Shown: positions 1-64,000 of the stretch, in pieces | How the letters are laid out: each line of letters begins with the position of its first letter | Numbering within the stretch: the stretch's first letter is position 1 | Assembly: GCA_016182045.1 (NCBI GenBank) | Contig: JACOYE010000009.1 | Location: forward strand, 1,328 to 65,327 | Direction: 5' to 3' | Source: Candidatus Microgenomates bacterium | GTDB taxonomy: Bacteria > Patescibacteriota > Microgenomatia > Daviesbacterales > UBA10151 | Length of the DNA stretch: 64,000 bases | Translations under genes and position numbers: made by a program | Notes under the pieces: model-generated | Told to the model about the DNA's origin: nothing | What the model saw: the letters and a program-made list of their open reading frames with translations, nothing else | The model's database searches: none

Positions 1-115
1 AAAATTTTTACCATTTTTTAATTAAGGATTACAGTGGTGAGCGAAGTCGAACCACTTTTTTGTGGGTAATTTCCAGGTTGTGTACCATAAGTCTGAATAT
101 TATAATAATTGAATA

Positions 116-433
116 ATGCTAAATGGGAAAAATAAAAAATACCTGCATATATCATTGATAATAGGAGTGGCGATTGTACTATTTGGATATTTACAATATA
201 AAGCAAAAGTTGAGGAAACTTATTCCCAAGAAAGAATTTATAATAATAAAGTTGAAAATTTACAAAAATGTCTTAATAATGCTGACAACAGACATGACAA
301 ACAAGGAATAGATTTATGTGAAAGTGTAGGAATGAATTCAACAAATTGTAGCTTACCGAACGATCAGATTCAACAATTAAGACAGGAGAGACAAAAGGAG
401 CGAGAAAACTGCTATAAGACATTTAAAGATTAA
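116..433 (+). CDS. hypothetical membrane-anchored protein
   Basis: ORF with an N-terminal hydrophobic segment (ISLIIGVAIVLFGYL) followed by a polar, coiled region. No recognisable family. Confidence 0.35.
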   Translation: MLNGKNKKYLHISLIIGVAIVLFGYLQYKAKVEETYSQERIYNNKVENLQKCLNNADNRHDKQGIDLCESVGMNSTNCSLPNDQIQQLRQERQKERENCYKTFKD

Positions 434-593
434 AACAACAATTTGCCATCTGTCATATCACCTAGGAGGTAGAGTAGGCTTGACACCTGCGGATTTTTTA
501 CCATTTTTGAGGCTAAGAAGCTATGGGTGATGTGGCCAAGCTAGGCTTGATAGATTGCATAAAGATCTAATCTCGTGTTAGAATAGACTTAAC

Positions 594-788
594 ATGAAAC
601 AAGCAAAAATTCCCACAAATATCTTTAATAAATATCCTGGCAAAAGGGTGGCTATTGTCGAAGGAAAAGTGATCGCCGCATCTTTTGATGCTACTGTTGC
701 TTATGAATCTGCCAAAAAGAAATATCCCAATAAAAAAATTAGCATTTTTGCAGTTCCCCGAAAAGAAGACAAGTACCTCCTGGTATGA
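594..788 (+). CDS. small protein, partner of the retropepsin-like protease (DUF5678-like)
   Basis: 64-aa ORF whose stop overlaps the next start (ATGA at 785-788). This matches the small-protein plus retropepsin pairing seen in prokaryotes. Confidence 0.45.
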   Translation: MKQAKIPTNIFNKYPGKRVAIVEGKVIAASFDATVAYESAKKKYPNKKISIFAVPRKEDKYLLV

Positions 789-1162
789 TTTTCCCCTATA
801 TTGATAACGAGCCTATTGTTCCGCTTGAAATTCAAACAGAGAATAGAGAATGGATTGAATTCCATGCTTATATAGATTCTGGTGCAGGCTATAGTGTTTT
901 CCATTCAGACCACGCGGAGTTGTTGGGTTTAAAGCTTGAGAATGGAAGAAGAGTTTACTTTACTGTTGGTGATGGTTCACAAATTCCCGCTTATGTTCAC
1001 AAAGTCAGTGTAAAGTTTGCAGGGAAAAAGTTTGAGGCACAAATAGCTTTCTCCTCCAGTCTGGGAGTAGGTACTAATCTCTTGGGTCTTGTTTCATTTT
1101 TTGACGAATTTTCATTCTGTTTTCATCACTTCAAGAAGTACGTTGAAATTAAGCAAAGATAA
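785..1162 (+). CDS. retropepsin-like aspartic protease
   Basis: Carries the IDSGAG (D-S/T-G-A) catalytic motif. At ~125 aa it is the size of a single-lobe retroviral-type protease. Confidence 0.65.
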   Translation: MIFPYIDNEPIVPLEIQTENREWIEFHAYIDSGAGYSVFHSDHAELLGLKLENGRRVYFTVGDGSQIPAYVHKVSVKFAGKKFEAQIAFSSSLGVGTNLLGLVSFFDEFSFCFHHFKKYVEIKQR

Positions 1163-1409
1163 TAAGCGGCAAGTTTTAGGACTTTCACTGGTGGTGAGTC
1201 AATCCTTCGACAAACTCAGTGTAAACTTTGTCTAATCCAATCGAACCATGAGAAATATTGTCCAAATTAAAATTTGGAATAACTTTTAATCAAGCTCACT
1301 GTTAGTTCATCGTCTGATAAGGCACGTTTAAGAATACTCTTTAATTTAGTGTTATTTCTCTTATATCTTTTAGTTGGTTTACAAAGACCGCAAGTAGATT
1401 TAGAAACTA

Positions 1410-1688
1410 TCATGTTAATTGAATTTTTAATTTTAGGTTTAGAGCTGAAGCTACTTTTTGTATAAGCCCAATTGACGGGTTAGCACTCATACTCTCCAGC
1501 CTGGAAATAACCGCCTGGGTGGTATTTGCCCTTTTAGCCAGATCTCTTTGTGAGATCTTTTTATGCAGCCTGGCTGCAATAAGTGCTCTGCTGATTTGAT
1601 ACTCAGCCTCTGACTCTTCCCAAGCCTTTTTAAACTCGGGATCTTTTAAACTTTCTTTAAGATGCTGTCTGAATGTGTATATTTTCAT
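1410..1688 (-). CDS. XRE-family HTH antitoxin (HigA-like)
   Basis: Helix-turn-helix motif ISQRDLAKRANTTQAVISRLE. It lies immediately downstream of the Gp49/HigB-like toxin. Confidence 0.7.
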   Translation of the reverse strand: MKIYTFRQHLKESLKDPEFKKAWEESEAEYQISRALIAARLHKKISQRDLAKRANTTQAVISRLESMSANPSIGLIQKVASALNLKLKIQLT

Positions 1689-1712
1689 ATTTTGATGATA
1701 TCCTAAAAGATA

Positions 1713-2060
1713 TCACTTTGTCAAGCTGTCAACTTCTTTTAACCGCACCAAAGCCACATTAATTTCTTTTGTAGGAGTTTTATTAGTCTTTTTAACAAAA
1801 GCGTGGAGCAATAAAACTTGTTTTTCCTGGCGGGTTACATATAAAATCCTTACACTATCTTCTCCTAAAATTCTGATCTCCCAGAGTGGAGTTCCAGTTA
1901 ACTTTTTAATATGTGGGGTAACAGAAGTTAATCCATACTCTTCTATATTAGAAAAAATTCTTAAAGCTTTAACTTTAGCTTTCAAATTAACATCTAGAAA
2001 CTCTTTTACAGGACTGTTACCAGAAAGTAAAATATAGTAATTAACTTTCCATTTATCCAT
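1713..2060 (-). CDS. RelE/ParE-superfamily toxin, Gp49/HigB-like (DUF891)
   Basis: Motifs typical of the phage Gp49-like HigB family: PHIKKL, LWEIRI, RILY and LLHAFVKKTNKTP. Confidence 0.7.
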   Translation of the reverse strand: MDKWKVNYYILLSGNSPVKEFLDVNLKAKVKALRIFSNIEEYGLTSVTPHIKKLTGTPLWEIRILGEDSVRILYVTRQEKQVLLLHAFVKKTNKTPTKEINVALVRLKEVDSLTK

Positions 2061-2065
2061 TGAGA

Positions 2066-2218
2066 CTATTTCTTTTCTTTTTTTAAGTCTCTTGTACTTA
2101 TTAAGACTACTAATGGTTTTCCAGACCGGGTTATAAGAATCTTTTTTCTACCAAAATGAACTTCATTTAAAACCTCTGCAAAATTTTGTCTGGCATATTT
2201 TGCTGTAACAGTTTTCAT
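2066..2218 (-). CDS. Phd/YefM-family antitoxin
   Basis: Internal Met start gives MKTVTAKYARQNFAEVLNEV...GKPLVVLIS, the Phd/YefM signature. The ORF-track start at 2254 adds 12 N-terminal residues with little support. Confidence 0.6.
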   Translation of the reverse strand: MKTVTAKYARQNFAEVLNEVHFGRKKILITRSGKPLVVLISTRDLKKEKK

Positions 2219-2474
2219 TAATAATATTCTATTAACTAAGAGTCTAAAATGCAAATTGTGTACATTTGATACACTTTGTATATATTGACAAGTAGATTTA
2301 AATACAGTTATTATTAAAAAGATATGCTAGACATCAATGTTACATACGGGAATAGCAAATTGAGTAATTGTAAAATGAGTAATTTTCATTTCCTCAAAGA
2401 ATAATTCCCAATAAAATAATTTAATTGGTTAGTTAAATTAGGCCTAATTAACTCCCGGAAAGCGGTGAGTTAAT

Positions 2475-2660
2475 ATGTCAACAATAAGCGGTGGTAGAAA
2501 AGGTCGAAAGATTGGACGTAACAAAGCAAAGTGCGAAAGATACAGGCTTTCCCACCGCCGAGAGAAAAATAAAATTAGAAAAATTCTGAAGCATCTTAAA
2601 AAGCATCCAAATAATACGGCTGCATTAAGGAGGATTGAAGAATTAAAAAGAATAATTTAA
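2475..2660 (+). CDS. small highly basic protein (hypothetical)
   Basis: 61 aa and rich in K and R. It directly precedes a GC-rich structured region. No family recognised. Confidence 0.3.
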   Translation: MSTISGGRKGRKIGRNKAKCERYRLSHRREKNKIRKILKHLKKHPNNTAALRRIEELKRII

Positions 2661-2664
2661 TAAC

Positions 2665-3030
2665 AGGTGGAGGGATAAGCTGACCCCCTCATAATTCCGC
2701 AAGGATAAGTAGAGTTCTGCAAGGTTGCGCGGCATCTAGGCGGGAAACTCCCGACGTAGGTCTAGTAACAACCAGCCTGTTTTGAAATTATTTTAATGGG
2801 TAGTGGCTGAATAATCCGCTATGCAGGGATAAAGCGGCTTCTGCTCCGATGAAAATCGGAGAGCCAACGGCAAGTGCTGAGGCTAAACAGGAGTGCTGGG
2901 AGCCAAAATTGGTTTGACCTGAACCCAAACCGGTCTAACTACTGCAGAGGCTCCAAAACTTGGAAGAGTAGGTTAAGAAGAGGAGAGAAGTCTCTGAATC
3001 AAGACAATTCTTCCCTACCCACTTATTTTT
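2665..3030. ncRNA. unclassified structured RNA candidate
   Basis: About 360 nt with GC content well above the AT-rich surroundings and no credible ORF. Several GNRA-capped hairpins are present (CTCCGAT-GAAA-ATCGGAG, CGGGA-AAC-TCCCG, GGTTTG...CAAACC). The class is unresolved. It is not RNase P, which lies at 34549-34909. Confidence 0.4.
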
Positions 3031-3083
3031 AAGCAAATTTTAGGATTTTTGGGAAATATTGTCTAGCATGGTAAGATTATTTT

Positions 3084-3542
3084 GTGAAGACTGTTTTTGT
3101 TATCATTGCAGTGTTTGCTGTTTTGGTAGCTAGTATCATTTATCTAAACAGATCGAAAATCCCCCAACCTGCTACTCAAATTTCAACCCCTACACCTGTA
3201 TTAGAAGAAAAAGTAAATATTAAAGCCACTTTCACCATCATTACCGGCAATATTACAAGAAGTTTTAGGGCTGAAAAATATCATAATCAATCACCTAATG
3301 TTTATATCCAAAATCCCGATCCTTCAGTTGTCTATGTCACCAAAAAAGGAATTAGATGGAGTGATTTTTTTAATACACTGCCAATGAAACTAACCAAAGA
3401 ATGCTTAACAACAGGCGATGGTGAGACTTTTTGTGATGGCAAAGATGGATCCTTAAAATTTTACCTAAATGATATTGAAACTCCAAATCTTTTAGAAGAG
3501 CAAATTAAAGAAGTTGATAAAGCTCTAATTAAATTTAACTAA
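3084..3542 (+). CDS. hypothetical secreted or membrane-anchored protein
   Basis: N-terminal transmembrane or signal segment (VFVIIAVFAVLVASIIYL). No recognisable domain. Confidence 0.45.
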   Translation: MKTVFVIIAVFAVLVASIIYLNRSKIPQPATQISTPTPVLEEKVNIKATFTIITGNITRSFRAEKYHNQSPNVYIQNPDPSVVYVTKKGIRWSDFFNTLPMKLTKECLTTGDGETFCDGKDGSLKFYLNDIETPNLLEEQIKEVDKALIKFN

Positions 3543-3564
3543 CTGGAAATGCTAAAATACAAGT

Positions 3565-4059
3565 ATGTCACACCACATACATGAGGATTATTTAAGATCT
3601 GCTCTTTTTGGGATACAGGATGGGCTGGTTTCCACCACTGGCGTGGTGGTGGGGATCTCCACCGGAGTTGAGGATAAAGCCATCATCATTTTGGCCTCTT
3701 TAGTGGCAGTCACAGTTGAGGCCTCGTCCATGGCAGCCGGACAATATTCTTCCGAAAAAGCAGTCCATCAGATGGATAAAACCGGAAAGCATACAGACAG
3801 CTTAATAGTAGGAGCTTTGATAATGTTTTTTGGATATTTATTGGGAGGAGTAGTCCCCATCATCCCCACTATTCTTTTTAACCAACCACAAGCCAGGATC
3901 ATTGCCATCATCGCAGCTTTTGTGGGACTTTTTCTTTTGGGGTATGCTAAAGGACAAATCGTAGAACACAAACCCTTAAGATCAGCTGCCGAGCTTTTTA
4001 TCATCGGAGCTCTTGCTACCACCATTGGTCTGGTAGTAGGATATTTATTCAGGGTTTAA
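3565..4059 (+). CDS. VIT1/CCC1-family (DUF125) Fe/Mn transporter
   Basis: N-terminal GIQDGLVSTTGVVVGIS motif and a polytopic membrane topology. Confidence 0.7.
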   Translation: MSHHIHEDYLRSALFGIQDGLVSTTGVVVGISTGVEDKAIIILASLVAVTVEASSMAAGQYSSEKAVHQMDKTGKHTDSLIVGALIMFFGYLLGGVVPIIPTILFNQPQARIIAIIAAFVGLFLLGYAKGQIVEHKPLRSAAELFIIGALATTIGLVVGYLFRV

Positions 4060-4727
4060 TCATATTTAGCAGATAAAAACTGACATTCCGGGAAAGAAAT
4101 ACAGCCGTATTTAATTACCTTGCTCATGGCAGCAAGTCTTTTGCCTAAAATTCTGGCAATTTTTTTATCTCCGTCCGAAAGTTGCTGATTACCCTTGTGT
4201 CCTGAAACATAAACTGCCCCGTAAGGAGAACCTGCATCAAAATCAGATCCCTCTCCCTGAACCGGATAAGGCACCCCTATGGGGATCATGCCCAAATTTA
4301 AAAGAGGGATCATGGTGGAAATAAGCGCCGCTTCCTCTCCGCCATGCATGGAGCCGGCAGAACAAAAAAAGGCAGCCGGTTTCCCGACCATGGTACCCTT
4401 GATAAATACGGGAGAAAGTTGATCTATAAATTGTTTAAGCTGGGAAGCAAAAGATCCAAAATGAACCGGTGTTCCAAAAGCCACCCCATCAGCAGATGTT
4501 AAATCCTCCAAGTTGGCCACAGGAACATCGGCAAAGACTTCCTTGGTTTTTTTTAGTTCCAGCTTGCTCTCAAAAAAACTATCCGGCAAAAGCTCTGGGA
4601 CTTGTTTTATTTCCACTTGTGCTCCTTCAATTTCTTCTGCCCCCTCAGCAATATATTTGGCAAGCTCAGCTGTATGTCCTGTAAATGAGTAAAACAAAAC
4701 TAGAATTTTAAATTTTGTTTCCACCAA
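4056..4727 (-). CDS. wrbA: NAD(P)H:quinone oxidoreductase WrbA (flavodoxin-like)
   Basis: Aligns along its full length with E. coli WrbA (ILVLFYSFTGHT, FGTPVHFGSFASQLKQFIDQ, SPYGA). Confidence 0.8.
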   Translation of the reverse strand: MVETKFKILVLFYSFTGHTAELAKYIAEGAEEIEGAQVEIKQVPELLPDSFFESKLELKKTKEVFADVPVANLEDLTSADGVAFGTPVHFGSFASQLKQFIDQLSPVFIKGTMVGKPAAFFCSAGSMHGGEEAALISTMIPLLNLGMIPIGVPYPVQGEGSDFDAGSPYGAVYVSGHKGNQQLSDGDKKIARILGKRLAAMSKVIKYGCISFPECQFLSAKYD

Positions 4728-5368
4728 TTCATGGTATCATGAAATCAATGGTCAAACAATCTCAATTTAATAGAATAGTTGAATTCGGAATCCCGATATT
4801 ACTGTTGTGGATGTTTTTTCAGTTTTATAACTTTGGAAAAGTTACCCCCTCAGAAATGATTAAAACCACCGGACTTTTGGCTATTAGTCTTTTAGGGATT
4901 ACCCTTCTGATCGGACCTCTTAGCAGAATACTACCCGGTCTGAATTTTCTGAAAGCCTTTCGGAAAACATGGGGCATCTTAAGTTTTGTAGCGGCTTTTA
5001 TGCATACTCTTTTAGTTTATACCTACTTTTTCAAATTTAATTTTTTGCGTTTTATAGATACGTCAAACCCAAAATATGGCGGGATTTTATCTGGGCTTTT
5101 AGCTTTAATAATCCTTCTTTTAGTCACCTTAACCTCCAACCAGAAAGCCATCGATAAACTGTCTCCCAGGATATGGAAGATTATTCAAACCACCAGCTAT
5201 TTAGCTTTAATTTTGGCTGTTTTGCACTTTTATCTGATGGAGCAGGCAGACGGAGCCTTGGTTATCAGAAGACTATTGGGGCAAATCACTTATGTGGCTG
5301 CTATTTTGGTAATCATACTGAGATTATTAATCCTGTTTTTGCCCTCTAAAAAAGAAGCTTCTCACTAG
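4715..5368 (+). CDS. ferric-reductase-like heme-binding membrane domain protein (MsrQ/YedZ-like)
   Basis: Six-TM protein with conserved His in TM helices (WGILSFVAAFMHTLLVY, LAVLHFYL), matching the YedZ/MsrQ architecture. The true start may be an internal Met. Confidence 0.55.
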   Translation: MFPPIHGIMKSMVKQSQFNRIVEFGIPILLLWMFFQFYNFGKVTPSEMIKTTGLLAISLLGITLLIGPLSRILPGLNFLKAFRKTWGILSFVAAFMHTLLVYTYFFKFNFLRFIDTSNPKYGGILSGLLALIILLLVTLTSNQKAIDKLSPRIWKIIQTTSYLALILAVLHFYLMEQADGALVIRRLLGQITYVAAILVIILRLLILFLPSKKEASH

Positions 5369-5452
5369 ATCAGCCATAAAGTTGCCCAACGCCACCATAC
5401 CTGCCAAAAGGACTGTAATGGTTTGTTCACAAACTCCACAAACCCATCCCAA

Positions 5453-6436
5453 TTATTTTCCTTTCATTTTTAAAACATGAGTTACGCCCTTAATAATAGC
5501 TTCTTTGGTTAAACCGAATTTTTCCAAAAGTTCATTTGGCTCGCCGGATTCACCAAATCTATCTTCAACTCCAATAATTTTTATAGGTACCGGATAATTT
5601 TGAGAAACTACCTCCGAAACAGCTGAACCTAATCCTCCATGGATTTGATGTTCTTCCACAGTTACAATTGCCCCACATTCTTCTGCAGCTTTTAGTATGG
5701 TATCTTTATCTAAAGGCTTAATAGTGTGGGAATTTATTACTCGAACACTAATTTTGTGCGATTCCAGCTCTTTCGCAGCTATTAAAGCTCTATACACCAT
5801 TTGACCGCAGGCGATCACAGCTACATCCTTACCATCTAGATAAATCTCTGCTTTACCAATCACAAATGGGGTTTGCTCTGTCGTGATAACAGGCACTTTT
5901 TCCCTGGATAACCTTATATAACAGGGTTGGGGATGATGAGCTATAGCTAAGGTAGCTTTTCTGGCTTCAATGGCATCTGTTGGACAAATCACCACCATAT
6001 TTGGTAAGGCTCTGGTGATGGCCATATCCTCCAAAGCCTGATGTGTAGCACCATCAGGGCCAACAGAAATACCAGCATGGGAACCAATAATTTTGACAGG
6101 TCTATCGTTATAACAAATGGTGGTTCTGATTTGTTCCCAATTCCTGCCTGGGGAAAACATGGCATAAGAGGTGATAAAGGGAATCTTTCCCACCGCTGCC
6201 ATGCCGGAGGCAACAGTTGCTAAATTTTGTTCAGCCACTCCCATCTCCACAAACCTGTCTGGAAATTTATCTTTAAAAGCTTGAGTCCTGGTTGACTCTG
6301 TCAAATCAGCACACAAAGCCACCACATTTTTATTCTCTTCACCAGCTAAAACTAAACCCTCTCCATATCCATTTCTGGAAGGCACTTGCTCAATATCTTC
6401 ATCAAACAGCTTTGTATTTAGATGTGGATCACTCAT
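5453..6436 (-). CDS. transketolase, C-terminal (pyrimidine-binding) subunit
   Basis: Transketolase pyrimidine-binding and C-terminal domains. It forms a split-tkt pair with the upstream ORF, overlapping it by 8 nt. Confidence 0.85.
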   Translation of the reverse strand: MSDPHLNTKLFDEDIEQVPSRNGYGEGLVLAGEENKNVVALCADLTESTRTQAFKDKFPDRFVEMGVAEQNLATVASGMAAVGKIPFITSYAMFSPGRNWEQIRTTICYNDRPVKIIGSHAGISVGPDGATHQALEDMAITRALPNMVVICPTDAIEARKATLAIAHHPQPCYIRLSREKVPVITTEQTPFVIGKAEIYLDGKDVAVIACGQMVYRALIAAKELESHKISVRVINSHTIKPLDKDTILKAAEECGAIVTVEEHQIHGGLGSAVSEVVSQNYPVPIKIIGVEDRFGESGEPNELLEKFGLTKEAIIKGVTHVLKMKGK

Positions 6437-7316
6437 GTTCGCTCCTAATCTTTCCTTGTAAGGTTCTTAGTTCTTTTAAGGCCACTTCTGCCTGATGGCC
6501 TTTTGGTGGAGCTCCTTTGACATCTCCCGCATCTGGTGGAATACCATGCCATTTGAAATCTTTCTCCATAAAATCTACCCCTTTCCCAGGAATAGTGTGA
6601 GCTATAATTACCACTGGTTTTTCATATATGGCCTTTGCTTCATTGCAGGCATCTATAATCTGTTCAAAATTATGCCCGTCAATTTCAAGTGCGTGCCAGC
6701 CAAAAGCTTCATACTTTTCCTTTAAAGGTTCCAAAGGCATGATATTTTCTGTAAAACCATCAATTTGAATATTATTTCTATCCATAATGGCAGTGATATT
6801 ATTCAGTTTATTTTTGCCGGCAAACATAACTGCCTCCCAGGTATTACCAGCATCTTGCTCTCCATCAGACATTAAACAATAAACCCATCTTTTGGAATTA
6901 TCCATCTTCAAAGCCAGAGCCATCCCACAAGCTTGAGATAAGCCGGAACCTAAGGGACCGGAAGTTGTTTCAACACCAGGAAGAGCACCTCTGTGTGGAT
7001 GACCCTGAAGTCTGGTACCCAACTTTCTTAAAGTTTTTAACTCTGAAACAGGAAAATATCCAGCATGTGCTAAAGTAGCATACCAAACAGGACAGATATG
7101 ACCATTTGATAAAACTAACATATCCCTTTCATCCCAGTTCGGATTTTTGGGATCATGTTTTAAAATATGAAAATACAAAGCAGTAAAAATATCTGCCATA
7201 CCCAAAGGACCTGCAGAGTGACCTGATCCAGCTTCAAGCAACATCTTGATGATATCCTGACGGACCAAATTGGCCTTTTCTTCTAATTTATGGAAATCAT
7301 CTATCTTTTTTGACAT
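6429..7316 (-). CDS. transketolase, N-terminal (TPP-binding) subunit
   Basis: TPP-binding region, including GHSAGPLGMADIF and the GDG...N motif. Confidence 0.85.
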   Translation of the reverse strand: MSKKIDDFHKLEEKANLVRQDIIKMLLEAGSGHSAGPLGMADIFTALYFHILKHDPKNPNWDERDMLVLSNGHICPVWYATLAHAGYFPVSELKTLRKLGTRLQGHPHRGALPGVETTSGPLGSGLSQACGMALALKMDNSKRWVYCLMSDGEQDAGNTWEAVMFAGKNKLNNITAIMDRNNIQIDGFTENIMPLEPLKEKYEAFGWHALEIDGHNFEQIIDACNEAKAIYEKPVVIIAHTIPGKGVDFMEKDFKWHGIPPDAGDVKGAPPKGHQAEVALKELRTLQGKIRSEHE

Positions 7317-7339
7317 ACGATAACTGTACCAGCAAATTC

Positions 7340-7999
7340 TTAAAGGGTAAAGGCTTGTTCCTCATCATTGTCAACTCTTAAATGAATATGTTTGCCCTCT
7401 TTTATTTCCCTGCCAAATTCTGTGATGGCCACCAATACTTCATGAGGTGAGTTGACAATTTTAAAAACAGACAAATCACCTTCCCGAAGATGCATATTTT
7501 TTTTAAAAGCTTCAATAATCTCATGCCAAAAATTACCGTAAAGAATCAATGGCTTGTGGTGACCAAAGTAAAGCCGAGCCAGACCCCAAGCCATACCAAA
7601 TTCAGAGATAGTCCCTGTCCCGCCATTTAAAACCACATAAACTTGTCCACGTTCCAAAAGCCTCAAAGTTCTTTCCACATAATTTTGGGTGATAACTTCC
7701 TCATCTACCTGATTTTGCGGATCTTTGCCTTCATACCTGATTATCTCTTTGGGGTAGAATGTCACCCCTGTCACTTTACCGCCTACTGCATGAGCACCTT
7801 CGGTGGCTGCTCTCATCACCCCTGGCCCTCCGCCATTAACCACCAAATAACCAGTTTGAGCCAATATTTTGGCCACATTAAAGGCATCTTTGTAAAGGTT
7901 ACTATTCACTGGCGCATCGGCAAATCCAAAAATGGCCACCCGGTCAATATTTCCCGCCTTCTCGTGATCTTTTGGATTTTCGCAGTTAAGGTTATCCAT
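7340..7999 (-). CDS. LOG-family (TIGR00730) nucleotide 5'-monophosphate phosphoribohydrolase
   Basis: GGGPGVM and LNGGTGTISE motifs of the LOG / lysine-decarboxylase-like family. Confidence 0.8.
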   Translation of the reverse strand: MDNLNCENPKDHEKAGNIDRVAIFGFADAPVNSNLYKDAFNVAKILAQTGYLVVNGGGPGVMRAATEGAHAVGGKVTGVTFYPKEIIRYEGKDPQNQVDEEVITQNYVERTLRLLERGQVYVVLNGGTGTISEFGMAWGLARLYFGHHKPLILYGNFWHEIIEAFKKNMHLREGDLSVFKIVNSPHEVLVAITEFGREIKEGKHIHLRVDNDEEQAFTL

Positions 8000-8639
8000 G
8001 TATTGCTTCCCACAATCTTTCTAAATTTTCATCAATATCTCCCTTAAAAAGAAACGATCCCACCGCCAAATTATCTACTCCAGCTTCCACCAAACTTTTT
8101 ACTGTTTGCGGATTTATTCCCCCATCTTCTCCAATCAAAAAATCATATTTTAATTTCAACTGTGCCAGTTTCTTGATTTTATCCAAAGTCTCCGGTATCA
8201 ATTTTTGTCCTTGAAATCCCGGACGTACTCCCATTACTAACACTAGATCTATTCTATCAAGAAACTCTAGTAATTTATCTACCTCAGTTTCAGGGTTTAT
8301 TGATAATCCAACTTGGATGTGATAATTTTTCACCTGCGTTATCAATTCAGCAGTATTTCCCACTTCAATAGGAAAAATGATCCTTTTAAATCCTAATTCA
8401 ACCAACTCATCAATCCAATCTTGTGGGTCAGCCACCATGAGTTGAGCTTCTTTTTGGGAATTAATGGGATATTTGGCAACCACCTCCAAGCCAATACTCA
8501 AATTTGGAACAAATTTATTGTCCATGAGGTCAATTTGTACCCAACCATCTTTGAAGGCACCGCTAGATTGAATCTGTTCTATCTGTTTTTTATAACCTTC
8601 TTCAGTTGTGGCAAATACTGTGGGTAAAATTTGTACCAT
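7992..8639 (-). CDS. rpe: ribulose-phosphate 3-epimerase
   Basis: Full-length Rpe similarity (DLMDNKFVPN, GVDNLAVGS). Confidence 0.85.
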   Translation of the reverse strand: MVQILPTVFATTEEGYKKQIEQIQSSGAFKDGWVQIDLMDNKFVPNLSIGLEVVAKYPINSQKEAQLMVADPQDWIDELVELGFKRIIFPIEVGNTAELITQVKNYHIQVGLSINPETEVDKLLEFLDRIDLVLVMGVRPGFQGQKLIPETLDKIKKLAQLKLKYDFLIGEDGGINPQTVKSLVEAGVDNLAVGSFLFKGDIDENLERLWEAIHG

Positions 8640-8732
8640 AAAGCTCTTCCCTTGTCAAAAATGATCATTTAGATCATTTTTGCAAGCGATCTCCTTCGTG
8701 AAGAAAAGTTTGAGATCAATTTTAACTTTTCT

Positions 8733-9191
8733 TCACTTCAGTCCGATTTCTATTTTTTTAATCTTTTCAATTCTCCTTATGTGCCTTTCTTCATTGGTAA
8801 ATGGGGTCTCCAGCCAAAGTTTAACGGCGTCGATAGCATCTTCCTCTTTTAAAAACCTTGCCCCCAAAGATAAAACATTGGCATCGTTATGCTGCCTGCC
8901 AAGTTTCACTATATCCAAGCTACCACCATAAAATACAGTAGTTCTAATATTGGGAAACTTATTGGCCACAATTGCCTCACCCTGACCTGATCCACCTAAA
9001 ATTATGGCCTTACTGCTTGGATCTTTTGAAACTGCTTGGGCTGCTTTGGAAATAAAGTCAGGATAATCATCTTCCGCATCCATTTGATATGCCCCGAAAT
9101 CTTCCACCTCATACCCTCCATCTTGCAGAAATTTTTTAATCTTTTCTTTTAACTCAAACCCAGCATGATCCGTTGCAAGATAAATTACCAT
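8733..9191 (-). CDS. rpiB: ribose-5-phosphate isomerase B
   Basis: RpiB/LacAB family (YLATDHAGFELK...). Confidence 0.85.
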   Translation of the reverse strand: MVIYLATDHAGFELKEKIKKFLQDGGYEVEDFGAYQMDAEDDYPDFISKAAQAVSKDPSSKAIILGGSGQGEAIVANKFPNIRTTVFYGGSLDIVKLGRQHNDANVLSLGARFLKEEDAIDAVKLWLETPFTNEERHIRRIEKIKKIEIGLK

Positions 9192-9197
9192 ACTTAT

Positions 9198-9230
9198 ATT
9201 GTAAATTGTAAATTGTAAATTGTAAATTGA
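9198..9230. repeat. tandem heptanucleotide repeat (TTGTAAA, about 4.5 copies)
   Basis: attgtaaattgtaaattgtaaattgtaaattga sits 7 nt upstream of the rpiB start codon on the minus strand. Read on the coding strand it gives repeated TACAAT, -10-like hexamers. Confidence 0.8.
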
Positions 9231-9310
9231 CTTGATATATTTTGTTATACTTGACTGGAAAATTTTCTTCTGCTATAAATGCTAATGCTTGTATAATAGC
9301 AAGTTCTCAA

Positions 9311-9345
9311 GAAAACTCGCCATGCGCGAGTTTTTTTGTGGGTTG
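9311..9345 (+). terminator. intrinsic-terminator-like hairpin plus T7; flanking-repeat copy 1
   Basis: ACTCGC-CATGC-GCGAGT stem-loop followed by TTTTTTT. It shares the 18-nt string CGCGAGTTTTTTTGTGGG with 11494-11512. Confidence 0.6.
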
Positions 9346-9381
9346 ACAACAAATATTAATAATAGTAATTTGATATAGGAT

Positions 9382-11481
9382 ATGCTTATCCGAATTGCAG
9401 TATTTTTACTAACCTTTGTTTTTTTATTAACCCCTATTCAAACCGCATTCGCAGACACTGTTACATTTAGCACTCCAGTCAATATCTCTAATACCCCTGG
9501 TCCATCAGAATTTCCAGCTCTCGCCGTCGATAAAAATGGCACAGCTCATGTTTTCTGGGTAGAAAGACATCAAGGATCGGTTTGGGACTACTCGCAAGCA
9601 AAAATTTTTTATGCGACAAAAACCGAGGATGATCCTTGGAGTGAACCTATTGCAATGTCTGGAGTCACGGTAGCTCAATATCTGCCTGTACCGGCTGTTG
9701 ACGAAAACGGTACTATCCATGTGGTTTGGAGGGCGCTAGATACCCAACTCCTCCAATCTGGTATGTTTTACGCAAAAAAGCCTAGGGGCGGCAGTTGGAG
9801 TGAACCAACAATAATTCCAGGCACCGTTGAAATTCCTAACTCCATTACAGACCCGGGTGGCCTTGCAGTTGATGAGAGTGGTACTTTACACTTGGTGTGG
9901 CACGGCGGGGATGGAGTTGATAATGGCTGGTATGCTACCAAGGCGCCTGCTGAAAACTGGACTGAACCCACCAAATTCTTAGAGGCTGCTTATTTGCCCG
10001 ATATTGTCGTGGGCCCAGACAGAACCCTTCACGTAGTCACTCACGCATTTGGCCGCATACGCTACACTACTAAACCATTAGCAGGTTCCTGGACCGACTT
10101 GGTAGAGATTCCAACTCCAATTTATCCTCAGATGCCAACTTTGGCCATCGACGCAAGTGGCAATGTACATCTTACATGGAATGATCAAGGACAAATTTCT
10201 TATATGTTCAAACCAATAGATGGTAATTGGAGTACTCCTATACAAGTATCCCTGCCACCACGCGACAACTTGGGATACCCATCGTTGCTGATGGCAGGCG
10301 AAACGCTGCATGTTGTTTGGCAGGGGTCTGTTAACATGGCTCAAATATTTTACGCCTCCAAATCCCTTCAGGGCGAATGGACTGCTCCAATCACTATTTC
10401 AACTAACCCCACGAATAAGGGTGCTGTTCAGCCGAGAATCGCCGTTGGAGGAGGCAGAGCTCACATTGTTTGGCTCGATGATTCAAGTATGTTGGGGACG
10501 CAAGACGGGCGGGAAATATTTTGGTCCACAGCTAATGTTGATACTACTTCTCCAGTCATAACTTACGCTATTACAGGAACACTAGGTAATAATGGTTGGT
10601 ATACATCTGATGTTAGTGTTTCATGGAATGTGAGTGATCCGGAATCTACAATTACCTCAACTAGTGGTTGTGATCCAAGTGCGGTCACTGCGGATACAGC
10701 AGGCATAACCTTCACCTGTAATGCTACTTCTGCCGGTGGAACAGCTTCCCAATCCGTTACAATCAAACGGGATTCGACCGCCCCCACTGTCACTGTCACC
10801 TCACCTGATAATTTTGCAGTAGTGCCAATGGGTACAACTTTAAATTTTAATGCCGATGATAATCTAAGCGCTCTTGTAAATGTTACAGGAAGCCTATCTG
10901 ACGGAACAACCATAATAAATGTCACAAATGGCTACACAATAACCCAGCCAGGTGTTTATACTCTGATAGTAGAGGCAACAGATAGTGCAGGAAATACTGC
11001 AACTGAGACCCGCTATTTCGTTGTTTATAATCCTTCCTCTGGTTTTGCATCAGGCAGTGGGGTATTTACTCCTGGTGGCCAAAGTAGTGATTTAGGTGAC
11101 AATCTTCCGGGTTTGGATAACAAAAGTCCAGCTAGGTTTGGTTTTGTTGTCAAATATAATCCGGGAGCTACAACTCCAGATGGCCAACTGGAATTCCAAT
11201 ACCGTCAGGGGAACTTTAACCTTAACTCAACCGGGGTTGATTGGTTGGTTATTGTCAACAATAATTGGGCCAAGTTTCAGGGAAACGCAACAATTAAAGG
11301 TTTAACTGGCGAATATCCTTTCAGGGTTGATGCAAGGGATGGCGATTTTGGTGGGGGGAATCAATCAGATCGTTTCATCATTAAAATTTGGTCTCCTGGT
11401 GCCAATCCTGATCTGGCAGACCCCATTTATAAAGCTTCTGGTGACCTAATGGGAGGAAACATAGTAATTCATACTCAGTAG
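9382..11481 (+). CDS. secreted repeat protein: 7-bladed beta-propeller-like region plus Ig-like (HYR/BIg-like) domain
   Basis: Signal peptide. Seven repeats of ~50 aa each end in an xHxVW motif (HVFWV, IHVVW, LHLVW, LHVVT, VHLTW, LHVVW, AHIVW). A Cys-containing Ig-like module follows (DTTSPV...SGC...FTC), then a C-terminal beta-rich region. Confidence 0.6.
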   Translation: MLIRIAVFLLTFVFLLTPIQTAFADTVTFSTPVNISNTPGPSEFPALAVDKNGTAHVFWVERHQGSVWDYSQAKIFYATKTEDDPWSEPIAMSGVTVAQYLPVPAVDENGTIHVVWRALDTQLLQSGMFYAKKPRGGSWSEPTIIPGTVEIPNSITDPGGLAVDESGTLHLVWHGGDGVDNGWYATKAPAENWTEPTKFLEAAYLPDIVVGPDRTLHVVTHAFGRIRYTTKPLAGSWTDLVEIPTPIYPQMPTLAIDASGNVHLTWNDQGQISYMFKPIDGNWSTPIQVSLPPRDNLGYPSLLMAGETLHVVWQGSVNMAQIFYASKSLQGEWTAPITISTNPTNKGAVQPRIAVGGGRAHIVWLDDSSMLGTQDGREIFWSTANVDTTSPVITYAITGTLGNNGWYTSDVSVSWNVSDPESTITSTSGCDPSAVTADTAGITFTCNATSAGGTASQSVTIKRDSTAPTVTVTSPDNFAVVPMGTTLNFNADDNLSALVNVTGSLSDGTTIINVTNGYTITQPGVYTLIVEATDSAGNTATETRYFVVYNPSSGFASGSGVFTPGGQSSDLGDNLPGLDNKSPARFGFVVKYNPGATTPDGQLEFQYRQGNFNLNSTGVDWLVIVNNNWAKFQGNATIKGLTGEYPFRVDARDGDFGGGNQSDRFIIKIWSPGANPDLADPIYKASGDLMGGNIVIHTQ

Positions 11482-11512
11482 AAAGCTCACGTCGCGAGTT
11501 TTTTTGTGGGAG
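11481..11512 (+). terminator. terminator-like element, flanking-repeat copy 2
   Basis: gaaagctcacgtcgcgagtttttttgtggg directly follows the stop codon. It is identical to copy 1 across the 18-nt GC-hairpin and T-run core. Confidence 0.55.
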
Positions 11513-11514
11513 CA

Positions 11515-11543
11515 TAGTCGAATGTATTTTCTTGTGCTATAAT
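11515..11543 (+). promoter_or_regulatory. extended -10 promoter (TGcTATAAT)
   Basis: tgctataat at 11535-11543. The -35 is weak. Confidence 0.45.
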
Positions 11544-11548
11544 CTAAC

Positions 11549-11770
11549 TATTCTTTCGGGGTTTTGTGTAAGTCAAAATCGGTGGTAAAACTCCACGATC
11601 CCGCACCGTCTGGTGCAGGAACGAACTGGTGAAAATCCAGTAGCGACCGTACAGTCGGAATGAAAGAAAGACGTCGTCCCCGCGAAAGCGGGGAACCATA
11701 AAATAATTATATGGATCCCAGACTTGATCTGGAATGACTGATGAATTTAGCCCCGAAAGGGGCTTTTTTG
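11549..11770 (+). ncRNA. orphan small RNA (~220 nt), class unknown
   Basis: Its own promoter lies upstream. It is GC-rich with multiple hairpins (GCACC-GTCT-GGTGC, ACTGG-TGAAAAT-CCAGT, CCCCGC-GAAA-GCGGGG). It ends in a canonical intrinsic terminator (AGCCCCGAAAGGGGCT plus T6 at 11749-11770). No + strand gene follows, and the minus-strand ORF over it looks spurious. Confidence 0.5.
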
Positions 11771-11898
11771 ATTCCTTCAGTCTCGAGCTTAACAATTTCT
11801 GAACGTGGTAAAATTCCAAAAGCGGTTTCTTTGAAGCTAGTTGCTGATTTAAGTTTAGTAGATTTTCTCACAGCTCAATTCTAACACAACAGTAGCTG

Positions 11899-12171
11899 TT
11901 ACCTAAAAAGAGCTCGAGCTTGTTTGCGAGAGATTTTTTCCCCTTCCAGACGCATAGTATGGTAGACATCTTCAGGAAGAAGATTTTTTACATCAGGTTT
12001 TTTACCCATATTTAAATAGCGTTTCTTAAAGGTTCTAAACGCTTGGATAAGGCTTTTGTTTTTATTCACTAATTGAATGCTGGTCATACACCTATTATAG
12101 CACTTTTTACTATTTCTAATCTGGCCTAGTGGTATAATCGAGCCTAACATATGGACGAACTCTGTCTCCAA
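11899..12171 (-). CDS. hypothetical small protein; possibly a truncated Fic N-terminal-like fragment
   Basis: The C-terminal HTMRLEGEKISRKQARALF resembles the xIEG motif of Fic-family N-terminal regions, but no Fic core follows. Low confidence. Confidence 0.25.
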   Translation of the reverse strand: METEFVHMLGSIIPLGQIRNSKKCYNRCMTSIQLVNKNKSLIQAFRTFKKRYLNMGKKPDVKNLLPEDVYHTMRLEGEKISRKQARALFR

Positions 12172-12184
12172 ACTTTTTTCTTAA

Positions 12185-12235
12185 AACGCTTGATTTTGCT
12201 GAGCACTCCGGTCAGGACCCATCCTATCGTTATAA
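12185..12235. repeat. conserved ~50-nt 3'-flank element, copy A
   Basis: ttgctgagcactccggtcaggacccatcctatcgttataacta abuts the stop codon of 12236..13006. It is about 75% identical to copy B at 13745-13797. Confidence 0.6.
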
Positions 12236-13006
12236 CTAAGTAATTAGTGACTCAAACTTTGGCACCAAGCTCTCAACTTCATTAATCATAGATTGAATTG
12301 TTTCAATTAGTATTTCTCCCTCAATAATGCCAGGCTCATTTAGAACAATATTAAATCTAAATTGCATATTTGGAATTGGTTTTGCATCTGGACCATCAAT
12401 AAAAAGCTCATCTCCAACCTTAAGTGGAAATAGTATATCTGCAGGCTTGATAAATAAAGGTATGGCAGGTACTTTCAAGTCAGGAAAAGCTTTGGTCGTT
12501 GATACTTGTAGATGTTTACCAATATCCATACTTCCAAATGAGGATCCTACCGTAACAAGTAATCGATGTTTATCAATATTATTCAGCTGAGAAATTCTCC
12601 ATAGATTAATGTTGCCTTCTTTGTATGGCTTAACTGAATCAATTATGTCTTTAGCTTGTTGTGAAATTCCTTCAGTTTTTTTAATTTTCTCTCGTTGATA
12701 ATGATCAAAATCTTGGGATATCGGAAAATAGATATGACGGCCTATGTTACCATTTCCAGAACCAATGGTGAAAAGCTGATAAGCTAAATAGTCCAAAGCA
12801 CTTCTTAAATTCTGGATGATATCTCCTGTTATAAAAGCAATCTTTTCCGGAACCTGCTCTGCTTTAACAAGATAATAAATTAAACGCTTTGATTGTGGAT
12901 CGGATTTAGTATCAATTTTGTAAGGTTGTGAATCAAAAAAAGATTTTACCTCTTTTTGCAATTCCTCTTTTAACTGCTTAGCGCGTTCAATTTTACTTGT
13001 CCACAT
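12236..13006 (-). CDS. hypothetical protein (256 aa), accessory-island gene
   Basis: Clean ORF with no recognisable family. Confidence 0.5.
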   Translation of the reverse strand: MWTSKIERAKQLKEELQKEVKSFFDSQPYKIDTKSDPQSKRLIYYLVKAEQVPEKIAFITGDIIQNLRSALDYLAYQLFTIGSGNGNIGRHIYFPISQDFDHYQREKIKKTEGISQQAKDIIDSVKPYKEGNINLWRISQLNNIDKHRLLVTVGSSFGSMDIGKHLQVSTTKAFPDLKVPAIPLFIKPADILFPLKVGDELFIDGPDAKPIPNMQFRFNIVLNEPGIIEGEILIETIQSMINEVESLVPKFESLIT

Positions 13007-13085
13007 AAATGTGATGGCTTACGATCACTTTAGGTGCCCATCTTAACTGGCACAAGTCGACTATGTGGGAACTTTTTATTCCTAT

Positions 13086-13655
13086 CTATAACTTCCATTC
13101 TTTAGTTAATTTTTTTACTAAATCCTCTATATATTGTTCTAGGGTTGTGAAATCTTTCCTTGGATTGACAATTAAGGAATATGTCTTGTCCGTATTTTCC
13201 AGATCAATTATCTTAAATCTTACCTCCCCATTTGATGACAGACTACTTCGCTTATGAGCAATAATTTCCTTTCCGTACTTTTCATCTGGATGTGCTGAAA
13301 GTCTATGCCTTTTTTCTTTTATTTCAATTATCCACTCATCAAAGACCGAAGACTTAGATAATTTTTTACCAAAATTTATACATGAAGCTATATAGGCATA
13401 CGTTGCTATTGCAGAGCTGAAAATTTTGTACTGCATATCACTATATTTAGGATGATCAGATGTAGCTAGTTCATTAAGTTGTGGAACATTATTTTCCTCA
13501 AAAACTCTTACTTGGGCTTCGGCGTAGGTTAAATAAAGATATAGAGCTGATAACAGAAATCCTCTTTTATACCATAAAAGATCTGTTTGCATTAATTTAT
13601 TAACAGATAAATAAAGAGAATTAAGATTATCGTATGTATAAGGAATATCTGGCAT
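13086..13655 (-). CDS. hypothetical protein (189 aa), accessory-island gene; possible HEPN-like Rx4-6H motif
   Basis: Clean ORF. An RHRLSAH (R-x5-H) motif sits in a predicted helical region. This is speculative. Confidence 0.45.
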   Translation of the reverse strand: MPDIPYTYDNLNSLYLSVNKLMQTDLLWYKRGFLLSALYLYLTYAEAQVRVFEENNVPQLNELATSDHPKYSDMQYKIFSSAIATYAYIASCINFGKKLSKSSVFDEWIIEIKEKRHRLSAHPDEKYGKEIIAHKRSSLSSNGEVRFKIIDLENTDKTYSLIVNPRKDFTTLEQYIEDLVKKLTKEWKL

Positions 13656-13744
13656 TTAAATTGAAGTATATCAGAAGCTAAAATTCTTTACACTTGGAAC
13701 TTAATTTAAGTTGTTACAATAGTCTAAAGTGTTAAAAAAAGCTG

Positions 13745-13797
13745 ATCGTCCAAGTTTGCTGAGCGTACCGGTCTAGGACCATTTAGTCCTATAACTA
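13745..13797. repeat. conserved ~50-nt 3'-flank element, copy B
   Basis: ttgctgagcgtaccggtctaggaccatttagtcctataacta abuts the stop codon of 13798..14394. Confidence 0.6.
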
Positions 13798-14394
13798 TTA
13801 TATCTTCTTAAGTCTTTTTATGATAGATTCGCAGATGTCTGAAAAAGTATTAGCCCAATGTTCGTTTATTTCCTCACCCTCAGATAATTCTTCATGCAAG
13901 TGGACAAAGTTTCTTAAATCTTTTATTAAATGTATTTTGTAAAATTCTTTCTCAGAAATTAGATTGTTACTTAAAGCCGCATCAAGTGCGATATCAAATT
14001 TTTCTTTTCCGGTATATTCTCTTAGCACAGCTTCGATCAGCGAACCATACAAGATAATTGTTGGTTTCCATAACCTATTTTTTAGACATACTTTTGCAGA
14101 TTTGTAATCTCGTTGAAGAAGAAGTCTCAATCTATTGTTGTTTATAAAATCAAAAGTCCTACTACCAGCAATCTTACGATAATCAATATCAGTTCTTTCA
14201 TATTGTTTCTTCATTCGATTTCTTTGAAATTCTCTGAAATTGTCTGAAACAATTTTTGCACCTGGATATTTACGTAAATAGTCAGCCTTACTCAAATCAT
14301 GTTTTTTTAACAGATGAGTGGTCATATTCGTAAATTCATTTTGGCACTCCAAACATTTAATCTTCATAGACATATTTGACAAGATCTTTCTCAA
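13798..14394 (-). CDS. MucR/Ros-like C2H2 zinc-finger protein with an unknown C-terminal domain
   Basis: The N-terminal KCLECQNEF...THLLKKH...YLRKYP matches the MucR/Ros zinc-finger signature. The C-terminal ~140 aa are unknown and contain RNFVHLH (R-x5-H). The gene starts 13 nt after the tRNA-Gln CCA end. Confidence 0.5.
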   Translation of the reverse strand: MRKILSNMSMKIKCLECQNEFTNMTTHLLKKHDLSKADYLRKYPGAKIVSDNFREFQRNRMKKQYERTDIDYRKIAGSRTFDFINNNRLRLLLQRDYKSAKVCLKNRLWKPTIILYGSLIEAVLREYTGKEKFDIALDAALSNNLISEKEFYKIHLIKDLRNFVHLHEELSEGEEINEHWANTFSDICESIIKRLKKI

Positions 14395-14406
14395 AAACTC
14401 TTAGCT

Positions 14407-14480
14407 TGGCTGCTGGGCTTGGATTTGAACCAAGATAGATAGCTCCAGAGGCTATCGTCCTACCGTTAGACGACCCAGCA
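14407..14480 (-). tRNA. tRNA-Gln (anticodon CUG), CCA encoded
   Basis: Manual fold: acceptor stem TGCTGGG paired with CCCAGCA (U1-A72), discriminator G73 and encoded CCA; D-arm GTCT-AACGGTA-GGAC; anticodon stem ATAGC paired with GCTAT around loop CTCTGGA; T-arm CTTGG-TTCAAAT-CCAAG. Confidence 0.8.
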
Positions 14481-14594
14481 ATATTTGGCAAAATTATAAG
14501 GACCTACTTCGCACTTCGGTGTGAAATATTTTACCTCGTGCTCGCAGAACCTGTTAATTCTCTCCGAGAATTATATCAATTTTTAAACTGGAAA

Positions 14595-14960
14595 CTAATG
14601 GGGGAATTTGCGGAGACCCCAGCCTGCTATTATGGCTGAGGCAGAAATTATTCCCAATAAAAAGGTGGGGAAGGCTGTTTTGGGTAATGTTTCAACACCA
14701 CCCTTTGTTCGCTCAGCTATTCTGCTGTAGGCGGAAGCTGGTGTAGGTGAGGGAGCCATGAAAGTATCCTGACCTAAAACTGAGGAAGGACTCGGAGACG
14801 ATGTTGGGCTACCTTCTATTTGAGCTACCTCAACCTGAGAGTTACTAACCTTTCGGGCTGAAAATCCACCACTAATTAAAAAATATCCCACTGCCAAGGC
14901 TGCTAATACAAGTCCAATAGTTATTAATCTAAGCCAACGAGGATCATCCATGTTGGGCAT
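14595..14960 (-). CDS. hypothetical membrane-anchored Pro/Ser-rich protein
   Basis: N-terminal TM segment and a low-complexity S/P-rich stretch. Co-directional with and downstream of gltX. Confidence 0.4.
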   Translation of the reverse strand: MPNMDDPRWLRLITIGLVLAALAVGYFLISGGFSARKVSNSQVEVAQIEGSPTSSPSPSSVLGQDTFMAPSPTPASAYSRIAERTKGGVETLPKTAFPTFLLGIISASAIIAGWGLRKFPH

Positions 14961-14984
14961 TCTATCACAAAGCTATGAGTCTTA

Positions 14985-16307
14985 TCAACTTGATGATTTC
15001 TCCAGATATGCTAAAGCTTCATTTGCTCTTTTTAAAGTCTCTTCTTCCCCCAATATTTTAACACTCTCAAAAAGCGGCGGGCTAACCAATTGGCCCGAGA
15101 TAGCCACTCTGATCAACTGGAAAGTTTGGGTCGCTGAAAGTCCATGGCTTTCACCAAATTGTCTGAATGTTTTTTCAAACATATCAGCCTTCCATGGTTT
15201 CTCCATCTTTTCCATCACCTCTAACATCTCTTTCAATAACTTCACTATGTCCAACCTTTTCTTAACCACTTTTTCAAATACCTCTTGTTCGTACTCCGGT
15301 TTTTCCCAGAGAAAATCTGTCAGCGGTATGAAATCCGATAACTTCTTAATCCTCTCTTTAACAAGCGGTATAACTTTATCTAGCTCCTCATCTGCTGGAT
15401 GTTCTAGTTTTCCTTGAGAGATATCCTTCAAATATTCTAAGATTTGAGTTTTGAGTTTTGAGTTTTGAGTTTTCCTAATATATTCTCCATTCATCCATTC
15501 CAGTTTCCGGACATCAAAAATGGCAGGGGCAGTATTTAAATCTTTCAAATCAAATTCTTCTATCATCTCCGACAGAGTTAAAATTTCTTTTCCAGAGGGA
15601 GGGGTCCATCCCAAAAGCACCAGGAAATTGATCAACGCCTCTGGTAAAAATCCATCTCTTTTATAATCTAAAACACCTATGCTTCCATGTCTTTTGGAAA
15701 GTTTACTTCTATCAGTTGCTAAAATATTGGGAGAGTGGGCAAACTGCGGAATATCCCATCCAAATGATTCATACAACATGATGTGTTTTGGTGTTGATGA
15801 AATCCAGTCTTCACCACGAGTCACATGAGAAATGTTCATCAGATGATCGTCAACCACGGAGGCCAAATGATAGGTGGGATATTCATCGGATTTTAAAATT
15901 ACAAAATCTTCCACCTGCCTATTCTCAAACTTAATGCTCTTATTACCCACTAAATCAATCCAGGAAGTTGAACCCTCTTTTTTTGTCTTAAAGAAAATTG
16001 CTTCTTCCTGTTGGTAAGCTTTATCAGAATTCAATAATTGAAGTGCATGTTCTTTATAAATATCCAATCGTTCTGACTGAAGGATTACTTTCTCGTCCCA
16101 ACTCAGACCAAGCCACTTTAAGCTATCATAAATGGCACTATAACTTTCCTCAACTTCCCTTTTTTTGTCGGTATCCTCAATTCTTAAAAGAAATTTACCC
16201 CTGTTGTGTTTTGCAAAAAGATAGGTAAAAAGTGCAGTTCTCATATTACCCACATGAGGATTACCGGTAGGTGATGGTGCATATCTTACTCTAACTTCCT
16301 CAGCCAT
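14985..16307 (-). CDS. gltX: glutamate--tRNA ligase
   Basis: Class I HIGH region (APSPTGNPHVGNMRTALF) and KMSKS-like motif (KLSKRHG). Confidence 0.85.
   Translation of the reverse strand: MAEEVRVRYAPSPTGNPHVGNMRTALFTYLFAKHNRGKFLLRIEDTDKKREVEESYSAIYDSLKWLGLSWDEKVILQSERLDIYKEHALQLLNSDKAYQQEEAIFFKTKKEGSTSWIDLVGNKSIKFENRQVEDFVILKSDEYPTYHLASVVDDHLMNISHVTRGEDWISSTPKHIMLYESFGWDIPQFAHSPNILATDRSKLSKRHGSIGVLDYKRDGFLPEALINFLVLLGWTPPSGKEILTLSEMIEEFDLKDLNTAPAIFDVRKLEWMNGEYIRKTQNSKLKTQILEYLKDISQGKLEHPADEELDKVIPLVKERIKKLSDFIPLTDFLWEKPEYEQEVFEKVVKKRLDIVKLLKEMLEVMEKMEKPWKADMFEKTFRQFGESHGLSATQTFQLIRVAISGQLVSPPLFESVKILGEEETLKRANEALAYLEKSSS
15445..15473. repeat. tandem heptamer (TGAGTTT x4) inside the gltX coding sequence
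   Basis: tgagttttgagttttgagttttgagtttt. It is read through as KLKTQ... on the coding strand. Confidence 0.7.
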
Positions 16308-16308
16308 A

Positions 16309-17349
16309 GTGCTTAGATTATACTACCAATGTATAATAAATATGTCCAAAAATATTATGACCTTAACTCAAACTGCCATTATCACCAAAAATATTATCAC
16401 CATAAGCGTATTGGCAACAGTTTTAAGTATCTTAAGCTTTATTGGTTACAAACTTTGGTATGCCTATTACTTGTCCGCCATTCCCCCAGTTGAGGAAAAA
16501 CCGGACTATAAATTTGGCAGTTTACCACCGATAGATTTCCCCGAGGCTACTGTTTCTTCCTCCAATTTTTCCTACAGTATCGATACCACCACCGGTAACC
16601 TCCCCAAAGTGGGGATAGATCCCGGCTTTGAAAAGATCATAAAAGTTTATTTTGTGATAAAACCCGTAGCTACCCTTTTATCTTCGGAGAAAAGTTTGGA
16701 TTTGGCTGAAAAATTCGCCATTTTCGCTCCTTTAGAAATCCTCTCTGAAACCTCTTATCAATTTCAGGAAAACGACAAAAATCTGAGGGTGGATATAGAT
16801 AGTGGAAATTTTATCTACACCAAGGAGTCTAGTCCATCTGCCAGAGAAAATCTTGATGATGAAGATAAGTTAGCTCAAGATTTTCAAAATATGCTCTCCT
16901 TTTTGGGAATCTCAAAGGATGAACTTAAAAATGGCCGGTCAAAAGTTATTATTTTAAATGATGAAGAGGGATTAGCTCAAATCTCCTTATGGCCAAAATT
17001 TTTTGATAAAAGAGAAGTCTTTACACCTCAGTTTAATAAATCTTTAGTAAACGCGGTGGTGAGAAGATCAGCAGATAATTTGGAGAATTATCTTGCCCTA
17101 AATTTTACATTCTGGAATGTTGATACTACCACCTTTGCAACTTACCCCACAAAATCTGCTGAGGCGGCTTTTGAGGACCTCAAATCTGGTAAGGGAGTGA
17201 TTACGATTGAACCATCCAAGCCACAGGTGTCCATCACCTCCATCTCTTTGGGGTATTATTTAGCAGATAACTATACTCTTTATCTTCAGCCAATTTATAT
17301 ATTTGAAGGACCTCAATTTGCATCCTATGTGTCGGCCGTCAATCAGTAA
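16309..17349 (+). CDS. hypothetical membrane-anchored protein
   Basis: TM segment near the N-terminus. The true start is probably an internal Met (MSKNIM or MTLTQ), because the called start abuts the gltX start. Confidence 0.45.
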   Translation: MLRLYYQCIINMSKNIMTLTQTAIITKNIITISVLATVLSILSFIGYKLWYAYYLSAIPPVEEKPDYKFGSLPPIDFPEATVSSSNFSYSIDTTTGNLPKVGIDPGFEKIIKVYFVIKPVATLLSSEKSLDLAEKFAIFAPLEILSETSYQFQENDKNLRVDIDSGNFIYTKESSPSARENLDDEDKLAQDFQNMLSFLGISKDELKNGRSKVIILNDEEGLAQISLWPKFFDKREVFTPQFNKSLVNAVVRRSADNLENYLALNFTFWNVDTTTFATYPTKSAEAAFEDLKSGKGVITIEPSKPQVSITSISLGYYLADNYTLYLQPIYIFEGPQFASYVSAVNQ

Positions 17350-18265
17350 AATCAGACCAGCTAAAGTTTGAGTAGGTCCAATCAATCAGTTTAGTGGTTT
17401 CTGCAAATCTATTATCACTGCCTAAAAGTACAATTAAAACCCGGTGTCCGTCCCTTTCGATTAAGGTGATTAAATTTTCCTTAGCTGCTTCTGTTTTACC
17501 GGTTTTAACACCCAAAACACCGACCACTTCCGATAGCAGTCTATTAAGGTTAGCTAACCTATGATTGTATCTTTTATCCAAAGAGACAATATTTGTTTGC
17601 TTAGTGGCAAAAATCCGGCTCAGTTGATAATCTTTCAAAGCCTCCTGGGTAATTTTGGCCATATCGGAGGCCGAGGAAAAATGTCTGGATGAATCGAATC
17701 CTGCCGGGTTATCAAAATGTGTATTTTTAAGATTCAGGTGTGAGGCTTTCTTATTCATGGCCGAAACAAAACCTATTATCCCTCCTGGGTAATTTTCTGC
17801 AATAGTATATGCCGCATCATTACCTGATGATAAAAGCATACCGTATAGTAGGGATCTGAAAGATAAATCCTCATCTCTAAAAAGTCCTACTTTGGTACCG
17901 GGAATACCAGCGCTATCAGAAACTTTCAAAACAGAATTCTGCTTAAAATACTCTACTCCCACCAAAGCCGTCATAATCTTGGTGGTTGAGGCAATGGGTA
18001 AGGGTAGGTTGATATCTTGTTGATATAAAATTGTATCTGTTTCCAAATCTTTAATTAAAATGGCCCGGGCGGAAATTTGAGGAAATGGTAAATTTTTCGA
18101 AACAGGTGGAATGTTATATTTTTGCACTCCTGCCACTTGGGCATTATTCTTAGGAATCTGTAAGCTTAATAATGCATCCCCTGTTATACTAACAACAAAA
18201 GGTAGAATACTAATAACAGCAACAGCAACAAATATTAGTCCAGTAGAATATAAATAATACTTCAT
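17339..18265 (-). CDS. dacA: D-alanyl-D-alanine carboxypeptidase (peptidase S11, PBP5-like)
   Basis: Signal or TM segment; SxxK motif (ASTTKIMTA), SGN-like motif (SSGND) and KTG motif (KTGKT). Confidence 0.75.
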   Translation of the reverse strand: MKYYLYSTGLIFVAVAVISILPFVVSITGDALLSLQIPKNNAQVAGVQKYNIPPVSKNLPFPQISARAILIKDLETDTILYQQDINLPLPIASTTKIMTALVGVEYFKQNSVLKVSDSAGIPGTKVGLFRDEDLSFRSLLYGMLLSSGNDAAYTIAENYPGGIIGFVSAMNKKASHLNLKNTHFDNPAGFDSSRHFSSASDMAKITQEALKDYQLSRIFATKQTNIVSLDKRYNHRLANLNRLLSEVVGVLGVKTGKTEAAKENLITLIERDGHRVLIVLLGSDNRFAETTKLIDWTYSNFSWSDFTD

Positions 18266-18355
18266 GCAATAATTTAAAAATTAAAGTGTAAAATGAAAAA
18301 TGACAGATTAAAATGTAAAATGTTCGATTAAATTTTTAATTTTACATTGTCATTT

Positions 18356-19729
18356 TTATTTTTTATTTTTAATATTTACATTTAGTCTTATATCAACTCT
18401 CTCCATATCTCTTGGGAAAAGGGCGGCCTCTCTGATATTTGCAAGACCTAAGATTTGCATGATCATTCTCTCCAGTCCAAAAGAAAATCCTCCCTCAGGC
18501 GGCATACCGTATTTGAAGGCCATTAAATACATCTCAAAATCTTTTGGATCCATGCCGTGAGACTTTATTGACTCGACCAATTGTTGATAGTCATTTATTC
18601 TTTGACTTCCAGACAGTATTTCAATCCCTTTAAATAGTAAATCATAACTTAGGCTGTATTCTGAATTTTTTGGATCCGGCATGGTGTAAAAAGGCTTGGC
18701 AGCAGTTGGGAAATGAGTGACAGTTATAAAATCAGAATTGTGTTTCTTTTTTGCCCATTTGCATAGATCCTGCTCATCTTGGGGTGTTAAATCTTTTTCT
18801 TTCTTATTGTCTCTACCATATTCTTTAAGAATAACTTCCTGAGCTTCTCTTAAAGTTAATCGGGGAATTTTATTATAGACAATCTCCTCTGCACCATATT
18901 CTTTAAGATATAGCTTGGATGAATTTTGAACATGCTCCACCATGCTTATGGCAATACTTTCATAAATATCCATTAATTCATCAAAGGAGGTAAATCCAAA
19001 TTCACAATCCATTTGAGTAACTTCCGCAAGATGCCTGGTAGTGACTGAAGGTTCTGCCCTATATGCTTTGGTAATTGTAAAAACCCTCTCAAAAACAGGA
19101 ACTAACATCTGCTTATAAAGCTGGGGGCTTTGGGTCAAAAATGCTTTATGTTCAAAATATTCTATCCTAAATACCTCCGCACCACCTTCTGTGGATGAGG
19201 CAGCAATGGTTGGAACAACAACTTCAGTACAACCTAATTTTTGACAAACTTGTCTAAATGAAGAAAGCAAAGCTTCTTGGACTTTAAAAATGGCCTTGAT
19301 TTTTGGGTGTCTTAAGCTGAGAGTACGCCAGTCTAAAAGAGTTGGCAGTTCCAAATTAAGAGTTGGACCTCCCATGTCAAATGGCAACTCCGAAGCTTTT
19401 GATAAAATCTCTATACTTTCTGCTGAAATTTCAATTTCTCCAGTGGGAATATTTTTATTGACCAGATTGGTAGGCCTTTTGTTTACCTTACCTATAATGC
19501 AAACCACATCTTGCGGGCTTATCTCACCTCCGAGGTGAGCTGAAGATGTAACCTTGCTCACACCTCGGAGGTGTGTGTCTTGGGATACAACTACTTGTAT
19601 TAACCCAGTTCTATCCAAAACATCCAAAAATAAAATCTTCCCGTGATCGCGCCTGGTCTGAATCCAACCGTAAATGGTCACTATTTCGCCAACTTTATCA
19701 TTACAATCTAAAATTAAAGTTCTTTCCAT
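18356..19729 (-). CDS. aspS: aspartate--tRNA ligase, archaeal/eukaryal-type (class IIb; could be AsnRS)
   Basis: N-terminal OB anticodon-binding fold; class II motifs; C-terminal GGFSFGLERMIM...FPRD. At ~457 aa it fits archaeal-type AspRS. Confidence 0.65.
   Translation of the reverse strand: MERTLILDCNDKVGEIVTIYGWIQTRRDHGKILFLDVLDRTGLIQVVVSQDTHLRGVSKVTSSAHLGGEISPQDVVCIIGKVNKRPTNLVNKNIPTGEIEISAESIEILSKASELPFDMGGPTLNLELPTLLDWRTLSLRHPKIKAIFKVQEALLSSFRQVCQKLGCTEVVVPTIAASSTEGGAEVFRIEYFEHKAFLTQSPQLYKQMLVPVFERVFTITKAYRAEPSVTTRHLAEVTQMDCEFGFTSFDELMDIYESIAISMVEHVQNSSKLYLKEYGAEEIVYNKIPRLTLREAQEVILKEYGRDNKKEKDLTPQDEQDLCKWAKKKHNSDFITVTHFPTAAKPFYTMPDPKNSEYSLSYDLLFKGIEILSGSQRINDYQQLVESIKSHGMDPKDFEMYLMAFKYGMPPEGGFSFGLERMIMQILGLANIREAALFPRDMERVDIRLNVNIKNKK
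19524..19574. repeat. pair of CACCTCCGAGGTG-type palindromic motifs inside the AspRS coding sequence
   Basis: ctcacctccgaggtgag ... ctcacacctcggaggtgtg. Locally GC-rich, it encodes SAHLGGEISPQD within the N-terminal domain. Confidence 0.6.
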
Positions 19730-19761
19730 CTGTCTTGCATCATATCAGTTGACGGGAACAG

Positions 19762-19790
19762 TTGACAAGATCAAAAATAATTGCTATATT
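19762..19790 (+). promoter_or_regulatory. consensus sigma70-like promoter (TTGACA-17-TATATT)
   Basis: ttgaca at 19762-19767, a 17-nt spacer, and tatatt at 19785-19790. Confidence 0.6.
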
Positions 19791-19796
19791 GCAAGA

Positions 19797-19935
19797 TATG
19801 CAAAAACCACAAGGAAGAAATTTTGGTTTCTTCTTTACCTTCGCTTAAGCGGAGGTTGGCCTGCCTGTCGGCAGACAGGTTTTTGCAAAGCTAACTAAAT
19901 TAGACTAACCTCCGAGATTATTGCGGAGGTTTTTT
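19797..19935 (+). ncRNA. ~140-nt leader or small RNA with two tandem intrinsic terminators
   Basis: Terminator 1 is CCTGTC-GGCA-GACAGG plus T5 (19858-19884). Terminator 2 is CCTCCG...CGGAGG plus T6 (19907-19935). CGGAGGTT at 19846-19853 can pair alternatively with AACCTCCG at 19901-19908. The element lies upstream of the ORF at 19966. Confidence 0.45.
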
Positions 19936-19965
19936 AGTGGGTTAAAAAGAAAGGAGGAGATAAAA

Positions 19966-20295
19966 ATGCCAGCAGAATTTGAACAAGGTAAATTTGACAG
20001 ATTTCATATAAAGCTGACTCAACCAGGTAACGAGGAGGTTCATATATTCACCTATTTATTAACTGAGAGTAGCTGTTTAGGCTATCATATTATTCGTGAT
20101 GGTAATGGCAAACTACCAGAAGATCTACTAAGAAGTATCGTAGAGGAAACACCTCCACATAGACAAGCTATCAGTAATCTCCGAAATTCTCTGCGGCTTT
20201 TAGGAAAAAAAAGGTTGATCAATGAATTACCAGAAGATAATCAACCACTAGTTATTTATCAAAGTGTTAAACGGGCAGTTGACAAAAGTAAATAG
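19966..20295 (+). CDS. hypothetical protein
   Basis: Strong RBS (AAGGAGGAG) 8 nt before ATG 19966. The ORF track starts earlier, at 19921, without an RBS. Confidence 0.5.
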   Translation: MPAEFEQGKFDRFHIKLTQPGNEEVHIFTYLLTESSCLGYHIIRDGNGKLPEDLLRSIVEETPPHRQAISNLRNSLRLLGKKRLINELPEDNQPLVIYQSVKRAVDKSK

Positions 20296-20451
20296 GTATT
20301 ATAGTATGGTTTTATTGTATGTCAAAAACAATTGCTATAGATTTAAAAAGAGTTGAAATTTTGTTTGGCCTCCTTATCTTGGCACTCCTTGGGGGTGCTA
20401 TTTTGGGAGGTCTTTTTAGGTAAAATTTAACCTAGAAAAGAAAGGAAATTA

Positions 20452-20475
20452 GACCTCCCGAAGGGGAGGTTTTTT
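20452..20475 (+). terminator. intrinsic terminator (CCTCCC-GAAG-GGGAGG plus T6)
   Basis: gacctcccgaaggggaggtttttt. Confidence 0.6.
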
Positions 20476-20486
20476 AATGGGGAAAT

Positions 20487-20720
20487 ATGGAAAGAATGGA
20501 AGGAGAAGAACGCAATTACCCTATTGGATCATTAAATGAGACTATACCCTTAAAGGGTGCTCCACCTCATTCAGACTATCAATCATTAGCAGGTAAACTA
20601 GCATTAAGAAAAGGTCAGGGTCTTGAATATCTTAAAAGGATAACTGACCCGCTTGTTTATGGAAAGAAATATGGTGACCCTGAAGAAAGAAAAAGAAGAA
20701 TAGATGATATAAATGCATAA
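20487..20720 (+). CDS. hypothetical protein
   Basis: 77-aa ORF with no recognisable family. Confidence 0.4.
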   Translation: MERMEGEERNYPIGSLNETIPLKGAPPHSDYQSLAGKLALRKGQGLEYLKRITDPLVYGKKYGDPEERKRRIDDINA

Positions 20721-20742
20721 ATTATAAAAGGAGGTGGATAAA

Positions 20743-21141
20743 ATGGCAAGATCAGAAGGAGAACCCGGTATGGAAGTAGCTATTCATCAAGATCCCGAGG
20801 AAAATATTGACCGTCTATATGCATCAATGGCTGCAATAGCTAAAATAGGACCAGAGCATGCTACTAGCGTCATATTGAAGACAAGACATTGGATTATTAA
20901 TTTCATACAGGGTGAAAGAGAGAAAATTGGAGATACTGTAAATAAAATCCCTCCTCAGTTAACAGAAGGTGATATGTTTAAAGAAGAAAATGCAATAATG
21001 TATGCGGGTATATTAACAACGCATCTGAGAGAAATGATTGGTAGAGGGGGGACACCTTTACCTGACAAAGCATTGGAAGTCGTTGGAGTCTTCAGTAAAT
21101 GGGTTCGTGAGAAATATAATAATGGTGAAGAAAATCGATAA
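20743..21141 (+). CDS. hypothetical protein
   Basis: RBS AAAGGAGGTG precedes ATG 20743. The called GTG at 20734 is less likely. Predicted helical protein. Confidence 0.45.
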   Translation: MARSEGEPGMEVAIHQDPEENIDRLYASMAAIAKIGPEHATSVILKTRHWIINFIQGEREKIGDTVNKIPPQLTEGDMFKEENAIMYAGILTTHLREMIGRGGTPLPDKALEVVGVFSKWVREKYNNGEENR

Positions 21142-21145
21142 TTAT

Positions 21146-22726
21146 CTAATTTATTTTTACATCTTTCACTTTTAATTGCAGTTTTTCATCCCCATTAAAG
21201 TCATTTAACTCTGGGATATATGCCAAATCAATTTGTTGACCATTTTGTAACATGCTTTGTAGATCCCCCATTCCAAAAGCAATGGCATCAAATCCGTCGA
21301 CCTTAAACTTCAGATGTTTGCCTTCACCTACTGTTCTTATATCTGAAACTTGCATCTTTCTTGTTGCAAAAATGGGTCTGGGATTTCCCAAACCAAATGG
21401 CTCAAATTTATTCAATTGGTCAACCAATCCTTTGGTCAGTTGTTTTCCATCTACTTCCGCCTCAATTTGCAAAACCCGTTCCACCTCGTCCGGCAAAGCA
21501 ATCACAATCTCCTCCAGTCTTTTTTTAAATAAAGTAATATTTTTGGTGGCAATGGAAAATCCGGCAGCTTTAGGATGACCCCCTACATCAACCAATAAAT
21601 CGGCATGTTTTCTAATCAGCTCCACAATGTTTACTCCATCAACGGATCTGGCTGATCCTTTAGAAACAGTCTCACCTAAAGATATAGCTATGCTGGGACG
21701 CAGGTACTCATCAGTAATCCTGCCAGCAATAAGACCAATTATTCCCGGCGACCACTTGTGAGATGTCAAAATATGAATTTTTTTACTTCGATCAATCAAA
21801 AGCTTGGCCTGCTCTATTGCGTCTGTTGTAAGCTGTTGACGGGTGGTATTGGTTTCAGATAAAAGTTTAGCCAGTTTTTTAGCTTTTTGCGGATCTTTTG
21901 TGCAAAGTAATCTTAAAGAATCTATGGCATGTTCAAGTCTTCCCATGGCATTAAGACGAGGCCCTAAAATATGGCCAACCTCATAAGATGAGATTTCTCC
22001 CAACATTAGTGATGATTCATTTATTAAAGATAAAAGTCCCAAGTTTGTTGTTCTATTTAGAATTTTAAATCCCTCGAAAACAAACGATCTACCTAAACCA
22101 ACAAGTGGCATTAAATCACAAACCGTGGCAAGGGATACAAATTGCAACAACTCTTCCCTTAATTCCCTTTTCACTATTCCCTCTATTAAACACCAAGCTA
22201 CCGCCGCTCCGCACATCTTGGTGGAATGAACTATCTCATATGCGACAGGTTTTTTATCTAAAGGTAGATGATGATCAGTAATAATCAAATCCAAACCAAT
22301 TTCTCTGGCATATTCTGCTTGTTCCAAGGCAACAATGCCATTATCAACCGTAACAACCAATGATGCGCCTTGATTCTTGGCAAAATCTAAACCCACTTTT
22401 GACAACCCGTATCCTTCTCTTTCTCTGTGCGGGATATATGGTAAAACCTTAGCACCCATCGATGTCAGCCCTTTGTATAGAATGGCTGATCCACAGATCC
22501 CATCAACATCATAATCCCCATATACTATTATCGGTTCTCCATTCTTAATGGCCTGCAAAATTCTTTTTTGAGCTTTTTCAGTTCCTGGAATCTTCAAATC
22601 TTTTTCAAAATCAGAAATCTTAGGATGAAAAAACTGATGCTTTTCTTCTTGAGTTATAAGTCCTCTATTAATTAATAGCTGCTTAATAAGATTATCTGAT
22701 TTTTTCGGGGCTATTCTCCACTTCAT
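21146..22726 (-). CDS. recJ: single-stranded-DNA-specific exonuclease RecJ (DHH/DHHA1)
   Basis: DHH motifs VYGDYDVDGICGSAIL and ITDHH; DHHA1-like C-terminal part. Confidence 0.8.
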   Translation of the reverse strand: MKWRIAPKKSDNLIKQLLINRGLITQEEKHQFFHPKISDFEKDLKIPGTEKAQKRILQAIKNGEPIIVYGDYDVDGICGSAILYKGLTSMGAKVLPYIPHREREGYGLSKVGLDFAKNQGASLVVTVDNGIVALEQAEYAREIGLDLIITDHHLPLDKKPVAYEIVHSTKMCGAAVAWCLIEGIVKRELREELLQFVSLATVCDLMPLVGLGRSFVFEGFKILNRTTNLGLLSLINESSLMLGEISSYEVGHILGPRLNAMGRLEHAIDSLRLLCTKDPQKAKKLAKLLSETNTTRQQLTTDAIEQAKLLIDRSKKIHILTSHKWSPGIIGLIAGRITDEYLRPSIAISLGETVSKGSARSVDGVNIVELIRKHADLLVDVGGHPKAAGFSIATKNITLFKKRLEEIVIALPDEVERVLQIEAEVDGKQLTKGLVDQLNKFEPFGLGNPRPIFATRKMQVSDIRTVGEGKHLKFKVDGFDAIAFGMGDLQSMLQNGQQIDLAYIPELNDFNGDEKLQLKVKDVKIN

Positions 22727-22735
22727 ATTATTCCA

Positions 22736-22794
22736 CCTCCGAGGTGTAATTGCTCGCCTCGCTGCGAAGCGGGCATTTCTTCACCTCGGAGGTG
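22736..22794. repeat. composite palindromic element in the recJ-cca intergenic region
   Basis: CACCTCCGAGGTG at 22736-22748, then GCTCGCCTCGCTGCGAAGCGGGC at 22752-22774, then CACCTCGGAGGTG at 22782-22794. Confidence 0.7.
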
Positions 22795-22844
22795 TATTGA
22801 TAGAGCAAATTGTATCACACACCCCAGGAGTGTAAAATGACTAC

Positions 22845-24254
22845 ATGGATTATAAATTACCTAATGAGGTAAAAATTATTTTAAATAAATTTCAAAAAGC
22901 TAATTTCCAAATTTATATTGTGGGAGGGGCTGTCCGTGACCTTTTAATGGGCAAGGTTGTAAGAGATTGGGATTTTACCACAGATGCTAAACCTGAGGAA
23001 ATTTTGAAAATAATCCCTGGGGGTTTTTATGACAATAAATTTGGTACGGTAGGTTTGGCAGTTGAGGATGGAGTATTTGAGATTACAACGATGAGGAAGG
23101 AGGGCGTCTACAAAGATTTCCGTCATCCTGACTCGGTTTCCTGGACCAATAAAATTGAGGAGGATTTAGGCAGACGAGATTTTACTGTCAATGCTATGGC
23201 ATTAGTTCCTAAAAGCGTCATTGCGAGCGAAGCGAAGCAATCTTCCACGGAAGATCGCCACGTCGCTAGCGCTCCTCGCGATGATAAATGGATGTTAGCA
23301 GATCCATTTCATGGACAACAGGACATCAAGGATAAACTGACTAGAGCAGTTGGAGATCCTAATACCCGTTTCCAAGAAGATGCTCTACGTCTAATAAGAG
23401 CTATCAGATTTGCCACAGAATTAGATTTTGACATAGATCCTAAAACTTTTGAGGCAATCCAAAAAAATGCTCCTCTTTTAAATGAGATTGCCAATGAAAG
23501 AGTTCGTGATGAGCTGTTTAAAATACTTGCCTCAGATAATGCTTATGAAGGAATCATCAAGTTAAGAGAGGCAAAATTACTACAAATTATTTTGCCGGAG
23601 CTGGAAAAATGCTTTGGTATTGTGCAGCAAGGACCAAAGCATGATAGAACTTATGATATTGGTGAACACTCTTTACTCACCCTTAAATACACCCCCTCTG
23701 GTGATTCATTAGTAAGATTGGCTTCTCTACTTCATGATATTGGTAAAACAGATACGGTAAAAGCTTCTCCCGATGGCAATGTCACTTTTTATCAGCATGA
23801 TGTGGTTGGCGGTGAGATTGTCAAAAAAATTGCCAAAAGATTTAATCTGTCTAAAAAACAAGCTGAAAAATTATCTCGATTAGTCAGATGGCACATGTTT
23901 ACAGTTTCAGAACACCAAACCGATTCTGCCATCAGAAGATTCATTAAAAATGTAGGTCTAGACAATATTAATGACATGATGGCACTACGAATCGGTGATA
24001 GATTAGGTGGTGGTACACAAACAGAAACCTCTTGGAGGATGGAAAAATTTCAACAAAGAATTAAACAGGTCCTCAAAAAACCATTTTCCATAACTGATCT
24101 TAAGGTTAATGGCAATGATGTGATGGAAGTACTTAACATAAAACCGGGCCCCAAAGTCGGCGAAATACTGCAGAAACTTTTTGAAGAAATCTTAGAAGAT
24201 TCTAATAAAAATAATCGTGATTATCTTTTAAATAGAATAAAGAATATAGAATAA
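22845..24254 (+). CDS. cca: CCA-adding enzyme (tRNA nucleotidyltransferase with HD domain)
   Basis: Pol-beta NTase head (IYIVGGAVRDLLMGK...DWDFTT) and an HD domain (LLHDIGK). Confidence 0.8.
   Translation: MDYKLPNEVKIILNKFQKANFQIYIVGGAVRDLLMGKVVRDWDFTTDAKPEEILKIIPGGFYDNKFGTVGLAVEDGVFEITTMRKEGVYKDFRHPDSVSWTNKIEEDLGRRDFTVNAMALVPKSVIASEAKQSSTEDRHVASAPRDDKWMLADPFHGQQDIKDKLTRAVGDPNTRFQEDALRLIRAIRFATELDFDIDPKTFEAIQKNAPLLNEIANERVRDELFKILASDNAYEGIIKLREAKLLQIILPELEKCFGIVQQGPKHDRTYDIGEHSLLTLKYTPSGDSLVRLASLLHDIGKTDTVKASPDGNVTFYQHDVVGGEIVKKIAKRFNLSKKQAEKLSRLVRWHMFTVSEHQTDSAIRRFIKNVGLDNINDMMALRIGDRLGGGTQTETSWRMEKFQQRIKQVLKKPFSITDLKVNGNDVMEVLNIKPGPKVGEILQKLFEEILEDSNKNNRDYLLNRIKNIE
23216..23286. repeat. 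GC-rich imperfect palindromic element inserted in-frame in cca
   Basis: cgtcattgcgagcgaagcgaagcaatctt...cgctagcgctcctcgcgatga. Its first 29 nt exactly equal the reverse complement of 24327-24355. It encodes SVIASEAKQSSTEDRHVASAPRDDK. Confidence 0.7.
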
Positions 24255-24261
24255 AGAGTTG

Positions 24262-24358
24262 AATCGTCATTGCGAGGAGTAAAACGACGAAGCAATCTTG
24301 ATAGAATTAAATTAAATAATCATTAAAAGATTGCTTCGCTTCGCTCGCAATGACGTAA
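24262..24358. repeat. MITE-like hairpin element with ~29-nt inverted arms, 3' of cca
   Basis: Left arm cgtcattgcgag[gagtaaaacgac]gaagcaatctt; right arm aagattgcttcgcttcgctcgcaatgacg; AT-rich loop between. Confidence 0.7.
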
Positions 24359-24410
24359 AATTTAATGGCCTAATTTTTCTTCCCAAAATAATTGAACAGT
24401 AATTTATTAT

Positions 24411-24435
24411 TCCATTGATTTAAATCATTAAAACA
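24411..24435. promoter_or_regulatory. palindromic operator-like motif, copy 1 (TCCATTGATTTAAATCATTAAAACA)
   Basis: Contains the 12-bp perfect palindrome TGATTTAAATCA, 15 nt upstream of ATG 24450. Confidence 0.6.
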
Positions 24436-24449
24436 GATAGAATTAAAGC

Positions 24450-24902
24450 ATGGGACAAATATCTAAATATCCTATCTCTAAAGACGTGGCTGATAGAATT
24501 TTTGATGTATTTATTAAGTCTTTCATTAAAGTTAAAAATGACAAGGATGCTCAAATTTTGGCCAATGATTTATTCACACCTACTGAAAGAATCATGTTGG
24601 CAAAAAGACTTGCTATTGCCTTTTGTTTAATGCAAGGATATGAATATAGAGAAATTTCCAAACTCTTAAGAGTAAGCGTAACTACTGTTGCGTCTGTAAA
24701 TATGACATTAAAATACGGTAGCAATGGTTATAGAACCATACTTGAGCGGATTAATAAAGAAGAAAAGCTTGAGGATCTATTCAAAAATATCGCCGAGAAA
24801 GTTTTAGCAATGGGTTCTTATGGCAAAGGTAGTGGGACTTGGAGATACTTACGAGCAGAAGTTCAAAAGTCTAGGGATAAAAAATTAAAAAAGCCATTTT
24901 GA
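24450..24902 (+). CDS. TrpR-like YerC/YecD-family HTH protein
   Basis: TPTERIMLAKRLAIAFCLMQGYEYREISKLLRVSVTTV is the YerC/YecD signature. Confidence 0.65.
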   Translation: MGQISKYPISKDVADRIFDVFIKSFIKVKNDKDAQILANDLFTPTERIMLAKRLAIAFCLMQGYEYREISKLLRVSVTTVASVNMTLKYGSNGYRTILERINKEEKLEDLFKNIAEKVLAMGSYGKGSGTWRYLRAEVQKSRDKKLKKPF

Positions 24903-24927
24903 TCCATTGATTTAAATCATTAAAACA
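24903..24927. promoter_or_regulatory. palindromic operator-like motif, copy 2
   Basis: tccattgatttaaatcattaaaaca sits between the upstream stop codon and ATG 24933. Confidence 0.6.
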
Positions 24928-24932
24928 AATAT

Positions 24933-25709
24933 ATGGGAGTTATAAAGCCGCCATGGATTTCCAAAAGATGGTTTAATAAAGTTCCTTTTAATTACTGTGA
25001 TCATTTTGGTGATAAGAAGCAACTGGCCACTATCTGTAAAATTTGTGATGAAGAAATTAAAACAATAGAAAAATATAGAAGAGAAGGTAAGGATCCTTAT
25101 GTTTGGGAAAACGTTTTTAAAGAGGTAGCTAATGATTTGGCGGAATCAATAAGACTCCTTTACCAGGGAGCTAAGAAATGGGGAATAGATTTGGATGGCT
25201 TACCGGATGTGGAAGAACCTGAACTACCAAGGTCAGATACTTATCCAATTTATCGCTTAGTTACAAAATATAGTGATGGAGTAAGACAAATAATCAAAGA
25301 GCTTGAAGCTGTACCAATTGAGACCGATACTGAATTATTAGAAAAATCTGTTGACGTCTTAGCCCATTCTGAACACTACATTGTTGCTAAAATAGGCAGA
25401 GCCTTAAGTAGCAGATGGAGATGGAAAAATGACCCAATTTTGGATGATACCCATGATGATAAGACGTCAGCATTCCTGGCATTTGTTGCAATAGAGAGAA
25501 ATTCAAGAGCTCTTCTTGCACTCTCTAAACACAAACCCCTAGGGCACTTAAGAACAAAAAATCTTAAACTGGCAAAGTTGAGTTTAGAGCTTTGCAGTGT
25601 GATCAAAGAAGAATTTTTCCCTGAATATAAATTAAATTATGAAGAATTTGGAGTCGAAGAATTAGATGTTTACCTGAAACGCCTTGGATCCATTGATTTA
25701 AATCATTAG
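24933..25709 (+). CDS. hypothetical protein with an N-terminal Cys cluster
   Basis: CDHFGDKKQLATICKICDEE. Helical, no recognisable family. Its last codons are encoded by motif copy 3. Confidence 0.45.
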   Translation: MGVIKPPWISKRWFNKVPFNYCDHFGDKKQLATICKICDEEIKTIEKYRREGKDPYVWENVFKEVANDLAESIRLLYQGAKKWGIDLDGLPDVEEPELPRSDTYPIYRLVTKYSDGVRQIIKELEAVPIETDTELLEKSVDVLAHSEHYIVAKIGRALSSRWRWKNDPILDDTHDDKTSAFLAFVAIERNSRALLALSKHKPLGHLRTKNLKLAKLSLELCSVIKEEFFPEYKLNYEEFGVEELDVYLKRLGSIDLNH

Positions 25710-25713
25710 AACA
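25689..25713. promoter_or_regulatory. palindromic operator-like motif, copy 3
   Basis: tccattgatttaaatcattagaaca overlaps the stop codon of 24933..25709. Confidence 0.5.
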
Positions 25714-25756
25714 TTTATAGACAATCCTTATCTTACTTATTCTTAAAAGAATACTA

Positions 25757-26641
25757 TTAATGACCCAGTTTCTCTTCCCACCAAACTAAAAGAGCTGTGG
25801 CATTAAAGATGGAGGAATAAGTTCCGGAGATGATCCCTATCAATAAGGCCACCACAAACCACCTAATGGTTTCCCCACCAAAAAGTAAAAGAGCTACCAA
25901 AACAAATACCACTGTCAGTGATGTGTTTAGGGACCTACCAAGTGTTTGAACAACAGATATATTGACAACATCAATAAATTTCTTGCCAATATTTTTTATT
26001 AAATTTTCTCTAATTCTATCAAACACCACAATGGTATCGTGAACCGAAAAGCCAATGATAGTTAAAAGCGCTGTTACAAAAAGAGTATCCACTTCAACAC
26101 CTAAAAATTTTCCCAAAATGGCGAATGCTCCTACTACTATTAAAACATCATGCAATAATGCCGCAATGGCGGCAATTCCAAATCTTAGGGAAGAAGTAGG
26201 TTTGGGAACTTTTCTAAAGGAAAATGAAATGTATAAAACAATGGCAATACTAGTTAAAATTAAAGCATAAATTGCCTTCTGACGAAGTTCAGATCCGATC
26301 ACCGGCCCCACATTCTCCACCCTTCTTTCCTCTATCTCACCATAATTTTTTGCCAAGCTGGTCTTGATAGCATCAAGTTGATCCTGCTCTAAAGGTTTTG
26401 TTCGAACAATATAGATATTCTTGCCTGCACTTGTTATTTGCCCGATTCCCACTCCCTTCTCTTCCACCACCTTTTTTAAATCTTCTACTTTAACTTCCTT
26501 TTCGATCTTGTATTCCAAGAGTGCCCCACCGGTAAAATCGATCCCCAATTTTAAACCCCCACTCATAAGAAAATAAAGACCTGGCAAAATCATCAGAAAG
26601 GAAAATATGAAGTACCAAATTTTATATCTCATCAAGTTCAT
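25757..26641 (-). CDS. secF: protein-export membrane protein SecF
   Basis: SecF signature GIDFTGG and the SecD/SecF TM topology. Confidence 0.8.
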   Translation of the reverse strand: MNLMRYKIWYFIFSFLMILPGLYFLMSGGLKLGIDFTGGALLEYKIEKEVKVEDLKKVVEEKGVGIGQITSAGKNIYIVRTKPLEQDQLDAIKTSLAKNYGEIEERRVENVGPVIGSELRQKAIYALILTSIAIVLYISFSFRKVPKPTSSLRFGIAAIAALLHDVLIVVGAFAILGKFLGVEVDTLFVTALLTIIGFSVHDTIVVFDRIRENLIKNIGKKFIDVVNISVVQTLGRSLNTSLTVVFVLVALLLFGGETIRWFVVALLIGIISGTYSSIFNATALLVWWEEKLGH

Positions 26642-26967
26642 TTTTTTTCTTTTTGACCTTTTTGTATATCTTCATGAAGCTCATTAATCAACCCATCTGC
26701 TGCTTTTTTAATTTTTTCCTCAATATTGTCCACTTTCTCATTCAAAAATTGCCATATCTTATCATGATCATCTTCATGAACATGTTTTAAAAATAATCTT
26801 TTATCTTCCTCTGCAAGTTGCGATAAAATTGCATCCAATATGGTGTGATGCAAGCTGGAGTCTATTAAATGAGCAAGATGTATTCTCTCCTCATCAGTTA
26901 AATCAAGCTTATCTAACTCGGCGGTGATAGTTTCTATTTTAACAATATGACTATAAAACTGTTTCAT
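26638..26967 (-). CDS. hypothetical acidic helical protein
   Basis: 109-aa ORF overlapping the secF start by 4 nt. No recognisable family. Confidence 0.4.
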   Translation of the reverse strand: MKQFYSHIVKIETITAELDKLDLTDEERIHLAHLIDSSLHHTILDAILSQLAEEDKRLFLKHVHEDDHDKIWQFLNEKVDNIEEKIKKAADGLINELHEDIQKGQKEKK

Positions 26968-27869
26968 GCTTCAGACTCCACTTTAATAGGACCTAAAGGG
27001 ATCTTATCTTGCGGATCATCAATAAAAAAGTACAATACAGGACCTTTCCTCATACCATGTGACAACCCTAAAAAATGCATCACCTCAGGAGAACCCCCCA
27101 AATGCTTACCAGTCCACTCTGCTGGTCCGGCATCACCCACAACTGCCACCACAGACTGACCTGTTTTGGGATTTACCACCAGCATTTTTCTAAATTTAAA
27201 AAAATCTCTGTATTTGGGGAAATTTTCTGCAAAACCTGGAGCCAAAAAAGTTTGAATTGCCAAATAGAACCTTTCTCTTTCTTTGTCTGCTTGGGAAAAT
27301 TCCTGTTTGGAAGGAGCAAAATATCCCCAGGCTCCCAGTCCCGGAGCCATACCGGATGAGCCAAACATGGCCCAATCGGATGTGTTTTCGGCATGAGCAT
27401 ATAAATTATCCCCAGGATAGCGATAAAGATGTTGCTCTCCTCCTATTAAGCCGTAATTTCTATTTAACTTGATACCTTCTAACTGGGCTGTTACTTTCAT
27501 ACCAAAACTTTTAGACAATAAATCTGTAATTGCTTCCTCATCCTTGGGATCGAACGGCCGAACTTCTTTAGGTACTATCTCATTAAGTTGAGCGGCCAAC
27601 AATAAATTTTGATCAAAACCTTTTAAGATATCATCCCTACTAACAGCCAGATTAGCTGCCGGTAAGCTATGTTGTGGAGGAGCAGTTAAAAGCAGTAATC
27701 CACCCAAAGAGCCAAGAGCCAATTTTTGAGGGGAGATATTTTTTGACAGCCAATTCAAAGACTGGTGATGTTTTTCCCACAGCTTTTGTTGGATGTTGCG
27801 GTGTTTAGCCACCCATTTTTTACGCAATCTCTCATAGTGTGGCCTTTTAGATATAAATGATTTTGCCAT
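26964..27869 (-). CDS. membrane-anchored protein with RlpA-like double-psi beta-barrel (DPBB) C-terminal region
   Basis: N-terminal TM segment; C-terminal VVAVVGDAGPAEWTGKHLGGSPEVMHFLG resembles the RlpA / 3D-domain core. Confidence 0.4.
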   Translation of the reverse strand: MAKSFISKRPHYERLRKKWVAKHRNIQQKLWEKHHQSLNWLSKNISPQKLALGSLGGLLLLTAPPQHSLPAANLAVSRDDILKGFDQNLLLAAQLNEIVPKEVRPFDPKDEEAITDLLSKSFGMKVTAQLEGIKLNRNYGLIGGEQHLYRYPGDNLYAHAENTSDWAMFGSSGMAPGLGAWGYFAPSKQEFSQADKERERFYLAIQTFLAPGFAENFPKYRDFFKFRKMLVVNPKTGQSVVAVVGDAGPAEWTGKHLGGSPEVMHFLGLSHGMRKGPVLYFFIDDPQDKIPLGPIKVESEA

Positions 27870-27873
27870 ATTT

Positions 27874-29175
27874 TTATTTAATAATTAACCTTAGAAAGGT
27901 TCTTGTTACTACAATTGCTGTAAACATAGACACTAATACCCCAATTGCCAAAGTAACGGCAAAACCTCTAATGATGGATGTCCCAAACAAATACAAGATG
28001 ATGGCCGTAATTATAGAGGAAACATTTGATGCCCAAATTGAGGACCAAGCCCTTTTAAATCCCAAATCCAAGGCTAAACTCTTACTTTTACCCCACCTTA
28101 TTTCCTCTTTCATCCTCTCAAATATTAAAATATTGGCATCAACTGCCATGCCTATTGATAAAATAAATCCGGCAATTCCTGCCAAAGTTAAGGTAATGGG
28201 AGGTAGAATAAAAAGCCCTGTTTTAAAAATTGCCAAAACCAAACCAGTATAAATCAGCAATGCCATATCAGCAACTATCCCCAAAAATCCATAAAAAATG
28301 GCCATATAGATTATCACAATACCAAGCCCGATAATACCAGCCACCAAACTTTTGTTGACTGACTCCTGACCCAAAGTTGGCCCGATCAGTCTTTGCTCTA
28401 AAATTCTAATCGGTACAGGTAAGGCCCCCGCATTTAGCTGAATTACCAATTCTTTAGCTTCTTGACTGGTAAATTGTCCTGTAATCACGGCTGAGCCTCC
28501 CACAATTTCCTGCCTCACAGTAGGTGCAGAAATTGGTTGACCATCCAGAAAAATCGGTAGGGCATTGCCAATGTTTCTTCTGGTAATTTCGGTAAATTTT
28601 TCGGCACCATCAGCAGTAAATTCAATGGCAACTTGCGGGCCGGATCCTCCCCCTTCAACTGTTCCAAAAGTGACTTGAGCTTTTTTTAAATCCGCCCCAG
28701 TCAAACCAGTTTCCCTACTTAAAAATATTAAAGGAATTCCAGATTTAGTAGCTTCTGTTTCTTGAGCAGATAAAGTAGCTGGTAATTCTCTAAATTCCAG
28801 CTGTGCTGTTTTACCCACTAAATTTGCAGCAGCTGAGGCATCTTTGATACCGGGCAGTTCCACCAAAATTCTTCTTTCGTCCCTAACTTTAGAACTTTGA
28901 ACTACCGCTTCTGACACTCCGAATAAATTTACTCTTCTTTCAATCACTTTTCTGGCAGATTCTAACGCATCATCTCTGTTTTGAGAATCAATCTTGTCCA
29001 TCTGGGTACCTAAAATCAGTTGCGTACCACCTTGTAAATCCAGACCCAATTTTAGAGGAAAACTTAACTCAAACTGTTTATCTAAAATCCGGATAGTGGG
29101 TAATTTTGGAAGATTTATGATTAAAGACAATAGGGTTATACCAACGATAACCCACGGCAAAATCTTATACTTCAT
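27874..29175 (-). CDS. secD: protein-export membrane protein SecD
   Basis: LGLDLQGGTQL motif, periplasmic P1 head and SecD TM bundle. Confidence 0.8.
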   Translation of the reverse strand: MKYKILPWVIVGITLLSLIINLPKLPTIRILDKQFELSFPLKLGLDLQGGTQLILGTQMDKIDSQNRDDALESARKVIERRVNLFGVSEAVVQSSKVRDERRILVELPGIKDASAAANLVGKTAQLEFRELPATLSAQETEATKSGIPLIFLSRETGLTGADLKKAQVTFGTVEGGGSGPQVAIEFTADGAEKFTEITRRNIGNALPIFLDGQPISAPTVRQEIVGGSAVITGQFTSQEAKELVIQLNAGALPVPIRILEQRLIGPTLGQESVNKSLVAGIIGLGIVIIYMAIFYGFLGIVADMALLIYTGLVLAIFKTGLFILPPITLTLAGIAGFILSIGMAVDANILIFERMKEEIRWGKSKSLALDLGFKRAWSSIWASNVSSIITAIILYLFGTSIIRGFAVTLAIGVLVSMFTAIVVTRTFLRLIIK

Positions 29176-29178
29176 TTC

Positions 29179-29775
29179 TTAAGCAATCACCCCTTCTAAT
29201 AACTCGTCTTCATCCCCCAAAAGCATCACCTTTGGTTGAACCAACACCCTTAAGATAAACGGATCTCTTCTTTTGACTCTAAATTTGAATTCAGCTTCAT
29301 CCATAAAAGAATAGTTAATCTCTGATTCTTTCTTGGCCTGTTCATCGGCAATGATGGCTTGCAGCTCGGGCAAGACAATGCTACCTACCACCAGAAGATC
29401 AACGTCCTCGGCAGAAGATTCCCCACCTTTTAAAAACCTGGTCGATATAAATGCGAACTTTATTTTGCCCAGTTTGGCTTTACTCTTGACAAGATTACCA
29501 CCTAACCCAGAAGTTTTTGCCACCATCCCCAAAAGCTCTCGGTAAAAAATATAATCCTTGCGAAATCGATATAATCTTCTATTGGCTCTCCATTCGGAGG
29601 AGACCACTCCATATTTCTCCATCCTTCCTAGCTCTCGTCGTACTGCATTAATCTCCTCTGAAACCCGGCGAACTATCTCACGCACATGAAATAACTGTTG
29701 GGGAGAAGTTAAAAAAAGCTGCAGTATTTTTACCCGGACTCTTGAGATAAATAATTCTTCTAACATTTTCACCAC
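29179..29775 (-). CDS. winged-helix transcriptional regulator with nucleotidyltransferase-like C-terminal region
   Basis: N-terminal wHTH (SRVRVKILQLF...VREIV). The C-terminal region carries a DVDLLVVGS pattern. Confidence 0.4.
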   Translation of the reverse strand: MVKMLEELFISRVRVKILQLFLTSPQQLFHVREIVRRVSEEINAVRRELGRMEKYGVVSSEWRANRRLYRFRKDYIFYRELLGMVAKTSGLGGNLVKSKAKLGKIKFAFISTRFLKGGESSAEDVDLLVVGSIVLPELQAIIADEQAKKESEINYSFMDEAEFKFRVKRRDPFILRVLVQPKVMLLGDEDELLEGVIA

Positions 29776-29790
29776 CTTTCTAGGCAGCGT

Positions 29791-30984
29791 TTAATAATTA
29801 ACCTTGGATCCCTCCGGGACAGTTTGAATCCAAATTTGCCCTCTGTTAAATTCAATCTCTTTACCATCCTCATCCACATACTTAGTTCTGGCGGTTCTGG
29901 AATTTTTAATCCATCTGCCTTCTATCACATTTCCATCCTGAAAAATTAAAACCCGACCTTGTCCAGTTGTTTTATAAAGCAGATGCACATTACCGGGATA
30001 ACCGTCATTGGCATTGGACTCCCGCATAAATTGCACCACAATATTTTTGGCAGTTAATTGTTGTTTATTATTCAGATCTATATGATCCTCACCATTCTTC
30101 CTTTTATATGAATTGGTGGCTGCATCATAATTCCACTCCACCTGATAATTTGGTTGGCTTTCCCAGAAATTAACCGTGATTTTGGAAGTTGTACCACCAC
30201 CCTTATCTTCCTTAAATTTCCAAGGAGCAAAATTCTTGTCCCATCTAATATTTGCAGAATCTGTGGCTACCCAACCTCTTTTGGCTCCCACCTCCCAAAG
30301 TTTAGCTGTTGTGGAATACATGGTATGTTCTGTGGCAACTGGATGACCCAATCTTTGATAATCGCGCCAAAATACAGGAAATCCTATACTAAATTGGTTT
30401 AGGTCTTTAATCCCATATCTTATTATTTGTCCCAGAGCATCAGCGGGACCTGGAGTGTTGGCTCCCCCAACATGGGCATACAGAGCATCATATTCAGACA
30501 GCCAATCAAGATAATAAGTCCTTGCTGATCTAACAGGGCCGACCTGAACATCTGACAGATTACAATAAAATAGTGCCATAAAGCGGGTAATACCACCTTC
30601 TGCTACAGCCTCATAAATAATATCAGCAGCTGTCAGGCCAGATTGTGGCCGTGCCTCGGTGTGATTTTCAATCATCACCGCCAAAGGACGTCTCTTTTCC
30701 CAAAACTCCTTGGCCTTTTTGGTATGTAACTCTCCATCCAAGGGACAGCCTTCCGTTCTGGGTTCATTTGGATCTTCTTCAAAAGCAGCAGTAGGTCCAG
30801 GTAAGACAGCTTTAAAATCTGCACCACCGTTTCTAACAGAAGGTGCCAGTTTATTAAAGATGGAATAGGATAAAGAGGTGGAGGTACTGAAGGCCACCAC
30901 TGCCAGGATGATTAAGACTAAAATCTTTTGTAAATTTGTTAACTCCCCAAAGGTTTCGGAAAAATTATTTATGACATTATTCAT
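29791..30984 (-). CDS. DUF3048 (YerB-like) lipoprotein/secreted protein
   Basis: PLAVMIEN...ARPQSGL..ADIIYEA.AEGGITRF is characteristic of DUF3048. Confidence 0.65.
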   Translation of the reverse strand: MNNVINNFSETFGELTNLQKILVLIILAVVAFSTSTSLSYSIFNKLAPSVRNGGADFKAVLPGPTAAFEEDPNEPRTEGCPLDGELHTKKAKEFWEKRRPLAVMIENHTEARPQSGLTAADIIYEAVAEGGITRFMALFYCNLSDVQVGPVRSARTYYLDWLSEYDALYAHVGGANTPGPADALGQIIRYGIKDLNQFSIGFPVFWRDYQRLGHPVATEHTMYSTTAKLWEVGAKRGWVATDSANIRWDKNFAPWKFKEDKGGGTTSKITVNFWESQPNYQVEWNYDAATNSYKRKNGEDHIDLNNKQQLTAKNIVVQFMRESNANDGYPGNVHLLYKTTGQGRVLIFQDGNVIEGRWIKNSRTARTKYVDEDGKEIEFNRGQIWIQTVPEGSKVNY

Positions 30985-31447
30985 CTTTTTGCCTCATCGC
31001 CTCATCAATCACCTGTTGTTCCTCTTTGGAAAACTGATATTTTTCAGCCTTTCCTTTAATAACCGGCTTGGCAAATACTCTGGTACTAGATCTGGCATGC
31101 AAACTGGTCACAATAATTCCTGTCCCTCCGTTATCTAATAAGGCAACTGAAAAACTCTGATCCCCTCCTGTATCTTCATAAGGGTTATAGCGTAAAAGCT
31201 CTACCTTTTGTATATGTATCAAGCTTTGTTTATCAAGCTGAAATAATTTACCTTCCAGTTCACCCAACTGATCCTTAAAATTTGTAACTGCCTTAGTTAT
31301 CTCTTCAAATTTTTTCCTGATATCTCTTTCGCCTGATTTTGGAAAAAGAGATTTCAAAAAACCTCTTAATTGCCAGATTAAAAAACTCAAAACCAAAAGC
31401 CAAACAAAAACTGCCAAAAGCAGCAACCAAACCCAATCCGAATACAT
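30977..31447 (-). CDS. DUF4446-family membrane-anchored protein
   Basis: N-terminal TM segment; RYNPYEDTGGDQSFSVALLD...TSLH matches DUF4446. Confidence 0.55.
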   Translation of the reverse strand: MYSDWVWLLLLAVFVWLLVLSFLIWQLRGFLKSLFPKSGERDIRKKFEEITKAVTNFKDQLGELEGKLFQLDKQSLIHIQKVELLRYNPYEDTGGDQSFSVALLDNGGTGIIVTSLHARSSTRVFAKPVIKGKAEKYQFSKEEQQVIDEAMRQKDE

Positions 31448-31615
31448 AAGTTACTCTTTTAATATACTGGATGAATACAAACTTTGTCAACCACAACTAT
31501 GTAAACTAGTTGTGGTCAATGAAGGATTTTTAAAAGCAAAATGGAGGCTGTACTAAACAAATCCTGCGTAAATCTTCCGATCCGGGATCGGAATAGATAT
31601 AACGAAACGGTATTC

Positions 31616-32017
31616 TTAAAGTAATTTAACAAATTTAAATTTGGTTTGTTTGATAAACTGTTCATCTGCTGTTATCAGTATTGTCCCATTAGCTTTGGCC
31701 ACAACTGCATATAACATATCATAAACAGAAGTTTTATATTTTTTAGCCAGTCTTGCTGCTTCTTTTACATCATCCTCTGTAGGGTGGTATATTTCAATTT
31801 GTGTTTTATAAATTATGGTTATAGACCTTGTAACTGCTCGTTGAGGAATAGTTGCTTTCGTAGCCAAAGTATTTGCCACTTCATATAAAAGAAGGTCTAA
31901 AGAGATGATTCGCTCAAGTCCATCTGAATGATTTTGAAATATTTCTTTTACCTTTATATGACCTTCTTCGTAGGGTAAAACTAGCTTATTAGCTACTGAT
32001 GCATCAATTACAATCAT
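31616..32017 (-). CDS. vapC: PIN-domain toxin VapC
   Basis: MIVIDASVA... with PIN-domain acidic residues. Overlaps the upstream antitoxin by 4 nt. Confidence 0.7.
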   Translation of the reverse strand: MIVIDASVANKLVLPYEEGHIKVKEIFQNHSDGLERIISLDLLLYEVANTLATKATIPQRAVTRSITIIYKTQIEIYHPTEDDVKEAARLAKKYKTSVYDMLYAVVAKANGTILITADEQFIKQTKFKFVKLL

Positions 32018-32304
32018 TCTTGATATCTTATTTCTCTTAAGGCTTTAACTGAATCGAAGCCCTTAGTGTATTTTGCATTTTCCTTTGCCACCTCTTCGAT
32101 TTCTTTCATCAACTGTTGAGTCCTTTCTTCCCCTCCTTGAGCGGTTTTAGACTCAACTACTTTTTCACCAGCTTCACGCAAAACTTTCGCCAAGCTTTTC
32201 TTTTCCTTAGCAGCTTTAATCTTTAGCTTGGTATGCAGCTCTTCAGGTAATCTAATATGAGTAGCAATCCAATTCATAATAGTGGTACTATTGTACCATA
32301 GCAA
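32014..32304 (-). CDS. vapB: ribbon-helix-helix antitoxin (VapB-like)
   Basis: RLPEELHTKLKIKAAKEKKSLAKVL is RHH-like. It precedes and overlaps vapC. The real start is probably the internal MNWIAT. Confidence 0.6.
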   Translation of the reverse strand: MLWYNSTTIMNWIATHIRLPEELHTKLKIKAAKEKKSLAKVLREAGEKVVESKTAQGGEERTQQLMKEIEEVAKENAKYTKGFDSVKALREIRYQE

Positions 32305-32394
32305 TATATTTTGTCAACCCAACGATTAGTTTTATCTCATAGTTTTAGGTTCAATTGGTGCTTGACAAGCGTGCATCGTGCGTGGTAGGCTCAA

Positions 32395-32739
32395 GTGTGC
32401 GTACTGGAATCTAACATGGCTATCCAGCAAACCAAGAAACAATCTGATTTGGAGAAAAGATTAAGGCTTCTTCGTCAACAAGTCTATGGGAAAGTTTCAG
32501 AACACTCTGAAAACTCAGTAAACCAGAGGGTCAGAAAGCCGGATAATCTGACTCTCAGATATTCTGATACACTAATTTCATCTGGTACTCCGAGTCATTC
32601 TGAACCATTCCGATCTGACATCACCTATCTTCGCCATGACCTTATCAAGATTGGTACGCTGGCCACTTTAGCTTTCGGTATCCAAGCAATCCTTTATTAT
32701 TTTTTACAAAATCATATAGTGAATTTAAATTTCTTTTGA
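32395..32739 (+). CDS. hypothetical protein with a C-terminal TM segment
   Basis: ORF with no recognisable family. Confidence 0.35.
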   Translation: MCVLESNMAIQQTKKQSDLEKRLRLLRQQVYGKVSEHSENSVNQRVRKPDNLTLRYSDTLISSGTPSHSEPFRSDITYLRHDLIKIGTLATLAFGIQAILYYFLQNHIVNLNFF

Positions 32740-32758
32740 GAGGAGGTGATATTACTTT

Positions 32759-32896
32759 ATGCAAATGTATTGCGTCAAATGCCGCACCAAAAGAGATGCT
32801 GAAAACGTTCAACAAGTTACCATGAAAAATGGCAAGAAAGCCTCAAAAGGTACTTGTCCGGTTTGTGGCACCTCAATGTTTAGAATTGGCGGCTAA
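32759..32896 (+). CDS. unannotated 45-aa C4 zinc-ribbon protein (DUF5679-like)
   Basis: Not in the ORF track because it is under 60 aa. RBS GAGGAGGTG lies 11 nt upstream. Translation is MQMYCVKCRTKRDAENVQQVTMKNGKKASKGTCPVCGTSMFRIGG*, with CxxC...CxxC. A terminator follows. Confidence 0.6.
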   Translation: MQMYCVKCRTKRDAENVQQVTMKNGKKASKGTCPVCGTSMFRIGG

Positions 32897-32930
32897 TTTA
32901 AGTGGTGAATGCATTCATCATTTCGATAGT

Positions 32931-32958
32931 CCCGCACCAGATGGTGCGGGATTTTCGT
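32931..32958 (+). terminator. intrinsic terminator
   Basis: CCCGCACC-AGAT-GGTGCGGG followed by ATTTTCGT. Confidence 0.6.
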
Positions 32959-32962
32959 GGCT

Positions 32963-34495
32963 TTAGGATTCATCTCTGGCCCGATACTGTAGTGCCTCAG
33001 CTATATGTTCGGTTAGAATATTTTCTGAAGAAGCCAAATCAGCAATTGTTCTTGCCAGTTTCAAAACTCTATGATAACCTCTGGCAGATAGATTCAAAGA
33101 AGAGATGGCCATTTTTAAAAGCTCTAATCCATCTTGGGTAATGGAACAATACTCCTTTATATCCTGATTGCTCATTTCCGAATTAGTTAAAATCCTACCT
33201 TTAAATCTATCTTGTTGAATTTTTCTTGCACCCCTCACCTTATCTCTGATTGTTTTAGAATCTTCTGCCACCAATTCGGCAGATAATTTATCCACCTCCA
33301 CTGCAGGTACTTCTAAATAGATATCAATCCGATCCAAGAGAGGTCCAGAAATCCTACGTTTATATTTGGCAATCTGTCCTGGCATACAGCTACAAGAGCG
33401 TTTTCTATCTCCCAAGAAACCACAAGGGCAGGGATTTTGAGCGGCCATCAGGATAAATTGGGCGGGAAAAGTCAAAGATCCTGAGGCACGAGAAATGGTG
33501 ATTTTATGATCCTCTAGAGGTTGGCGTAAGCTTTCCAAGACCTGCCGCGGGAACTCCGGCAACTCATCCATAAATAAAACTCCTCTGTGAGCCAAAGATA
33601 TCTCTCCAGGTCTTGGGGAATTTCCACCACCAATTAAACCTATATGAGAAGCGCTATGATGAGGTGATCTGAAGGGACGAGTAGTAATAAGTGATAAGCC
33701 ATTTGGCAAAAGTCCTGCAATAGAATAAATTTTGGTAGCTTCAATTGCCTCGGAAAAAGTTAAGGGAGGTAAAATGGAAGGAAAAGCTCTGGCAAGCATA
33801 GTTTTACCGGCACCTGGCGGACCTTTTAGTAAAATATTGTGTCCGCCGGCCGCCGCAATCTCTAAGGCCCTTTTGGCCTGTTCTTGTCCTTTGATCTGAG
33901 AAAAATCATATTCATAATTTAAATCATCATCTAAATTGAGTGGCGGTTTAGGAATTGGTTTTATGAATTCCTGTCCCAAAAGTATCTTGATCACCTGCTG
34001 TAAAGAATTGGGGGCAAAAACTTTAATTCCTTCAATGATGGCTGCCTCTCCTCCATTTTCTTTGGGAACTAAAATATTTTTGAAACCGATCTCTTTTGCC
34101 AGAATTGCCAATGGTAAAATGCCATGTGTTTTTCTCAATGTCCCATCTAAAGATACTTCACCAACCACCAAAGTTTCATTAAGATTCAAAGAAGAATTTT
34201 GATGAATAATTTGACCTGACGATAAAAGTAAACCCAAAGCTATTGGCAAATCAAAGTAGGGTCCTTCTTTTGGTAAATCTGCAGGAGCTAAATTAACAGT
34301 GATCTTTTTAGCTGGGAACTCTATGTCACAATTTCTGATGGCAGATCTGACTCTTTCTTTAGACTCCTCGACTGCTCGATCAGCTAAACCGACTATGGTA
34401 AATGAAGGTAAACCTTTAGAGGCTATATCAACTTCAACAGTGACTGTTATGGCATCTAGTCCAACGTTAGCGCCAGAAAAAATTTTGGCAAACAT
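32963..34495 (-). CDS. comM: YifB/ComM-family Mg-chelatase-like AAA+ ATPase
   Basis: N-terminal MFAKIFSGANVGLDAITVTVEVD, Walker A GPPGAGKT, and a ChlI-like C-terminal region. Confidence 0.8.
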   Translation of the reverse strand: MFAKIFSGANVGLDAITVTVEVDIASKGLPSFTIVGLADRAVEESKERVRSAIRNCDIEFPAKKITVNLAPADLPKEGPYFDLPIALGLLLSSGQIIHQNSSLNLNETLVVGEVSLDGTLRKTHGILPLAILAKEIGFKNILVPKENGGEAAIIEGIKVFAPNSLQQVIKILLGQEFIKPIPKPPLNLDDDLNYEYDFSQIKGQEQAKRALEIAAAGGHNILLKGPPGAGKTMLARAFPSILPPLTFSEAIEATKIYSIAGLLPNGLSLITTRPFRSPHHSASHIGLIGGGNSPRPGEISLAHRGVLFMDELPEFPRQVLESLRQPLEDHKITISRASGSLTFPAQFILMAAQNPCPCGFLGDRKRSCSCMPGQIAKYKRRISGPLLDRIDIYLEVPAVEVDKLSAELVAEDSKTIRDKVRGARKIQQDRFKGRILTNSEMSNQDIKEYCSITQDGLELLKMAISSLNLSARGYHRVLKLARTIADLASSENILTEHIAEALQYRARDES

Positions 34496-34548
34496 TTATC
34501 TTAGTATATAATAAACTGAAATTTTGGAGAATAATTGAAGTAAAAATA

Positions 34549-34909
34549 GTGCCTAGGAAGAGAGTAAGCCAGATTCTGTTTTCTCGCTTCGCGAAGCGAG
34601 TAGATGATCATTTATCTAATGCTCCTCATTTCGACTAGTTGGCGAGCAGCCTAAGTCGGTTCTAGGATTGCAGCGGGGAGGATTGCCCTTCGACTCGTCC
34701 CGATTACATCGGGACTCGCTCAGGGCTATAGCCCTTTGCTTATCGAATACCCTGTGGCTTGATCGTTTCACTCGGCGCCACCCGAATCGTCACTGTTGCT
34801 CTATACTCGCGGTCACCCGGTCTCGCCTTGCGGCGGACACCCTACTCTTTGCTGTCTGGACTTTCCTGTCCCGATTTAATCGGGACCGATCATCCTTCTT
34901 CCTAGGCTT
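34549..34909 (-). ncRNA. rnpB: RNase P RNA (bacterial type A-like)
   Basis: On the minus strand: P1 AGCCTAGGAAGA paired with TCTTCCTAGGC; P2 GATGATC with GATCATC; P3 hairpin GGTCCCGATTAAATCGGGAC; universally conserved ACAGGAAAGTCCAGAC (P4 5' strand); CAACAGTGA (J11/12-like); P4 3' strand CTAGAACCGACTTAG. A TATAAT -10 sits just upstream. The overlapping + strand ORF 34668-34967 is spurious. Confidence 0.8.
34583..34600. repeat. perfect GC palindrome CTCGCTTCGCGAAGCGAG embedded in rnpB
   Basis: It lies between the P2 3' strand and the P1 3' strand of the RNase P RNA and belongs to the same repeat family as the coding-region insertions. Confidence 0.6.
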
Positions 34910-34922
34910 ATATATTATACAC

Positions 34923-36005
34923 CTAAACTTTATTTGCTTCAATTATTTCTGTAGCCACTATCTGTAAAACTACTGCAATTGGAACTGCCAAAAGCGCCCC
35001 GGCAAATCCCAGAAGTCTAGATCCTATGGCGATGGCTAAAATTACCACCAAAGGATTAAGCCCAACTGCCCGTCTCATCACCTGAGGAACTATCAGATGA
35101 TTCTCCAGTTGCTGAATAACAAAGTACATTGCAGCAACTCCCAAAGCTAGGATCGGCGAAATAGTCAAAGCAATAATGATACCTGGTATTGATGAAATAA
35201 TTGGTCCTATCACCGGTATAACTTCCAATACGCCTGCTACCACAGCCAGCGGTATGGCAAAGGGGATATCTAAAATAATCAAACCCAAATAAGTAAGCAC
35301 TCCCACGATCAAGCTAAGCAGTATCTGACCGCGAAGCCAAGCGCCTAATTTTTCCTCTATTTGAACAATCAGTTTTTTGACTCTTTCTTCTCTGCCTATA
35401 AAAACAGAAGCCGCTTTAGTTTCCAAATTATCTCTTTCAACTAAAAGATAAAAGGTTAACACCAAAAGAAAAATAATAGCCAAAAGATTATCAAATATAC
35501 CCAAGGTGATGGAAAAGACATTCTTTGATAAGGCAGCCAGCTCTGATTGAACAACAGACCTGTCGATATTTAAAATACTAAAAACTTGTGCCAGTATGGG
35601 AGGCAGTGAACTAACCAAATGTGTTGTTTGCTCAATCAGTGGCGGCAAGATACTAAATAGTAATCCCCCAATCAAGGATATAATAATAATGTAGGTAATA
35701 CCAATACTTAAGGCTTTCGGCATCTTAGCTTTGGTAAATAAATTAACCAAAGGATTAAGTGCAGACATTAAAATTATTCCTATAAAAATAATAACTAGAA
35801 GATCACGGATTAAATAAAGCGCCCAAAGACCCAAGATAAAAGCTGCAATAAAAATTATTGTTTTATGTGAGATATCAATTTTTTGTATCATCAGCTTGAT
35901 GATACCATCCTGCAACCATTTTTGCCACATTATCTGGAAAATTCTTACGTTTTTCGTCAGAAAAAGGAAAGCTCTGCTTATCAAGAATATCAAACCAATA
36001 GACAT
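34923..36005 (-). CDS. AI-2E family transporter (PerM/YhhT, UPF0118)
   Basis: 8-TM permease with AI-2E conserved motifs. Start uncertain, since it overlaps the miaA 3' end by ~130 nt as called. Confidence 0.65.
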   Translation of the reverse strand: MSIGLIFLISRAFLFLTKNVRIFQIMWQKWLQDGIIKLMIQKIDISHKTIIFIAAFILGLWALYLIRDLLVIIFIGIILMSALNPLVNLFTKAKMPKALSIGITYIIIISLIGGLLFSILPPLIEQTTHLVSSLPPILAQVFSILNIDRSVVQSELAALSKNVFSITLGIFDNLLAIIFLLVLTFYLLVERDNLETKAASVFIGREERVKKLIVQIEEKLGAWLRGQILLSLIVGVLTYLGLIILDIPFAIPLAVVAGVLEVIPVIGPIISSIPGIIIALTISPILALGVAAMYFVIQQLENHLIVPQVMRRAVGLNPLVVILAIAIGSRLLGFAGALLAVPIAVVLQIVATEIIEANKV

Positions 36006-36900
36006 TTTTTTCTTTTTTAAACCAGGTTAATTGCCTTCTGATATAGCCGTGAATTTTGTTTTGCATGATTTCAATTAAACCCTGATCTCCCTCGATCACC
36101 CTTATTTTCCCATCTAAATAATCAGCCAATACTCCATATTCCAATCCCAACTGCCTCATTCTTTTTAAACTGAGTCCCCCTTTATACAATCTTTTTGCTT
36201 CCTCAACCATTCCCTGGTTTAGCCTTTTAACTACACGTTCATCTGATCCTTGATAAAGAATCCTCCTTGATGCGGTCAGTCCAATCTTTAAAGTATTAAG
36301 ACCACCTCGGATGGTGGCCCGTAGGGACTCCTCCGAGATGAATTCAGCTGATGCAAGCTCTATAGCCCTAACCAGTCTTCTTGGATTTTGTCTATCAGAA
36401 TCATTCATTTTCTTCCATCTTTGGGGGGAAAGTTTTTGTAATCTTGCCTGCAATTGAGACAGAGGTAACTTCTCCAGCTCTTTTCTTAACTTTAAATTTG
36501 GTGGAATTGCCAAAGCAGGTAATCCTTCAAGCAGGGCCTTCAGGTATAACCCCGTCCCACCAACTACAATAGGTAGCTTGCCTCTTTCCCTTATTTCCCC
36601 AATTACCCTATTTGCATCCTTGACATAATCAAAAACTGTATATTGCTTTTTAGGACTAATCACATCATGCATCCACACCCTAATCCCCCCAATCTCCCAA
36701 AACCCCTGTCCCTTCTTCCAGTTTCCATCTTCCAGTTTCCATCTTCCGCTGGGTAGTTTACCCGTCCCTATATCAAGTCCCACATAAACTTGTCTAGAAT
36801 CACAAGAAACCAATTCCCCATCAAATTTTTTGGCCAAAATTAATGCCAAATCAGTTTTGCCTGTGGATGTTGGACCCAAGATAACTAAAAGTTTTTTCAT
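35875..36900 (-). CDS. miaA: tRNA dimethylallyltransferase
   Basis: P-loop ILGPTSTGKT plus DSRQVY. Contains an in-frame 15-nt tandem duplication at 36728-36757. Confidence 0.8.
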   Translation of the reverse strand: MKKLLVILGPTSTGKTDLALILAKKFDGELVSCDSRQVYVGLDIGTGKLPSGRWKLEDGNWKKGQGFWEIGGIRVWMHDVISPKKQYTVFDYVKDANRVIGEIRERGKLPIVVGGTGLYLKALLEGLPALAIPPNLKLRKELEKLPLSQLQARLQKLSPQRWKKMNDSDRQNPRRLVRAIELASAEFISEESLRATIRGGLNTLKIGLTASRRILYQGSDERVVKRLNQGMVEEAKRLYKGGLSLKRMRQLGLEYGVLADYLDGKIRVIEGDQGLIEIMQNKIHGYIRRQLTWFKKEKNVYWFDILDKQSFPFSDEKRKNFPDNVAKMVAGWYHQADDTKN

Positions 36901-36948
36901 TTCTCAAGATTATACTGTAACTGCTTAGAACTTTGGTACAATTATTCA

Positions 36949-38286
36949 ATGAAGATTGCCATATTGGGTGCTGGTTTTACCGGACTTTCTGCTGCCTTTA
37001 GACTTTTACAAAAAGGTTATCAGGTGACTATTTTTGAGAAGGAAGAAAGTTCAGGCGGATTGGCCGTGGGGTTTAAATTAGCCAACTGGCAGTGGAGTTT
37101 AGAAAAAGGTTATCATCACTGGTTTACCAATGATGATTCCATTTTGCATTTGGCCAAAGAGATAAATCACCAGGTAATCATTGAACGTCCTAGTACAGAT
37201 GTTTTTACTCATGGTAAGCGTTTACCTTTTGATAGTGCGACCACCCTGATAAATTTTAGATACCTACCAATTATTGACAGAGTCCGGGTAGCTTTAATCT
37301 TGGCATTTTTAAAAATACTACCAAGCCATCATTTACTTGATGGTAAAAAAGCTTTACCTTGGATCAGAAAATTTATGGGGGAAAAATCCACCAAACTTAT
37401 CTGGAACCCCCTTTTTACTTCTAAATTTGGCAAGTTTAGTGAACAGATTGCTCTCACCTGGTTTTGGGCCAGAATTAAAAAAAGAACCCCTTCTTTGGCT
37501 TATCCCCAAGAAGGATTTCAAGCTTTTGCCGATCATCTAGGTAAAGAGATTAAAAAAATGGGTGGGGAAATCTTGCTAAATACTCAAGTTGTCGAATTGG
37601 TAAGTAGAAATAACGATGTTGTTGTTAAAACTACCAACTACCCGCTTCGCGACTTTCGTCGACGCAGGCGCGAGGCGAGCCAACTACCAACTACCAACTA
37701 CTATTTCGACAAAGTAATAGTTACTTTACCCTCTCCTATCTTTACAAAAATTGCCCATGGACTGCCCAAGCAATACACGGATAGAATAACCTCAATTCCT
37801 CATCTGCATGCTCAGGTATTAATCCTGATTTTAAACAAACCTTTTATGGATAAAACCTATTGGTTAAATATTACAGAAAAGGATTTCCCTTTCTTGATCT
37901 TGGCAGAACATACCAACTTTATGGATTCCAAATACTATGGCGGACAACATATCTTATATATAGGCAATTATCTGCCGCCTGATCATCCGTATCTTAAGAT
38001 GACTGTGAAAGAATTATTAAAAGTTTTTGACCCTTTTCTTAAAAAGATAAATCCAAACTACCAACTACATACTACAAACTACCAACTATTCATTGGTCCT
38101 TTTGCCCAGCCCATTGTCACAGTTGACTACCCAAACTTGATTCCATCATTTACAACTCCACTAAAAGGAGTTTATCTTGCCAACTTAGACATGGTCTATC
38201 CTTGGGATAGGGGAACAAATTATGCTGTTGAGCTGGGAGAGAAAATTGCTGATATGATAGATAAAGATCATGCCAAAGTTAAATAA
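36949..38286 (+). CDS. FAD-dependent oxidoreductase (amine-oxidase / phytoene-desaturase-like Rossmann fold)
   Basis: Dinucleotide-binding motif IAILGAGFTGLSAA...IFEKE. First gene of the GT-C cluster. Confidence 0.65.
   Translation: MKIAILGAGFTGLSAAFRLLQKGYQVTIFEKEESSGGLAVGFKLANWQWSLEKGYHHWFTNDDSILHLAKEINHQVIIERPSTDVFTHGKRLPFDSATTLINFRYLPIIDRVRVALILAFLKILPSHHLLDGKKALPWIRKFMGEKSTKLIWNPLFTSKFGKFSEQIALTWFWARIKKRTPSLAYPQEGFQAFADHLGKEIKKMGGEILLNTQVVELVSRNNDVVVKTTNYPLRDFRRRRREASQLPTTNYYFDKVIVTLPSPIFTKIAHGLPKQYTDRITSIPHLHAQVLILILNKPFMDKTYWLNITEKDFPFLILAEHTNFMDSKYYGGQHILYIGNYLPPDHPYLKMTVKELLKVFDPFLKKINPNYQLHTTNYQLFIGPFAQPIVTVDYPNLIPSFTTPLKGVYLANLDMVYPWDRGTNYAVELGEKIADMIDKDHAKVK
37641..37681. repeat. 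GC-rich palindromic element inserted in-frame in the FAD-oxidoreductase gene
   Basis: cccgcttcgcgactttcgtcgacgcaggcgcgaggcgagcc is ~75% GC in an AT-rich gene and encodes PLRDFRRRRREAS. It shares end motifs CCCGCTTCGC...GCGAGGCGAGCC with 54102-54130 and 22752-22774. Confidence 0.7.
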
Positions 38287-39874
38287 GCAATTTCTTCTAT
38301 TAGCATTAATCATCATAATTGGGTCATTTTTACGCTTCTACAAACTGGACTGGGGTGAGGGATTATTTACTCACCCGGATGAATATCATATAGCTAGCTC
38401 TGTTAGGCAATTATCTTTTCCTTCTCAGATGAATCCACATTTTTTCAATTATGGAACAGTCATTATTTACCTAAATTTTCTTACTAAAGAGATTTTGCAA
38501 AACTTTAATCTGGATCCATTTTTGATTGGACGTTTTTATTCAAGCTTATTCTCAACACTAACTATCTTCGTAATATACAAAATCAGTAGATTTATTCTGG
38601 ATAAAAAATGGGCTCTTGTGTCAGCATTGTTAGTTGCCATCACTCCAGGACTAATTCAGCAAGCTCATTTTTCAACACCCGAATCCACCCTCACATTCTT
38701 TATTACTTCAGCGCTGCTATTTCTTCTTCACTTTATTAGAGATGGCAGGCTAAATTATCTACTTCTTTCATCCGTTTTTTTAGGATTAGGTATGGGGACT
38801 AAAGTTGTGGCAATTCTTTTTTTGCCATTATTCATATTAGGAATAATTATCAAATCTTTAAAAAAGCCCTCAAATTTACTGCTGCTTGTGGCTGCTGCCA
38901 CCATTACCACCATCACCATATTTGCCATATCTTCACCATTCGTTTTTCTAGACTTCTCAAGTTGGCGTTCCTCATTCAATTATGAGCAATCACTGGCAAT
39001 GGGAAAAATACCGATTTTCTACACCAGACAATTTATTAATACTTATCCCATTCTTTTTCAGCTAGAAAAAATCTTGCCGTTTACTTTGGGGATACCACAG
39101 TCAATTTTCGCTGTCTTTGGTTTTATCTTTATTCCCTTCTTGTTAATCAGAAAATTTAAGCCAGATTTGTTCATTATTTTATTAGTATTCTTAATTTTTT
39201 TTCTTACCAACGCACTTCTTTTTACCAAATGGACTCGCTTTGTTACCCCCACTTTTCCTTTTTTTGCAATTTTTACCTCCCTTTTCCTGCAAGAAATATC
39301 AAAGAAAGCTCGCTCTTTAGGATTGATATTAACTACTGTCACAGCTATCCTAACAATAATCTGGTCATGGGCATTCTTTTCAATTTACTTAAATCATGAT
39401 GTCCGTATTGAAGCTGATAAGTGGCTAAAGTCGCAACTGCCAAAAGAGTCTGTTTTTTTGGTGGAAGGAGGAAACATCGTTGATTTACCATTGACTGGCT
39501 CTGAAAGAATATCTCTAGATTTTTACCATCTGGAGGATGATCCAGCTGTCAGGCAAAAAATAATCGAGACCCTAGCCAGATCTGATTATTTTCTTATTCA
39601 ATCTCGTCGAGTTTTTTTAAATCATCAAAGACTCTCCACTCTTTATCCTAAAACAGCTCGCTTCTATGATGCTCTTTTTAGTGGCCAACTGGGATTTGAG
39701 CAAATTAAGCAGTTTCATTCCTATCCCCGCCTATCTTTGGGAGCTTTCATTTGGGAGTTTCCTGATGAACAAGCAGAAGAAACCTGGTCTGTTTTTGATC
39801 ATCCAATCATTCGAATTTTCCAGAAAAAAGTAAAATTAACTAAGGAGGATTATGAAAAAATTATTGAGCAATAA
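38270..39874 (+). CDS. GT-C-fold membrane glycosyltransferase (GT39/GT83, PMT/ArnT-like), paralog 1
   Basis: Many TM helices; conserved first-loop motif LRFYKLDWGEGLFTHPDEYH; C-terminal soluble domain. Confidence 0.65.
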   Translation: MPKLNKQFLLLALIIIIGSFLRFYKLDWGEGLFTHPDEYHIASSVRQLSFPSQMNPHFFNYGTVIIYLNFLTKEILQNFNLDPFLIGRFYSSLFSTLTIFVIYKISRFILDKKWALVSALLVAITPGLIQQAHFSTPESTLTFFITSALLFLLHFIRDGRLNYLLLSSVFLGLGMGTKVVAILFLPLFILGIIIKSLKKPSNLLLLVAAATITTITIFAISSPFVFLDFSSWRSSFNYEQSLAMGKIPIFYTRQFINTYPILFQLEKILPFTLGIPQSIFAVFGFIFIPFLLIRKFKPDLFIILLVFLIFFLTNALLFTKWTRFVTPTFPFFAIFTSLFLQEISKKARSLGLILTTVTAILTIIWSWAFFSIYLNHDVRIEADKWLKSQLPKESVFLVEGGNIVDLPLTGSERISLDFYHLEDDPAVRQKIIETLARSDYFLIQSRRVFLNHQRLSTLYPKTARFYDALFSGQLGFEQIKQFHSYPRLSLGAFIWEFPDEQAEETWSVFDHPIIRIFQKKVKLTKEDYEKIIEQ

Positions 39875-41519
39875 TCAGTATTTTTATTTAGTGATCATCC
39901 TAATTATTGCAGCAACTTTGAGATTCTATGGCCTTAACTGGGATCAAAACCAACATCTTCACCCAGATGAGAGGATGATAACGATGGTGAGTTTGAATAT
40001 CCGTTTACCTCAAGATAAATATGAATGGCAGAATATTATGACGCCACAAAGTGTTCTTAATCCAAAATTTTTTGCTTATGGCAATTTTCCTATTTATCTT
40101 TTAAAAATTAGCGGATCTTTATTGGGACAAATTGATCACAAATTATCCACTTACGATGGGATAAACTTATTGGGAAGAATCTGGTCTGTGATTTTTGATA
40201 TTGGTATTATAATCATACTTTTCCTTTTAGGTAAAAAATTATTCAGTGAAATAATAGGAATATTTTCAGCCTTTTTCTATACTATCTCGGTTTTAGCAAT
40301 TCAACTGGCTCATTTTTATGCTGTTGATACACCCTTAACTTTTTTCATATTATTGACACTTTATCAAAGTATCAGATTTTATGAGAGGCCAACCAAACTA
40401 AGAGCAGTTTTTGTGGGGTTTTTATTTGGTCTCTCCCTGTCCATCAAAACAAGTGCATTACTTTTGGTCTCATCAATTGGCATTGCCTTAGCTGTCCCTC
40501 ACATTTGGTTCCCTCATTTGCCATTATTTATGAAAAAACTTCTTATGAATGGACTGATTATTATTGCCATCAGCATAATAACTTTTGTAATATTTGAACC
40601 TTTCGCTTTGATCGACTTTTCTAGCTTTTGGAGTCAAACTCAAGAACAACGAAGAATGACCTATGATCCATTTACCTTTCCCTATACCTTACAATATGTG
40701 GGAAAAATCCCCTATATTTATGAAATAAAAAATATCTTTCTTTGGGGAGAGGGCCCAATTCTTGCCACACTATCATTTATCAGCATTTTCTATTTCACAT
40801 ATCTAGCACTTAAAAAATACAGGCAACCAGTTTGGGCAAAGGAATTAATCCTTGTGATATTTTTTTGGGTGTATTTTTTTGTGGTGGGAAATTTTTCCAT
40901 CGGTTTTATGCGCTATATGCTTCCTATTTATCCTATATTTTGTCTGGCAGCAGCAGTTTTATTTTATGCTGTTTTCAAAAGATTACCCATTATTCTTTAT
41001 TCTTTATTCATAATTCTATCACTGATCTGGCCTTTATCATTTATTAATATTTATTCACAACCAAACACCAGAGTCTTAGCAACAGATTGGATCAATAAAA
41101 ATATTCCATTGGGTTCAACTATAGCTACCGAGCATTGGGATGATGGTTTGCCTCTTGGTACTCAAGACAATTACAAAGTTTTAGAATTACCAATGTATGA
41201 ACCGGATGCGCCCGCTAAATGGGATAAGATTAATCAAATATTACAAGAAACAGAATATATAATTATTGCATCAAACAGACTTTATACCCCATTACAAAAA
41301 CTTACCAACTGCTCAAAACTTCCTCCTGGCCGTTGTTATACTCAAACAGCCCAGTATTATAAAAAATTATTTGACGGTTCTTTGGGTTTTAAAAAAATTG
41401 CCGAATTTTCAATTTACCCAAAAATTCCATTTCTAAATATTGAAATTGAAGATCAAAATGCCGATGAATCATTCACTGTCTATGATCATCCAAAAGTTTT
41501 GATTTTTAAAAAATCATAA
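39852..41519 (+). CDS. GT-C-fold membrane glycosyltransferase (GT39/GT83-like), paralog 2
   Basis: Paralogous first-loop motif LRFYGLNWDQNQHLHPDERM. Confidence 0.65.
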   Translation: MKKLLSNNQYFYLVIILIIAATLRFYGLNWDQNQHLHPDERMITMVSLNIRLPQDKYEWQNIMTPQSVLNPKFFAYGNFPIYLLKISGSLLGQIDHKLSTYDGINLLGRIWSVIFDIGIIIILFLLGKKLFSEIIGIFSAFFYTISVLAIQLAHFYAVDTPLTFFILLTLYQSIRFYERPTKLRAVFVGFLFGLSLSIKTSALLLVSSIGIALAVPHIWFPHLPLFMKKLLMNGLIIIAISIITFVIFEPFALIDFSSFWSQTQEQRRMTYDPFTFPYTLQYVGKIPYIYEIKNIFLWGEGPILATLSFISIFYFTYLALKKYRQPVWAKELILVIFFWVYFFVVGNFSIGFMRYMLPIYPIFCLAAAVLFYAVFKRLPIILYSLFIILSLIWPLSFINIYSQPNTRVLATDWINKNIPLGSTIATEHWDDGLPLGTQDNYKVLELPMYEPDAPAKWDKINQILQETEYIIIASNRLYTPLQKLTNCSKLPPGRCYTQTAQYYKKLFDGSLGFKKIAEFSIYPKIPFLNIEIEDQNADESFTVYDHPKVLIFKKS

Positions 41520-41521
41520 TT

Positions 41522-43690
41522 GTGAATAAGAAAAATATTTTAATATCTGTACTTTTTTGTATGCTTCTGATTATCTTCTGGCTATCTATAGGCAGGAAAG
41601 TGGAACTGGAAATTCATACTGGAAGTGTAAGCACTGTCTGGCAAAATAATAAACTTCTCGTCCAAAGGCAATCTAATCTTGAAAACATTAACTCTGCTTC
41701 TTTATTTATTCAAAATGATGCTGATGCTATATGGGTTACCCCATTTAGAAACCAAGAGGTGAGGATTTTCTATACCAATGGTCAATCTGAATCTTTGTAT
41801 TTTAAAAAACCAACCGCCTCTGACTTGATCGAACAACTTAAGCTACAACTTTCACCTTCACATCCTCCCTTTGCTGCAAAAGTACTCTACCGAGATCAAA
41901 GTTTTACAACTCAACTAACAATTCCTATAAAAAATGGTGAGCGAATAGAAAAAATTGTTCTTACGCTTTGGAATCCTACAGAAATAAAAATAGAGATAGG
42001 AACAGATTCTGAAAAAAGTCTATCCCTTTGGGCTCGACCAAAAATTCATCATGATGGGACAATAACAACTCCTCTCGGTACTACACCATTCATGCTATCT
42101 GTTAACAAATCCTCGTCATATTATCTTCAAATTATTCTTAGTTTATTAACAAGAAGTATTTTTGGCACTTTCATATTACTTGGGATATTTTTACCTTTTA
42201 CCAAGCTGAAATTTACAGTACCTAAATTTCATCTAGGAAAATTTTCGCAGCAAATATTAGTTTACTCTTTACCTATTATTGTTTTCCTTATTACTTCTTA
42301 TATAGCGGTTAATTATTTTGAAAAAATCCCGCACTCTCAAGATGAAGTTGCATATCTTTTTCAGGCAAAAATTTTTTCTCGCGGAGAACTGTTTGCCTAC
42401 TCTTTACCCAACGATCTAAGAAGATTTTTTGATCATGAATTTATTATCAATGACGGACAGTGGTTTGGTAAATATCCTCCGGGAACTTCTCTTTTGCTGA
42501 CAGTTGGCGAACTCTTTAGGATCCCATACCTTATCAACCCTCTTATTTCAGCTGTAAATATTTTTATATTAATAAAGCTTGCAAAAAAAATTGTACCAGT
42601 TCATATGGCGCTATTGACTGCTATCTTACTTGGATTATCTCCTTTCTTTCTACTTATCTCCAGTAGTTATTTAAGTCACCCCAGTGCTCTTCTTTTTATC
42701 CTACTGTCTCTTTTAGGATTTGTTAACATTCAAAATAATCCTAATAATAAACAAGAGTGGGTGCTTTTGGGATTTGGCATTGGATTTCTCTCTTTAATAA
42801 GACCGATTAATGCAGTTCTGATAGGAGTAGTATTTGCGATACCTCTAGTAAAATCTTTTTTTCAATATTTTAGGAATGCTAGTTTAGCACTTTTTGTTGT
42901 CCTAATTTTTTTAGCAATAAATATGTTTTATAATTTTAACCTTACAGGAAATCCCTTTTTATCTCCTTACCAGCTTTATAGTAAATACGATATGTTAGGT
43001 TTTGGGATACGAGGGACGGATTTCGGCAGTGAATTTGCCTTGAGCGATGCTTTTAGAAATTTCAGCTTCAACATCCACTCACTTCTTGATATGCTATTTC
43101 GATGGCCTAGCTTCCTAACATTAGCATTTATTCCTTTTGCTTTTATGGGTAGATTTCGCAAAAAGGCTTTCTTTTTAACACTCCTTTTTATATCTCAGGT
43201 TGGTCTATACTTTTTTCACTTCCATGAAGGAACATTCTACGGACCAAGATTTTGGTTTGAGGTTATATGGATCATTCCGCTTTTAACAGTCATGGGTCTT
43301 GCTACATTACCAAGAATATTTCCGTCTGTACGAAATATCTTACTAGTTTCTCACACTATATTAATTACACTATTAATTTTTACTATAATAAATTTTGCCT
43401 ATATCCTGCCTCAATTCAAAGGATTCAATGGGATGCAACCAATAAGCACCCTTCCTGTAAAGACACCCGCTCTCATTTTTATTTCAGATGTTGATGACAA
43501 CTGGGTAAATTATAGTCGATATTTTATCGAGCAAAATCCGTTCTTAGATACCCCTGTTATTTTTGCTCGAGATCAAGCTCTACATAATATCTCTAATAGT
43601 TTACCTCCATTATCTAATACATCTTTAATGCGTTTTTTTTCTGACAGATACTTCTATATCCTCCGAGGAAATTCCTTATCGGAAATATGA
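41522..43690 (+). CDS. large polytopic membrane protein, probable GT-C-type glycosyltransferase
   Basis: 722 aa and more than 12 TM helices. Carries a DE-containing loop (SQDEVAYLFQAKIF) analogous to the GT-C catalytic loop. Confidence 0.45.
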   Translation: MNKKNILISVLFCMLLIIFWLSIGRKVELEIHTGSVSTVWQNNKLLVQRQSNLENINSASLFIQNDADAIWVTPFRNQEVRIFYTNGQSESLYFKKPTASDLIEQLKLQLSPSHPPFAAKVLYRDQSFTTQLTIPIKNGERIEKIVLTLWNPTEIKIEIGTDSEKSLSLWARPKIHHDGTITTPLGTTPFMLSVNKSSSYYLQIILSLLTRSIFGTFILLGIFLPFTKLKFTVPKFHLGKFSQQILVYSLPIIVFLITSYIAVNYFEKIPHSQDEVAYLFQAKIFSRGELFAYSLPNDLRRFFDHEFIINDGQWFGKYPPGTSLLLTVGELFRIPYLINPLISAVNIFILIKLAKKIVPVHMALLTAILLGLSPFFLLISSSYLSHPSALLFILLSLLGFVNIQNNPNNKQEWVLLGFGIGFLSLIRPINAVLIGVVFAIPLVKSFFQYFRNASLALFVVLIFLAINMFYNFNLTGNPFLSPYQLYSKYDMLGFGIRGTDFGSEFALSDAFRNFSFNIHSLLDMLFRWPSFLTLAFIPFAFMGRFRKKAFFLTLLFISQVGLYFFHFHEGTFYGPRFWFEVIWIIPLLTVMGLATLPRIFPSVRNILLVSHTILITLLIFTIINFAYILPQFKGFNGMQPISTLPVKTPALIFISDVDDNWVNYSRYFIEQNPFLDTPVIFARDQALHNISNSLPPLSNTSLMRFFSDRYFYILRGNSLSEI

Positions 43691-43708
43691 ACAATACTCA
43701 CTCATTAG

Positions 43709-44788
43709 TTACATAAGGTACTTAAATAGTCTAAGAATTCCCTGTTTCCAGCCAGCTGTATGGGTTATACCGGAAGTATGAGTTTTTATCTCCTTATAAT
43801 TTTTTAGATACCAATCATATGCTTTAATAAGTGCTTGTGCATTCGAATATTTTGGTTTCCAATTGAGTGTTTCCTTAAGTTTTTCTATAGAAACAAACGA
43901 ATCTTTATCTGCAGTATCATAAACCCATTGATATAAAGGAGACAATTTTAGCTTATCAAAAAGCCACAATAATTTTTTGATTAACCACGCAGGTGTTGGA
44001 AAAACTTTAGACCCGGATTTTGCAAATTTGAAAAGCTCCCCTAAATCCTTTTTTACTGTCCCAAACTTCTCGGCACCAATATTAAATACCCCATTGTAAG
44101 ATCCTTTATTCCCCCGGCAAAACAGATAAATTACCTCAACCAAATCATCCACATCTAATAGTTGATATCTGTTACCTCCGTTTCCTATCACAGGAATTTT
44201 CTTACCGTCATGAATCCAGTCGAATAGAATCTCAAAAACTCCCAACCTGCCTGTTCCCACAAAAGTTTTTGGTCTTATTACTGTAATTGGCATTCCTTCT
44301 TCTATTGCTTGAAAGCATAAATCCTCGGCAATTATTTTTGACTCCCCATATGGCCCAACCCCAATTCTGGGATCCTCCTCTTCTATCGGATGTTTTTTGG
44401 GAATACCGTAAACTGCGGTAGAAGAAATAAAAATCACTCTTCTTACTTTGTGTTTTTTGGTAAGTTCCAAAACATTTTTTGTACCATTAATATTGGTCGT
44501 ATAGATATCCTCTTTCCCCCAAAGTGGCAGAGCTGCGGCAGCATGAATAACAATATCTGCGCCTTTTATAAGTGGGTCTAATTTTTTCTTATTACGAACA
44601 TCACAATGGGCAAGTTTGTAGTTTCCCCTATATTCCTTTGTATTAAATTGTTGAATATCCAAAAGTGTTAATGCGTATCCTTTCTTATTAAGATAGGTGG
44701 TAAGGTGTAATCCTAAAAATCCGGCTCCTCCGGTAATTACAACTTTCATAAAATGATAGAATATAGTATATAATATTTTTAGACTCAC
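43709..44788 (-). CDS. NAD-dependent epimerase/dehydratase (extended SDR; UDP-hexose 4-epimerase-like)
   Basis: VVITGGAGFLGLHL Rossmann motif and YxxxK. Confidence 0.75.
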   Translation of the reverse strand: MSLKILYTIFYHFMKVVITGGAGFLGLHLTTYLNKKGYALTLLDIQQFNTKEYRGNYKLAHCDVRNKKKLDPLIKGADIVIHAAAALPLWGKEDIYTTNINGTKNVLELTKKHKVRRVIFISSTAVYGIPKKHPIEEEDPRIGVGPYGESKIIAEDLCFQAIEEGMPITVIRPKTFVGTGRLGVFEILFDWIHDGKKIPVIGNGGNRYQLLDVDDLVEVIYLFCRGNKGSYNGVFNIGAEKFGTVKKDLGELFKFAKSGSKVFPTPAWLIKKLLWLFDKLKLSPLYQWVYDTADKDSFVSIEKLKETLNWKPKYSNAQALIKAYDWYLKNYKEIKTHTSGITHTAGWKQGILRLFKYLM

Positions 44789-44789
44789 A

Positions 44790-45329
44790 ATGAATATTGG
44801 TTTTGACCTGGATAAAATTTTTATAGATTATCCACCTTTTATTCCTGGTGCCCTAATTGACTATTTGTATAAAGACAAATCCAATGGTATCTTGCGGTAT
44901 CGCCTTCCATCAAAAGGCGAACAGTTAATCAGGCTTTTAACCCACATTTCCTTTCTTCGACCTCCCATTATGACAAACATGGCAATGATCCAAAGAGAGG
45001 AGTCTAAGAATGGTAATAAATTCTACCTTATTTCAAGCAGATTCAGTTTTTTAAAACAACAAACCGAAAAAATTATAGAAAAATATGGCTTTGATAAAAT
45101 TTTTGATGATATGTTTTTTAATTTTGCAGATCAACAGCCTCATCTTTTTAAAAGTGAAGTTGTCAGACAATTAAAACTTGATCGTTACATTGACGATGAT
45201 TTACCTCTACTTCTGTTTCTCTCAAAACAAAATAAAAAGGTCGTCTTTTATTGGCTTAATAACAAAGAGAAAAAGAAAATTAAGGACAACCTCTTTGCCA
45301 TAACGCAACTTTCTGATATCCTATCATAA
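44790..45329 (+). CDS. hypothetical protein
   Basis: 179-aa ORF with no recognisable family. Confidence 0.4.
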   Translation: MNIGFDLDKIFIDYPPFIPGALIDYLYKDKSNGILRYRLPSKGEQLIRLLTHISFLRPPIMTNMAMIQREESKNGNKFYLISSRFSFLKQQTEKIIEKYGFDKIFDDMFFNFADQQPHLFKSEVVRQLKLDRYIDDDLPLLLFLSKQNKKVVFYWLNNKEKKKIKDNLFAITQLSDILS

Positions 45330-45341
45330 GTTAATCCTTTT

Positions 45342-47444
45342 ATGTTTATTTCTGATATACCTTCCATCCTTAGCTTTTGGTTTACTTTTTTCCTGATGGG
45401 AATTATTTTTCTGCCTCTGACACTACTTATCTTTTCTTCTTATTTGGACCGTGGATATATTTTTTCAAAAATTTTGGCAATACTTTTATTAAGCTACACC
45501 ATTTGGCTGCTTGCAAGTTTAAAAATTTTATCATTTACTTCTTTAAATATAATTTTGTTGCTAGGGCTATTTTTAATGATTAATCTTTATTCGGCCCGTA
45601 AATTCAAATTTATCAGCATTTTTAAATCTCATTGGAAAATATTCCTTTTTGAAGAATTTTTATTTTTGGCAGGACTCATATTTTGGAGCTTTATCAGAGC
45701 GTATGAACCATCCATTCATGGGTTGGAAAAATTTATGGACTTTGGATTTATCAATTCCATTTTACGTTCTGAATATTTTCCTCCCAAAGATTTATGGCTG
45801 ACTCCCGAAACAATCAACTATTATTATTTTGGTCACTTAACCGTCGCTGTTTTAACCAAATTATCTTTTCTTAATCCTACTGTAACATATAATTTGATGC
45901 TTGCAGCAATTTTTGGATTAACATTATCTACCTCATTTTCCATCGGCACCAGCTTGTATAGTTTTTTTTCAAAAAATACTTCTGCCATTTTTTTAGCAGG
46001 GGTGTTAAGTACATTTTTGGTTACTCTGGCTGGAAATCTTCAAACGATTTACGCCTTTTTTAAAAATTACCCTAATCCTGATTTACCTGTTCCTTTTTGG
46101 CAGCTTGAGCCAATGTTAAATTTTTCGGGCTATTGGTACCCAAATGCGACTCGTTTTATCCCCAATACCATACATGAATTCCCCATTTATTCTTTTGTCG
46201 TCTCCGACCTTCATGGTCATGTTTTAAACATCCCTTTTGTCTTCCTGATGATCGGTTTTTTAATCAAATTATATTATCAAACTAAAATTCATTTTAGGGA
46301 TTATCTTTTGATTAGTGGATTGCTTGGTGTTTTTTTAATGACTAATGTTTTGGATGGCCCCATCTACCTTATACTGATTGTACTTCTGCTTTTTTTCAAA
46401 CAGGCAAAATTCAGCTTAAATTCAATAATTTCCGCATCCAAACAAATCTTTTTAATTATTATATTTATGCTGTTTTTTTCCCTTCCCTTTTGGCTGGCCT
46501 TTAAACCGTTTTCCTCAGGAATAGGAGTCTTGTGTTCCCCTAATTTTTTAACACAGATTGGCAGATTTGGTCCATTAATATTTGAGGCAGATCACTGTGC
46601 CAGATCGCCTTTTTGGATGCTTCTTATTCTTTACGGCTTCTTTTATTTTATTTTTTTAACCTATCTTTTTAAGGTATTAAAATTAAGGATACCTAACATG
46701 TTAAAGAAAATACCTATGCTCTCACCTACTGATAGACTCATACTCATCTTTACCCTTTTTGCAACGGTAGCAATTATTATTCCGGAAATAGTCTACGTTA
46801 AGGATATATATCCAGGCCATTATCGTGCCAATACGGTTTTTAAATTTGGCTATCAGGCATTTATCATCTTGGCTATAGTAAGCGGCTATGCTATAACTCG
46901 TCTCATTAGGATAAAGCCTCCCATTCTTTACCGACTTTTATCTGTATTCCTTTTTTGTCTGATAGCTATATATCCCTATTTTGCCATTAATTCTTATTAT
47001 AATGGTTTAAAAAATTATCAGGGCCTTGATGGACTATCCTATCTGGAGACACTATATCCGTCTGATTATCGAGCCATTCTTTGGTTAAAAGAAAATATTC
47101 AAGGTCAGCCGGTTATCCTGGAAGCCCAAGGAGATTCATATACTGATTATGCCAGGGTTTCATCAAACACAGGACTGCCCACAGTAATAGGTTGGCCGGT
47201 ACATGAATGGTTATGGAGAGGAAGTCCTGAGGATGGTAGCAAAAGAAGTGATGAAGTCACCTTACTTTATGAAGATCAAGATCTAGAACAAACTAAAGAA
47301 TTGATTAAAAAATATAATATATCTTTGATCTTTATTGGATCCTTAGAGAGACAAAAGTATATAAATTTAAATGAAGATAAGTTTATCAGCTTGGGTAAAG
47401 TCATATTTAGAGATAATCAAACTGTTGTCTACCAGCTAAATTGA
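45342..47444 (+). CDS. YYY-domain (TIGR03662 / DUF2298) polytopic membrane protein
   Basis: Conserved TINYYYFGHL motif, many TM helices and a C-terminal soluble domain. Confidence 0.6.
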   Translation: MFISDIPSILSFWFTFFLMGIIFLPLTLLIFSSYLDRGYIFSKILAILLLSYTIWLLASLKILSFTSLNIILLLGLFLMINLYSARKFKFISIFKSHWKIFLFEEFLFLAGLIFWSFIRAYEPSIHGLEKFMDFGFINSILRSEYFPPKDLWLTPETINYYYFGHLTVAVLTKLSFLNPTVTYNLMLAAIFGLTLSTSFSIGTSLYSFFSKNTSAIFLAGVLSTFLVTLAGNLQTIYAFFKNYPNPDLPVPFWQLEPMLNFSGYWYPNATRFIPNTIHEFPIYSFVVSDLHGHVLNIPFVFLMIGFLIKLYYQTKIHFRDYLLISGLLGVFLMTNVLDGPIYLILIVLLLFFKQAKFSLNSIISASKQIFLIIIFMLFFSLPFWLAFKPFSSGIGVLCSPNFLTQIGRFGPLIFEADHCARSPFWMLLILYGFFYFIFLTYLFKVLKLRIPNMLKKIPMLSPTDRLILIFTLFATVAIIIPEIVYVKDIYPGHYRANTVFKFGYQAFIILAIVSGYAITRLIRIKPPILYRLLSVFLFCLIAIYPYFAINSYYNGLKNYQGLDGLSYLETLYPSDYRAILWLKENIQGQPVILEAQGDSYTDYARVSSNTGLPTVIGWPVHEWLWRGSPEDGSKRSDEVTLLYEDQDLEQTKELIKKYNISLIFIGSLERQKYINLNEDKFISLGKVIFRDNQTVVYQLN

Positions 47445-47457
47445 AAGGTGTCAGTAT

Positions 47458-48252
47458 TTAACTTGAGGCAGATGAGTATTGTTTTAATGAATAATTCCAT
47501 ATTTTTAATGAAAAAAATAATAAAAATAAAGCAAATACTATAGAGTAAATAATCAGTGCGGGTGAAAGTAATCCCAGAAAAGCTTTAGCGGGAAAACTCA
47601 TCATTAACCCCACCGGTATGATAAATGTTAGAAATCCTCGTAAAGGTTCCCGATAAATATCAATTGGGAAACGACCCATCCCCACAATATCCCGATACAT
47701 CATAATGGCATGATCTACTTCTGTGGTTAAAACTGCCAGTGCTAACACCAGAATATGAAATGATAAAGCAATGGTAAAACCTACACCAATTAACCCAAGG
47801 TACAAGACAGTGCTAGGAAGGCTAATCATTTGTAAACGACTCATATAAAAAACAATTGCTCCAAATAGTGGGATCAAGGTAATAAAATCAATTAAATCCG
47901 GACCACCCATTAAGCTTCTGTATAAAGAATTTATAGGTTTAACTAGATAAAAATCAAAAGTGCCTAACACGACGGCCTGCCTAAAACGATACACCTCACG
48001 AAATAGCAGTTGCGAAATAATATCTATCAAGTTAAATGATAAAAAGAAAAATATAGTCTGATCCAAACTATATCCTGCCAAAGCCTTAGTCTTACTGACT
48101 AAAATAACAATAAACAAAGTAAATATGGCAAATCTTAAGATTTTGCCTATTAAAAAAATTGTTAAGGCAAAACGATTGTTAAGTTGTGTTTGAAAACCAT
48201 TGATGGCAAATCTTAGCCAAACTTTAAAATATTTGTTAAAACTAGTTACCAT
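47458..48252 (-). CDS. ABC-2-type transporter permease
   Basis: 6-TM permease, paired with an adjacent paralog and an ABC ATPase. Confidence 0.5.
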   Translation of the reverse strand: MVTSFNKYFKVWLRFAINGFQTQLNNRFALTIFLIGKILRFAIFTLFIVILVSKTKALAGYSLDQTIFFFLSFNLIDIISQLLFREVYRFRQAVVLGTFDFYLVKPINSLYRSLMGGPDLIDFITLIPLFGAIVFYMSRLQMISLPSTVLYLGLIGVGFTIALSFHILVLALAVLTTEVDHAIMMYRDIVGMGRFPIDIYREPLRGFLTFIIPVGLMMSFPAKAFLGLLSPALIIYSIVFALFLLFFSLKIWNYSLKQYSSASS

Positions 48253-49051
48253 AAGCAGTATATCTTTTTAAACCAGCATCCAATATTTTAAGTATTAAAA
48301 GCAAACTTACTAATATCCAAAAAGATAAAATGATAAATCCTTTAATGATTTCAGCTGGAGGTAATGTTCCTAAATAAATTCTTGAGGGAAAATAGATTAA
48401 ATAAGGAAAAGGTGTCAGAAGTAGTGTATCAGTCAGAATCCTTGGCAAAATATCTATAGGGAAAAGTCCTCCCCCGAAACCTTCCAAAATTATGGTCACC
48501 AAAAATAAAGGTCCCCAAGCACTTTCCACCCAAAAGGCCAACATTCCTATTATAAAAGCAATAGCAAAATAGAGTAGTAATCCTAAACTAGCAGACATTA
48601 CAAATAAAAGTAATATTAATGGATCTTGTTGATAAATTATTGGAGGTTTTAGAATGGTGATCAGTAAAATTATCTCCACTAGGACAAAAGAGATATTAAG
48701 TAGTTTATCTGCCAAATCTCTTGAAAAATAATACCTAACAAACCCTAAAGGTTTGACCAAAAAATTAACCACCGACCCTTCATTGATATGTCCTGCTATA
48801 TCTATCGCCCGCGATGATAAAATGACGGCCCTTATTAAAGCTGCCACCATAATATAAGTCAAAATTGAGGATTGGGTATAACCAAAAACTTGAGTTTGAG
48901 ATTGAAAGACAGTCCACCAGATGAAGTAGACGAGTAATAGTTGCAAAACAGATCGTACACGCCAAAGTGTAAAATTTAATCTGTACACTAAACCTTGTTC
49001 CCAGCTAATCTTAAAAACTGCCCAGTATTTGCTAATCATTGGATTTCCCAA
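48242..49051 (-). CDS. ABC-2-type transporter permease
   Basis: 6-TM permease. Confidence 0.5.
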   Translation of the reverse strand: MGNPMISKYWAVFKISWEQGLVYRLNFTLWRVRSVLQLLLVYFIWWTVFQSQTQVFGYTQSSILTYIMVAALIRAVILSSRAIDIAGHINEGSVVNFLVKPLGFVRYYFSRDLADKLLNISFVLVEIILLITILKPPIIYQQDPLILLLFVMSASLGLLLYFAIAFIIGMLAFWVESAWGPLFLVTIILEGFGGGLFPIDILPRILTDTLLLTPFPYLIYFPSRIYLGTLPPAEIIKGFIILSFWILVSLLLILKILDAGLKRYTAYGN

Positions 49052-49325
49052 AAATCCAGGGTGTAGAGGATTTGATTTTAAATCTCGGTGTCTTCTTCTT
49101 AAAACCTTTGATTTCTGTTAATCTGATTACTCTGACAACAGTATCTGTACCAACCTTAAGCTCCTTTGCGATACTTCTTATTGACAATCTATCTTCCAAT
49201 AAATTCACAATCTGGAAGCGATTCTTTATCATTCTCATTTCTGAGGGAGTTAATAATTTGGGCAAAATTTCAGTTGGTATTTGAATGTTTTTATCTATCT
49301 TTGGCTTACTCATGTATCCATACAA
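49032..49325 (-). CDS. TrpR-like YerC/YecD-family HTH protein (second copy)
   Basis: LTPSEMRMIKNRFQIVNLLEDRLSIRSIAKELKVGTDTVVRV. It sits between the ABC ATPase and the permeases. Confidence 0.55.
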   Translation of the reverse strand: MYGYMSKPKIDKNIQIPTEILPKLLTPSEMRMIKNRFQIVNLLEDRLSIRSIAKELKVGTDTVVRVIRLTEIKGFKKKTPRFKIKSSTPWIFGKSND

Positions 49326-50306
49326 TCATACACCACTACTAAAGACTTGTCTAATGATATCTTCGATCTGTGGATCCTCAATTGTTAGATCGGCTACATG
49401 AAACTTATTTAATAGCCGACCTGATCTTTTTGCTGTTTCATTGTACGGCACATCAATCACAGCATGTAATCTAGTGAACTCCTTAACTTGACCAATTGAT
49501 TCTAACTGCTTTTTTTCAACTTCTGATTCAAAATCGACCTTGATTACCTTATGAGATGAAAATTTTTCAACTATATTTTTAAGCAAGCCATCATAAATAA
49601 TTTTCCCTTGATCGATAATAATTACTCTTTTGGTAAGCTGTTGCACATCTCCCATATAATGGGAAGTCAAAATGATGGTGGCATTAAACATTTTGTTATA
49701 TTCTCTTATAAAATCGCGCATGTTTTTCTGTGCTACCACATCTAATCCAATTGTTGGTTCATCTAAAAATAATACTCTTGGGGAGTGGAGTAAGGCTGCC
49801 ACCAGTTCACACTTCATCCTCTGACCTAAAGATAATTTTCTGACCTGGATTTTTAATATATCTTCAATCTCTAACATTTCAGATAACTGCTTTATTACCT
49901 TTTTAAATTGACCATCATCTATCTCATAGATCTCTTTATTTAAAATAAAACTTTCCCAGGCAGGTAAATCCCACCAGAGTTGATTTTTTTGACCCATGAT
50001 AAGTGTGAATTGTTTTTGAAATGCAGTTTGTCTTTTAAAAGGCTCAAATCCCAAAACTGACACTTGACCAGAAGTTGAATATAAAAGCCCTGATAAAACT
50101 TTCAAGGTGGTAGTTTTACCTGCTCCATTTGGTCCAATAAATCCCACCAACTCCCCTTCATCTATCTCAAAAGAAATATTATCTACAGCTTTTACTTCGT
50201 AATACTTTCGATAAAATAATGATTTAACTGATCCCCAAAACCCAGGTTCCTTTTGATTAACCTGGTAGTATTTTTTTAAATTTTTTACGAGAATTACAGG
50301 GGGCAC
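49326..50306 (-). CDS. ABC transporter ATP-binding protein
   Basis: Walker A GPNGAGKTT, signature LSLGQRMK, and Walker B LFLDEPT. Confidence 0.85.
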   Translation of the reverse strand: MPPVILVKNLKKYYQVNQKEPGFWGSVKSLFYRKYYEVKAVDNISFEIDEGELVGFIGPNGAGKTTTLKVLSGLLYSTSGQVSVLGFEPFKRQTAFQKQFTLIMGQKNQLWWDLPAWESFILNKEIYEIDDGQFKKVIKQLSEMLEIEDILKIQVRKLSLGQRMKCELVAALLHSPRVLFLDEPTIGLDVVAQKNMRDFIREYNKMFNATIILTSHYMGDVQQLTKRVIIIDQGKIIYDGLLKNIVEKFSSHKVIKVDFESEVEKKQLESIGQVKEFTRLHAVIDVPYNETAKRSGRLLNKFHVADLTIEDPQIEDIIRQVFSSGV

Positions 50307-50311
50307 AAAAT

Positions 50312-50584
50312 CTACTTTATCAATCTTTTAAGAGTTTTACCAGCTGTAAAACCTGGAATTTTTTTATTGGGAATCTGAATTGGTTCTCCGGTTTGAGGAT
50401 TTCTACCCCTTCTGGCCGCTCTGGATCTAATTAGAAAGGTGCCAAACCCCGTCACGACCACCTTTTCTCCTCTTGTTAAAGCATCACGGATCAAATTAAA
50501 GGTACTATCTAAAGCATCAGCAGCTGCTCTTTTTGTTAAATTGGCCTTTTTGGCAACCTTCTCAACCAACTCTTTTTTAGTCAT
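50312..50584 (-). CDS. hup: DNA-binding protein HU
   Basis: HU/IHF fold (GFGTF...RNPQTGE...IPA). Confidence 0.85.
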   Translation of the reverse strand: MTKKELVEKVAKKANLTKRAAADALDSTFNLIRDALTRGEKVVVTGFGTFLIRSRAARRGRNPQTGEPIQIPNKKIPGFTAGKTLKRLIK

Positions 50585-51979
50585 ATGAAAAATAACTTAC
50601 CAGAAGTTTATCCTTTTGTAAAGCCCCAAATAATCTTGCTGTATAATCTATATATGCTAGTTAAAAAACATTTGGGTATTTTATTAGTATTCATCTTTTT
50701 CTTTTCAATTTTTACCTATCATACTTTATATAGACATTGGACTTATAATTCCCATGCTTTTGATTTAGGTATCTATACTCAAGTTATTTACCTTTATAGT
50801 CAAGGGCTAACCCCTCTAAGTACTTTAAAACACATGAATATCTTAGGCGATCATTTTGGAGTAATTCTATTTTTATTATCACCAATTTATAAATTATTTC
50901 CCTTTCCAGAAGCCTTACTTGTTATCCAAGCTTTATTTGTCTCACTTAGTGGAATATTCATCTATCTTATCGCTTTGGATAAACTTAAAGATAAACTAAA
51001 GACTATTTTAATAACTGGGGTTTATCTTTCTTTTTCTGGAATTTTAACTGCTGTAAATTTCGATTTTCACCTGGCAACTCTCTCGGTTTTACCTTTATCA
51101 ATAATGCTTTACAGTTGGTATTTTAAAAAGTGGAAACTCTATTTTATAAGCTTATTTTTAGGCCTACTTTTTAAAGAAGATGTACCTCTTTTTATAGTAG
51201 GATTAGGGTTATTCGCAATTTTAAAAAAGCAAAGGCGTTTGGGAGTTTTAACTGTAATATTTGGATTACTAAGTTATCACATTATTAAATACCAAATCAT
51301 GGGTAGAATTTCTCCGGGTGCAGAAAATGCCTATATCAATACTGTATCTTTTTCTTCAATTTCTTCAATGTTTGACTCTCCAACTAAAATTCATACCTTG
51401 AAAAGTTTGTATGGGCAGTTTCTTTTCCTACCATTTCTGTCTCTCTTAAGCTGGCTAACTATAATTCCATACCTATTTATCAGATTCTCATCCACACAAC
51501 CTCACTACTGGGGCTTAAATTTTCACTATAATGCCAATTTGGCACCATTTTTGGCAACCAGTGCAATTTTTGTTTTATCAAAAATTCAAATCCCCAGATA
51601 TCAAATGATTGCTTATTTAATCGTAGCTTTAACTACGGAGAATTTATTTTTTAACAAATTTGTTTCTAATACCCTACAGTTTAATATCCAAGCTACCCAA
51701 CGTTTTAATTACATAAATAATGCTTTACAAACCTTTCCAACCGAAGCAGCTATCTCTGCTCAATCTCCTATAGTCCCTCATTTATCTAACAGAAACAAGG
51801 TATACCTTTATCCAGAAGTTTTAGATGCAGATTATATTATTGTGGATGAAAAATTAAACCACTATCCAATGAAGGTTAATGAATTTGAAGATAGAATTGC
51901 TTCCATTAAAACCTCATCAGAATGGATTTTAGAAAAACAAGTTAATAGTCTACTTATATTTAGGAGGGTAAGGTCATAG
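50585..51979 (+). CDS. polytopic membrane protein (DUF2079-like; possible GT-C glycosyltransferase)
   Basis: 464 aa and ~12 TM helices. Family assignment is tentative. Confidence 0.35.
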   Translation: MKNNLPEVYPFVKPQIILLYNLYMLVKKHLGILLVFIFFFSIFTYHTLYRHWTYNSHAFDLGIYTQVIYLYSQGLTPLSTLKHMNILGDHFGVILFLLSPIYKLFPFPEALLVIQALFVSLSGIFIYLIALDKLKDKLKTILITGVYLSFSGILTAVNFDFHLATLSVLPLSIMLYSWYFKKWKLYFISLFLGLLFKEDVPLFIVGLGLFAILKKQRRLGVLTVIFGLLSYHIIKYQIMGRISPGAENAYINTVSFSSISSMFDSPTKIHTLKSLYGQFLFLPFLSLLSWLTIIPYLFIRFSSTQPHYWGLNFHYNANLAPFLATSAIFVLSKIQIPRYQMIAYLIVALTTENLFFNKFVSNTLQFNIQATQRFNYINNALQTFPTEAAISAQSPIVPHLSNRNKVYLYPEVLDADYIIVDEKLNHYPMKVNEFEDRIASIKTSSEWILEKQVNSLLIFRRVRS

Positions 51980-53306
51980 TGGTATCTGAAAATCTTGTTT
52001 CTCTGATGGCAGTCACTTTCACAGCACCCGGCACCATCACTTCTTTGGAAATTCTATCTAAAATATCATGAGTTAATTTTGGCAGTTCATCATCCGAGAC
52101 TTTATCTGGAAAAACTACCACCCTGACCTCTCTTCCAGCTTGCAATGCAAAAGCCTTATCCACTCCCTCAAATGATGTGGCAATTTTTTCAATATCTGAA
52201 AGTCTTTTAATATAATCTTCTACATTTTCATGTCTGGCCCCTGGCCTTCCACCAGAAATAGCATCAGCAATATAAACTAGGATTGATTCTACCGAAGAAA
52301 AAGGTTGATCTTCATGATGCTCTGCAATACAATTAACCACTTCCTGAGGCATTCCAAATTTTTTGGCAACCTGCACTCCTTTCTCAACATGAGTCCCTTC
52401 ATCTCCTTCTGTAACTACCTTACCCACATCATGAAGTAAACACCCAAGTCTAACCACATTAGCATCTGCCCCGATCTCTTTGGCCAGAGCTACCCCAATT
52501 CTGGTTTCCTCCAGAGTATGTTGAATTAAATTCTGTCCGAAAGAAAATCTATACTTGAATCGTCCCAATATTTTTACTAAATCAACAGGCAGATTATAAA
52601 CTCCGGCATCTTGACAGAGTTTTTCACCTGTCTCCAGCATGATTTTTTCAAAATCTTGTTCAGTTCTTTTGACAATCTCCTCAATTCTTTGGGGTTGAAT
52701 TCTACCATCTGCAATTAATCTTTCCAAAGAAACTTTGGCAATCTCTCTTCTGACAGAATCAAAAGAAGATAAAATTAAACTGTCGGGAATCTCATCATCC
52801 ATGATTACATCCACTCCTGTGGCTTGCTCAAAAGTCCTGACATTTCTGCCCTCTTTGCCAATAATCCTTCCCTTAATCTCCTCATCAGGCAATTTAACTC
52901 TTGAAGTGGTAAACTCAGAGATATAGTCTGTAAAACCATGTACCATCGTATCAGCTAAAATTTCTTTGGCCTTTTCATCGGCTGTGAGTTTGATCTCTTC
53001 CTCCACCTCTTTTATTTTCTTGGAAATTTCAACCGCTAAATCTTTTTCAATTTGTTCTAAAAGAATTTTCTTTGCTTCATCCGACTGCATAGAAGATGCT
53101 TTCTCCAGTTTAAAGACAAGATCTTTTCGGATCTTTTCTAATTGTTCCAATCTCTCATCAATTAATTTTTGCTTTTCCCCGATTTGCCTCTCTCGTTCTT
53201 CTAAAATACCTTCTCTTTTGGCAAGCTCTGCTTCACGATGTGAAAAGTCTCCACCAGACAAAGTAGTAGAAGGACTAATATTTTTAGGACCAAATGTACG
53301 TTGCAT
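51960..53306 (-). CDS. rny: ribonuclease Y (KH plus HD domains)
   Basis: KH domain GRIIGKEGRNVR and HD motif LLHDVGK. No N-terminal TM segment in this ORF. Confidence 0.75.
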   Translation of the reverse strand: MQRTFGPKNISPSTTLSGGDFSHREAELAKREGILEERERQIGEKQKLIDERLEQLEKIRKDLVFKLEKASSMQSDEAKKILLEQIEKDLAVEISKKIKEVEEEIKLTADEKAKEILADTMVHGFTDYISEFTTSRVKLPDEEIKGRIIGKEGRNVRTFEQATGVDVIMDDEIPDSLILSSFDSVRREIAKVSLERLIADGRIQPQRIEEIVKRTEQDFEKIMLETGEKLCQDAGVYNLPVDLVKILGRFKYRFSFGQNLIQHTLEETRIGVALAKEIGADANVVRLGCLLHDVGKVVTEGDEGTHVEKGVQVAKKFGMPQEVVNCIAEHHEDQPFSSVESILVYIADAISGGRPGARHENVEDYIKRLSDIEKIATSFEGVDKAFALQAGREVRVVVFPDKVSDDELPKLTHDILDRISKEVMVPGAVKVTAIRETRFSDTTMTLPS

Positions 53307-53423
53307 AAATTTTGAAGAATCAAAAAGATACTTCGATTACTCGAAGTTTTGAGGAGTTAAAATTTTAAAGAATACTTTCTTCATATTTTTGCTCACTCTT
53401 AATCTGATCCTCTAAATACTATT

Positions 53424-54077
53424 TTACTTCTTTTTATTCAGATTTTCAACCACTTCTTTAACCACCTCATATTCAAAACCTCTTCTCATCAAAAACTCAT
53501 ATGCTTTTTTGCGAAATTCCATGGAGTCCAGATTTTTCCATTTACTGGCCTTCCGCTCCAAAGCACTTTCTGCCAACTCAGTTTGATTACCATCTCCTTT
53601 CAATGCCTCTATGATTATGTTCCGATCGACACCTTTTTGTAGAAGCTCTGCGGTGATTGCTCGATTACCTTTATATTTTGATATCCGCTTTGATCTAACC
53701 CATTCTTTAGCAAATTTCTCATCATCCACCATTCCTTTCTGTCGCAGTTTCTGAATTAATAGTTCCACAACAACTTCTGAAATCTCCTCTTTATCTTTAA
53801 CTTTTCTTTTAAAAGATAGACTTCTTAAATAGTTTCTGACTTCTTTTTCAGAACGGGGTCTAATATTCCATAACCTGTACATTCGTTCCATCAGCTTCCC
53901 AACTTCCGCCTCAAACAACAGCTTTTCCACATCTGATTCCTCAAGTAACTTCCCAGGGACTAAACGGTATTCCACTACCAAATCCTCATCTGCCCCAAAA
54001 GCAAAAGCACCATCTAGATAAATATTAAAACGTCGTGGATTTTTCTTTTGAGACTCTACTGAAGTAATTTTGGACAT
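53424..54077 (-). CDS. recX: regulatory protein RecX
   Basis: Three-repeat helical RecX architecture, downstream of recA. Confidence 0.65.
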   Translation of the reverse strand: MSKITSVESQKKNPRRFNIYLDGAFAFGADEDLVVEYRLVPGKLLEESDVEKLLFEAEVGKLMERMYRLWNIRPRSEKEVRNYLRSLSFKRKVKDKEEISEVVVELLIQKLRQKGMVDDEKFAKEWVRSKRISKYKGNRAITAELLQKGVDRNIIIEALKGDGNQTELAESALERKASKWKNLDSMEFRKKAYEFLMRRGFEYEVVKEVVENLNKKK

Positions 54078-55186
54078 TAAGCAGCAACTTCTTCAATTAT
54101 ACCCGCTTCGCCCGCGAAGCGAGGCGAGCCAGTTTCTTCCTCTTTTCCAACAACCATTTCTTTCCCTTCCTTTTGTTTACCCCAGGCTTCCCTTATTTCT
54201 TTTTCCAAATTTAGGGCCTCTTTCTTATTGGCTTTTAAGTAATCTATTGCAGCTTGTCTGCCCTGACCCAACATGATTTCATTCCATTTTATAAAGGCTC
54301 CTGACTTTTGTAGAATTCCAAGCTCCAATCCCACATCCAAAAGTTCTCCTTCGTGAGAAATTCCATTTTCATCCATATCAAATTCGGCAATTCTAAATGG
54401 GGGAGCCACTTTATTTTTGACAACCTTAACTCTGTGTCTTGAACCAACCACTGTGTCTCCCACTTTGATATTTTCAATTTTTCTAATATCTAGTCTAACT
54501 GATGTATAGAATTTTAAAGCTAATCCACCTGGAGTAGTCTCCGGGTTCCCAAACATCACTCCAATTTTTTGTCTTAACTGGTTAGTAAAAATAATAATCG
54601 TATTTGTATTTGATACTGCTCCGGTTAATTTTCTTAAAGCCTGAGACATCAGTCTTGCCTGCATACCCATCACAGCATCTCCCATCTCCCCTTCAAGCTC
54701 TGCCCTAGGCACCAAAGCTGCAACTGAGTCTATTACCAATACATCAATTCCGCCAGATCTGATCAAAGCCTCTGCAATTTCTAAAGCCTGCTCGCCAGTA
54801 TCTGGTTGGGAAATTAAAAGATCATCTAAATTAACACCTATCTTTTGTGCTCTTTGGGGATCCAAAGCATGCTCTGCATCAATAAATGCTGCCACTCCAC
54901 CTCTTTTTTGTGCCTCAGCTATAACATGAAGACAGACTGTGGTTTTTCCGCCTGCCTCTGGGCCAAAAACTTCAATAATCCTGCCTCTTGGCAAACCTCC
55001 AACTCCTAAAGCAAGATCTAAAGCGATAGAACCTGTGGGGATAACTTGGGTAGTCAGTTTCTCTGCTCTTTCACCCAACCGCATAATAGAACCAGTACCA
55101 TATTGCTTTTGGATCTGTTGCATGGCCGCGGCAATTGCAGCTTTACGGGCCTCATCATTGGGTTGTGCCATAATCCTATTATACAA
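54077..55186 (-). CDS. recA: recombinase RecA
   Basis: Walker [10 protein letters not shown] and the L1/L2 loop regions. The C-terminal tail contains a GC-rich element insertion. Confidence 0.9.
54102..54130. repeat. GC-rich palindromic element in-frame in the recA C-terminal tail
   Basis: cccgcttcgcccgcgaagcgaggcgagcc encodes SPRFAGEAG within the RecA tail. Confidence 0.7.
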
Positions 55187-55302
55187 AATTTAAATCCTAC
55201 CACAATACCCCAAAATCTACATGTATTGTTGTATGGATACATCAATCATTGTGTCGTAGGGTAGAGCAGAATATAAAAACCTGGTAAAATAGAAAGCTGT
55301 GA

Positions 55303-55374
55303 CGGAGACTAGTTCATCGGTAGAACGCTCGCATGGGGTGCGAGAAGTACGGGGTTCAATTCCCCGGTCTCCGA
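55303..55374 (+). tRNA. tRNA-Pro (anticodon GGG)
   Basis: Manual fold: acceptor stem CGGAGAC paired with GTCTCCG (the C1-G72 pair typical of bacterial tRNA-Pro), then U8 A9; D-arm GTTC-ATCGGTA-GAAC; anticodon stem CTCGC paired with GCGAG around loop ATGGGGT; T-arm CGGGG-TTCAATT-CCCCG; discriminator A. No CCA is encoded. Confidence 0.8.
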
Positions 55375-55381
55375 CTTTTAT

Positions 55382-56158
55382 ATGAAACTAATCTCATTAA
55401 ATACCTGGGGTGGAAAAGTTTACAAACCACTTATAAAATTTATCCAAGATTACTCAAAAGATACGGATATCTTTTGTTTTCAGGAAGTTTTCTACACTAA
55501 CTCCAATATTAAAGAGGATTTTGGTTTTAGAACCAATTTACTTAATGAAATAAAGAAAATTCTAAAAGATCATATCTGCTTTTTTGCCCCCACCATAGAC
55601 AATTATCTGGTGGGAAGCTTTAAAAAAGAGTTTACAAATTATCATCTATCTTCGGGGTTAGCAATCTTTATTAATAAAAATCTTCAGGTAAAATCAGCTG
55701 GAGATTTTTTTGTTTTTAGACAAAAAAATGATTATGAGTTAGGAAATTACAATACCATGCCCAGAAATATTCAATTTATCAATTTTACTAAAAGCAATAA
55801 AAAATTCACTATTTGTAATGTGCATGGAATTTGGGTAGATAAAGATAAGGGCGATACTCCTTCCAGAATAAAACAATCAGAAATGATACAGAAATTTTTA
55901 GATAACGAGGCGGGAGAGAAAATAGTGTTAGGAGATTTTAATTTAACATTAAATACTGAAAGTATAAGGATTTTAGAAGAAAATTTAAGGAATTTAATCA
56001 AGGAATATAAAATTTTATCTACCAGAAGTAAGTTCTTCCCCGGAGATGAAAGGTATGCTGATTTTACTCTAGTCTCATCAGGGATCAAAGTGATCTATTT
56101 TCAAGTTCCTAATATTGAAGTATCTGATCATCTTCCAATGATACTGGAATTTTTATGA
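55382..56158 (+). CDS. endonuclease/exonuclease/phosphatase (EEP) family protein, paralog 1
   Basis: CFQEV, GDFN and SDH motifs of the EEP fold. Confidence 0.7.
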   Translation: MKLISLNTWGGKVYKPLIKFIQDYSKDTDIFCFQEVFYTNSNIKEDFGFRTNLLNEIKKILKDHICFFAPTIDNYLVGSFKKEFTNYHLSSGLAIFINKNLQVKSAGDFFVFRQKNDYELGNYNTMPRNIQFINFTKSNKKFTICNVHGIWVDKDKGDTPSRIKQSEMIQKFLDNEAGEKIVLGDFNLTLNTESIRILEENLRNLIKEYKILSTRSKFFPGDERYADFTLVSSGIKVIYFQVPNIEVSDHLPMILEFL

Positions 56159-56219
56159 ATGATTGTTCCAATGTTGATGAAATCCATCTGTTTAGGATAG
56201 AATCTACCAATGGAGTGAT

Positions 56220-56849
56220 ATGAAACAGTCCTTGCGAATAATCGATATTTCTTTACCCATCGGCGAGAAAATGGTAATTTTCCCCAACAACCCTCCTGTT
56301 AAATTCAAACCTCTGAGAACACCTACTACCTACATTTCTGAGATCACATTTGGATCTCACACAGGAACTCATATCGATGTTCCCAGGCATATTTCTAAAA
56401 AGGGAATCGGTGTAGACAAAATTAATTTAGATCAACTTATTGGACCCTGTAGGGTTTTAGACATGACCCATTGTAAAGTATCTATCACTACTGATGATTT
56501 TAGAAAAGAAGATATCCAAAAGCAAGAACGAATTTTAGTTAAAACTAATAATTCTCTAAAGGGTTTTAAAAAGTTTTATCCAGATTATATTTATCTTGAT
56601 GGAGATGCGGCAGAATTTTTGGCTTCTAAAAAAATTGTCCTTTTTGGCATTGATTCTTTATCAGTCAAAAAGCAAGGTTCACCTGATACAAGACCACATA
56701 CAGAGCTTTTAAAAAACAATATTGTCATTATAGAAGGCCTAGATTTATCAGAAGTTACTCCGGGCCAATATGATATTTTCTGTCTACCTTTAAAACTAGT
56801 CGGATTTGATGGGGCTCCTGCTAGAACAATTCTTATAAATTCAACATGA
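56220..56849 (+). CDS. cyclase-family protein (kynurenine-formamidase-like)
   Basis: HTGTHIDVPRH metal-binding motif. Confidence 0.7.
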   Translation: MKQSLRIIDISLPIGEKMVIFPNNPPVKFKPLRTPTTYISEITFGSHTGTHIDVPRHISKKGIGVDKINLDQLIGPCRVLDMTHCKVSITTDDFRKEDIQKQERILVKTNNSLKGFKKFYPDYIYLDGDAAEFLASKKIVLFGIDSLSVKKQGSPDTRPHTELLKNNIVIIEGLDLSEVTPGQYDIFCLPLKLVGFDGAPARTILINST

Positions 56850-57631
56850 AGCTTATTTCTTTAAACACCTATGGTGGTAAATATTTTAAACCACTGATCA
56901 ATTTCATTAGACAGTTTGAAAGTGATATTGACATATTTTGTTTTCAAGAAGTTTTCAGTACAACTTCCAACTTCAAACAATTTCCAGAATATAGAGCCAA
57001 TTTACTGGAAGAAATATCGAAAATCTTACCAGAGTTTAATTACTTTTTTAATCCAGTAATGGAAGAATTGGATACCTATGCAAACCCGGTAGATTTCGAT
57101 TTAAAGCATGGCCTGGCAATATTTGTAAAAAAGGATATTTTATTAAAAAATTATCAAACCTTCTTTCTTTATAAAGATAGTGTTGTCAAAATAATTAAAA
57201 AAGATTTTTCAGATATCCCTGTTAATATCCAATTGCTAAGTTTTATAAAAAAAGATACAGAATTTATAGTTTGTAATTTTCATGGTACCGCTTATCCCGG
57301 ATCTAAGTTGGATACTTCTCAAAGAATTGAACAATCACAAAAGATTATGGATCTTCTTAAAGAAAAGGTTGGTGCAAAAATAGTTGTGGGAGATTTTAAC
57401 TTGATGCCCAATACACAAAGTGTCAATATCCTAGAAAAGGATTTGATAAATTTAATCAAGGAATACAATATAGACAAAACCAGATCTAGATTGTCTCCAT
57501 TTTATGGAAAATCTGATTTTCAAAAATTTGCAGATTATACATTTGTCACAAATGATGTTAATGTTGAAAAATTTGAAGTTCCTGAAGTGGAAATCTCTGA
57601 CCACCTACCAATGATTCTTGAATTTTCCTGA
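56846..57631 (+). CDS. EEP family protein, paralog 2
   Basis: Paralogous to 55382-56158, with the same motif set. Overlaps the cyclase stop by 4 nt. Confidence 0.7.
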   Translation: MKLISLNTYGGKYFKPLINFIRQFESDIDIFCFQEVFSTTSNFKQFPEYRANLLEEISKILPEFNYFFNPVMEELDTYANPVDFDLKHGLAIFVKKDILLKNYQTFFLYKDSVVKIIKKDFSDIPVNIQLLSFIKKDTEFIVCNFHGTAYPGSKLDTSQRIEQSQKIMDLLKEKVGAKIVVGDFNLMPNTQSVNILEKDLINLIKEYNIDKTRSRLSPFYGKSDFQKFADYTFVTNDVNVEKFEVPEVEISDHLPMILEFS

Positions 57632-57655
57632 ATAATTAACTATTATTTAACATCT

Positions 57656-58210
57656 ATGGCTGTTGAGTCTACAATGCTCGCTCTGGGAACAAAAGCTCCT
57701 AATTTTAATTTAGTGGATGTAGTATCCAATCAACCGATCTCTCTTGAAACATTTAAAGATAAAAAGGCTTTACTTGTCATGTTTATCTGCAGACACTGCC
57801 CTTATGTTAAACATGTGCAAAATGAGTTAACCAAGCTAGGAAGGGATTACCTGGATAAAAGTATTGGCATTGTTGCAATATCAGCAAATGATCCAGCCGC
57901 ATATCCAGAGGATGCGCCAGAATCTTTAAAAGAACAGGCAGAGGAATTAGGATTTACCTTTCCTTATTGTTTTGACGATACCCAGACTACCGCTAAATCT
58001 TATACAGCAGCATGCACTCCTGATTTCTTTCTATTTGATGAAGATAGAAAACTTGCATACAGAGGTCAACTTGATGACTCACGACCAAACAGTGGCATCC
58101 CGGTCACTGGAAAAGATTTAAGAGATGCCATAGATGCTCTATTAAATAACCAACCTATCAACCCTGATCAAAAACCCAGTATGGGATGCTCTATTAAATG
58201 GAGATCTTGA
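57656..58210 (+). CDS. thioredoxin-fold redoxin (AhpC/TSA-like thiol-disulfide oxidoreductase)
   Basis: Active-site CRHCP within a thioredoxin fold. Confidence 0.6.
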   Translation: MAVESTMLALGTKAPNFNLVDVVSNQPISLETFKDKKALLVMFICRHCPYVKHVQNELTKLGRDYLDKSIGIVAISANDPAAYPEDAPESLKEQAEELGFTFPYCFDDTQTTAKSYTAACTPDFFLFDEDRKLAYRGQLDDSRPNSGIPVTGKDLRDAIDALLNNQPINPDQKPSMGCSIKWRS

Positions 58211-58215
58211 ATTGT

Positions 58216-58240
58216 TCCATTGATTTAAATCATTAGAACA
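58216..58240. promoter_or_regulatory. palindromic operator-like motif, copy 4
   Basis: tccattgatttaaatcattagaaca sits between the redoxin stop codon and the acyP ATG at 58254. Confidence 0.6.
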
Positions 58241-58253
58241 TTTTGTTAATAAA

Positions 58254-58535
58254 ATGCTAAAGCATCTAAATATTAGAGTTTACGGTAGAGTACAAGGCGT
58301 ATTTTTTAGAGTAACTGCAAAGGAAGAAGCAGAAAAACTTGGGATTAAGGGTTTTGCCAAGAATGAACCCGATGGGTCTTTGTATATTGAGGCTGAAGGA
58401 GAAGAGAAAGAGTTGAATAAATTCTTAAGATGGTGTCATGATGGTCCGCAAGCTGCCAAGGTAGATAAGATAGAAATCAGCCAAGGACAGCTTAAAAATT
58501 TTTCGGAATTTGGCAGAGATTTTATTGATTATTAA
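58254..58535 (+). CDS. acyP: acylphosphatase
   Basis: VxGxVQGVxFR signature (VYGRVQGVFFRV). Confidence 0.8.
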   Translation: MLKHLNIRVYGRVQGVFFRVTAKEEAEKLGIKGFAKNEPDGSLYIEAEGEEKELNKFLRWCHDGPQAAKVDKIEISQGQLKNFSEFGRDFIDY

Positions 58536-58539
58536 TATG

Positions 58540-59658
58540 TTAAACAATTCTTTCCCAAGGAAATTCTTCGCGGCCGAAGTGACCATAAATAGCAGTGGGC
58601 AAATAGATTGGTCTTTGCAAATCCAATCCTTCCAAGATACCTTCCACTGATGTATCTAAAATTTTATTCATAAAAGAAATTAAAACTTTATGAGATTTTT
58701 TAGCAGTCCCAAAAGTTTCCACCTCTTGCATAGTTGGTCTTTTTGCTCCAATAAAATATGCAAGTCTTACTTCTGCCTTATCTGCCAATTTATTTGCCAC
58801 CACATTTTTGGCCAAAAACCTGGCAGCATATGCTCCAGATCTATCAACTTTTGTTGGGTCTTTTCCTGAAAAACATCCTCCGCCAACTCTGGCGTATCCA
58901 CCATATGTATCTACTACAATTTTTCTACCTGTCACCCCACAATCAGATGCCGGCCCTCCCCAATGCCAAACACCAGTACCATTAACTATCAAATCCTTTA
59001 TATTTATCTTGAAGCCATACTGATCTAAAACTGGAATTACCACTGTATTATAAAGTTCCTTCTTAACCTGATTTAGGTTGATTGATTCCTCATGTGGTAC
59101 TGCTATCACTACTTGCAAAACCCTTACTGGCTTACCATTTTTATATTCAATGGTAACTTGACTCTTACCATCCGGTCTTAAATAAGGAACCAATTTTTCT
59201 TCTCTAACTTGATCCATTCTTTTTGTTAAACCGTGGGCCAAAGTTATCGGCAGTGGCATAAATTGAGGGGTCTCTCTGCAGGCGAACCCGAACATCATTC
59301 CTTGATCACCGGCACCTTTATCTTTCTTGACACCTACGGCAATTTCTGGCGATTGTTCATGAACATATACTTCAATAGGGGATTTGTCAGAAAAATTATA
59401 CAAAGAATCTGTATATCCTAGTCTTCTTATTTGCTCTTTGGCAATTTTTTTGAAATCTACTTTTGCGTTGGCTGTTACCTCTCCGGCAATAACTACCCTG
59501 TTAAAACCAACCAATGTCTCGCAAGCGACATGACCATATCTGTCTTGGGCCAAAACTGCATCTAAAATAGCATCAGAAATTTGGTCACAAATTTTATCTG
59601 GATGACCGGCACAGACAGATTCAGATGTAAATGTAGTTATACCGTTACTTTTTATCAT
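58540..59658 (-). CDS. metK: S-adenosylmethionine synthase
   Basis: ESVCAGHPDKICDQISD and GGGAFSGKD-like motifs. Confidence 0.9.
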   Translation of the reverse strand: MIKSNGITTFTSESVCAGHPDKICDQISDAILDAVLAQDRYGHVACETLVGFNRVVIAGEVTANAKVDFKKIAKEQIRRLGYTDSLYNFSDKSPIEVYVHEQSPEIAVGVKKDKGAGDQGMMFGFACRETPQFMPLPITLAHGLTKRMDQVREEKLVPYLRPDGKSQVTIEYKNGKPVRVLQVVIAVPHEESINLNQVKKELYNTVVIPVLDQYGFKINIKDLIVNGTGVWHWGGPASDCGVTGRKIVVDTYGGYARVGGGCFSGKDPTKVDRSGAYAARFLAKNVVANKLADKAEVRLAYFIGAKRPTMQEVETFGTAKKSHKVLISFMNKILDTSVEGILEGLDLQRPIYLPTAIYGHFGREEFPWERIV

Positions 59659-59716
59659 AAGAACCTCGCTTCGCGAGAACCTTGCGATAGTTCCGACTTC
59701 GTCGTAATAACTATCT

Positions 59717-59855
59717 AAAAAAACCTCTCATTCGAGAGGCTTAAGTTTCCTCATCCGCCATTAGGCGAGACGGGCACATCTTCCTCTCGGATTGGCACCG
59801 TTTCTTTTCGGTTGCCGTCATGCACCATACGGTACATGAACTCTTGATGCATTAT
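59717..59855 (-). promoter_or_regulatory. SAM-I-clan (S-box-like) riboswitch with terminator, upstream of metK
   Basis: Read on the minus strand: P1 and J1/2 ATCAAGAG; a GCAACC-GAAAAGAAA-CGGTGCCAATCC core matching SAM-I GCAACC...GGUGCCAAUUCC; 3' P1 GGATGAG; then terminator CCTCTC-GAAT-GAGAGG plus T7. P2 is divergent and lacks the GGAGGGA k-turn. Confidence 0.6.
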
Positions 59856-59876
59856 TAGTAAACCATAAATTGTCTA

Positions 59877-61298
59877 CTATTGCAAGGCGTCAGTATTTAC
59901 ACCTTCTTTAAAATCAATTTCCGGATATTTATGTAAAATTTCAGAAAGTGTCTTTTTCAATTTTATATATTCCTCTACATCTTTAGCCTCATATTTTACT
60001 GTTAAGTATGGACCATTTTGAGAAGCACGGATTACTGCCATTAAATCTTCGGTATCAAAACGCACACCATCAATCTCAACATAAGAAGCAGTTGGATAAA
60101 TTGCTTTAATATCTTTGGCAATTCCCTCAGAGACAAGTTTAAACTTGATGCTATCTGGACAACCAACTTTAATCTCCGGGCTACTGTGGTATTTTGGCAA
60201 CTCATCAACGACCTGATCTAAGGACTTGCCCACCCGAGTTAAATATGCCAAAAGCCGCAGTGTCGCATATGCCTCATCATCATGTCCGTAAAAATTATCC
60301 GCAAAAAACATATGACCTGATAATTCCCCTGCAAAAGGAGCTCTTTCTTCTTTTAATTTGGCCTTAATGAATGAGTGGCCAGTTACCCATATTACCGGCT
60401 CTCCACCATGAGCTTCAATCACGTCTCTAGTTTGTTTTGAACAAAGAACATTAAAAACAATTTTTGCACCCGGCATAAAATCTAAAACATCCATGGCAAA
60501 TATTGCTACCAGTGTATCATTCCAAATGAGTCTTCCGGAAGAATCCACTATCCCCATCCGATCCCCATCAGTATCATAAGAAAATCCAATATCTGCCTTT
60601 TCTTTTTTGACTCTTTCAGCCAGTCTTTCTTGAACTTCCCGCTCAGTTGGATCTGCAGTTCCTAGAGGAAAAGTTCCGTCAAGCTCTGTATGCTGCTCAA
60701 TAACTTCACATCCGGCCTCTTGCAAAATTTTTGGTAAAAACATACCCGCAGTTCCATAAATTGTATCTACCACCACTTTAAATTTACCAATTTTCCCGGC
60801 TCTTCTTAAAATATCTTTTTTATATTCCGGAAAAATATCCTTTTTTATTAAAGTGGCTTTTCTATTAAACTTTTTAAACTGTCCATCTTTGGCAATTTCT
60901 TTTAATTTCTGAATTTCCGGGCCAGTCATGGTATCGGAAAAACCAACAGCCATCTTAAGACCATTATATTGAGCTGGATTATGAGAAGCCGTAATCATGG
61001 CTGCTCCTTTAAAACGAAGCGGATATTGAGCAAAATAAACAATCTGGGCCAAAGATAAACCTATATCAACAACATCAACGCCACTATCTAGAAGTCCTTT
61101 AATGAATGCTTTAGTGTATGCTTCAGAAGTAGTTCTATTATCTCTTCCCACAACTACTTCCCAAATTCTTCTTTGGTACAAAAAAGTTGCATAAGCTTTA
61201 CCTAAAAGCTCCATCACTTCTTCATTTAAATCTGTTCCAGAAACTCCGCGCAGATCATAGCCGCGGAATATGTGATCATTAATTGTTGCTTTAGCCAT
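59877..61298 (-). CDS. phosphoglucomutase/phosphomannomutase (alpha-D-phosphohexomutase)
   Basis: Active-site TASHNPAQYNG. Confidence 0.8.
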   Translation of the reverse strand: MAKATINDHIFRGYDLRGVSGTDLNEEVMELLGKAYATFLYQRRIWEVVVGRDNRTTSEAYTKAFIKGLLDSGVDVVDIGLSLAQIVYFAQYPLRFKGAAMITASHNPAQYNGLKMAVGFSDTMTGPEIQKLKEIAKDGQFKKFNRKATLIKKDIFPEYKKDILRRAGKIGKFKVVVDTIYGTAGMFLPKILQEAGCEVIEQHTELDGTFPLGTADPTEREVQERLAERVKKEKADIGFSYDTDGDRMGIVDSSGRLIWNDTLVAIFAMDVLDFMPGAKIVFNVLCSKQTRDVIEAHGGEPVIWVTGHSFIKAKLKEERAPFAGELSGHMFFADNFYGHDDEAYATLRLLAYLTRVGKSLDQVVDELPKYHSSPEIKVGCPDSIKFKLVSEGIAKDIKAIYPTASYVEIDGVRFDTEDLMAVIRASQNGPYLTVKYEAKDVEEYIKLKKTLSEILHKYPEIDFKEGVNTDALQ

Positions 61299-61432
61299 AA
61301 AGGTGTGCTTTTTATACTAACATTTAGAGAAAAAGTGAGCAACTGTTAATTATCCCTTAATCGGAATGGTTTGCTCTAATGATTCGTATCATTTAAATAG
61401 GGTTAAGCGGTGGGGTAATTTTTAACTCGCCG

Positions 61433-62533
61433 TTACCATACCTTCCTAGCTACTTTTGAAACCAATCTCAATTTCTTTTCTTGATCCTTAAATGATAAAT
61501 TATTTCCTCTAGCAACAGATGCAAACCCGCATTGAGTGCTTATTGCCAGTCGTTCTTTTGGTACGAATCGCGCTGCTTCTTCTATCCTTCTTATAATATC
61601 TTTTGGGTTTTCTAATACTGGCGTTTTTGTAGATATGAGACCTAACACCACTATTTTGTCCTCTGGCACATGAGCCAAAGGAGAAAAATCACCAGCTCTA
61701 TCGCTATCAAATTCTAATAATAATCTGTCTACTTTGGCTTTTTTAAATACTATTTTAGCAATTTTCTCATACCCGCCTCTTGCCATGAAACGATTCTTAT
61801 CATTGCCCCTGCATATATGAAGACCTTTTATTCCTGAAAAATCTTCTAATACTTTATTTATCATTTCTACACCATCACTAACTAAAGTATCTGGATTTAA
61901 CCCTTTAGCCTTAAACCATTCTTGTTGAATCGGATCAAGTAGCATCCCAAACTCTGGTGCATCTATTTGTATGTAGGTAACACCAATCCGCTCTAGTTCA
62001 GCCACACCCTCTTTTAATATTCGAGTAACTTCTTTTAAATACTCTAAAGGTGAAGGATAAATTTTGTCAGAAATCCCAGGTACAAAATAATAACTCATCA
62101 TTGTTGGGCTGGGAATAGTGATTTTTTTGGGTTTGTCTGTGATGCTTCTCAAGAATGAGAATTCATCAACAGAGATGTCATGTTTTTTCTGCAATTTTTT
62201 TACTACCCCAACTGTTACCGGATCTATAATTTTATTTCCCTGCATATCAAACCAAATAACTGTATTGCCTTTGATATTCCACTTAAATCCATCAACTGCT
62301 TTCACAAAATTATGGCAAAATACCGGCCTTCGCATTTCTCCATCGGTCAAAACATCAACCCCTACCTTTTCCTGAATACCAACAGCTTCTTTTACTGCTT
62401 TATCTTCAAATCTAACAAATTCTTCATGTGTAATTTTTCCCTCTTTTATTAGAGTTTGAGCTTCTAGTAGAAATTTAGGCCTTAGCATACTCCCAATAAC
62501 TTCTGCCCTAATAATTTTGGGGTTTATTTTCAT
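61433..62533 (-). CDS. metE: cobalamin-independent methionine synthase catalytic-domain-only protein (core MetE-like)
   Basis: 366 aa with full-length similarity to the MetE C-terminal (UroD-like) domain, including the Zn-ligand region. Confidence 0.65.
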   Translation of the reverse strand: MKINPKIIRAEVIGSMLRPKFLLEAQTLIKEGKITHEEFVRFEDKAVKEAVGIQEKVGVDVLTDGEMRRPVFCHNFVKAVDGFKWNIKGNTVIWFDMQGNKIIDPVTVGVVKKLQKKHDISVDEFSFLRSITDKPKKITIPSPTMMSYYFVPGISDKIYPSPLEYLKEVTRILKEGVAELERIGVTYIQIDAPEFGMLLDPIQQEWFKAKGLNPDTLVSDGVEMINKVLEDFSGIKGLHICRGNDKNRFMARGGYEKIAKIVFKKAKVDRLLLEFDSDRAGDFSPLAHVPEDKIVVLGLISTKTPVLENPKDIIRRIEEAARFVPKERLAISTQCGFASVARGNNLSFKDQEKKLRLVSKVARKVW

Positions 62534-63366
62534 AACTCCTCCTTTTGAATAATGACTCTAAGTGAAATAGGACCGTAATCCATTATATGACCCTTAACAA
62601 AATCAGCATCAACTCTTTCCCATTTTTTTTGAGTTAATGTTGGAGGTTCAGCATCAGTAACCAAAAATTTTCTTATGCCTGGTATTGAACACACTACGCT
62701 CCCAAACTCTCCTTTTGAGAAAGCTGCTGTAAATGAAGGAATCAAGAGAGGAACTATTTCTGGTCTAGTAAATTGTAACCTTTCTTCTGATGCTCTGATA
62801 AAATTTGGAGTCGTAGATCTTTGGTAATCAGCAATAACAATATGCCCTAAAGGTACAGTTATACGCAGGAATTCTCTCATAACCATACCTAATCTATCTA
62901 TACTTGCCATCTGATGAGTAGCATTGTGACATATTACAAGATCAAATGAATTATCTGGAACAGGTATACTTTCTACAGGTGATGTAATAACATTAATAGT
63001 TTGTCCATCATTTAAAACTTTTAATGCTTCCTCTTTTGCATGGCTGGTCATTATTTCATCTCCATCATGAAACCAAACGCTTTGTACGCCTAAACCTAAA
63101 AACTCTCTTCCTAATCTTCCAGGTCCACACATAGCATCAAGTATCCGTATTCTTCCAATACTATCTTGACCAAACATCCTTTGGACTTCTAAAGCAAGCA
63201 ACAAATCATCTGCTGACTCTGGGTAATCACACCCCTCTATGTAGGCTCTGGCTTCTCCCTCATCAAATATTTCAGACTTTTCAGGAACTCGGACACTAAA
63301 GTCAAAGCCCCTAAGGCCAAAAGGGTCAGAATCAAATTGTCTTACTTTTAATTCTTCTTGCGTCAT
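62530..63366 (-). CDS. class I SAM-dependent methyltransferase
   Basis: Motif I ILDAMCGPGRLG. Translationally coupled to the core-metE gene by a 4-nt overlap. Confidence 0.6.
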   Translation of the reverse strand: MTQEELKVRQFDSDPFGLRGFDFSVRVPEKSEIFDEGEARAYIEGCDYPESADDLLLALEVQRMFGQDSIGRIRILDAMCGPGRLGREFLGLGVQSVWFHDGDEIMTSHAKEEALKVLNDGQTINVITSPVESIPVPDNSFDLVICHNATHQMASIDRLGMVMREFLRITVPLGHIVIADYQRSTTPNFIRASEERLQFTRPEIVPLLIPSFTAAFSKGEFGSVVCSIPGIRKFLVTDAEPPTLTQKKWERVDADFVKGHIMDYGPISLRVIIQKEEL

Positions 63367-63390
63367 ATTTTCTCCTTTTAGAGCTTTTCA

Positions 63391-63705
63391 TTAAAAAAGC
63401 CCTTGCCTAATCACCAAAAATGATGATCAGACAAGGGCCTTCAAAGGCGGTACCACCTTGTTTTCCATTATTGCCATTAAAAAACTCACCGTGTGGTGAG
63501 TCTCGAAATTTTAGCAAAAATGCTTATTCTCGAGTGCTCCGATTTCTTACGACACACTCATGCGTTGTTACGGTTCGCACCCGGCAAAGCTTTTGGCTTA
63601 CAACTCCAGAGGGTAATTCGAATAAATTGCTTGGTAAGCTTTCTCCAACCGCTTACTCTCAAATGACCCCAATTTACTCTACTATTTCTCTATCACAGTC
63701 TTTAC
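63391..63705 (-). promoter_or_regulatory. T-box leader (tRNA-sensing riboswitch) with promoter and terminator
   Basis: Read on the minus strand: promoter TTGACA-16-TATACT; AGTAGAGTA Stem-I-base motif; T-box sequence AACAAGGTGGTACCGCC (consensus AGGGUGGNACCGCG). A canonical antiterminator (A1 CAAGG with CCTTG, UGGU bulge, A2 GCC-UUUGAA-GGC) is mutually exclusive with the terminator GCCCTTG...CAAGGGC plus T6. A candidate AUG-A specifier lies ~160 nt from the TSS. Confidence 0.7.
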
Positions 63706-63753
63706 AATATTTAATTGTTAATATAAGTATACCACAAAAAGTCAAGGTGTCAA

Positions 63754-63975
63754 CTATGGGATAATAAACTCCCACGGTTCTTTTTTATTTTTAGTTTCTT
63801 TGGCTTTAACTACAATTTTGCCCTCTTCTTTTAAACCAGGAATTAACTTCTCATTCATCCTATTAAGGATATTGTCGCTTGCTGAAAAAGGCACTATAGA
63901 AGCTCCAGAGGGTATGCTTTTGTTTACCTCGGGATGAGTAGTTATAAAATCTGCAAGCTTCGCAGTAAGTCTCAT
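63754..63975 (-). CDS. partial ORF at the window edge (hypothetical)
   Basis: The ORF runs toward the window end. Its 5' extent and identity cannot be assessed. Confidence 0.2.
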   Translation of the reverse strand: MRLTAKLADFITTHPEVNKSIPSGASIVPFSASDNILNRMNEKLIPGLKEEGKIVVKAKETKNKKEPWEFIIP

Positions 63976-64000
63976 GTTTTTATCAAGCTGTTGTTTGTTA

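Follow-up and report, generated by a model that had tools for sequence, protein, structure and literature searches.

Window positions 2663 to 3021 on the + strand hold a genuine, structured, and previously unclassified noncoding RNA of ∼360 nt (the window is the whole 64-kb stretch of DNA that was analyzed). On the opposite strand, this RNA is constantly accompanied by a truncated Phd/YefM-like gene (2066–2218, − strand; ∼50 aa from an internal ATG, with the mechanical ORF extending to 2254), together with its putative operator. Between them, a near-invariant intergenic element, AAATTGTGTACATTTGATACACTTTGTATATATTGACAAG (2253–2292), is followed by a partly overlapping sigma-70-type promoter, TTGACA-18-TATTAT (2285–2314, + strand), with an expected transcription start near 2321, by a GAAA-capped hairpin (2451–2470, + strand) immediately 5′ of the start codon of a small ORF, and by that ORF itself, which encodes a 61-aa Lys/Arg-rich protein upstream of the RNA (2475–2660, + strand). 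The RNA is modular and consists of D1 (∼118 nt, 2663–2780), an A/U-rich linker (2781–2796), and D2 (∼225 nt, 2797–3021), with the U-rich tract CUUAUUUUU (3022–3030) directly 3′ of the closing helices.

An earlier note, made from the letters of this DNA, had described positions 2665 to 3030 as a GC-rich, unclassified structured RNA with several GNRA-capped helices and no plausible ORF, and our analysis bears this description out. The G+C content is 0.42 to 0.50 over positions 2601 to 3000, against 0.25 to 0.38 on either flank, and is 0.477 for the RNA proper. A family-profile nhmmer search delimits the homologous unit at 2664 to 3024, essentially the extent that the note had proposed. The only ORFs within the region are 52 aa (+ strand, 2874–3032) and 46 aa (− strand, 2788–2928) long; neither has a match in Pfam, and their frames are interrupted by stops and frameshifts in the homologues. 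Compared with shuffled sequences, the + strand folds with z = −3.69 (0 of 100 shuffles as good), while the − strand is not better than its shuffles (z = −0.67), and the many switches between G-U, G-C, and A-U pairs are compatible with the + strand alone. The two domains also beat shuffles when folded separately, with z = −4.64 for D2 and z = −2.56 for D1. GNRA caps are real at 2696 to 2705 and at 2844 to 2861.

Searches from the window and its relatives recovered eight homologues, making nine copies with 70 to 91% identity. Their sources are genomes of Daviesbacteria, Curtissbacteria, Roizmanbacteria, and Woykebacteria as well as metagenome contigs, and the nine copies represent different candidate phyla with differing outer neighborhoods. 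A metagenome scan with the strict pattern GGAGAGCYAACGGCAAGTGCTG returned one locus. Another locus (L011) was reached by translating the open − strand frame of the RNA and searching a protein database for miscalled ORFs, which returned P0012, an ORF running through the RNA that was called as a protein in a public metagenome. There is one RNA copy per locus: no second or remote copy was detected in the window or in tRNA-array loci by nhmmer and a D1 covariance model, and none was found in viral, phage, and plasmid collections. No tandem repeats occur in 2200 to 3200. Apart from the extended D1 stem and a 16-mer complementarity rich in A and T, a repeat search of the RNA flanks for marks of a mobile cassette returned nothing. 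In the literature library searched, nothing relevant turned up on noncoding, SRP, and 6S RNAs of CPR/Patescibacteria, nor did the invariant sequence strings occur there.

Comparison of these relatives for covariation, which the note had suggested, supports the fold. In a seven-sequence alignment, 97.9% of pair cells are standard pairs, and 25 of the 98 pairs have changed on both sides, whereas shuffles give 10.1 ± 2.2 such pairs (0 of 500 reach 25) and slid-register controls give 2 to 7. In the eight-sequence alignment, the count is 28 of 101. The sample comprises nine sequences at most, and the P1 core, P10/P11, and most of P14 are invariant; as these helices never vary, they are not probed by covariation. 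Conservation is higher in the RNA than in the adjacent small protein gene, the RNA having 86% identity where the protein has 67%.

The covariation-backed fold has two multi-branch domains with 15 helices in total. D1 is a multi-way junction closed by ACAGGU (2663–2668) paired with GCCUGU (2775–2780), a stem that can be extended (2651–2667/2776–2792). It carries hairpins P2 (2670–2674/2686–2690), P3 (2696–2705; UCC-GCAA-GGA, with the GNRA cap), P4 (∼2716–2735), and P5 (2736–2765), and the invariant segment UAACAACCAGCC (2766–2777), all on the + strand. Covariation is seen in P1, P2, P3 (with four pair types), and P5. Searched with the D1 covariance model, the window yields a single copy (157 bits). 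D2, on the same strand, is closed by UGGGUAG (2797–2803) paired with CUACCCA (3015–3021). Within it, P7 (∼2815–2831) is followed by P8, which encloses a three-way junction with P9 (2844–2861; CUCCGAU-GAAA-AUCGGAG, the second GNRA-capped hairpin) and P10/P11 (2862–2884). P12 (2900–2904/2949–2953) contains the variable hairpin P13, and P14 to P16 (2962–3014) include a conserved GAAG loop (2987–2990). Both-sided changes occur in six of the seven pairs of P9 and also in P7, P12, P13, and P14 to P16. The most conserved segment of the family in the alignments, ACGGCAAGUGCUGAGGCUAAACAG (2867–2890, + strand), is identical in the seven copies with a full center, and L018 has one C-to-U change. Competing pairings exist in D1 (the P4 hairpin versus GGUUG/CAACC) and in D2 (the lower part of P8 versus GGCUG/CGGCU). 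A U-rich tail lies behind the RNA in most copies, and CUUAUUUUU probably marks its 3′ end or termination region; because a simple terminator scan did not call this tract, we infer the 3′ end at 3022 to 3030.

The modular build raises the question of whether D1 and D2 are one RNA or two. It is possible, though we would not expect it, that they are separate RNAs, cotranscribed and split at the A/U-rich linker, each with its own function. Each domain has its own closing helix and folds better than shuffles alone, and the linker varies in length and sequence across homologues. Two loci have the domains apart: in L010, D2 is retained (72–88% identity with D2 elsewhere) and D1 is reduced to 12 nt, and L017 has an intact D1 with the center of D2 replaced or absent. 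On the other side, D1 and D2 follow each other in unchanged order across a short linker in seven of the nine copies, and the two exceptions may be decaying copies, the D2 remnant of L017 folding with z = −1.65. Such a split would refine, not replace, the explanation that we favor below.

What accompanies the RNA from locus to locus is the Phd/YefM-like gene, which is transcribed divergently from it. Its product matches Pfam PF02604 (E = 2.2e-13) over profile positions 1 to 48 of 74, that is, the N-terminal DNA-binding/dimerization half alone. Homologues form 105 clusters at ≥65% identity (65–93%), nearly all of 48 to 54 aa and all 105 with PF02604; the named sources are Daviesbacteria, Levybacteria, Curtissbacteria, Roizmanbacteria, and Patescibacteria. 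The gene adjoins the RNA in the window, L003, L013, L016, L017, and L018. When two Phd homologues were picked by name only, one from Roizmanbacteria and one from Curtissbacteria, both proved to have the operator element and a divergent RNA (2 of 2). The outer flanks of these loci differ (HigBA, LigT-like, DUF87 ATPase, and others). At L010, the RNA adjoins a different, VapBC-type pair, and the operator is absent.

The AAATTGTGTACATTTGATACACTTTGTATATATTGACAAG element is the sole conserved block in a four-locus alignment of the intergenic region, and it is a putative operator for the Phd-like protein. It contains three hexamers at 9-bp intervals, TGTACA (2259–2264), GATACA (2268–2273), and TGTATA (2277–2282), which abut the −35 box of the RNA promoter. 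Across seven loci, TGTACA, GATACA, and TGTATA/TGTACC lie 41 to 64 bp upstream of the Phd-like start codon with spacings of 9 and 18 bp. In E. coli, the yefM operator consists of TGTACA motifs in a pair, spaced 12 bp apart and no more than 80 bp from the start codon (PMC1802561). The 20-mer TGTGTACWTTTGATACAYTT from this element occurs exactly once in the window, where 0 are expected, and once each in L003, L013, L015, L016, L017, and L018; this 20-mer and the Phd-like gene are present at seven of the seven RNA loci that have upstream DNA. The promoter matches the consensus at 11 of 12 positions and is the top site in 2000 to 3300. Its TTGACA box is unchanged in L003, L013, L015, L016, and L018, with TTGACT in its place in L017. 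In four loci, the −35 box stands at a constant 108 to 113 nt from the RNA despite unrelated leader sequences; in L003, a tRNA-Cys lies between promoter and RNA. The adjacency of the two genes could, however, be gene order inherited within one bacterial class and not a functional link.

This arrangement invites the reading that the RNA is the effector half of a toxin–antitoxin-like or defense module, in which a harmful or protective RNA, and not a protein toxin, would be what the antitoxin-derived Phd-like protein keeps in check. The Phd/YefM-fold gene and the operator are the only constant neighbors, the protein has no toxin-binding tail, and there is no toxin gene beside it in L013, L016, and L017. 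Toxin–antitoxin genes do lie near several copies, HigBA in the window and L018 and VapBC in L010; in the window and L018, the genes next to the Phd-like gene are a self-contained Gp49(HigB)-HTH pair. Against this reading, 65 to 93% identity over several candidate phyla is unusually high conservation for an antitoxin. With its single copy per locus and its absence from the phage, plasmid, and viral collections, the RNA resembles a core gene and not a mobile defense island. It also has neither the tandem repeats of type III antitoxin RNAs nor a conserved ORF as in type I toxins. We regard the effector reading as rather improbable.

Known RNA classes were searched with Rfam on the whole window (gathering threshold and E ≤ 0.5), on 2300 to 3300 (E ≤ 10), and on 15 related loci (E ≤ 0.1 to 10). 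None of the 4227 families matched any of the nine RNA copies (cmscan, E ≤ 10 or E ≤ 5), among them the SRP, 6S, and tmRNA models that the note had named as a check. The note's exclusion of tmRNA holds, as ARAGORN, run on the window and all RNA loci for tRNA and tmRNA including permuted forms, reported neither within the RNA, and there is no tmRNA match in Rfam; a canonical tmRNA occurs in the tRNA array of a relative (L004, 447–724). The note had also placed RNase P elsewhere in this DNA, and a class A RNase P RNA indeed lies at 34549 to 34905 on the − strand (107 bits), with no RNase P match in 2300 to 3300 (Rfam, E ≤ 10). The 6S RNA is a single long irregular helix of ∼180 nt with a large central bubble; the present RNA, with its two multi-branch domains and 15 helices, is not of that form and does not match RF00013. 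A type III toxin–antitoxin RNA was rejected in view of the lack of tandem repeats in 2200 to 3200 and of an adjacent endoribonuclease toxin gene. Omega RNA/HEARO, bridge RNA, and msr-msd were likewise set aside, with no IscB/TnpB, IS110 recombinase, or reverse transcriptase adjacent and no Rfam match; besides the Phd-like gene, the neighbors at the RNA loci include HigBA, a VIT-family protein, and a membrane protein. The covariance models of OLE, ROOL, GOLLD, and raiA gave no match at E ≤ 10. A tRNA with a group I intron was considered because relatives carry a tRNA-Ser(UGA) at the same place behind the small ORF, and was rejected, as the ends carry no halves of a tRNA, a T-arm is lacking, and no intron model matches.

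The note had likened part of the region to SRP RNA domain IV, and the RNA could on this basis be a highly divergent SRP RNA, in one version the large form with an Alu-like 5′ part. There is a loose resemblance of letters, AGCCAACGGCAAG versus AGCAGCCAAGGCAG of E. coli, and no SRP RNA was found elsewhere in the 64-kb window; the DNA covered was these 64 kb for this genome and ≤8 kb for the relatives. Yet no SRP model of any kind (small, large, archaeal, or others) scores at E ≤ 10 in the window region or at E ≤ 5 to 10 in the eight homologous loci. In SRP helix 8, a GNAR tetraloop, a symmetric loop (5′ AGG/3′ AGCA), and an asymmetric loop bind Ffh. The present RNA has no GNAR-loop helix followed by such an AGCA/AGG symmetric loop, AGCA(G) being found in no copy, and its GAAA hairpin at 2844 to 2861 is a 7-bp stem without the symmetric and asymmetric loops of helix 8. 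The AGCAGCCAAGGCAG-like letters belong to a separate hairpin of the three-way junction, P10/P11 (CGGC-AAGU-GCUG), where they form the 5′ strand and loop and not the 3′ strand of helix 8. Exactly this part has been lost in L017, which would be surprising for an essential Ffh-binding site. The Alu-domain likeness lies in GUGGCU...UAAUCCGCU...GCAGGG in D2, which we take to recall the helix 3/4 region; it was rejected, as it has no model support and its putative loop–loop pair shows no covariation, with G changed to A in L013 and L011 and the partner unchanged. An SRP identity is thus very improbable, and the similar letters are paired differently from those of domain IV.

The 61-aa protein, which the note had offered as a possible RNA-binding partner, is not a constant companion of the RNA. 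It has 11 homologues with 19 invariant residues, and AlphaFold predicts a basic tail and a helical hairpin (pLDDT 83). No significant PDB match was found by sequence profile or fold (Foldseek), and with Pfam and NCBIfam searched as well, the protein emerges only as a generic basic helical hairpin with a weak, nonsignificant similarity to uS15-type helices. The gene lies upstream of the RNA only in the window and L003 and probably on one JGI contig (2–3 loci). It is absent from L013, L015, L016, L017, and L018, and the upstream sequence of L010 and L011, as far as it extends, shows no such gene. The homologues were traced into nine contigs, most of them in tRNA arrays or without the RNA: they lie within tRNA arrays in L004 to L009, and others are in loci without the RNA. 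The gene is a lineage-specific passenger in the RNA transcription unit. The hairpin at 2451 to 2470 is part of this small-ORF cassette and lies outside the RNA family; its stem covaries, ACUCCCG-GAAA-GCGGUGAGU in the window corresponding to CCACC-GAAA-GGUGG in L003 and L009.

The position of the RNA in the window, 5 nt past the stop codon of the small ORF and between two + strand genes, might suggest a cis-acting element, either the 3′ UTR of the small protein or a leader or riboswitch of the downstream gene. This reading is already contradicted by the comparative sequence data and is very unlikely: the small ORF is missing from most copies, the downstream gene differs between loci in identity and strand (L003 and L015 have genes on the − strand there, L010 has an unrelated Zn-ribbon ORF, and the window has a membrane protein gene on the + strand), and a U-rich tract follows the RNA. 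A pseudogenized coding remnant, which the note had named as what might undo its proposal, or a decayed mobile element (an intron or IS end) has a negligible chance of being correct, for although ORFs of 46 to 101 aa can be drawn through the RNA, one of them being the public protein P0012, the reading frames are not conserved, the substitutions in the helices are compensatory, and there is no intron or IS match in Rfam, no flanking repeat, and no transposase or reverse transcriptase nearby. Of the note's overall reading, the unclassified structured RNA that is not tmRNA, RNase P RNA, or a coding remnant stands, and the SRP likeness and the 61-aa partner are not supported.

Taken together, the most probable explanation, in which we place reasonable though by no means full confidence, is that 2663 to 3021 represents a new family of stable RNA, repressor-controlled, processed, and trans-acting, in Microgenomates-group CPR bacteria. 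From the sequence comparisons, we infer that the Phd-like protein acts as a repressor, that a precursor is processed, and that the RNA acts in trans, and likewise its molecular function. We hypothesize that the RNA would be transcribed from the strong sigma-70 promoter, the −35 box of which is fused to the TGTACA-type operator, and that the divergently encoded ∼50-aa protein with the Phd/YefM fold probably binds this operator. The protein would be an antitoxin reduced to its DNA-binding half, with the toxin-binding tail lost, and would control its own level as well as that of the RNA. The primary transcript would be a precursor of the stable-RNA type, with a ∼80-nt leader containing a hairpin, joined in some lineages by a tRNA and/or the small basic protein's mRNA; this precursor would be trimmed to the folded RNA. 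D1 and D2 would then form two independently folding modules. Most likely, the invariant junction and loop segments of the RNA are displayed to a cellular partner that is itself conserved, and the RNA may act as a protein-binding RNA (RNP or regulatory) or as a ribozyme.

Several known systems resemble parts of this arrangement. In E. coli, the oxyR-oxyS, gcvA-gcvB, and sgrR-sgrS pairs each have a regulatory RNA divergent from its own transcription factor gene. The back-to-back organization of a noncoding RNA and a small DNA-binding protein gene, with the protein site (here putative) in the shared promoter region, is the same. These regulators are of the LysR or similar type, whereas here a Phd/YefM antitoxin fold would regulate, and a ∼100-nt base-pairing sRNA is replaced by ∼360 nt with two multi-helix domains. 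With Phd-Doc and YefM-YoeB, the present locus shares the Phd/YefM N-terminal domain and, in its putative operator, the TGTACA-like hexamers within 80 bp of the start codon (for yefM, PMC1802561); it differs in lacking both a C-terminal toxin-binding region and a Doc or YoeB gene, in its 9-bp hexamer spacing, and in having an opposite-strand RNA gene as the conserved partner. The RNA itself is like OLE, ROOL, GOLLD, and raiA in being long, strongly covarying, multi-junction, GNRA-rich, and of narrow taxonomic range, and like ROOL and GOLLD in some association with tRNA genes (here L003), but it matches none of their models and differs in size, host group (CPR), and conserved protein neighbor. 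It shares with SRP RNA (4.5S or large bacterial) a stable structure, GNRA/GNAR-capped hairpins, and one short similar stretch; it lacks the helix 8 loops, fails all SRP covariance models, and pairs that stretch otherwise. Finally, a strong promoter, a leader hairpin, a tRNA (L003), and the small basic protein gene of tRNA arrays recall stable-RNA operons and tRNA arrays, although the main product here is not tRNA, tmRNA, rRNA, or RNase P RNA.

A large part of bacterial diversity belongs to the CPR/Patescibacteria, which have tiny genomes and are almost uncultured. A ∼360-nt RNA retained at 70 to 91% identity over several candidate phyla is likely to have a central role in these cells, and it combines textbook compensatory changes with a conserved putative regulator of its own. 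Large structured RNAs of a new class are seldom found, and earlier ones proved to be ribozymes, RNP scaffolds, or global regulators. An antitoxin fold serving apparently as the ordinary transcription factor of an RNA gene would also bear on how parts of toxin–antitoxin systems are domesticated. The alignment and coordinates suffice for building a covariance model, for mapping the family across the CPR, and for designing probes for metatranscriptomes and co-cultures. A bolder version, which we consider unlikely, is that a truncated antitoxin was recruited as the dedicated switch of a large RNA, catalytic or particle-forming, which belongs to the core genes of the whole CPR superphylum. If so, the locus would represent a new kind of protein–RNA module of two genes, with an RNA that constitutes a new ribozyme or RNP class of a rank comparable to RNase P, SRP, and 6S RNA.

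Between the stop codon of the small-protein gene (2660), which encodes a 61-aa Lys/Arg-rich protein, and the next gene (3084), the G+C content is 0.42-0.50, against 0.25-0.38 on either side, and the only ORFs within the RNA stretch encode 52 aa (+) and 46 aa (-), neither with a family match. When compared with dinucleotide shuffles, the plus strand folded better (z = -3.69, 0/100 as good) and the minus strand did not (z = -0.67). GNRA-capped hairpins lie at 2696-2705 and 2844-2861 (+). The earlier note had described just such a region at 2665-3030, with a sharp rise in G+C, no plausible ORF, and several GNRA-capped helices, and this description was correct at the coordinates given. Its dismissal of tmRNA was borne out by ARAGORN, which found neither a tRNA nor a tmRNA at the RNA stretch, and RNase P RNA is indeed found elsewhere in the window (34549-34905).

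An ENA contig (L003), reached through homologues of the small protein, has the RNA at 86% identity, although the protein there is only 67% identical; one metagenome pattern scan yielded L010. As the minus strand of the RNA is open in one frame, its translation was used as a protein-database query, and this retrieved a mis-called 66-aa "protein" (P0012) whose contig, L011, has a 75%-identical RNA copy. When the GTDB species genomes were scanned with a looser pattern built on the invariant core, three of the matches (L013, from Candidatus Woykebacteria, L015, and L016) were copies that nhmmer confirmed, and two others were due to chance. L017 (Roizmanbacteria) and L018 (Curtissbacteria) were added through the neighboring Phd-like protein. 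The copies share 70 to 91% identity pairwise, and the family is apparently widespread in Microgenomates. The label of L015 and L016 in GTDB, uncultured Gammaproteobacteria, looks like placeholder taxonomy; the Phd protein of the L016 contig (P0039) is assigned to Candidatus Daviesbacteria at NCBI, and the low-G+C sequence and the gene content also fit CPR.

Comparison of these relatives, which the earlier note had proposed as a check for covariation, showed that the two-module fold of the plus-strand RNA is conserved. RNAalifold on a seven-sequence alignment gave a consensus of 98 pairs in 15 helices, with standard pairs in 97.9% of pair cells. Both sides had changed in 25 of the 98 pairs, compared with 10.1±2.2 in column shuffles (25 was reached in 0/500) and with 2-7 when the 3' partners were slid by 1-3 columns; with eight sequences, the count was 28/101. 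Several helices show this most clearly. In P2, the copies pair as GAGGG/CCCUC, GAAGG/CCUUC, or GAGAG/CUCUC, and in P3 (UCC-GNAA-GGA), the closing pair is U-A, C-G, G-U, or A-U with GCAA, GAAA, or GUAA loops. In P9, 6/7 pairs changed on both sides (CUCCGAU-GAAA-AUCGGAG, CUUCUGA-GAAA-UCAGGAG, GUCUGAC-GCAA-GUUGGGC, CUCCGGC…GUCGGAG). Exchanges were also seen in P5 (CUAGGC/GGUCUAG versus UUUGGC/GCCAAA), P12 (GAGCC/GGCUC versus GGACC/GGUUC), and one pair of P7 (U-A, G-C, A-U), and the apical hairpin P16 keeps an invariant GAAG loop. Switches from G-U to G-C or A-U are frequent, which identifies the plus strand as the RNA strand. The P1 core, P10/P11, and most of P14 are invariant among the copies and so lie outside the reach of the covariation test, and competing pairings occur at two places of the fold within the present sample.

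The first domain, D1 (2663-2780, +), is closed by the stem ACAGGU/GCCUGU and comprises four hairpins together with an invariant single-stranded segment, UAACAACCAGCC. The closing stem continues into the A-run and U-run on either side, reaching 17 nt in the window, and the extended stem of L011 shows A-U to G-C and U-A exchanges. An A/U-rich, variable linker leads to D2 (2797-3021, +), which is closed by UGGGUAG/CUACCCA (UUCAUGG/CCAUGAA instead in L011), comprises four arms including a three-way junction, and is followed by a U-rich tract. Within this junction lies ACGGCAAGUGCUGAGGCUAAACAG (2867-2890, +), the stretch with the highest conservation in the family. Natural loci show the two domains apart: in L010, D2 is intact and has in front of it just 12 nt left over from D1 and a new TATAAT-like box, while in L017 D1, P6/P7, and P14-16 are intact and an A-run and an unrelated hairpin take the place of the D2 centre. 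Each domain by itself also folds better than shuffles (z = -4.64 for D2, -2.56 for D1). These observations are what two independent, co-transcribed RNAs would produce, a reading that we consider somewhat unlikely and that is compatible with the main one. A 16-nt complementarity (94%) joins the small-ORF leader (2407-2422) to the linker and D2 start (2785-2800); it could be a processing stem around the small ORF and D1, or, the sequence being AT-rich, chance.

The constant neighbor of the RNA is the Phd-like gene on the opposite strand (2066-2218, ~50 aa, Phd/YefM-like). Between the two, the spacer is unalignable except for a near-invariant block of ~40 nt (2253-2292), AAATTGTGTACATTTGATACACTTTGTATATATTGACAAG, whose 20-nt core has a single occurrence in the window (0 expected) and one each in L003, L013, L015, L016, L017, and L018, that is, in every locus having DNA upstream of the RNA except L010. 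The block carries TGTACA-like hexamers spaced 9 bp apart; the operator described for YefM consists of paired TGTACA motifs <=80 bp from the start codon (PMC1802561). The block ends in TTGACA, the -35 box of the region's best promoter (TTGACA-18-TATTAT, 11/12 consensus positions). As a prospective test, two Phd homologues were chosen solely by organism name; in both loci (2/2), a stretch of 580-740 nt upstream was free of genes and held the putative operator and the RNA, divergently oriented. The RNA is thus linked to a truncated Phd/YefM-fold gene and a putative operator-promoter block, and since the outer neighbors vary by locus, this trio is the conserved unit. In L017, a ~145-nt insert (~2790-2935, read on the minus strand) parts the hexamers from the -35 box; its terminal inverted repeats (CGTAACCGTTCAGGA / TCCTGAACGGTTAC) and a duplication of 8 bp (TTTAATAC) give it the appearance of a miniature inverted-repeat element. 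The gutted D2 belongs to the same locus.

The Phd-like protein has the fold of Phd/YefM antitoxins, but aligns only to positions 1-48 of the 74 in the Pfam model, and its 105 close homologues (65-93% identity; Daviesbacteria, Levybacteria, Curtissbacteria, Roizmanbacteria, and "Patescibacteria") are nearly all 48-54 aa long; the family therefore consists of the half that binds DNA, without the tail that binds a toxin. Nor does the protein have the toxin partner of such antitoxins: no toxin gene lies beside the Phd-like gene in L013, L016, or L017, and the adjacent genes in the window and L018 form a self-contained Gp49(HigB)-HTH pair. We regard a TA- or defence-like RNA module as improbable, and the RNA does not qualify as a type III antitoxin RNA. 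In the window (1410-2254, -) and L018 (3001-3883), but not in L013, L016, or L017, the RNA has the same string of three genes next to it, Phd-like, Gp49 (HigB-like toxin), and HTH (HigA-like); the solo Phd-like gene may have arisen next to this HigBA pair, or the two may act together.

Searches for a known family were negative. With cmscan, another check proposed earlier, no family was found for the RNA among 4227 Rfam families at the gathering threshold and nothing credible at E<=10 across 2300-3300; in the eight loci with homologues, cut-offs of E<=0.1 to 10 gave no match on the RNA, which is left unclassified. Full-text literature searches with its invariant strings and for CPR ncRNA found nothing relevant. 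The tentative likeness to SRP domain IV did not hold up, as the RNA does not qualify as SRP RNA, and a divergent SRP RNA is very improbable. It does not qualify as tmRNA, RNase P RNA, 6S RNA, or a riboswitch leader either, and a cis-regulatory element is just as improbable. A coding or mobile relic is extremely improbable. BLAST against phage and plasmid collections and two viral pattern scans found no copy, and the RNA does not qualify as a mobile-element guide RNA. Outwardly it is similar to the large orphan RNAs OLE, ROOL, GOLLD, and raiA, but it does not qualify as a member of the ornate families. We are confident that it represents a real, new structured RNA family. Elsewhere in the window, an FMN riboswitch (11548-11675, +) scores above its own threshold, while a T-box leader (63430-63705, -; 79.7 bits, gathering 93) and a SAM-I/IV aptamer (59733-59855, -; 35.1 bits, gathering 41.1) are probably true but divergent CPR versions below Rfam thresholds. 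Adjoining the 3' side of the RNase P RNA gene (34549-34905, -), a weak Intron_gpI match (34326-34547, -; 21 bits, E 0.49, gathering 50) may be chance or another structured RNA beside rnpB.

The small protein (NCBI HYT18_02505 in the window, Candidatus Microgenomates bacterium) had been suggested as an RNA-binding partner, but its gene precedes the RNA only in the window, L003, and probably one JGI contig, is absent from L013, L015, L016, L017, and L018, and has homologues in L001, L002, and L004-L009, where the RNA was not found; the suggestion was not upheld. It is nevertheless a real gene with 19 invariant residues and a predicted fold of a basic tail and helical hairpin (pLDDT 83), for which sequence and fold searches gave no significant relative. 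Its homologues follow an AP-endonuclease gene (L001, L002) or lie within tRNA arrays, between tRNA-Ser(GCU) and tRNA-Ser(UGA) (L004-L009), an unusual place for a protein gene. Directly 5' of its start codon, a GAAA-capped hairpin (window 2451-2470; L003 1011-1024; L009 ~481-494) covaries between loci (ACUCCCG…GCGGUGAGU versus CCACC…GGUGG) and may serve as a translational operator or as a signal for processing; together they look like a small cassette travelling in stable-RNA transcription units. About 45 nt farther upstream, L003 and L009 conserve an SD-plus-mini-ORF (AAAGGAG…ATGACGCAGTAG, M-T-Q-stop). The arrays hold up to 10 tRNAs (e.g. L009 108-932; L004 53-1126, 1205-1396), and L004 has a tmRNA too (447-724). 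In L005 (~430-632, identical in L006 at ~757-959), ~200 nt between tRNA-Ser(UGA) and tRNA-Asp have no tRNA, tmRNA, or Rfam call and no similarity to the window RNA, and are possibly another unclassified RNA.

In L013, L015, L016, and L018, 108-113 nt separate the -35 box from the start of the RNA; the leaders there are unrelated in sequence, but all of them finish with a hairpin and then an A-run. The window leader has an insertion of ~270 nt with the small ORF, and that of L003 an insertion of tRNA-Cys and the small ORF; a tRNA in the transcription unit suggests that the precursor is processed. We propose that a Phd-like dimer would repress both the RNA promoter and its own, that the long transcript may be trimmed to one stable RNA or two, and that the RNA could act in trans, either by binding protein or as a ribozyme, by means of the junction and loop segments that are invariant. 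Control by the Phd-like protein is probable; the specific reading as an RNP or regulatory RNA is more tentative, at somewhat less than an even chance. In its presumed working mode, the closest systems are those such as oxyR-oxyS and gcvA-gcvB, in which an RNA gene is paired divergently with its own regulator. The finding is real: a new family of structured RNAs linked to a probable regulator, a domesticated protein of antitoxin fold, which is more interesting than the tentative SRP idea.

Follow-up and report, generated by a model that had tools for sequence, protein, structure and literature searches.

We found that the region 11899-14480 of a 64-kb stretch of DNA (here called the window) from a Candidatus Microgenomates (CPR) genome is probably an array of four single-gene mobile cassettes anchored at a tRNA-Gln gene. 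The cassettes lie 3' of the tRNA-Gln, whose 3' end (...CAGCAGCCA) both anchors the array and serves as its insertion point, and three of the four end in a repeat of ~42 bases, referred to as B here, one copy of which is decayed (Table 1). The tRNA gene and the four minus-strand ORFs listed in the preliminary description (13798-14394, 13086-13655, 12236-13006, and 11899-12171) were confirmed, as was its statement that no integrase is present in the 64-kb window, for which we used a motif scan of the window and Pfam on 20 mid-sized ORFs. The GC content across 11800-14400 is 30 to 36%, versus 40 to 48% in the immediate flanks, a drop that is only mild since the window mean itself is 36.8%. Upstream of the tRNA, the genes on the gltX side show conservation in 4 to 6 loci that differ in array content, so that gene content behind the tRNA varies among relatives while upstream synteny is kept.

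Table 1 Features of the tRNA-Gln locus, with coordinates given as positions in the window
Feature	Coordinates	Strand	Details
tRNA-Gln(CUG)	14407-14480	-	ARAGORN; Rfam tRNA 59.8 bits
Cassette 1	13755-14406	-	Short leader + ORF 1 + element B2; first base directly after the tRNA CCA, last at GCTCAGCAAA of B2
ORF 1	13798-14394	-	198 aa from TTG start; Ros/MucR-type zinc finger + DUF4145 (HEPN-type)
Element B2 (GTTATAGGACTAAATGGTCCTAGACCGGTACGCTCAGCAAA)	13755-13795	-	nhmmer 41.2 bits, E=2.8e-11 against family profile
Cassette 2	13045-13754	-	Leader + ORF 2 + decayed element B3; bounded by the end of B2 and the first base of the conserved cassette 3 leader
ORF 2	13086-13655	-	189 aa; mainly helical; contains RHRLSAH
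Element B3, decayed (GTTATAGATAGGAATAAAAAGTTCC...)	13045-13092	-	5' half aligns with B, 3' half diverged; overlaps ORF 2 stop codon
Cassette 3	12195-13044	-	Conserved leader (13007-13044, AAGATGGGCACC...) + ORF 3 + element B1
ORF 3	12236-13006	-	256 aa; large uncharacterized family
Element B1 (GTTATAACGATAGGATGGGTCCTGACCGGAGTGCTCAGCAAA)	12195-12236	-	nhmmer 18.0 bits, E=5.6e-4; pattern match with 2 mismatches
Cassette 4	11899-12194	-	Own promoter TGCTATAAT (12094-12102), Shine-Dalgarno, ORF 4; no B after it; read from sequence
ORF 4	11899-12087	-	62 aa, ATG 12087
FMN riboswitch aptamer	11548-11675	+	RF00050 86.7 bits, gathering score 66.2, E=2.3e-18
Intrinsic terminator	11749-11770	+	Terminator scan; fold z-score -5.0 for riboswitch/terminator feature 11548-11770

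The consensus of B, ~42 bp in length, is GTTATAAGGATaAgAAGGTCCTAGACCGGCCyGCTCAGCCA, ending in ...GCTCAGC(C/A)A. A 25-nt B pattern gave 2 matches in the window versus 0.00 expected in shuffles, in agreement with the two copies of a conserved 3' element reported earlier. The short tail described behind a third gene is indeed related to B, but it is a decayed copy that falls under the threshold of the family profile; in another locus (L116), an intact B occupies the corresponding position behind the ORF 2 homolog. Two collection scans and a profile search yielded 175 hits, comprising at least 149 distinct copies spread over ~110 loci, chiefly from Microgenomates/CPR, whereas the window itself holds just two good copies in 64 kb besides the decayed one. 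The loci were fetched with an exact 20-base pattern, so that the conservation of the core looks higher than it really is. Several metagenome-assembled genomes in the set carry a Proteobacteria label; according to a light check, these labels probably reflect misbinning. B matches no Rfam family and was not found in the viral collection scanned. Two other identities for B were rejected, namely, that of a terminator, as the terminator scan calls none of the copies in the window, and that of an attC-like hairpin, as neither RNA nor DNA folding gave a stable or conserved structure (z-scores of -1.15 to +1.35).

Thirty-two loci contain 2 to 7 copies apiece, and all adjacent pairs (58/58) are on the same strand, with a median B-to-B spacing of 1.03 kb (interquartile range, 0.55 to 1.53 kb), or roughly one gene per unit. 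For 80% of the copies a same-strand ORF starts within 150 nt downstream, and for one-third an ORF ends within 10 nt of the element. Wherever a distinct locus contains a tRNA-Gln (CUG or UUG), this gene is found 5' of the B copies and on their strand (24/24, window included). The suspicion raised in the preliminary description, that the tRNA-Gln marks a cassette array or integration hotspot, is thus borne out by dozens of related loci in which the B copies form arrays on one strand. Not every array has this platform, since some, such as L005, start at a promoter-like module (module A, a conserved -35/extended -10 sequence) fused to B rather than at a tRNA, which counts against a strictly tRNA-based scheme. 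The cargo of the arrays is miscellaneous, and ~45% of it is unannotated.

The 3' half of B resembles the 3' end of tRNA-Gln, covering the T-loop, T-stem, and acceptor 3' end. Aligned with B, tRNA-Gln 3' ends reach a mean score of 16.0, versus 12.2 for other tRNAs and 12.1 for shuffles (Mann-Whitney p=0.002), and the closest mimicry is seen in L024 (tRNA GGTCCGAGCCCAGGCCCCGCAGCC versus B GGTCCTAGACC-GGCCCGCTCAGCC). The ends of B and of the tRNA are interchangeable as junctions: a given cassette begins right after tRNA ...AGCCA in one genome and right after B ...GCTCAGCCA in another. Such swaps were observed for L063/L019 (96% identity over 122 nt), L012/L043 (92% over 51 nt), L018/L058 (100% over 26 nt), and L109/L031 (81% over 101 nt), and a 2.2-kb block with 98.7% identity directly follows the tRNA in L063 and a B in L019. 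Close strains break at the same point, as L050 and L058 are 99.8% identical across tRNA, cassette, and B and unrelated past the last base of B. Moreover, B accompanies its upstream gene, in keeping with the earlier idea of gene-plus-3'-element units, and for three of the four window genes, homologs found elsewhere likewise have the element behind them. Cassette 3 and its counterpart in L005 (78% protein identity) are homologous from ~45 nt before the ATG to the GCTCAGC of the element and have unrelated flanks, the ORF 2 homolog in L116 has B copies on both sides, and B copies also follow a 62%-identical ORF 1 homolog in L077. Even in a genome of the Ktedonobacteraceae (L008), remnants of B were found behind the 256-aa gene, and the same holds for L006, another Patescibacteria genome, where they come after a tRNA-Ser.

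With regard to the cargo of the window, a Ros/MucR-type zinc finger had been noticed in ORF 1, and the accompanying domain, then of unknown type, corresponds to DUF4145, with the RNFVHLH motif lying within this region. The Pfam scores for ROS_MUCR (E=6.7e-5) and DUF4145 (E=1.4e-3) are both below the curated cutoffs; among 117 homologs, many are annotated with PF05443 and/or PF13643 on record, and the best PDB sequence match, Ros 2jsp, is not significant (E=0.37). The reported distance of 13 nt between CCA and ORF 1 holds with the TTG codon, but not with the alternative start at ATG 14373, which gives 191 aa and 34 nt (the protein on record has 189 aa). RAZR (PD-T7-4) is a ring-activated zinc-finger RNase involved in defense (PMC13017515). 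Only cassette 1 resembles it: its product, like RAZR, is one small protein in which a zinc finger at the N terminus is combined with a DUF4145 (divergent HEPN) domain at the C terminus, the latter with an R...H motif; the zinc finger of RAZR, however, is a Cys4 ribbon while that of ORF 1 is of the Ros/MucR type. ORF 2 is a near-orphan with a single homolog (71% identity) among 5.8 billion proteins, no match in Pfam, PADLOC, or NCBIfam, and an unusable AF2 model (pLDDT 38); ORF 1 likewise matched no PADLOC model. ORF 3 has a HEPN-like fold, with a beta domain in addition to the HEPN-like four-helix core.

For ORF 4, the most likely start is ATG 12087, giving a product of 62 aa. This codon is preceded by the extended -10 box and a Shine-Dalgarno sequence, small homologs (60 to 79 aa) all align only from query residue 25 to 35 on, and the breakpoint of all four independent Logan contigs lies at 12092. 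Its earlier reading as a truncated Fic N-terminal fragment found no support. The array in the window is incomplete, with cassette 4 lacking B and one B decayed, which counts against the cassette-array reading. Taken together, the cargo of the window looks defense-like, with a zinc-finger + DUF4145/HEPN protein in the layout of RAZR, a HEPN-fold protein, a near-orphan, and a 62-aa protein, making the earlier suggestion of a defense or toxin island plausible.

The feature at 11549-11770, previously taken for a standalone small RNA at the end of the island, is an FMN riboswitch aptamer with a terminator on the plus strand. It is convergent with the array and points towards it, is an orphan without an ORF downstream of riboswitch and terminator, and has no comparable counterpart among the 116 other loci. 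Beyond its adjacent position, we saw no sign that it is part of the island.

These observations suggest a model in which each cassette would be made up of one ORF with a short leader before it and, after it, a ~42-bp B site mimicking the tRNA-Gln 3' end. Entry would occur by site-specific recombination between the B of the cassette and either the tRNA-Gln gene, at its last bases (...AGCCA), or a resident B; as entry would take place at the tRNA/B end, the newcomer would adjoin the tRNA and older cassettes would be shifted outwards. Cassettes would be transcribed from the tRNA promoter or from promoters of their own, and the recombinase would be encoded away from the locus and act in trans. Neither the window nor the 820 kb of loci contained a tyrosine or serine recombinase motif, the 150 distinct ORFs lying within 6 kb of B revealed no recurrent recombinase family, and we saw neither a circular intermediate nor an empty site. 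The architecture of the arrays, their anchoring at tRNA-Gln, the exact and interchangeable junctions, the breakpoints between close strains, and the joint transfer of B and its upstream gene were observed directly; the chemistry of recombination and any continuing mobility of the cassettes are inferred, and the enzyme purely so because no recombinase was found in the loci and the window. The weak symmetry of B, with no obvious inverted pair of binding sites around a spacer beyond GGTC-CTA-GACC, counts against the model. IMEX elements and pdif modules lack an integrase and are moved by a host recombinase. Like them, the cassettes are small modules of genes flanked by short recombination sites, and the lack of a recombinase of their own implies an enzyme acting in trans. 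Unlike in these systems, a dif-like 11-6-11 site is not recognizable in B, and the B sites are direct repeats in arrays instead of inverted pairs.

The strongest competitor, though unlikely, is the accretion of an island by full-size tRNA-targeting elements of the tycheposon or prophage type, which would have inserted repeatedly at tRNA-Gln with their own integrase and decayed to cargo genes between partial-tRNA att scars. Anchoring at a tRNA and the resemblance of B to tRNA sequence fit this scenario, as do genuine partial tRNA-Gln 3' halves that form direct repeats in some loci (L058, L066, and L113); partial tRNAs between successive insertions are likewise reported for the tycheposons of Prochlorococcus (bioRxiv 10.1101/2020.12.28.424599). 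B, however, is one conserved family over more than 100 loci and mismatches the local tRNA-Gln, whose acceptor stem differs by genome. Units of ~1 kb with one gene, ORFs ending within a few bases of B, the lack of integrase or replication-gene remnants in 820 kb, and the persistence of B with its own gene after transfer to other phyla all argue against accretion. Tycheposons encode a tyrosine or serine recombinase of their own, often together with replication genes, and bring cargo of up to 10 kb or more; what they have in common with the B arrays is the hotspot at a tRNA gene, tRNA-like repeats separating successive insertions, newcomers that push older material into the island (bioRxiv 10.1101/2020.12.28.424599), and a streamlined host genome lacking other mobile elements. 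The units described here differ in lacking recombinase and replication genes and in being separated by a repeat family of its own, not by copies of the host tRNA end.

It is rather improbable that the cassettes spread by nuclease homing, where a small GIY-YIG endonuclease would cut tRNA-Gln or B and donor cassettes would be copied by recombinational repair with the B/tRNA end as short homology. No gene is found near the arrays more often than one for a GIY-YIG protein (PF01541, E=1e-17; 14 loci), which in some cases stands first behind the tRNA, and the window encodes recA. Yet the gene is missing from the window and from most arrays and itself behaves like a cassette, the same one standing after the tRNA in L018 and after B in L058. 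Furthermore, the tRNA-side junction has only ~5 to 10 bases in common with B, which falls short of what RecA-type homology needs. Slightly less probable again is that B acts as a signal in regulation or at the RNA level (an operator, an upstream promoter element, or a tRNA-like mark for processing between cistrons) and is a passenger when genes move by other means. Its placement between ORFs, typically ~50 nt ahead of the next start, the occurrence of module A just upstream of about one-sixth of the copies, and the probable dependence of cassette 1 on read-through from the tRNA would suit such a role. The absence of a stable or conserved fold and of an Rfam family and the noncompensatory variants of the small GGTC/GACC stem do not, and strain divergence exactly at the last base of B and the interchangeability of B and tRNA ends would be left unexplained. 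That B is an ordinary feature, i.e., chance repeats or terminators in common within a conserved operon, may be dismissed: the window alone has just two good copies, one of them weak (18 bits), but the chance expectation, the silent terminator scan, the rarity of the element in 64 kb, and the family-wide architecture contradict it.

The preferred reading, a cassette array built by site-specific recombination, has its closest parallel in integrons and CALINs (attC clusters without integrase). Both have one-directional, mostly single-gene cassettes whose terminal recombination site travels with the upstream gene, insertion apparently at a fixed platform beside a promoter with displacement of older cassettes outwards (L063/L019), and miscellaneous cargo rich in unknowns and orphans, including toxin- or defense-like genes. 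They differ in that no IntI gene is found near B arrays, that B is a conserved ~42-bp sequence whereas attC is a folded single-strand hairpin with R''/L''/L'/R' boxes, that the platform is a tRNA 3' end or a promoter+B module instead of attI, and that some cassettes here have their own promoters. The array thus looks like an undescribed, integron-like route by which an ultrasmall (CPR) bacterium collects foreign genes in the absence of a nearby integrase.

The tRNA-Gln gene and the four minus-strand ORFs (genes 1 to 4) reported in the preliminary description were recovered at the same positions. Starting from the tRNA, the order is tRNA, cassette 1, B2, cassette 2, the decayed B3, cassette 3, B1 and cassette 4, where B denotes a repeated 3' element of about 42 bp. 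The GC content is 30-36% across positions 11800-14400, whereas the directly adjoining sequence has 40-48% and the window as a whole 36.8%, and a 25-nt pattern of B matches the window twice, against 0.00 matches expected. The source genome belongs to Candidatus Microgenomates (CPR), and the window proteins match records with HYT18_ locus tags; 20 mid-sized window ORFs were assigned housekeeping functions with Pfam, including transketolase, SecDF, RecA, MetK and MiaA. Four independent Logan contigs start in the tRNA (two contigs), in B2 (one) or in gene 2 (one), and all of them end at position 12092, which suggests that the assembly graph branches at these points. The genes of the distal flank (rpiB and the gene for a 699-aa protein) were not found in any retrieved locus. 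The features are listed in the following table.

Positions of the array features, of other window features and of selected features at comparison loci (window coordinates, unless preceded by a locus name)
Feature	Position	Strand	Remarks
tRNA-Gln(CUG)	14407-14480	-	array anchor
Element B1	12195-12236		exact extent
Element B2	13755-13795		exact extent
Element B3, decayed	13045-13092		overlaps the gene 2 stop codon
Gene 4	11899-12087	-	62 aa; small family
GGGCACCC leader motif	13004-13044	-	also in L005, L013, L053, L063/L019, L065, L087, L069, L057
FMN riboswitch aptamer	11548-11675	+	RF00050, 86.7 bits vs gathering score 66.2; model positions 1-138
Strong intrinsic terminator	11749-11770	+	terminator scan
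RNase P RNA (class A)	34549-34905	-	107 bits vs gathering score 100; large model parts deleted
tRNA-Pro(GGG) region	55303-57631	+
Exo_endo_phos gene	55382-56158		7 nt after tRNA-Pro
Gene of the same family	56846-57631
Module A	L005:5450-5560		also in L017, L023, L024, L030, L036, L051, L069, L075, L079, L081, L096, L099
Tandem B-like copies	L116:2380-2515; L087:99-190; L077:757-830
tRNA-Ser(CGA)-associated gene and B-like remnant	L006:5870-6830		higher-GC Patescibacteria
GIY-YIG genes	L018:1874-2185; L024:3432-3938; L109:1885-2157		also in 11 other loci

Loci carrying B were retrieved with the pattern GGTCCTAGACCGGNNNGCTCAGC from one representative genome per species and from JGI metagenomes, yielding 17 and 88 loci, respectively; from the collection size, we estimate about one chance match in the genome collection. 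These loci are for the most part short contigs from metagenomes. Searching with a profile of the B copies gave 175 matches, representing 149 distinct copies. The family consensus is agtTATaagGAt.aaAaGGTCCTAGACCGGCCcGCTCAGCcaa, in which the apparent conservation of the core is inflated by the exact core pattern used for retrieval; this pattern introduces no bias on strand, spacing, tRNA association or junctions. Named hosts are Curtiss-, Shapiro- and Woesebacteria, WWE3, Microgenomates and "Patescibacteria group." A few B-bearing metagenome-assembled genomes (contig GC, 37-47%) are labeled Gamma- or Deltaproteobacteria, and these labels likely reflect mis-binning, given that a 1.8-kb stretch of one Proteobacteria-labeled genome is 83% identical to part of a Shapirobacteria contig. 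In 32 loci, B is present in two to seven copies, with all 58 adjacent pairs on the same strand and a median spacing of 1.03 kb (interquartile range, 0.55 to 1.53 kb). In one third of the copies an ORF ends within 10 nt of B, often with its stop codon inside GTTATAA, while for 80% a same-strand ORF starts at most 150 nt downstream; the median size of the downstream ORF is 160 aa. Three loci contain tandem groups of two or three B-like copies, at intervals of 56-74 nt that hold no gene.

Comparison of the window with these loci indicates which sequences move together. The metagenome contig L005 encodes a homologue of the 256-aa gene 3 protein (78% identical) and contains B seven times on one strand, mostly 3' of a small gene and 5' of a TGnTATAAT promoter. 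Homology between the window and L005 extends from ∼45 nt before the gene 3 ATG to the GCTCAGC of B, with none beyond. The sole homologue of gene 2, in L116, has an intact B on both sides; a gene 1 homologue in L077 is followed by B; and gene 3 homologues in a Ktedonobacteraceae genome (L008) carry decaying B remnants directly after their stop codons. B is thus kept with its upstream gene across loci, and a cassette therefore consists of a leader, an ORF and B. In L006, a gene 3 homologue (256 aa) lies 40 nt past a tRNA-Ser(CGA); a decaying B-like remnant comes directly behind its stop codon, and then a gene for an HhH-GPD glycosylase. This is a hint that cassettes of this kind rely on different tRNAs elsewhere in the lineage spectrum.

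Arrays that include a tRNA-Gln are anchored at this gene. Among 106 loci scanned with ARAGORN, tRNA-Gln (CUG or UUG) was by far the most common tRNA, and the others were mostly neighbors upstream of it. There are 24 distinct loci with a tRNA-Gln, counting the window, and in every one of them the tRNA is on the strand of the B copies and 5' of them. The genes upstream of tRNA-Gln (gltX and the genes for a 346-aa protein and a PBP-like protein) are kept in several distant relatives, and the downstream genes vary. The 3' half of B also resembles the 3' ends of tRNA-Gln, with a mean score of 16.0 versus 12.2 for other tRNAs and 12.1 for shuffled sequences (P = 0.002). The best case is L024, where the tRNA sequence GGTCCGAGCCCAGGCCCCGCAGCC aligns with GGTCCTAGACC-GGCCCGCTCAGCC of B over the T-loop, the 3' strands of the T-stem and acceptor stem, the discriminator and CC(A). 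The acceptor stems of tRNA-Gln vary between loci, and B is constant. A direct repeat of the window's own tRNA-Gln 3' end, for which a search had been suggested, was not found as a second copy in the window. Elsewhere, tRNA-Gln 3' halves whose T-loop is split by an insert of 30-50 nt (CTAGGTTCG[TTTACCCTGA...GAAGGG]AATCCTAGTCCCGCAGCCA) lie directly after the junctions in L113 (tRNA at 2117), L076 (B at 7762) and L066 (tRNA at 6609), and L058 contains a plain 26-nt partial tRNA-Gln with a duplicated 13-mer on its flanks.

At the junctions, the ends of the tRNA and of B can stand in for each other. When the sequence 3' of tRNA-Gln was compared with the sequence 3' of B across loci, the same cassettes were found to start immediately after the tRNA end ...AGCCA in one genome and after the B end ...GCTCAGCCA in another. 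Sequence following the tRNA in L063 matches that following a B in L019 (96% over 122 nt), and the same holds for L012 and L043 (92%, 51 nt), for L109 and L031 (81%, 101 nt) and for L018 and L058, where a GIY-YIG cassette follows B (100%, 26 nt). Two comparisons of close strains are the most telling. L050 and L058 share 99.8% identity over the tRNA, the first cassette and B, and from the last base of B onward they are unrelated. A 2.2-kb block, 98.7% identical, lies directly 3' of the tRNA in L063 and 3' of a B in L019, which is what one more tRNA-proximal cassette insertion would produce. Given that the tRNA retains its locus-specific acceptor sequence, the crossover must fall in or next to the last bases (AGC/CCA). 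Both the architecture of the arrays and these junctions are read directly from the aligned loci.

Several known kinds of element were considered for B and rejected. A coding remnant does not fit, as the window copies differ by an indel and have no common reading frame, and neither does a phage attP site, since B was not found in IMG/VR, where two of three scans were empty and the third gave only two unrelated matches of 60% GC. Rfam searches at permissive thresholds were empty at B in the window, in L005 and in seven further loci, which argues against a known RNA family, and the presence of only two copies in 64 kb argues against a dispersed palindrome of the REP type. The proposal that the elements are ordinary terminators shared genome-wide fails on the same count, and the terminator scan does not call B, which has no hairpin followed by a T-run and has fold z-scores near 0. 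For an integron attC hairpin, GTTATAAC was considered as the R''/R' core, with the next -10 box as the partner, but neither strand folds into a long single-strand hairpin; folding B as DNA and RNA, with flanks and on both strands, gave z-scores of -1.15 to +1.35 and a mini-stem of only 4-5 bp. That B is purely regulatory would explain part of the observations and leaves the exact exchange of tRNA and B at the junctions unaccounted for.

Some copies of B are preceded by additional sequence. Upstream of 24 of the 149 copies lies module A, a conserved, promoter-like stretch of ∼100 nt. Its parts are ATATCAAA-N-TATATCA, a run of T, TGTCTCA boxes in both inverted and direct arrangement, and a promoter with -35 TTGTCT and an extended -10. 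Often, module A stands at the head of an array without a tRNA, as in L005; it may act as a second type of landing pad that brings its own promoter, or it may represent a group of arm-type binding sites. Sequences 5' of the tRNAs are unlike module A, so that it is not the promoter of tRNA-Gln. A minority of cassettes, otherwise unrelated to each other (11 of 149 by regular expression), carry another short motif at their 5' end, directly behind the junction. It reads (A/G)GGGCACCC..GTGACCG, in some cases with ..CTCGAAAAGCCC after it.

Heuristic searches, local to the loci, did not reveal a recombinase. Tyrosine- and serine-recombinase motifs were absent from 2,238 ORFs (820 kb, 116 loci) and from the window, and Pfam detected no recurring recombinase family among 150 distinct ORFs of 200-480 aa located within 6 kb of B; ORF clustering gave none either. 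Pfam likewise found no recombinase among the 20 mid-sized window ORFs, bearing out, together with the motif scan, the earlier statement that the window lacks an integrase. The idea that the arrays are decayed full-size tRNA-targeting elements would explain part of the picture, such as the tRNA anchor, and fits poorly with units of one gene each. Nuclease-driven homing also explains part: the most common array gene, found in 14 loci, encodes a GIY-YIG protein (∼90 aa, PF01541) and is sometimes the first after tRNA-Gln. This gene is absent from the window, and it behaves as a cassette itself.

The cargo is diverse. The Ros/MucR-type zinc finger proposed for gene 1 is supported, and its second domain, previously considered unknown, is probably DUF4145; both fall below the Pfam cutoffs in the window protein and are recorded for many of its 117 homologues. 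Gene 1 also carries the R...H motif RNFVHLH, and no PADLOC model matched it. DUF4145 is a divergent HEPN RNase domain, and the anti-phage protein RAZR (PD-T7-4) consists of an N-terminal zinc finger and a C-terminal DUF4145 with catalytic R and H (PMC13017515). Gene 1 would have this layout as well, with a zinc finger of another type. Gene 2 encodes a near-orphan protein, and a relationship to gene 3 was rejected (hhalign probability, 0.1%). Gene 3 is a candidate member of the HEPN superfamily, which is marked by a four-helix fold and an Rx4-6H motif. Gene 4, formerly read as a truncated Fic fragment, has no Pfam match and reaches only E values of at least 3 in BLAST against a Fic protein of the neighboring type; its homologues are proteins of 60-79 aa in their own right, and the Fic reading was rejected, as every test separated gene 4 from Fic. 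The homologues share with it the motif TMRLEGE, which fits the [ST]xxxE[GN] inhibitory motif of Fic antitoxins such as VbhA and is the one feature reminiscent of the Fic inhibitory helix. The full Fic motif is HxFx(D/E)GNGRxxR; no Fic gene is adjacent to gene 4 in the window, and Fic genes occur near the arrays in L005 and L116. At other loci, the cargo is miscellaneous and ∼45% unannotated, and it includes proteins with a beta-lactamase fold, a methyltransferase, serine hydrolases, NUDIX, SRPBCC, SET, LD-carboxypeptidase and DUF5343.

The "standalone sRNA" placed at the end of the array turned out to be the complete six-helix aptamer of an FMN riboswitch; it is encoded on the plus strand and points toward the distal array end. 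It has no riboflavin synthesis or transport gene under its control: from position 11676 to the array, there is no plus-strand ORF of 50 aa or more, apart from antisense ORFs, and no FMN riboswitch was found at other arrays. The orphan riboswitch could be the relic of a lost riboflavin gene or could drive an FMN-controlled antisense or decoy transcript. Elsewhere in the window, the RNase P RNA appears to be a reduced form, and the 3' end of tRNA-Pro has no direct repeat in the window.

The nearest concepts are integrons, including CALINs, and islands of the tycheposon type. With integrons and CALINs, the B arrays share cassettes in the same orientation and a 3' site that moves with the gene, but they lack an adjacent tyrosine recombinase of the IntI type, and B lacks the single-strand hairpin of attC (R''-L''...L'-R'). 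With tycheposon-type islands, they share a specific tRNA gene and tRNA-like direct repeats; unlike those islands, they have no integrase of their own, the units are of ∼1 kb with one gene each, and B does not copy the 3' end of the host's own tRNA. The best-supported reading is site-specific cassette insertion: single-gene cassettes would be inserted where tRNA-Gln ends, or at a B already in place; the tRNA-mimicking B would be the site carried by the cassette, and a recombinase would act in trans. The recombination chemistry and the enzyme are what we infer here. No rival, be it a regulatory B, decayed elements or homing, accounts at once for a single conserved family of sites, units of one gene, junctions that are exact and interchangeable, and the lack of element genes. 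It is quite possible, if somewhat short of probable, that this is a previously undescribed, integron-like form of gene capture in CPR/Microgenomates, in which the tRNA-Gln 3' end (or a module of promoter and pseudo-tRNA) doubles as landing pad and promoter, the role of attC falls to a double-stranded 42-bp site that mimics a tRNA, and the recombinase, which may represent a new type, is not linked to the array. Our searches of the literature and Rfam found no description of B, its sequence or tRNA-Gln cassette arrays in CPR.

CPR/Patescibacteria have tiny genomes and few recognized mobile elements, yet extensive gene exchange. This exchange would gain a concrete mechanism from single-gene cassettes that are arrayed next to a tRNA and have a conserved attachment site of their own. 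The model is directly testable, as each junction is known to the nucleotide and co-occurrence offers a way to search for candidate enzymes. Such an array would carry the integron concept of platform and cassettes over to another site chemistry and another platform, and it would mark hundreds of small unknown proteins, some of which resemble anti-phage RNases, as selected mobile cargo. If true, such arrays would be a main route by which ultra-small, mobile-element-poor bacteria exchange defense and accessory genes, also with other phyla.

Follow-up and report, generated by a model that had tools for sequence, protein, structure and literature searches.

An FMN riboswitch leader with no gene behind it, probably stranded by a deletion, in a Candidatus Microgenomates bacterium

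Within a 64,000-nt stretch of a Candidatus Microgenomates genome (contig JACOYE010000009.1; the window, to which all unlabelled coordinates refer), we found a self-contained promoter-aptamer-terminator unit that is, with hardly any room for doubt, an FMN (vitamin B2) riboswitch leader with a terminator/antiterminator platform. The element belongs to an already known riboswitch class, and it is its gene-less state that is unusual. Taken as a whole, the evidence makes it likely that the leader was stranded by a deletion and is now a relic that has not yet decayed, most likely non-functional because it no longer controls any riboflavin gene. A previous sequence-only reading of the same DNA had described an orphan sRNA of about 220 nt and had judged a cis-acting riboswitch unlikely because no gene follows; the absence of a gene was borne out, but the argument failed on the identity of the element, which is a cis-regulatory leader whose regulated genes have very probably been deleted.

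When the whole window was scanned with Rfam cmscan, the + strand gave a match to RF00050 (FMN riboswitch) of 86.7 bits (E 2.3e-18; gathering score 66.2 bits) that covered model positions 1-138 of 138. In a permissive scan of 11400-12400, no other Rfam family had an E value below 0.2. This check, which the sequence-only reading had itself suggested, thus assigned a known cis-regulatory family, but it brought no overlooked downstream gene to light. The motif GGTGAAAATCCAG (11628-11640), previously said to recall the core of cobalamin riboswitches, is actually the P5 stem and loop of the FMN riboswitch in the cmscan alignment. In an alignment of 13 aptamers, using a structure derived from the window's own fold, which somewhat favours the window, 93.2% of cells were paired and 13 pairs were altered on both sides, a value that none of 500 shuffles equalled, and pairing was far lower when the structure was slid by 1-3 columns. 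The transcript 11548-11775 folded at -79.2 kcal/mol (z = -4.1), and 0 of 200 dinucleotide shuffles were equally stable, in agreement with the structured transcript of about 220 nt described before. Like known FMN riboswitches, or RFN elements (the Bacillus subtilis ribD leader; the F. nucleatum impX aptamer, PDB 3F2Q), the element has a six-helix aptamer with conserved junctions. We consider it vanishingly improbable that it is instead a structured sRNA of a new class, whether 6S-like or not: only the presence of a promoter and a terminator speaks for this, while the RF00050 match is full-length and well above the gathering score, the homologous leaders of relatives precede riboflavin genes, and the permissive scan returned no competing family. 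The 6S-like class proposed earlier is ruled out by the RF00050 match. The - strand ORF at 11544-11819 was rightly taken to be spurious: it runs antisense to the aptamer, and the one similarity it shows elsewhere is to the opposite strand of the aptamer in a relative (L008). The features of the locus are collected in Table 1.

Table 1. Features of the leader and of the deletion junction in the window
Feature	Position	Strand	Basis
Hairpin CTCACGTCGCGAG + T7, directly 5′ of the promoter, after the stop codon of the 699-aa gene	11486-11505	+	Sequence
Extended -10 promoter, TGcTATAAT	11535-11543	+	Aligns with the GTGnTATAnT promoters of relatives' ribE leaders
FMN riboswitch aptamer, helices P1 to P6	11548-11675	+	cmscan and covariation
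P1 5′ strand and J1/2, UUCUUUCGGGGUU, doubling as predicted antiterminator 5′ strand	11551-11563	+	Pairs with 11749-11761 in the minimum-energy fold
A where relatives have G; first J6/1 nucleotide, G98 equivalent	11659	+	Alignment and cmscan mismatch
Expression-platform spacer with three hairpins (11678-11693 CCCCGCGAAAGCGGGG, 11696-11714, 11718-11732)	11676-11748	+	Folds
Intrinsic terminator, AGCCCC-GAAA-GGGGCT + T-run	11749-11769	+	Sequence and terminator scan
Putative deletion junction, GGGCTTTTTT (~10 nt) common to the leader terminator and the antisense of fic codons 35-38	11760-11769		Homology switch
Truncated fic, first 37 codons only	11761-11871	-	26/37 residues identical to the L099 Fic N-terminus
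Intact 62-aa fic partner gene, motif T-M-R-L-E-G	11899-12087	-	51/62 residues identical to the L099 protein, 85% nucleotide identity

The promoter and the terminator given in the sequence-only reading were both confirmed. The extended -10 element TGCTATAAT has no -35 match and was therefore not listed by our promoter scan; it aligns with the extended -10 elements of five ribE leaders of relatives (TTTTTTTGTGCTATAAT in L099, GTGGTATACT in L008 and L097, GTGATATACT in L101). Judging from its position, transcription would start at about 11550, some 7 nt past the -10 element, at the first aptamer nucleotides. A hairpin with T7 likewise lies 5′ of the promoter in L008, L089, L095, L097, L099 and L101. 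At the other end of the unit, the stem AGCCCCGAAAGGGGCT (11749-11764) and its T6 run (11764-11769) were found both by reading the sequence and in the terminator scan. The 73-nt spacer between aptamer and terminator had no homologue among the relatives, whose spacers are variable and 45-105 nt long. Its first hairpin resembles the terminator hairpin CCCCGAAAGGGG but lacks a T-run and is absent from relatives; it might be a degenerate duplicate, or a co-transcriptional decoy partner for the 5′ segment CUUUCGGGG.

That 5′ segment had been described as complementary to the 5′ half of the terminator stem. The alternative fold stood, and it is kept in five other leaders, although the coordinates were one base off, CTTTCGGGG lying at 11553-11561. 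Between 11551-11563 and the 5′ half of the terminator, 12 contiguous pairs are possible. In silico, the fold with the antiterminator (-79.2 kcal/mol) lies only 1.7 kcal/mol below that with aptamer plus terminator (-77.5 kcal/mol), and the two folds are likewise nearly equal in L090. In all six terminator-type leaders (the window and five others), the 5′ segment (UUCUUUCGGGGnn) can form 9-12 contiguous pairs with the terminator 5′ half and loop, with one covarying pair: L101 has GGGG-A with U-CCCC, where the others have U with A or G. In these modelled folds, the alternative pairing depends on P1 and is the predicted antiterminator of an ordinary transcription-attenuating riboswitch. We infer that the window leader is still transcribed from its conserved extended -10 promoter as an RNA of about 220 nt, binds FMN and terminates as follows. 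With FMN bound, P1 (UUCUUUC/GAAAGAA) would close, the CCCC-GAAA-GGGG hairpin would form, and transcription would stop at about 11769. When FMN is lacking, the 5′ UUCUUUCGGGGUU would pair with AGCCCCGAAAGG, the terminator would be blocked, and read-through RNA antisense to a fic stump and its 62-aa partner gene would be made. In known FMN riboswitches that act by transcription termination, such as the B. subtilis ribD leader, P1 formation likewise lets the terminator form; unlike in these, the antiterminator of the window would use the P1 5′ strand over a long range (~190 nt) and not a local segment.

We compared the leader with those of related genomes, here given by L numbers. The glutamyl-tRNA synthetase (GluRS) of the window (14985-16307, - strand) has its nearest relatives, at 53-60% identity, in Candidatus Daviesbacteria MAGs. 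In the closest of them, L008, the interval from rpiB to tRNA-GluRS likewise contains an FMN riboswitch (90.7 bits), identically placed and oriented, and ribE, ribH, ribA and ribD follow it directly (checked with Pfam). Promoter and aptamer of the window (11527-11671) are 77% identical to those of L008 (E 1.5e-26). The gene order LOG-like, Rpe, RpiB, followed by a divergent riboswitch with ribEHAD, was found in L008, L095/L096, L099 and L101, and ribEHAD occupies the same site in L009; in L012, rpiB stands directly beside the tRNA, with neither operon nor riboswitch. A scan of metagenomes with a clade-specific aptamer motif yielded seven further leaders, six of them before an EamA/DMT transporter gene and one before an ECF-type set; a flavokinase gene is often close by. 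One of these genomes, L089, shares the Tkt, LOG, Rpe, RpiB synteny of the window but carries an EamA gene behind the riboswitch. The same position divergent from rpiB thus holds either ribEHAD (L008, L095, L099, L101) or an EamA-type putative riboflavin transporter (L089), which suggests swapping between riboflavin making and importing within Daviesbacteria-like genomes. All 12 of the related leaders recovered have a gene for riboflavin synthesis or transport behind them, and a gene-less copy occurred in none of the other genomes examined. The L008 contig (CAZVEX010000002.1) is titled 'uncultured Gammaproteobacteria', a label that is probably wrong, as its gene content and synteny are Daviesbacteria-like; its RibE is identical to P0001, which is Candidatus Daviesbacteria by NCBI name.

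The related leaders carry two types of expression platform. In the first (L008, L089, L091, L093, L099), a Shine-Dalgarno sequence lies within the P1 3′ strand GAAAGAAAGAAUAUG and abuts the start codon. In the second (L088, L090, L092, L094, L101 and the window), the aptamer is followed by a spacer and then by CCCC-GAAA-GGGG with a T-run. The start codon comes 0-2 nt after the T-run in L088, L090, L094 and L101 and about 19 nt after it in L092, while none is present in the window. The gene behind this terminator in the five relatives is an EamA gene or ribE (directly behind it in L088, L090 and L094). The 3′ half of the terminator stem (AAAGGGG) could double as a ribosome-binding site, which could combine transcriptional and translational control. 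Several of the related aptamers have large insertions (L097 314-521, L094 10072-10266, L101 5770-5954, and L092), in the form of additional hairpins that sit in the loop of P2 or P3 or separate J6/1 from the P1 3′ strand. Because of such insertions, L092 and L094 miss the Rfam gathering score, even though EamA genes follow them.

In the window, by contrast with close relatives' leaders and other known FMN riboswitches, which control riboflavin genes (ribEHAD, EamA-type, ECF-type), no regulated gene follows. All genes downstream of the leader are on the - strand, and the only + strand ORF, of 47 aa (11741-11884), contains the terminator. Searches with tblastn for RibE, RibH, RibA, RibD, four EamA transporters, ECF components (ECF-S) and flavokinases gave no match in the 64-kb window, to which this absence applies, and such genes may exist elsewhere in the genome; a 120-sequence RibE profile had no match in any frame of 11660-12300. 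Four candidate explanations for what follows the leader were rejected. That the 47-aa ORF encodes a regulated peptide is not credible, since it matched no family, contains the terminator and is antisense to the fic stump. A stretch at 11783-11801 that matches codons 'SSLTIS' of L008 ribE at 18 of 19 positions was dismissed as a chance match and not a ribE stump, because the protein comparison and the RibE profile were empty and the stretch lies inside fic-homologous DNA. The segment 12196-12234 matches L008 just past ribD (0/300 shuffles) and was considered as the edge of a deletion behind ribD; it marks the edge of a variable island and not ribD, because the copy in L009 lies about 720 nt from the tRNA and far from ribD. 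Insertion of that island was also rejected as the cause of the gene loss, as the downstream genes would still be convergent without it.

The DNA that now follows the leader points to a deletion. Positions 11762-12154 of the window are 76% identical to 11785-12188 of L099 over 406 nt (E 8e-81), and the matching DNA in L099, some 2 kb past ribD, comprises the 5′ part of a fic gene on the - strand (208 aa, Pfam Fic) and its 62-aa partner. The same module is contained in L103, which stems from an unrelated sequencing project, with 80% identity to the window, but only from 11760 rightwards; at the breakpoint, L103 reads CTGGGCTTTTTTGATTCC and the window AAAGGGGCTTTTTTGATTCC. A 54-aa ORF on the - strand (11707-11871) is chimeric, consisting of Fic residues 1-37 followed by the reverse complement of the riboswitch terminator. 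The fic stump shows 70% nucleotide identity to L099, compared with 85% for the partner gene, and has no frameshift in its 37 codons; the partner gene is also present in L103. We take the motif T-M-R-L-E-G of the 62-aa protein to fit the [ST]xxxE[GN] inhibitory motif (inhibitory helix) of Fic antitoxins. The pair of fic and small partner forms a class-I-like module in the window (11761-12087, -), in L099 (11268-12123) and in L103, where fic is also pseudogene-like, with an 87-aa ORF and about 210 nt missing relative to L099.

We hold loss by deletion to be a well-founded explanation for the missing regulated genes. On the sequence at the breakpoint, the junction has the look of a microhomology-mediated deletion. 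One end would lie in the 3′ half or T-run of the terminator and the other at the matching GGGCTTTTTT inside the convergent fic toxin gene, so that a presumably single deletion from an L099-like ancestor would have taken out the regulated genes together with whatever lay between these and fic, as well as codon 38 and all later codons of fic. The junction rests on one assembly. No independent contig across it was recovered, Logan contigs with the flanking genes breaking at 11578-11589 and at 12092, and exact-product look-ups (90-, 91-, 62- and 54-aa ORFs, P0121) gave no independent confirmation; the chimeric junction ORF is identical to NCBI protein HYT18_02560 (Candidatus Microgenomates bacterium), probably from the same MAG. 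The leader could in principle have been wrongly joined to a fic locus from another place or strain, the real genome having a gene behind the leader. The Logan assemblies of the same samples, which break inside the aptamer and at 12092 with none spanning the junction, would fit such an artefact, as would the presence, in the same project, of related populations whose rib operons are intact (L098 and L100, from SRR12113419). However, the two sides share only about 10 nt, far below any assembler k-mer, which makes a false join unlikely; the Logan breaks are not at the junction itself; and the flanking order (RpiB side, riboswitch, 39-nt element, island, tRNA-Gln, GluRS) is that of L008. We therefore regard a misassembly as quite improbable and retain the deletion.

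Before the deletion, the leader would have been divergent from rpiB and would have controlled genes for riboflavin supply. The lost cargo was most probably ribE-ribH-ribA-ribD and less probably an EamA-type riboflavin transporter. In favour of ribEHAD, four of the five relatives sharing the RpiB-side synteny have this operon, and the fic module lies downstream of ribD in L099. In favour of a transporter, L089 has an EamA gene at the same locus, and the window aptamer is 80-84% identical to transporter-linked aptamers versus 74-77% to ribE-linked ones. Aptamer signature positions separating the two kinds of cargo comprised three informative columns, too few to decide.

The aptamer itself has kept its quality. 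Its 86.7 bits compare with 67.5-90.7 bits for gene-linked relatives, a score equally high. A decayed riboswitch, one of three classes put forward in the sequence-only reading, was accordingly the closest of the three, but the aptamer is not decayed. The conserved junction stretches CGGGG, CGG, CGA, GA, GCGAC and AUG are all present, with one exception, in which the window also departs from known FMN riboswitches: the G98 equivalent is A. No other near-invariant core column shows a change peculiar to the window (at this one, 11 relatives have G and one has T). A11659 mismatches an upper-case consensus G in cmscan and is the first unpaired base 3′ of P6, before the conserved A of GAUG. In the structure of the F. 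nucleatum FMN riboswitch, G98 is part of the floor on which the flavin stacks (bioRxiv 10.1101/389148; PMC7573352). Among the pocket nucleotides that we considered (3F2Q numbering: G10, G11, G32, A48, G62, G84, A85, G98, A99), mapped by consensus position and not by structural superposition, the A85-G98 pair would become A-A in the window. The substitution may be a first sign of decay. Variant FMN riboswitches of Clostridioides difficile (subtypes 1 and 2) similarly combine an FMN-type fold with G-to-A changes at conserved pocket positions; in these, phosphate-contacting guanosines are replaced and FMN binding is lost (PMC6298564). However, the C. difficile variants change the phosphate- or ribityl-contacting G10, G11, G32, G62 and G84, which the window keeps, only its G98 equivalent being different, and they are linked to efflux genes, whereas the window offers one example with no associated gene.

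The surroundings of the leader gave several further observations. An element of about 39 nt, TTATAACGAyA..ATGGGTCyTgACCGG...GCTCAGCAA, occurs in the window (12196-12234), L008 (13225-13263) and L009 (12896-12941). Its conservation spans three genomes whose GluRS proteins share just 59-60% identity, and it always lies at the far edge of the variable block beside tRNA-Gln; it had no Rfam match, and might serve as a recombination site or represent a small RNA. The block itself (12236-14394, -) has a GC content of 0.30-0.35, against about 0.40-0.45 around it, and adjoins tRNA-Gln(CTG) at 14407-14480. Its genes of 256, 189 and 198 aa matched no Pfam, NCBIfam or PADLOC family, save for weak ROS_MUCR and DUF4145 matches in the 198-aa protein. 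In L008, the surroundings of the same tRNA include an Mrr-type nuclease and a 79-aa ORF, read here as GIY-YIG-like. The block beside tRNA-Gln looks like a variable, defence-type island hotspot. On the other side of the riboswitch, a + strand gene (9382-11481) encodes a 699-aa protein with weak matches that indicate a PDIAV-lipoprotein-like N-terminus, an Ig-like/PKD-like middle and a post-COAP-1 C-terminus; the protein is probably secreted or surface-located. This gene, probably an insertion, separates rpiB from the riboswitch promoter; the corresponding interval in relatives is only 250-530 nt long or is taken up by a small glutaredoxin-like gene. A class A RNase P RNA was found at 34549-34905 (-), with 107.3 bits against a gathering score of 100 and large internal deletions in the cmscan alignment, which fits a CPR lineage whose RNase P RNA is reduced.

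An intact aptamer, promoter and two-state platform could mean that the deletion is very recent, or that selection continues for some function. In the latter case, the FMN riboswitch would have been kept as a free-standing flavin sensor, acting either as FMN-gated antisense over the toxin-antitoxin remnant and the defence-type island or as a trans-acting 220-nt RNA, for which we see a small chance. As an antisense regulator, the leader would allow read-through, gated by FMN, against the 62-aa partner gene and the convergent island genes, and so make the expression of these genes dependent on flavin status. The genes beyond the terminator (fic stump, 62-aa gene, island genes) are indeed all convergent, though this is a matter of geometry, the platform has two folds of nearly equal energy, and promoter and aptamer are fully preserved. 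However, this geometry arises automatically once a gene block between two convergent units is deleted, and the arrangement was seen in no second genome. Moreover, the toxin that would be neutralised by the 62-aa protein has itself been destroyed, which leaves no obvious benefit, and the change at the G98 equivalent argues against strong selection on the sensor. Re-use as an antisense regulator is thus unlikely in our judgement. Two known systems are comparable: in Listeria AspocR (B12) and in the Clostridium acetobutylicum S-box antisense to the ubiG operon, a riboswitch also faces convergent genes and read-through produces antisense RNA. In the window, by comparison, the convergence would be a by-product of deletion, and antisense RNA would be directed at the partner of a toxin that has been destroyed.

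The other form of re-use would be a riboswitch-derived trans-acting sRNA or FMN-binding RNA, the terminated 220-nt transcript working elsewhere, through base pairing or by sequestering a factor. Terminated riboswitch transcripts that act in trans are known from Listeria (SreA/SreB, SAM; Rli55, AdoCbl) and Enterococcus (EutX, AdoCbl). Like these, the window unit is discrete, with a strong promoter and a terminator of its own, would give a short ligand-responsive transcript, and has no coding sequence directly under its control; it is also highly structured (z = -4.1). However, SreA/SreB, Rli55 and EutX are conserved and have demonstrated targets, whereas the window unit occurs in one genome with a visible deletion scar. 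Every structural feature of it is already explained by the cis-regulatory design of its gene-linked relatives, and the gene-less copy is conserved in no other genome examined. A trans-acting role, to which nothing points although it had been among the classes first proposed, is thus very unlikely.

We therefore return to the stranded leader, whose loss of function would follow from the loss of its genes. As regards mechanism and ALTERNATIVES, we think it probable that the leader is transcribed but purposeless, with antisense read-through when FMN is lacking. A literature search for riboswitches that lack a gene or survive as remnants, and for any riboswitch of CPR bacteria, brought up no relevant work; the term 'orphan riboswitch' refers in the literature to an unknown ligand, not to a missing gene.

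These results remove a false lead, as the supposed orphan sRNA is a known riboswitch class. The base-level breakpoint would document how a riboswitch leader was stranded by a microhomology deletion during CPR genome reduction, and such deletions would yield promoter-aptamer-terminator units from which riboswitch-derived sRNAs could evolve; should the leader after all be a free-standing sensor, it would show, in a CPR bacterium with a reduced genome, a riboswitch on its way to becoming a regulatory sRNA. Within one clade, the homologous riboswitches at a single locus are followed in some genomes by a biosynthesis operon and in others by an uptake gene, and the leaders have a platform made either by a Shine-Dalgarno sequence inside P1 or by a terminator. 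In the organism studied here, flavin synthesis or flavin uptake was probably lost at this locus, which bears on its vitamin dependence on partner cells.
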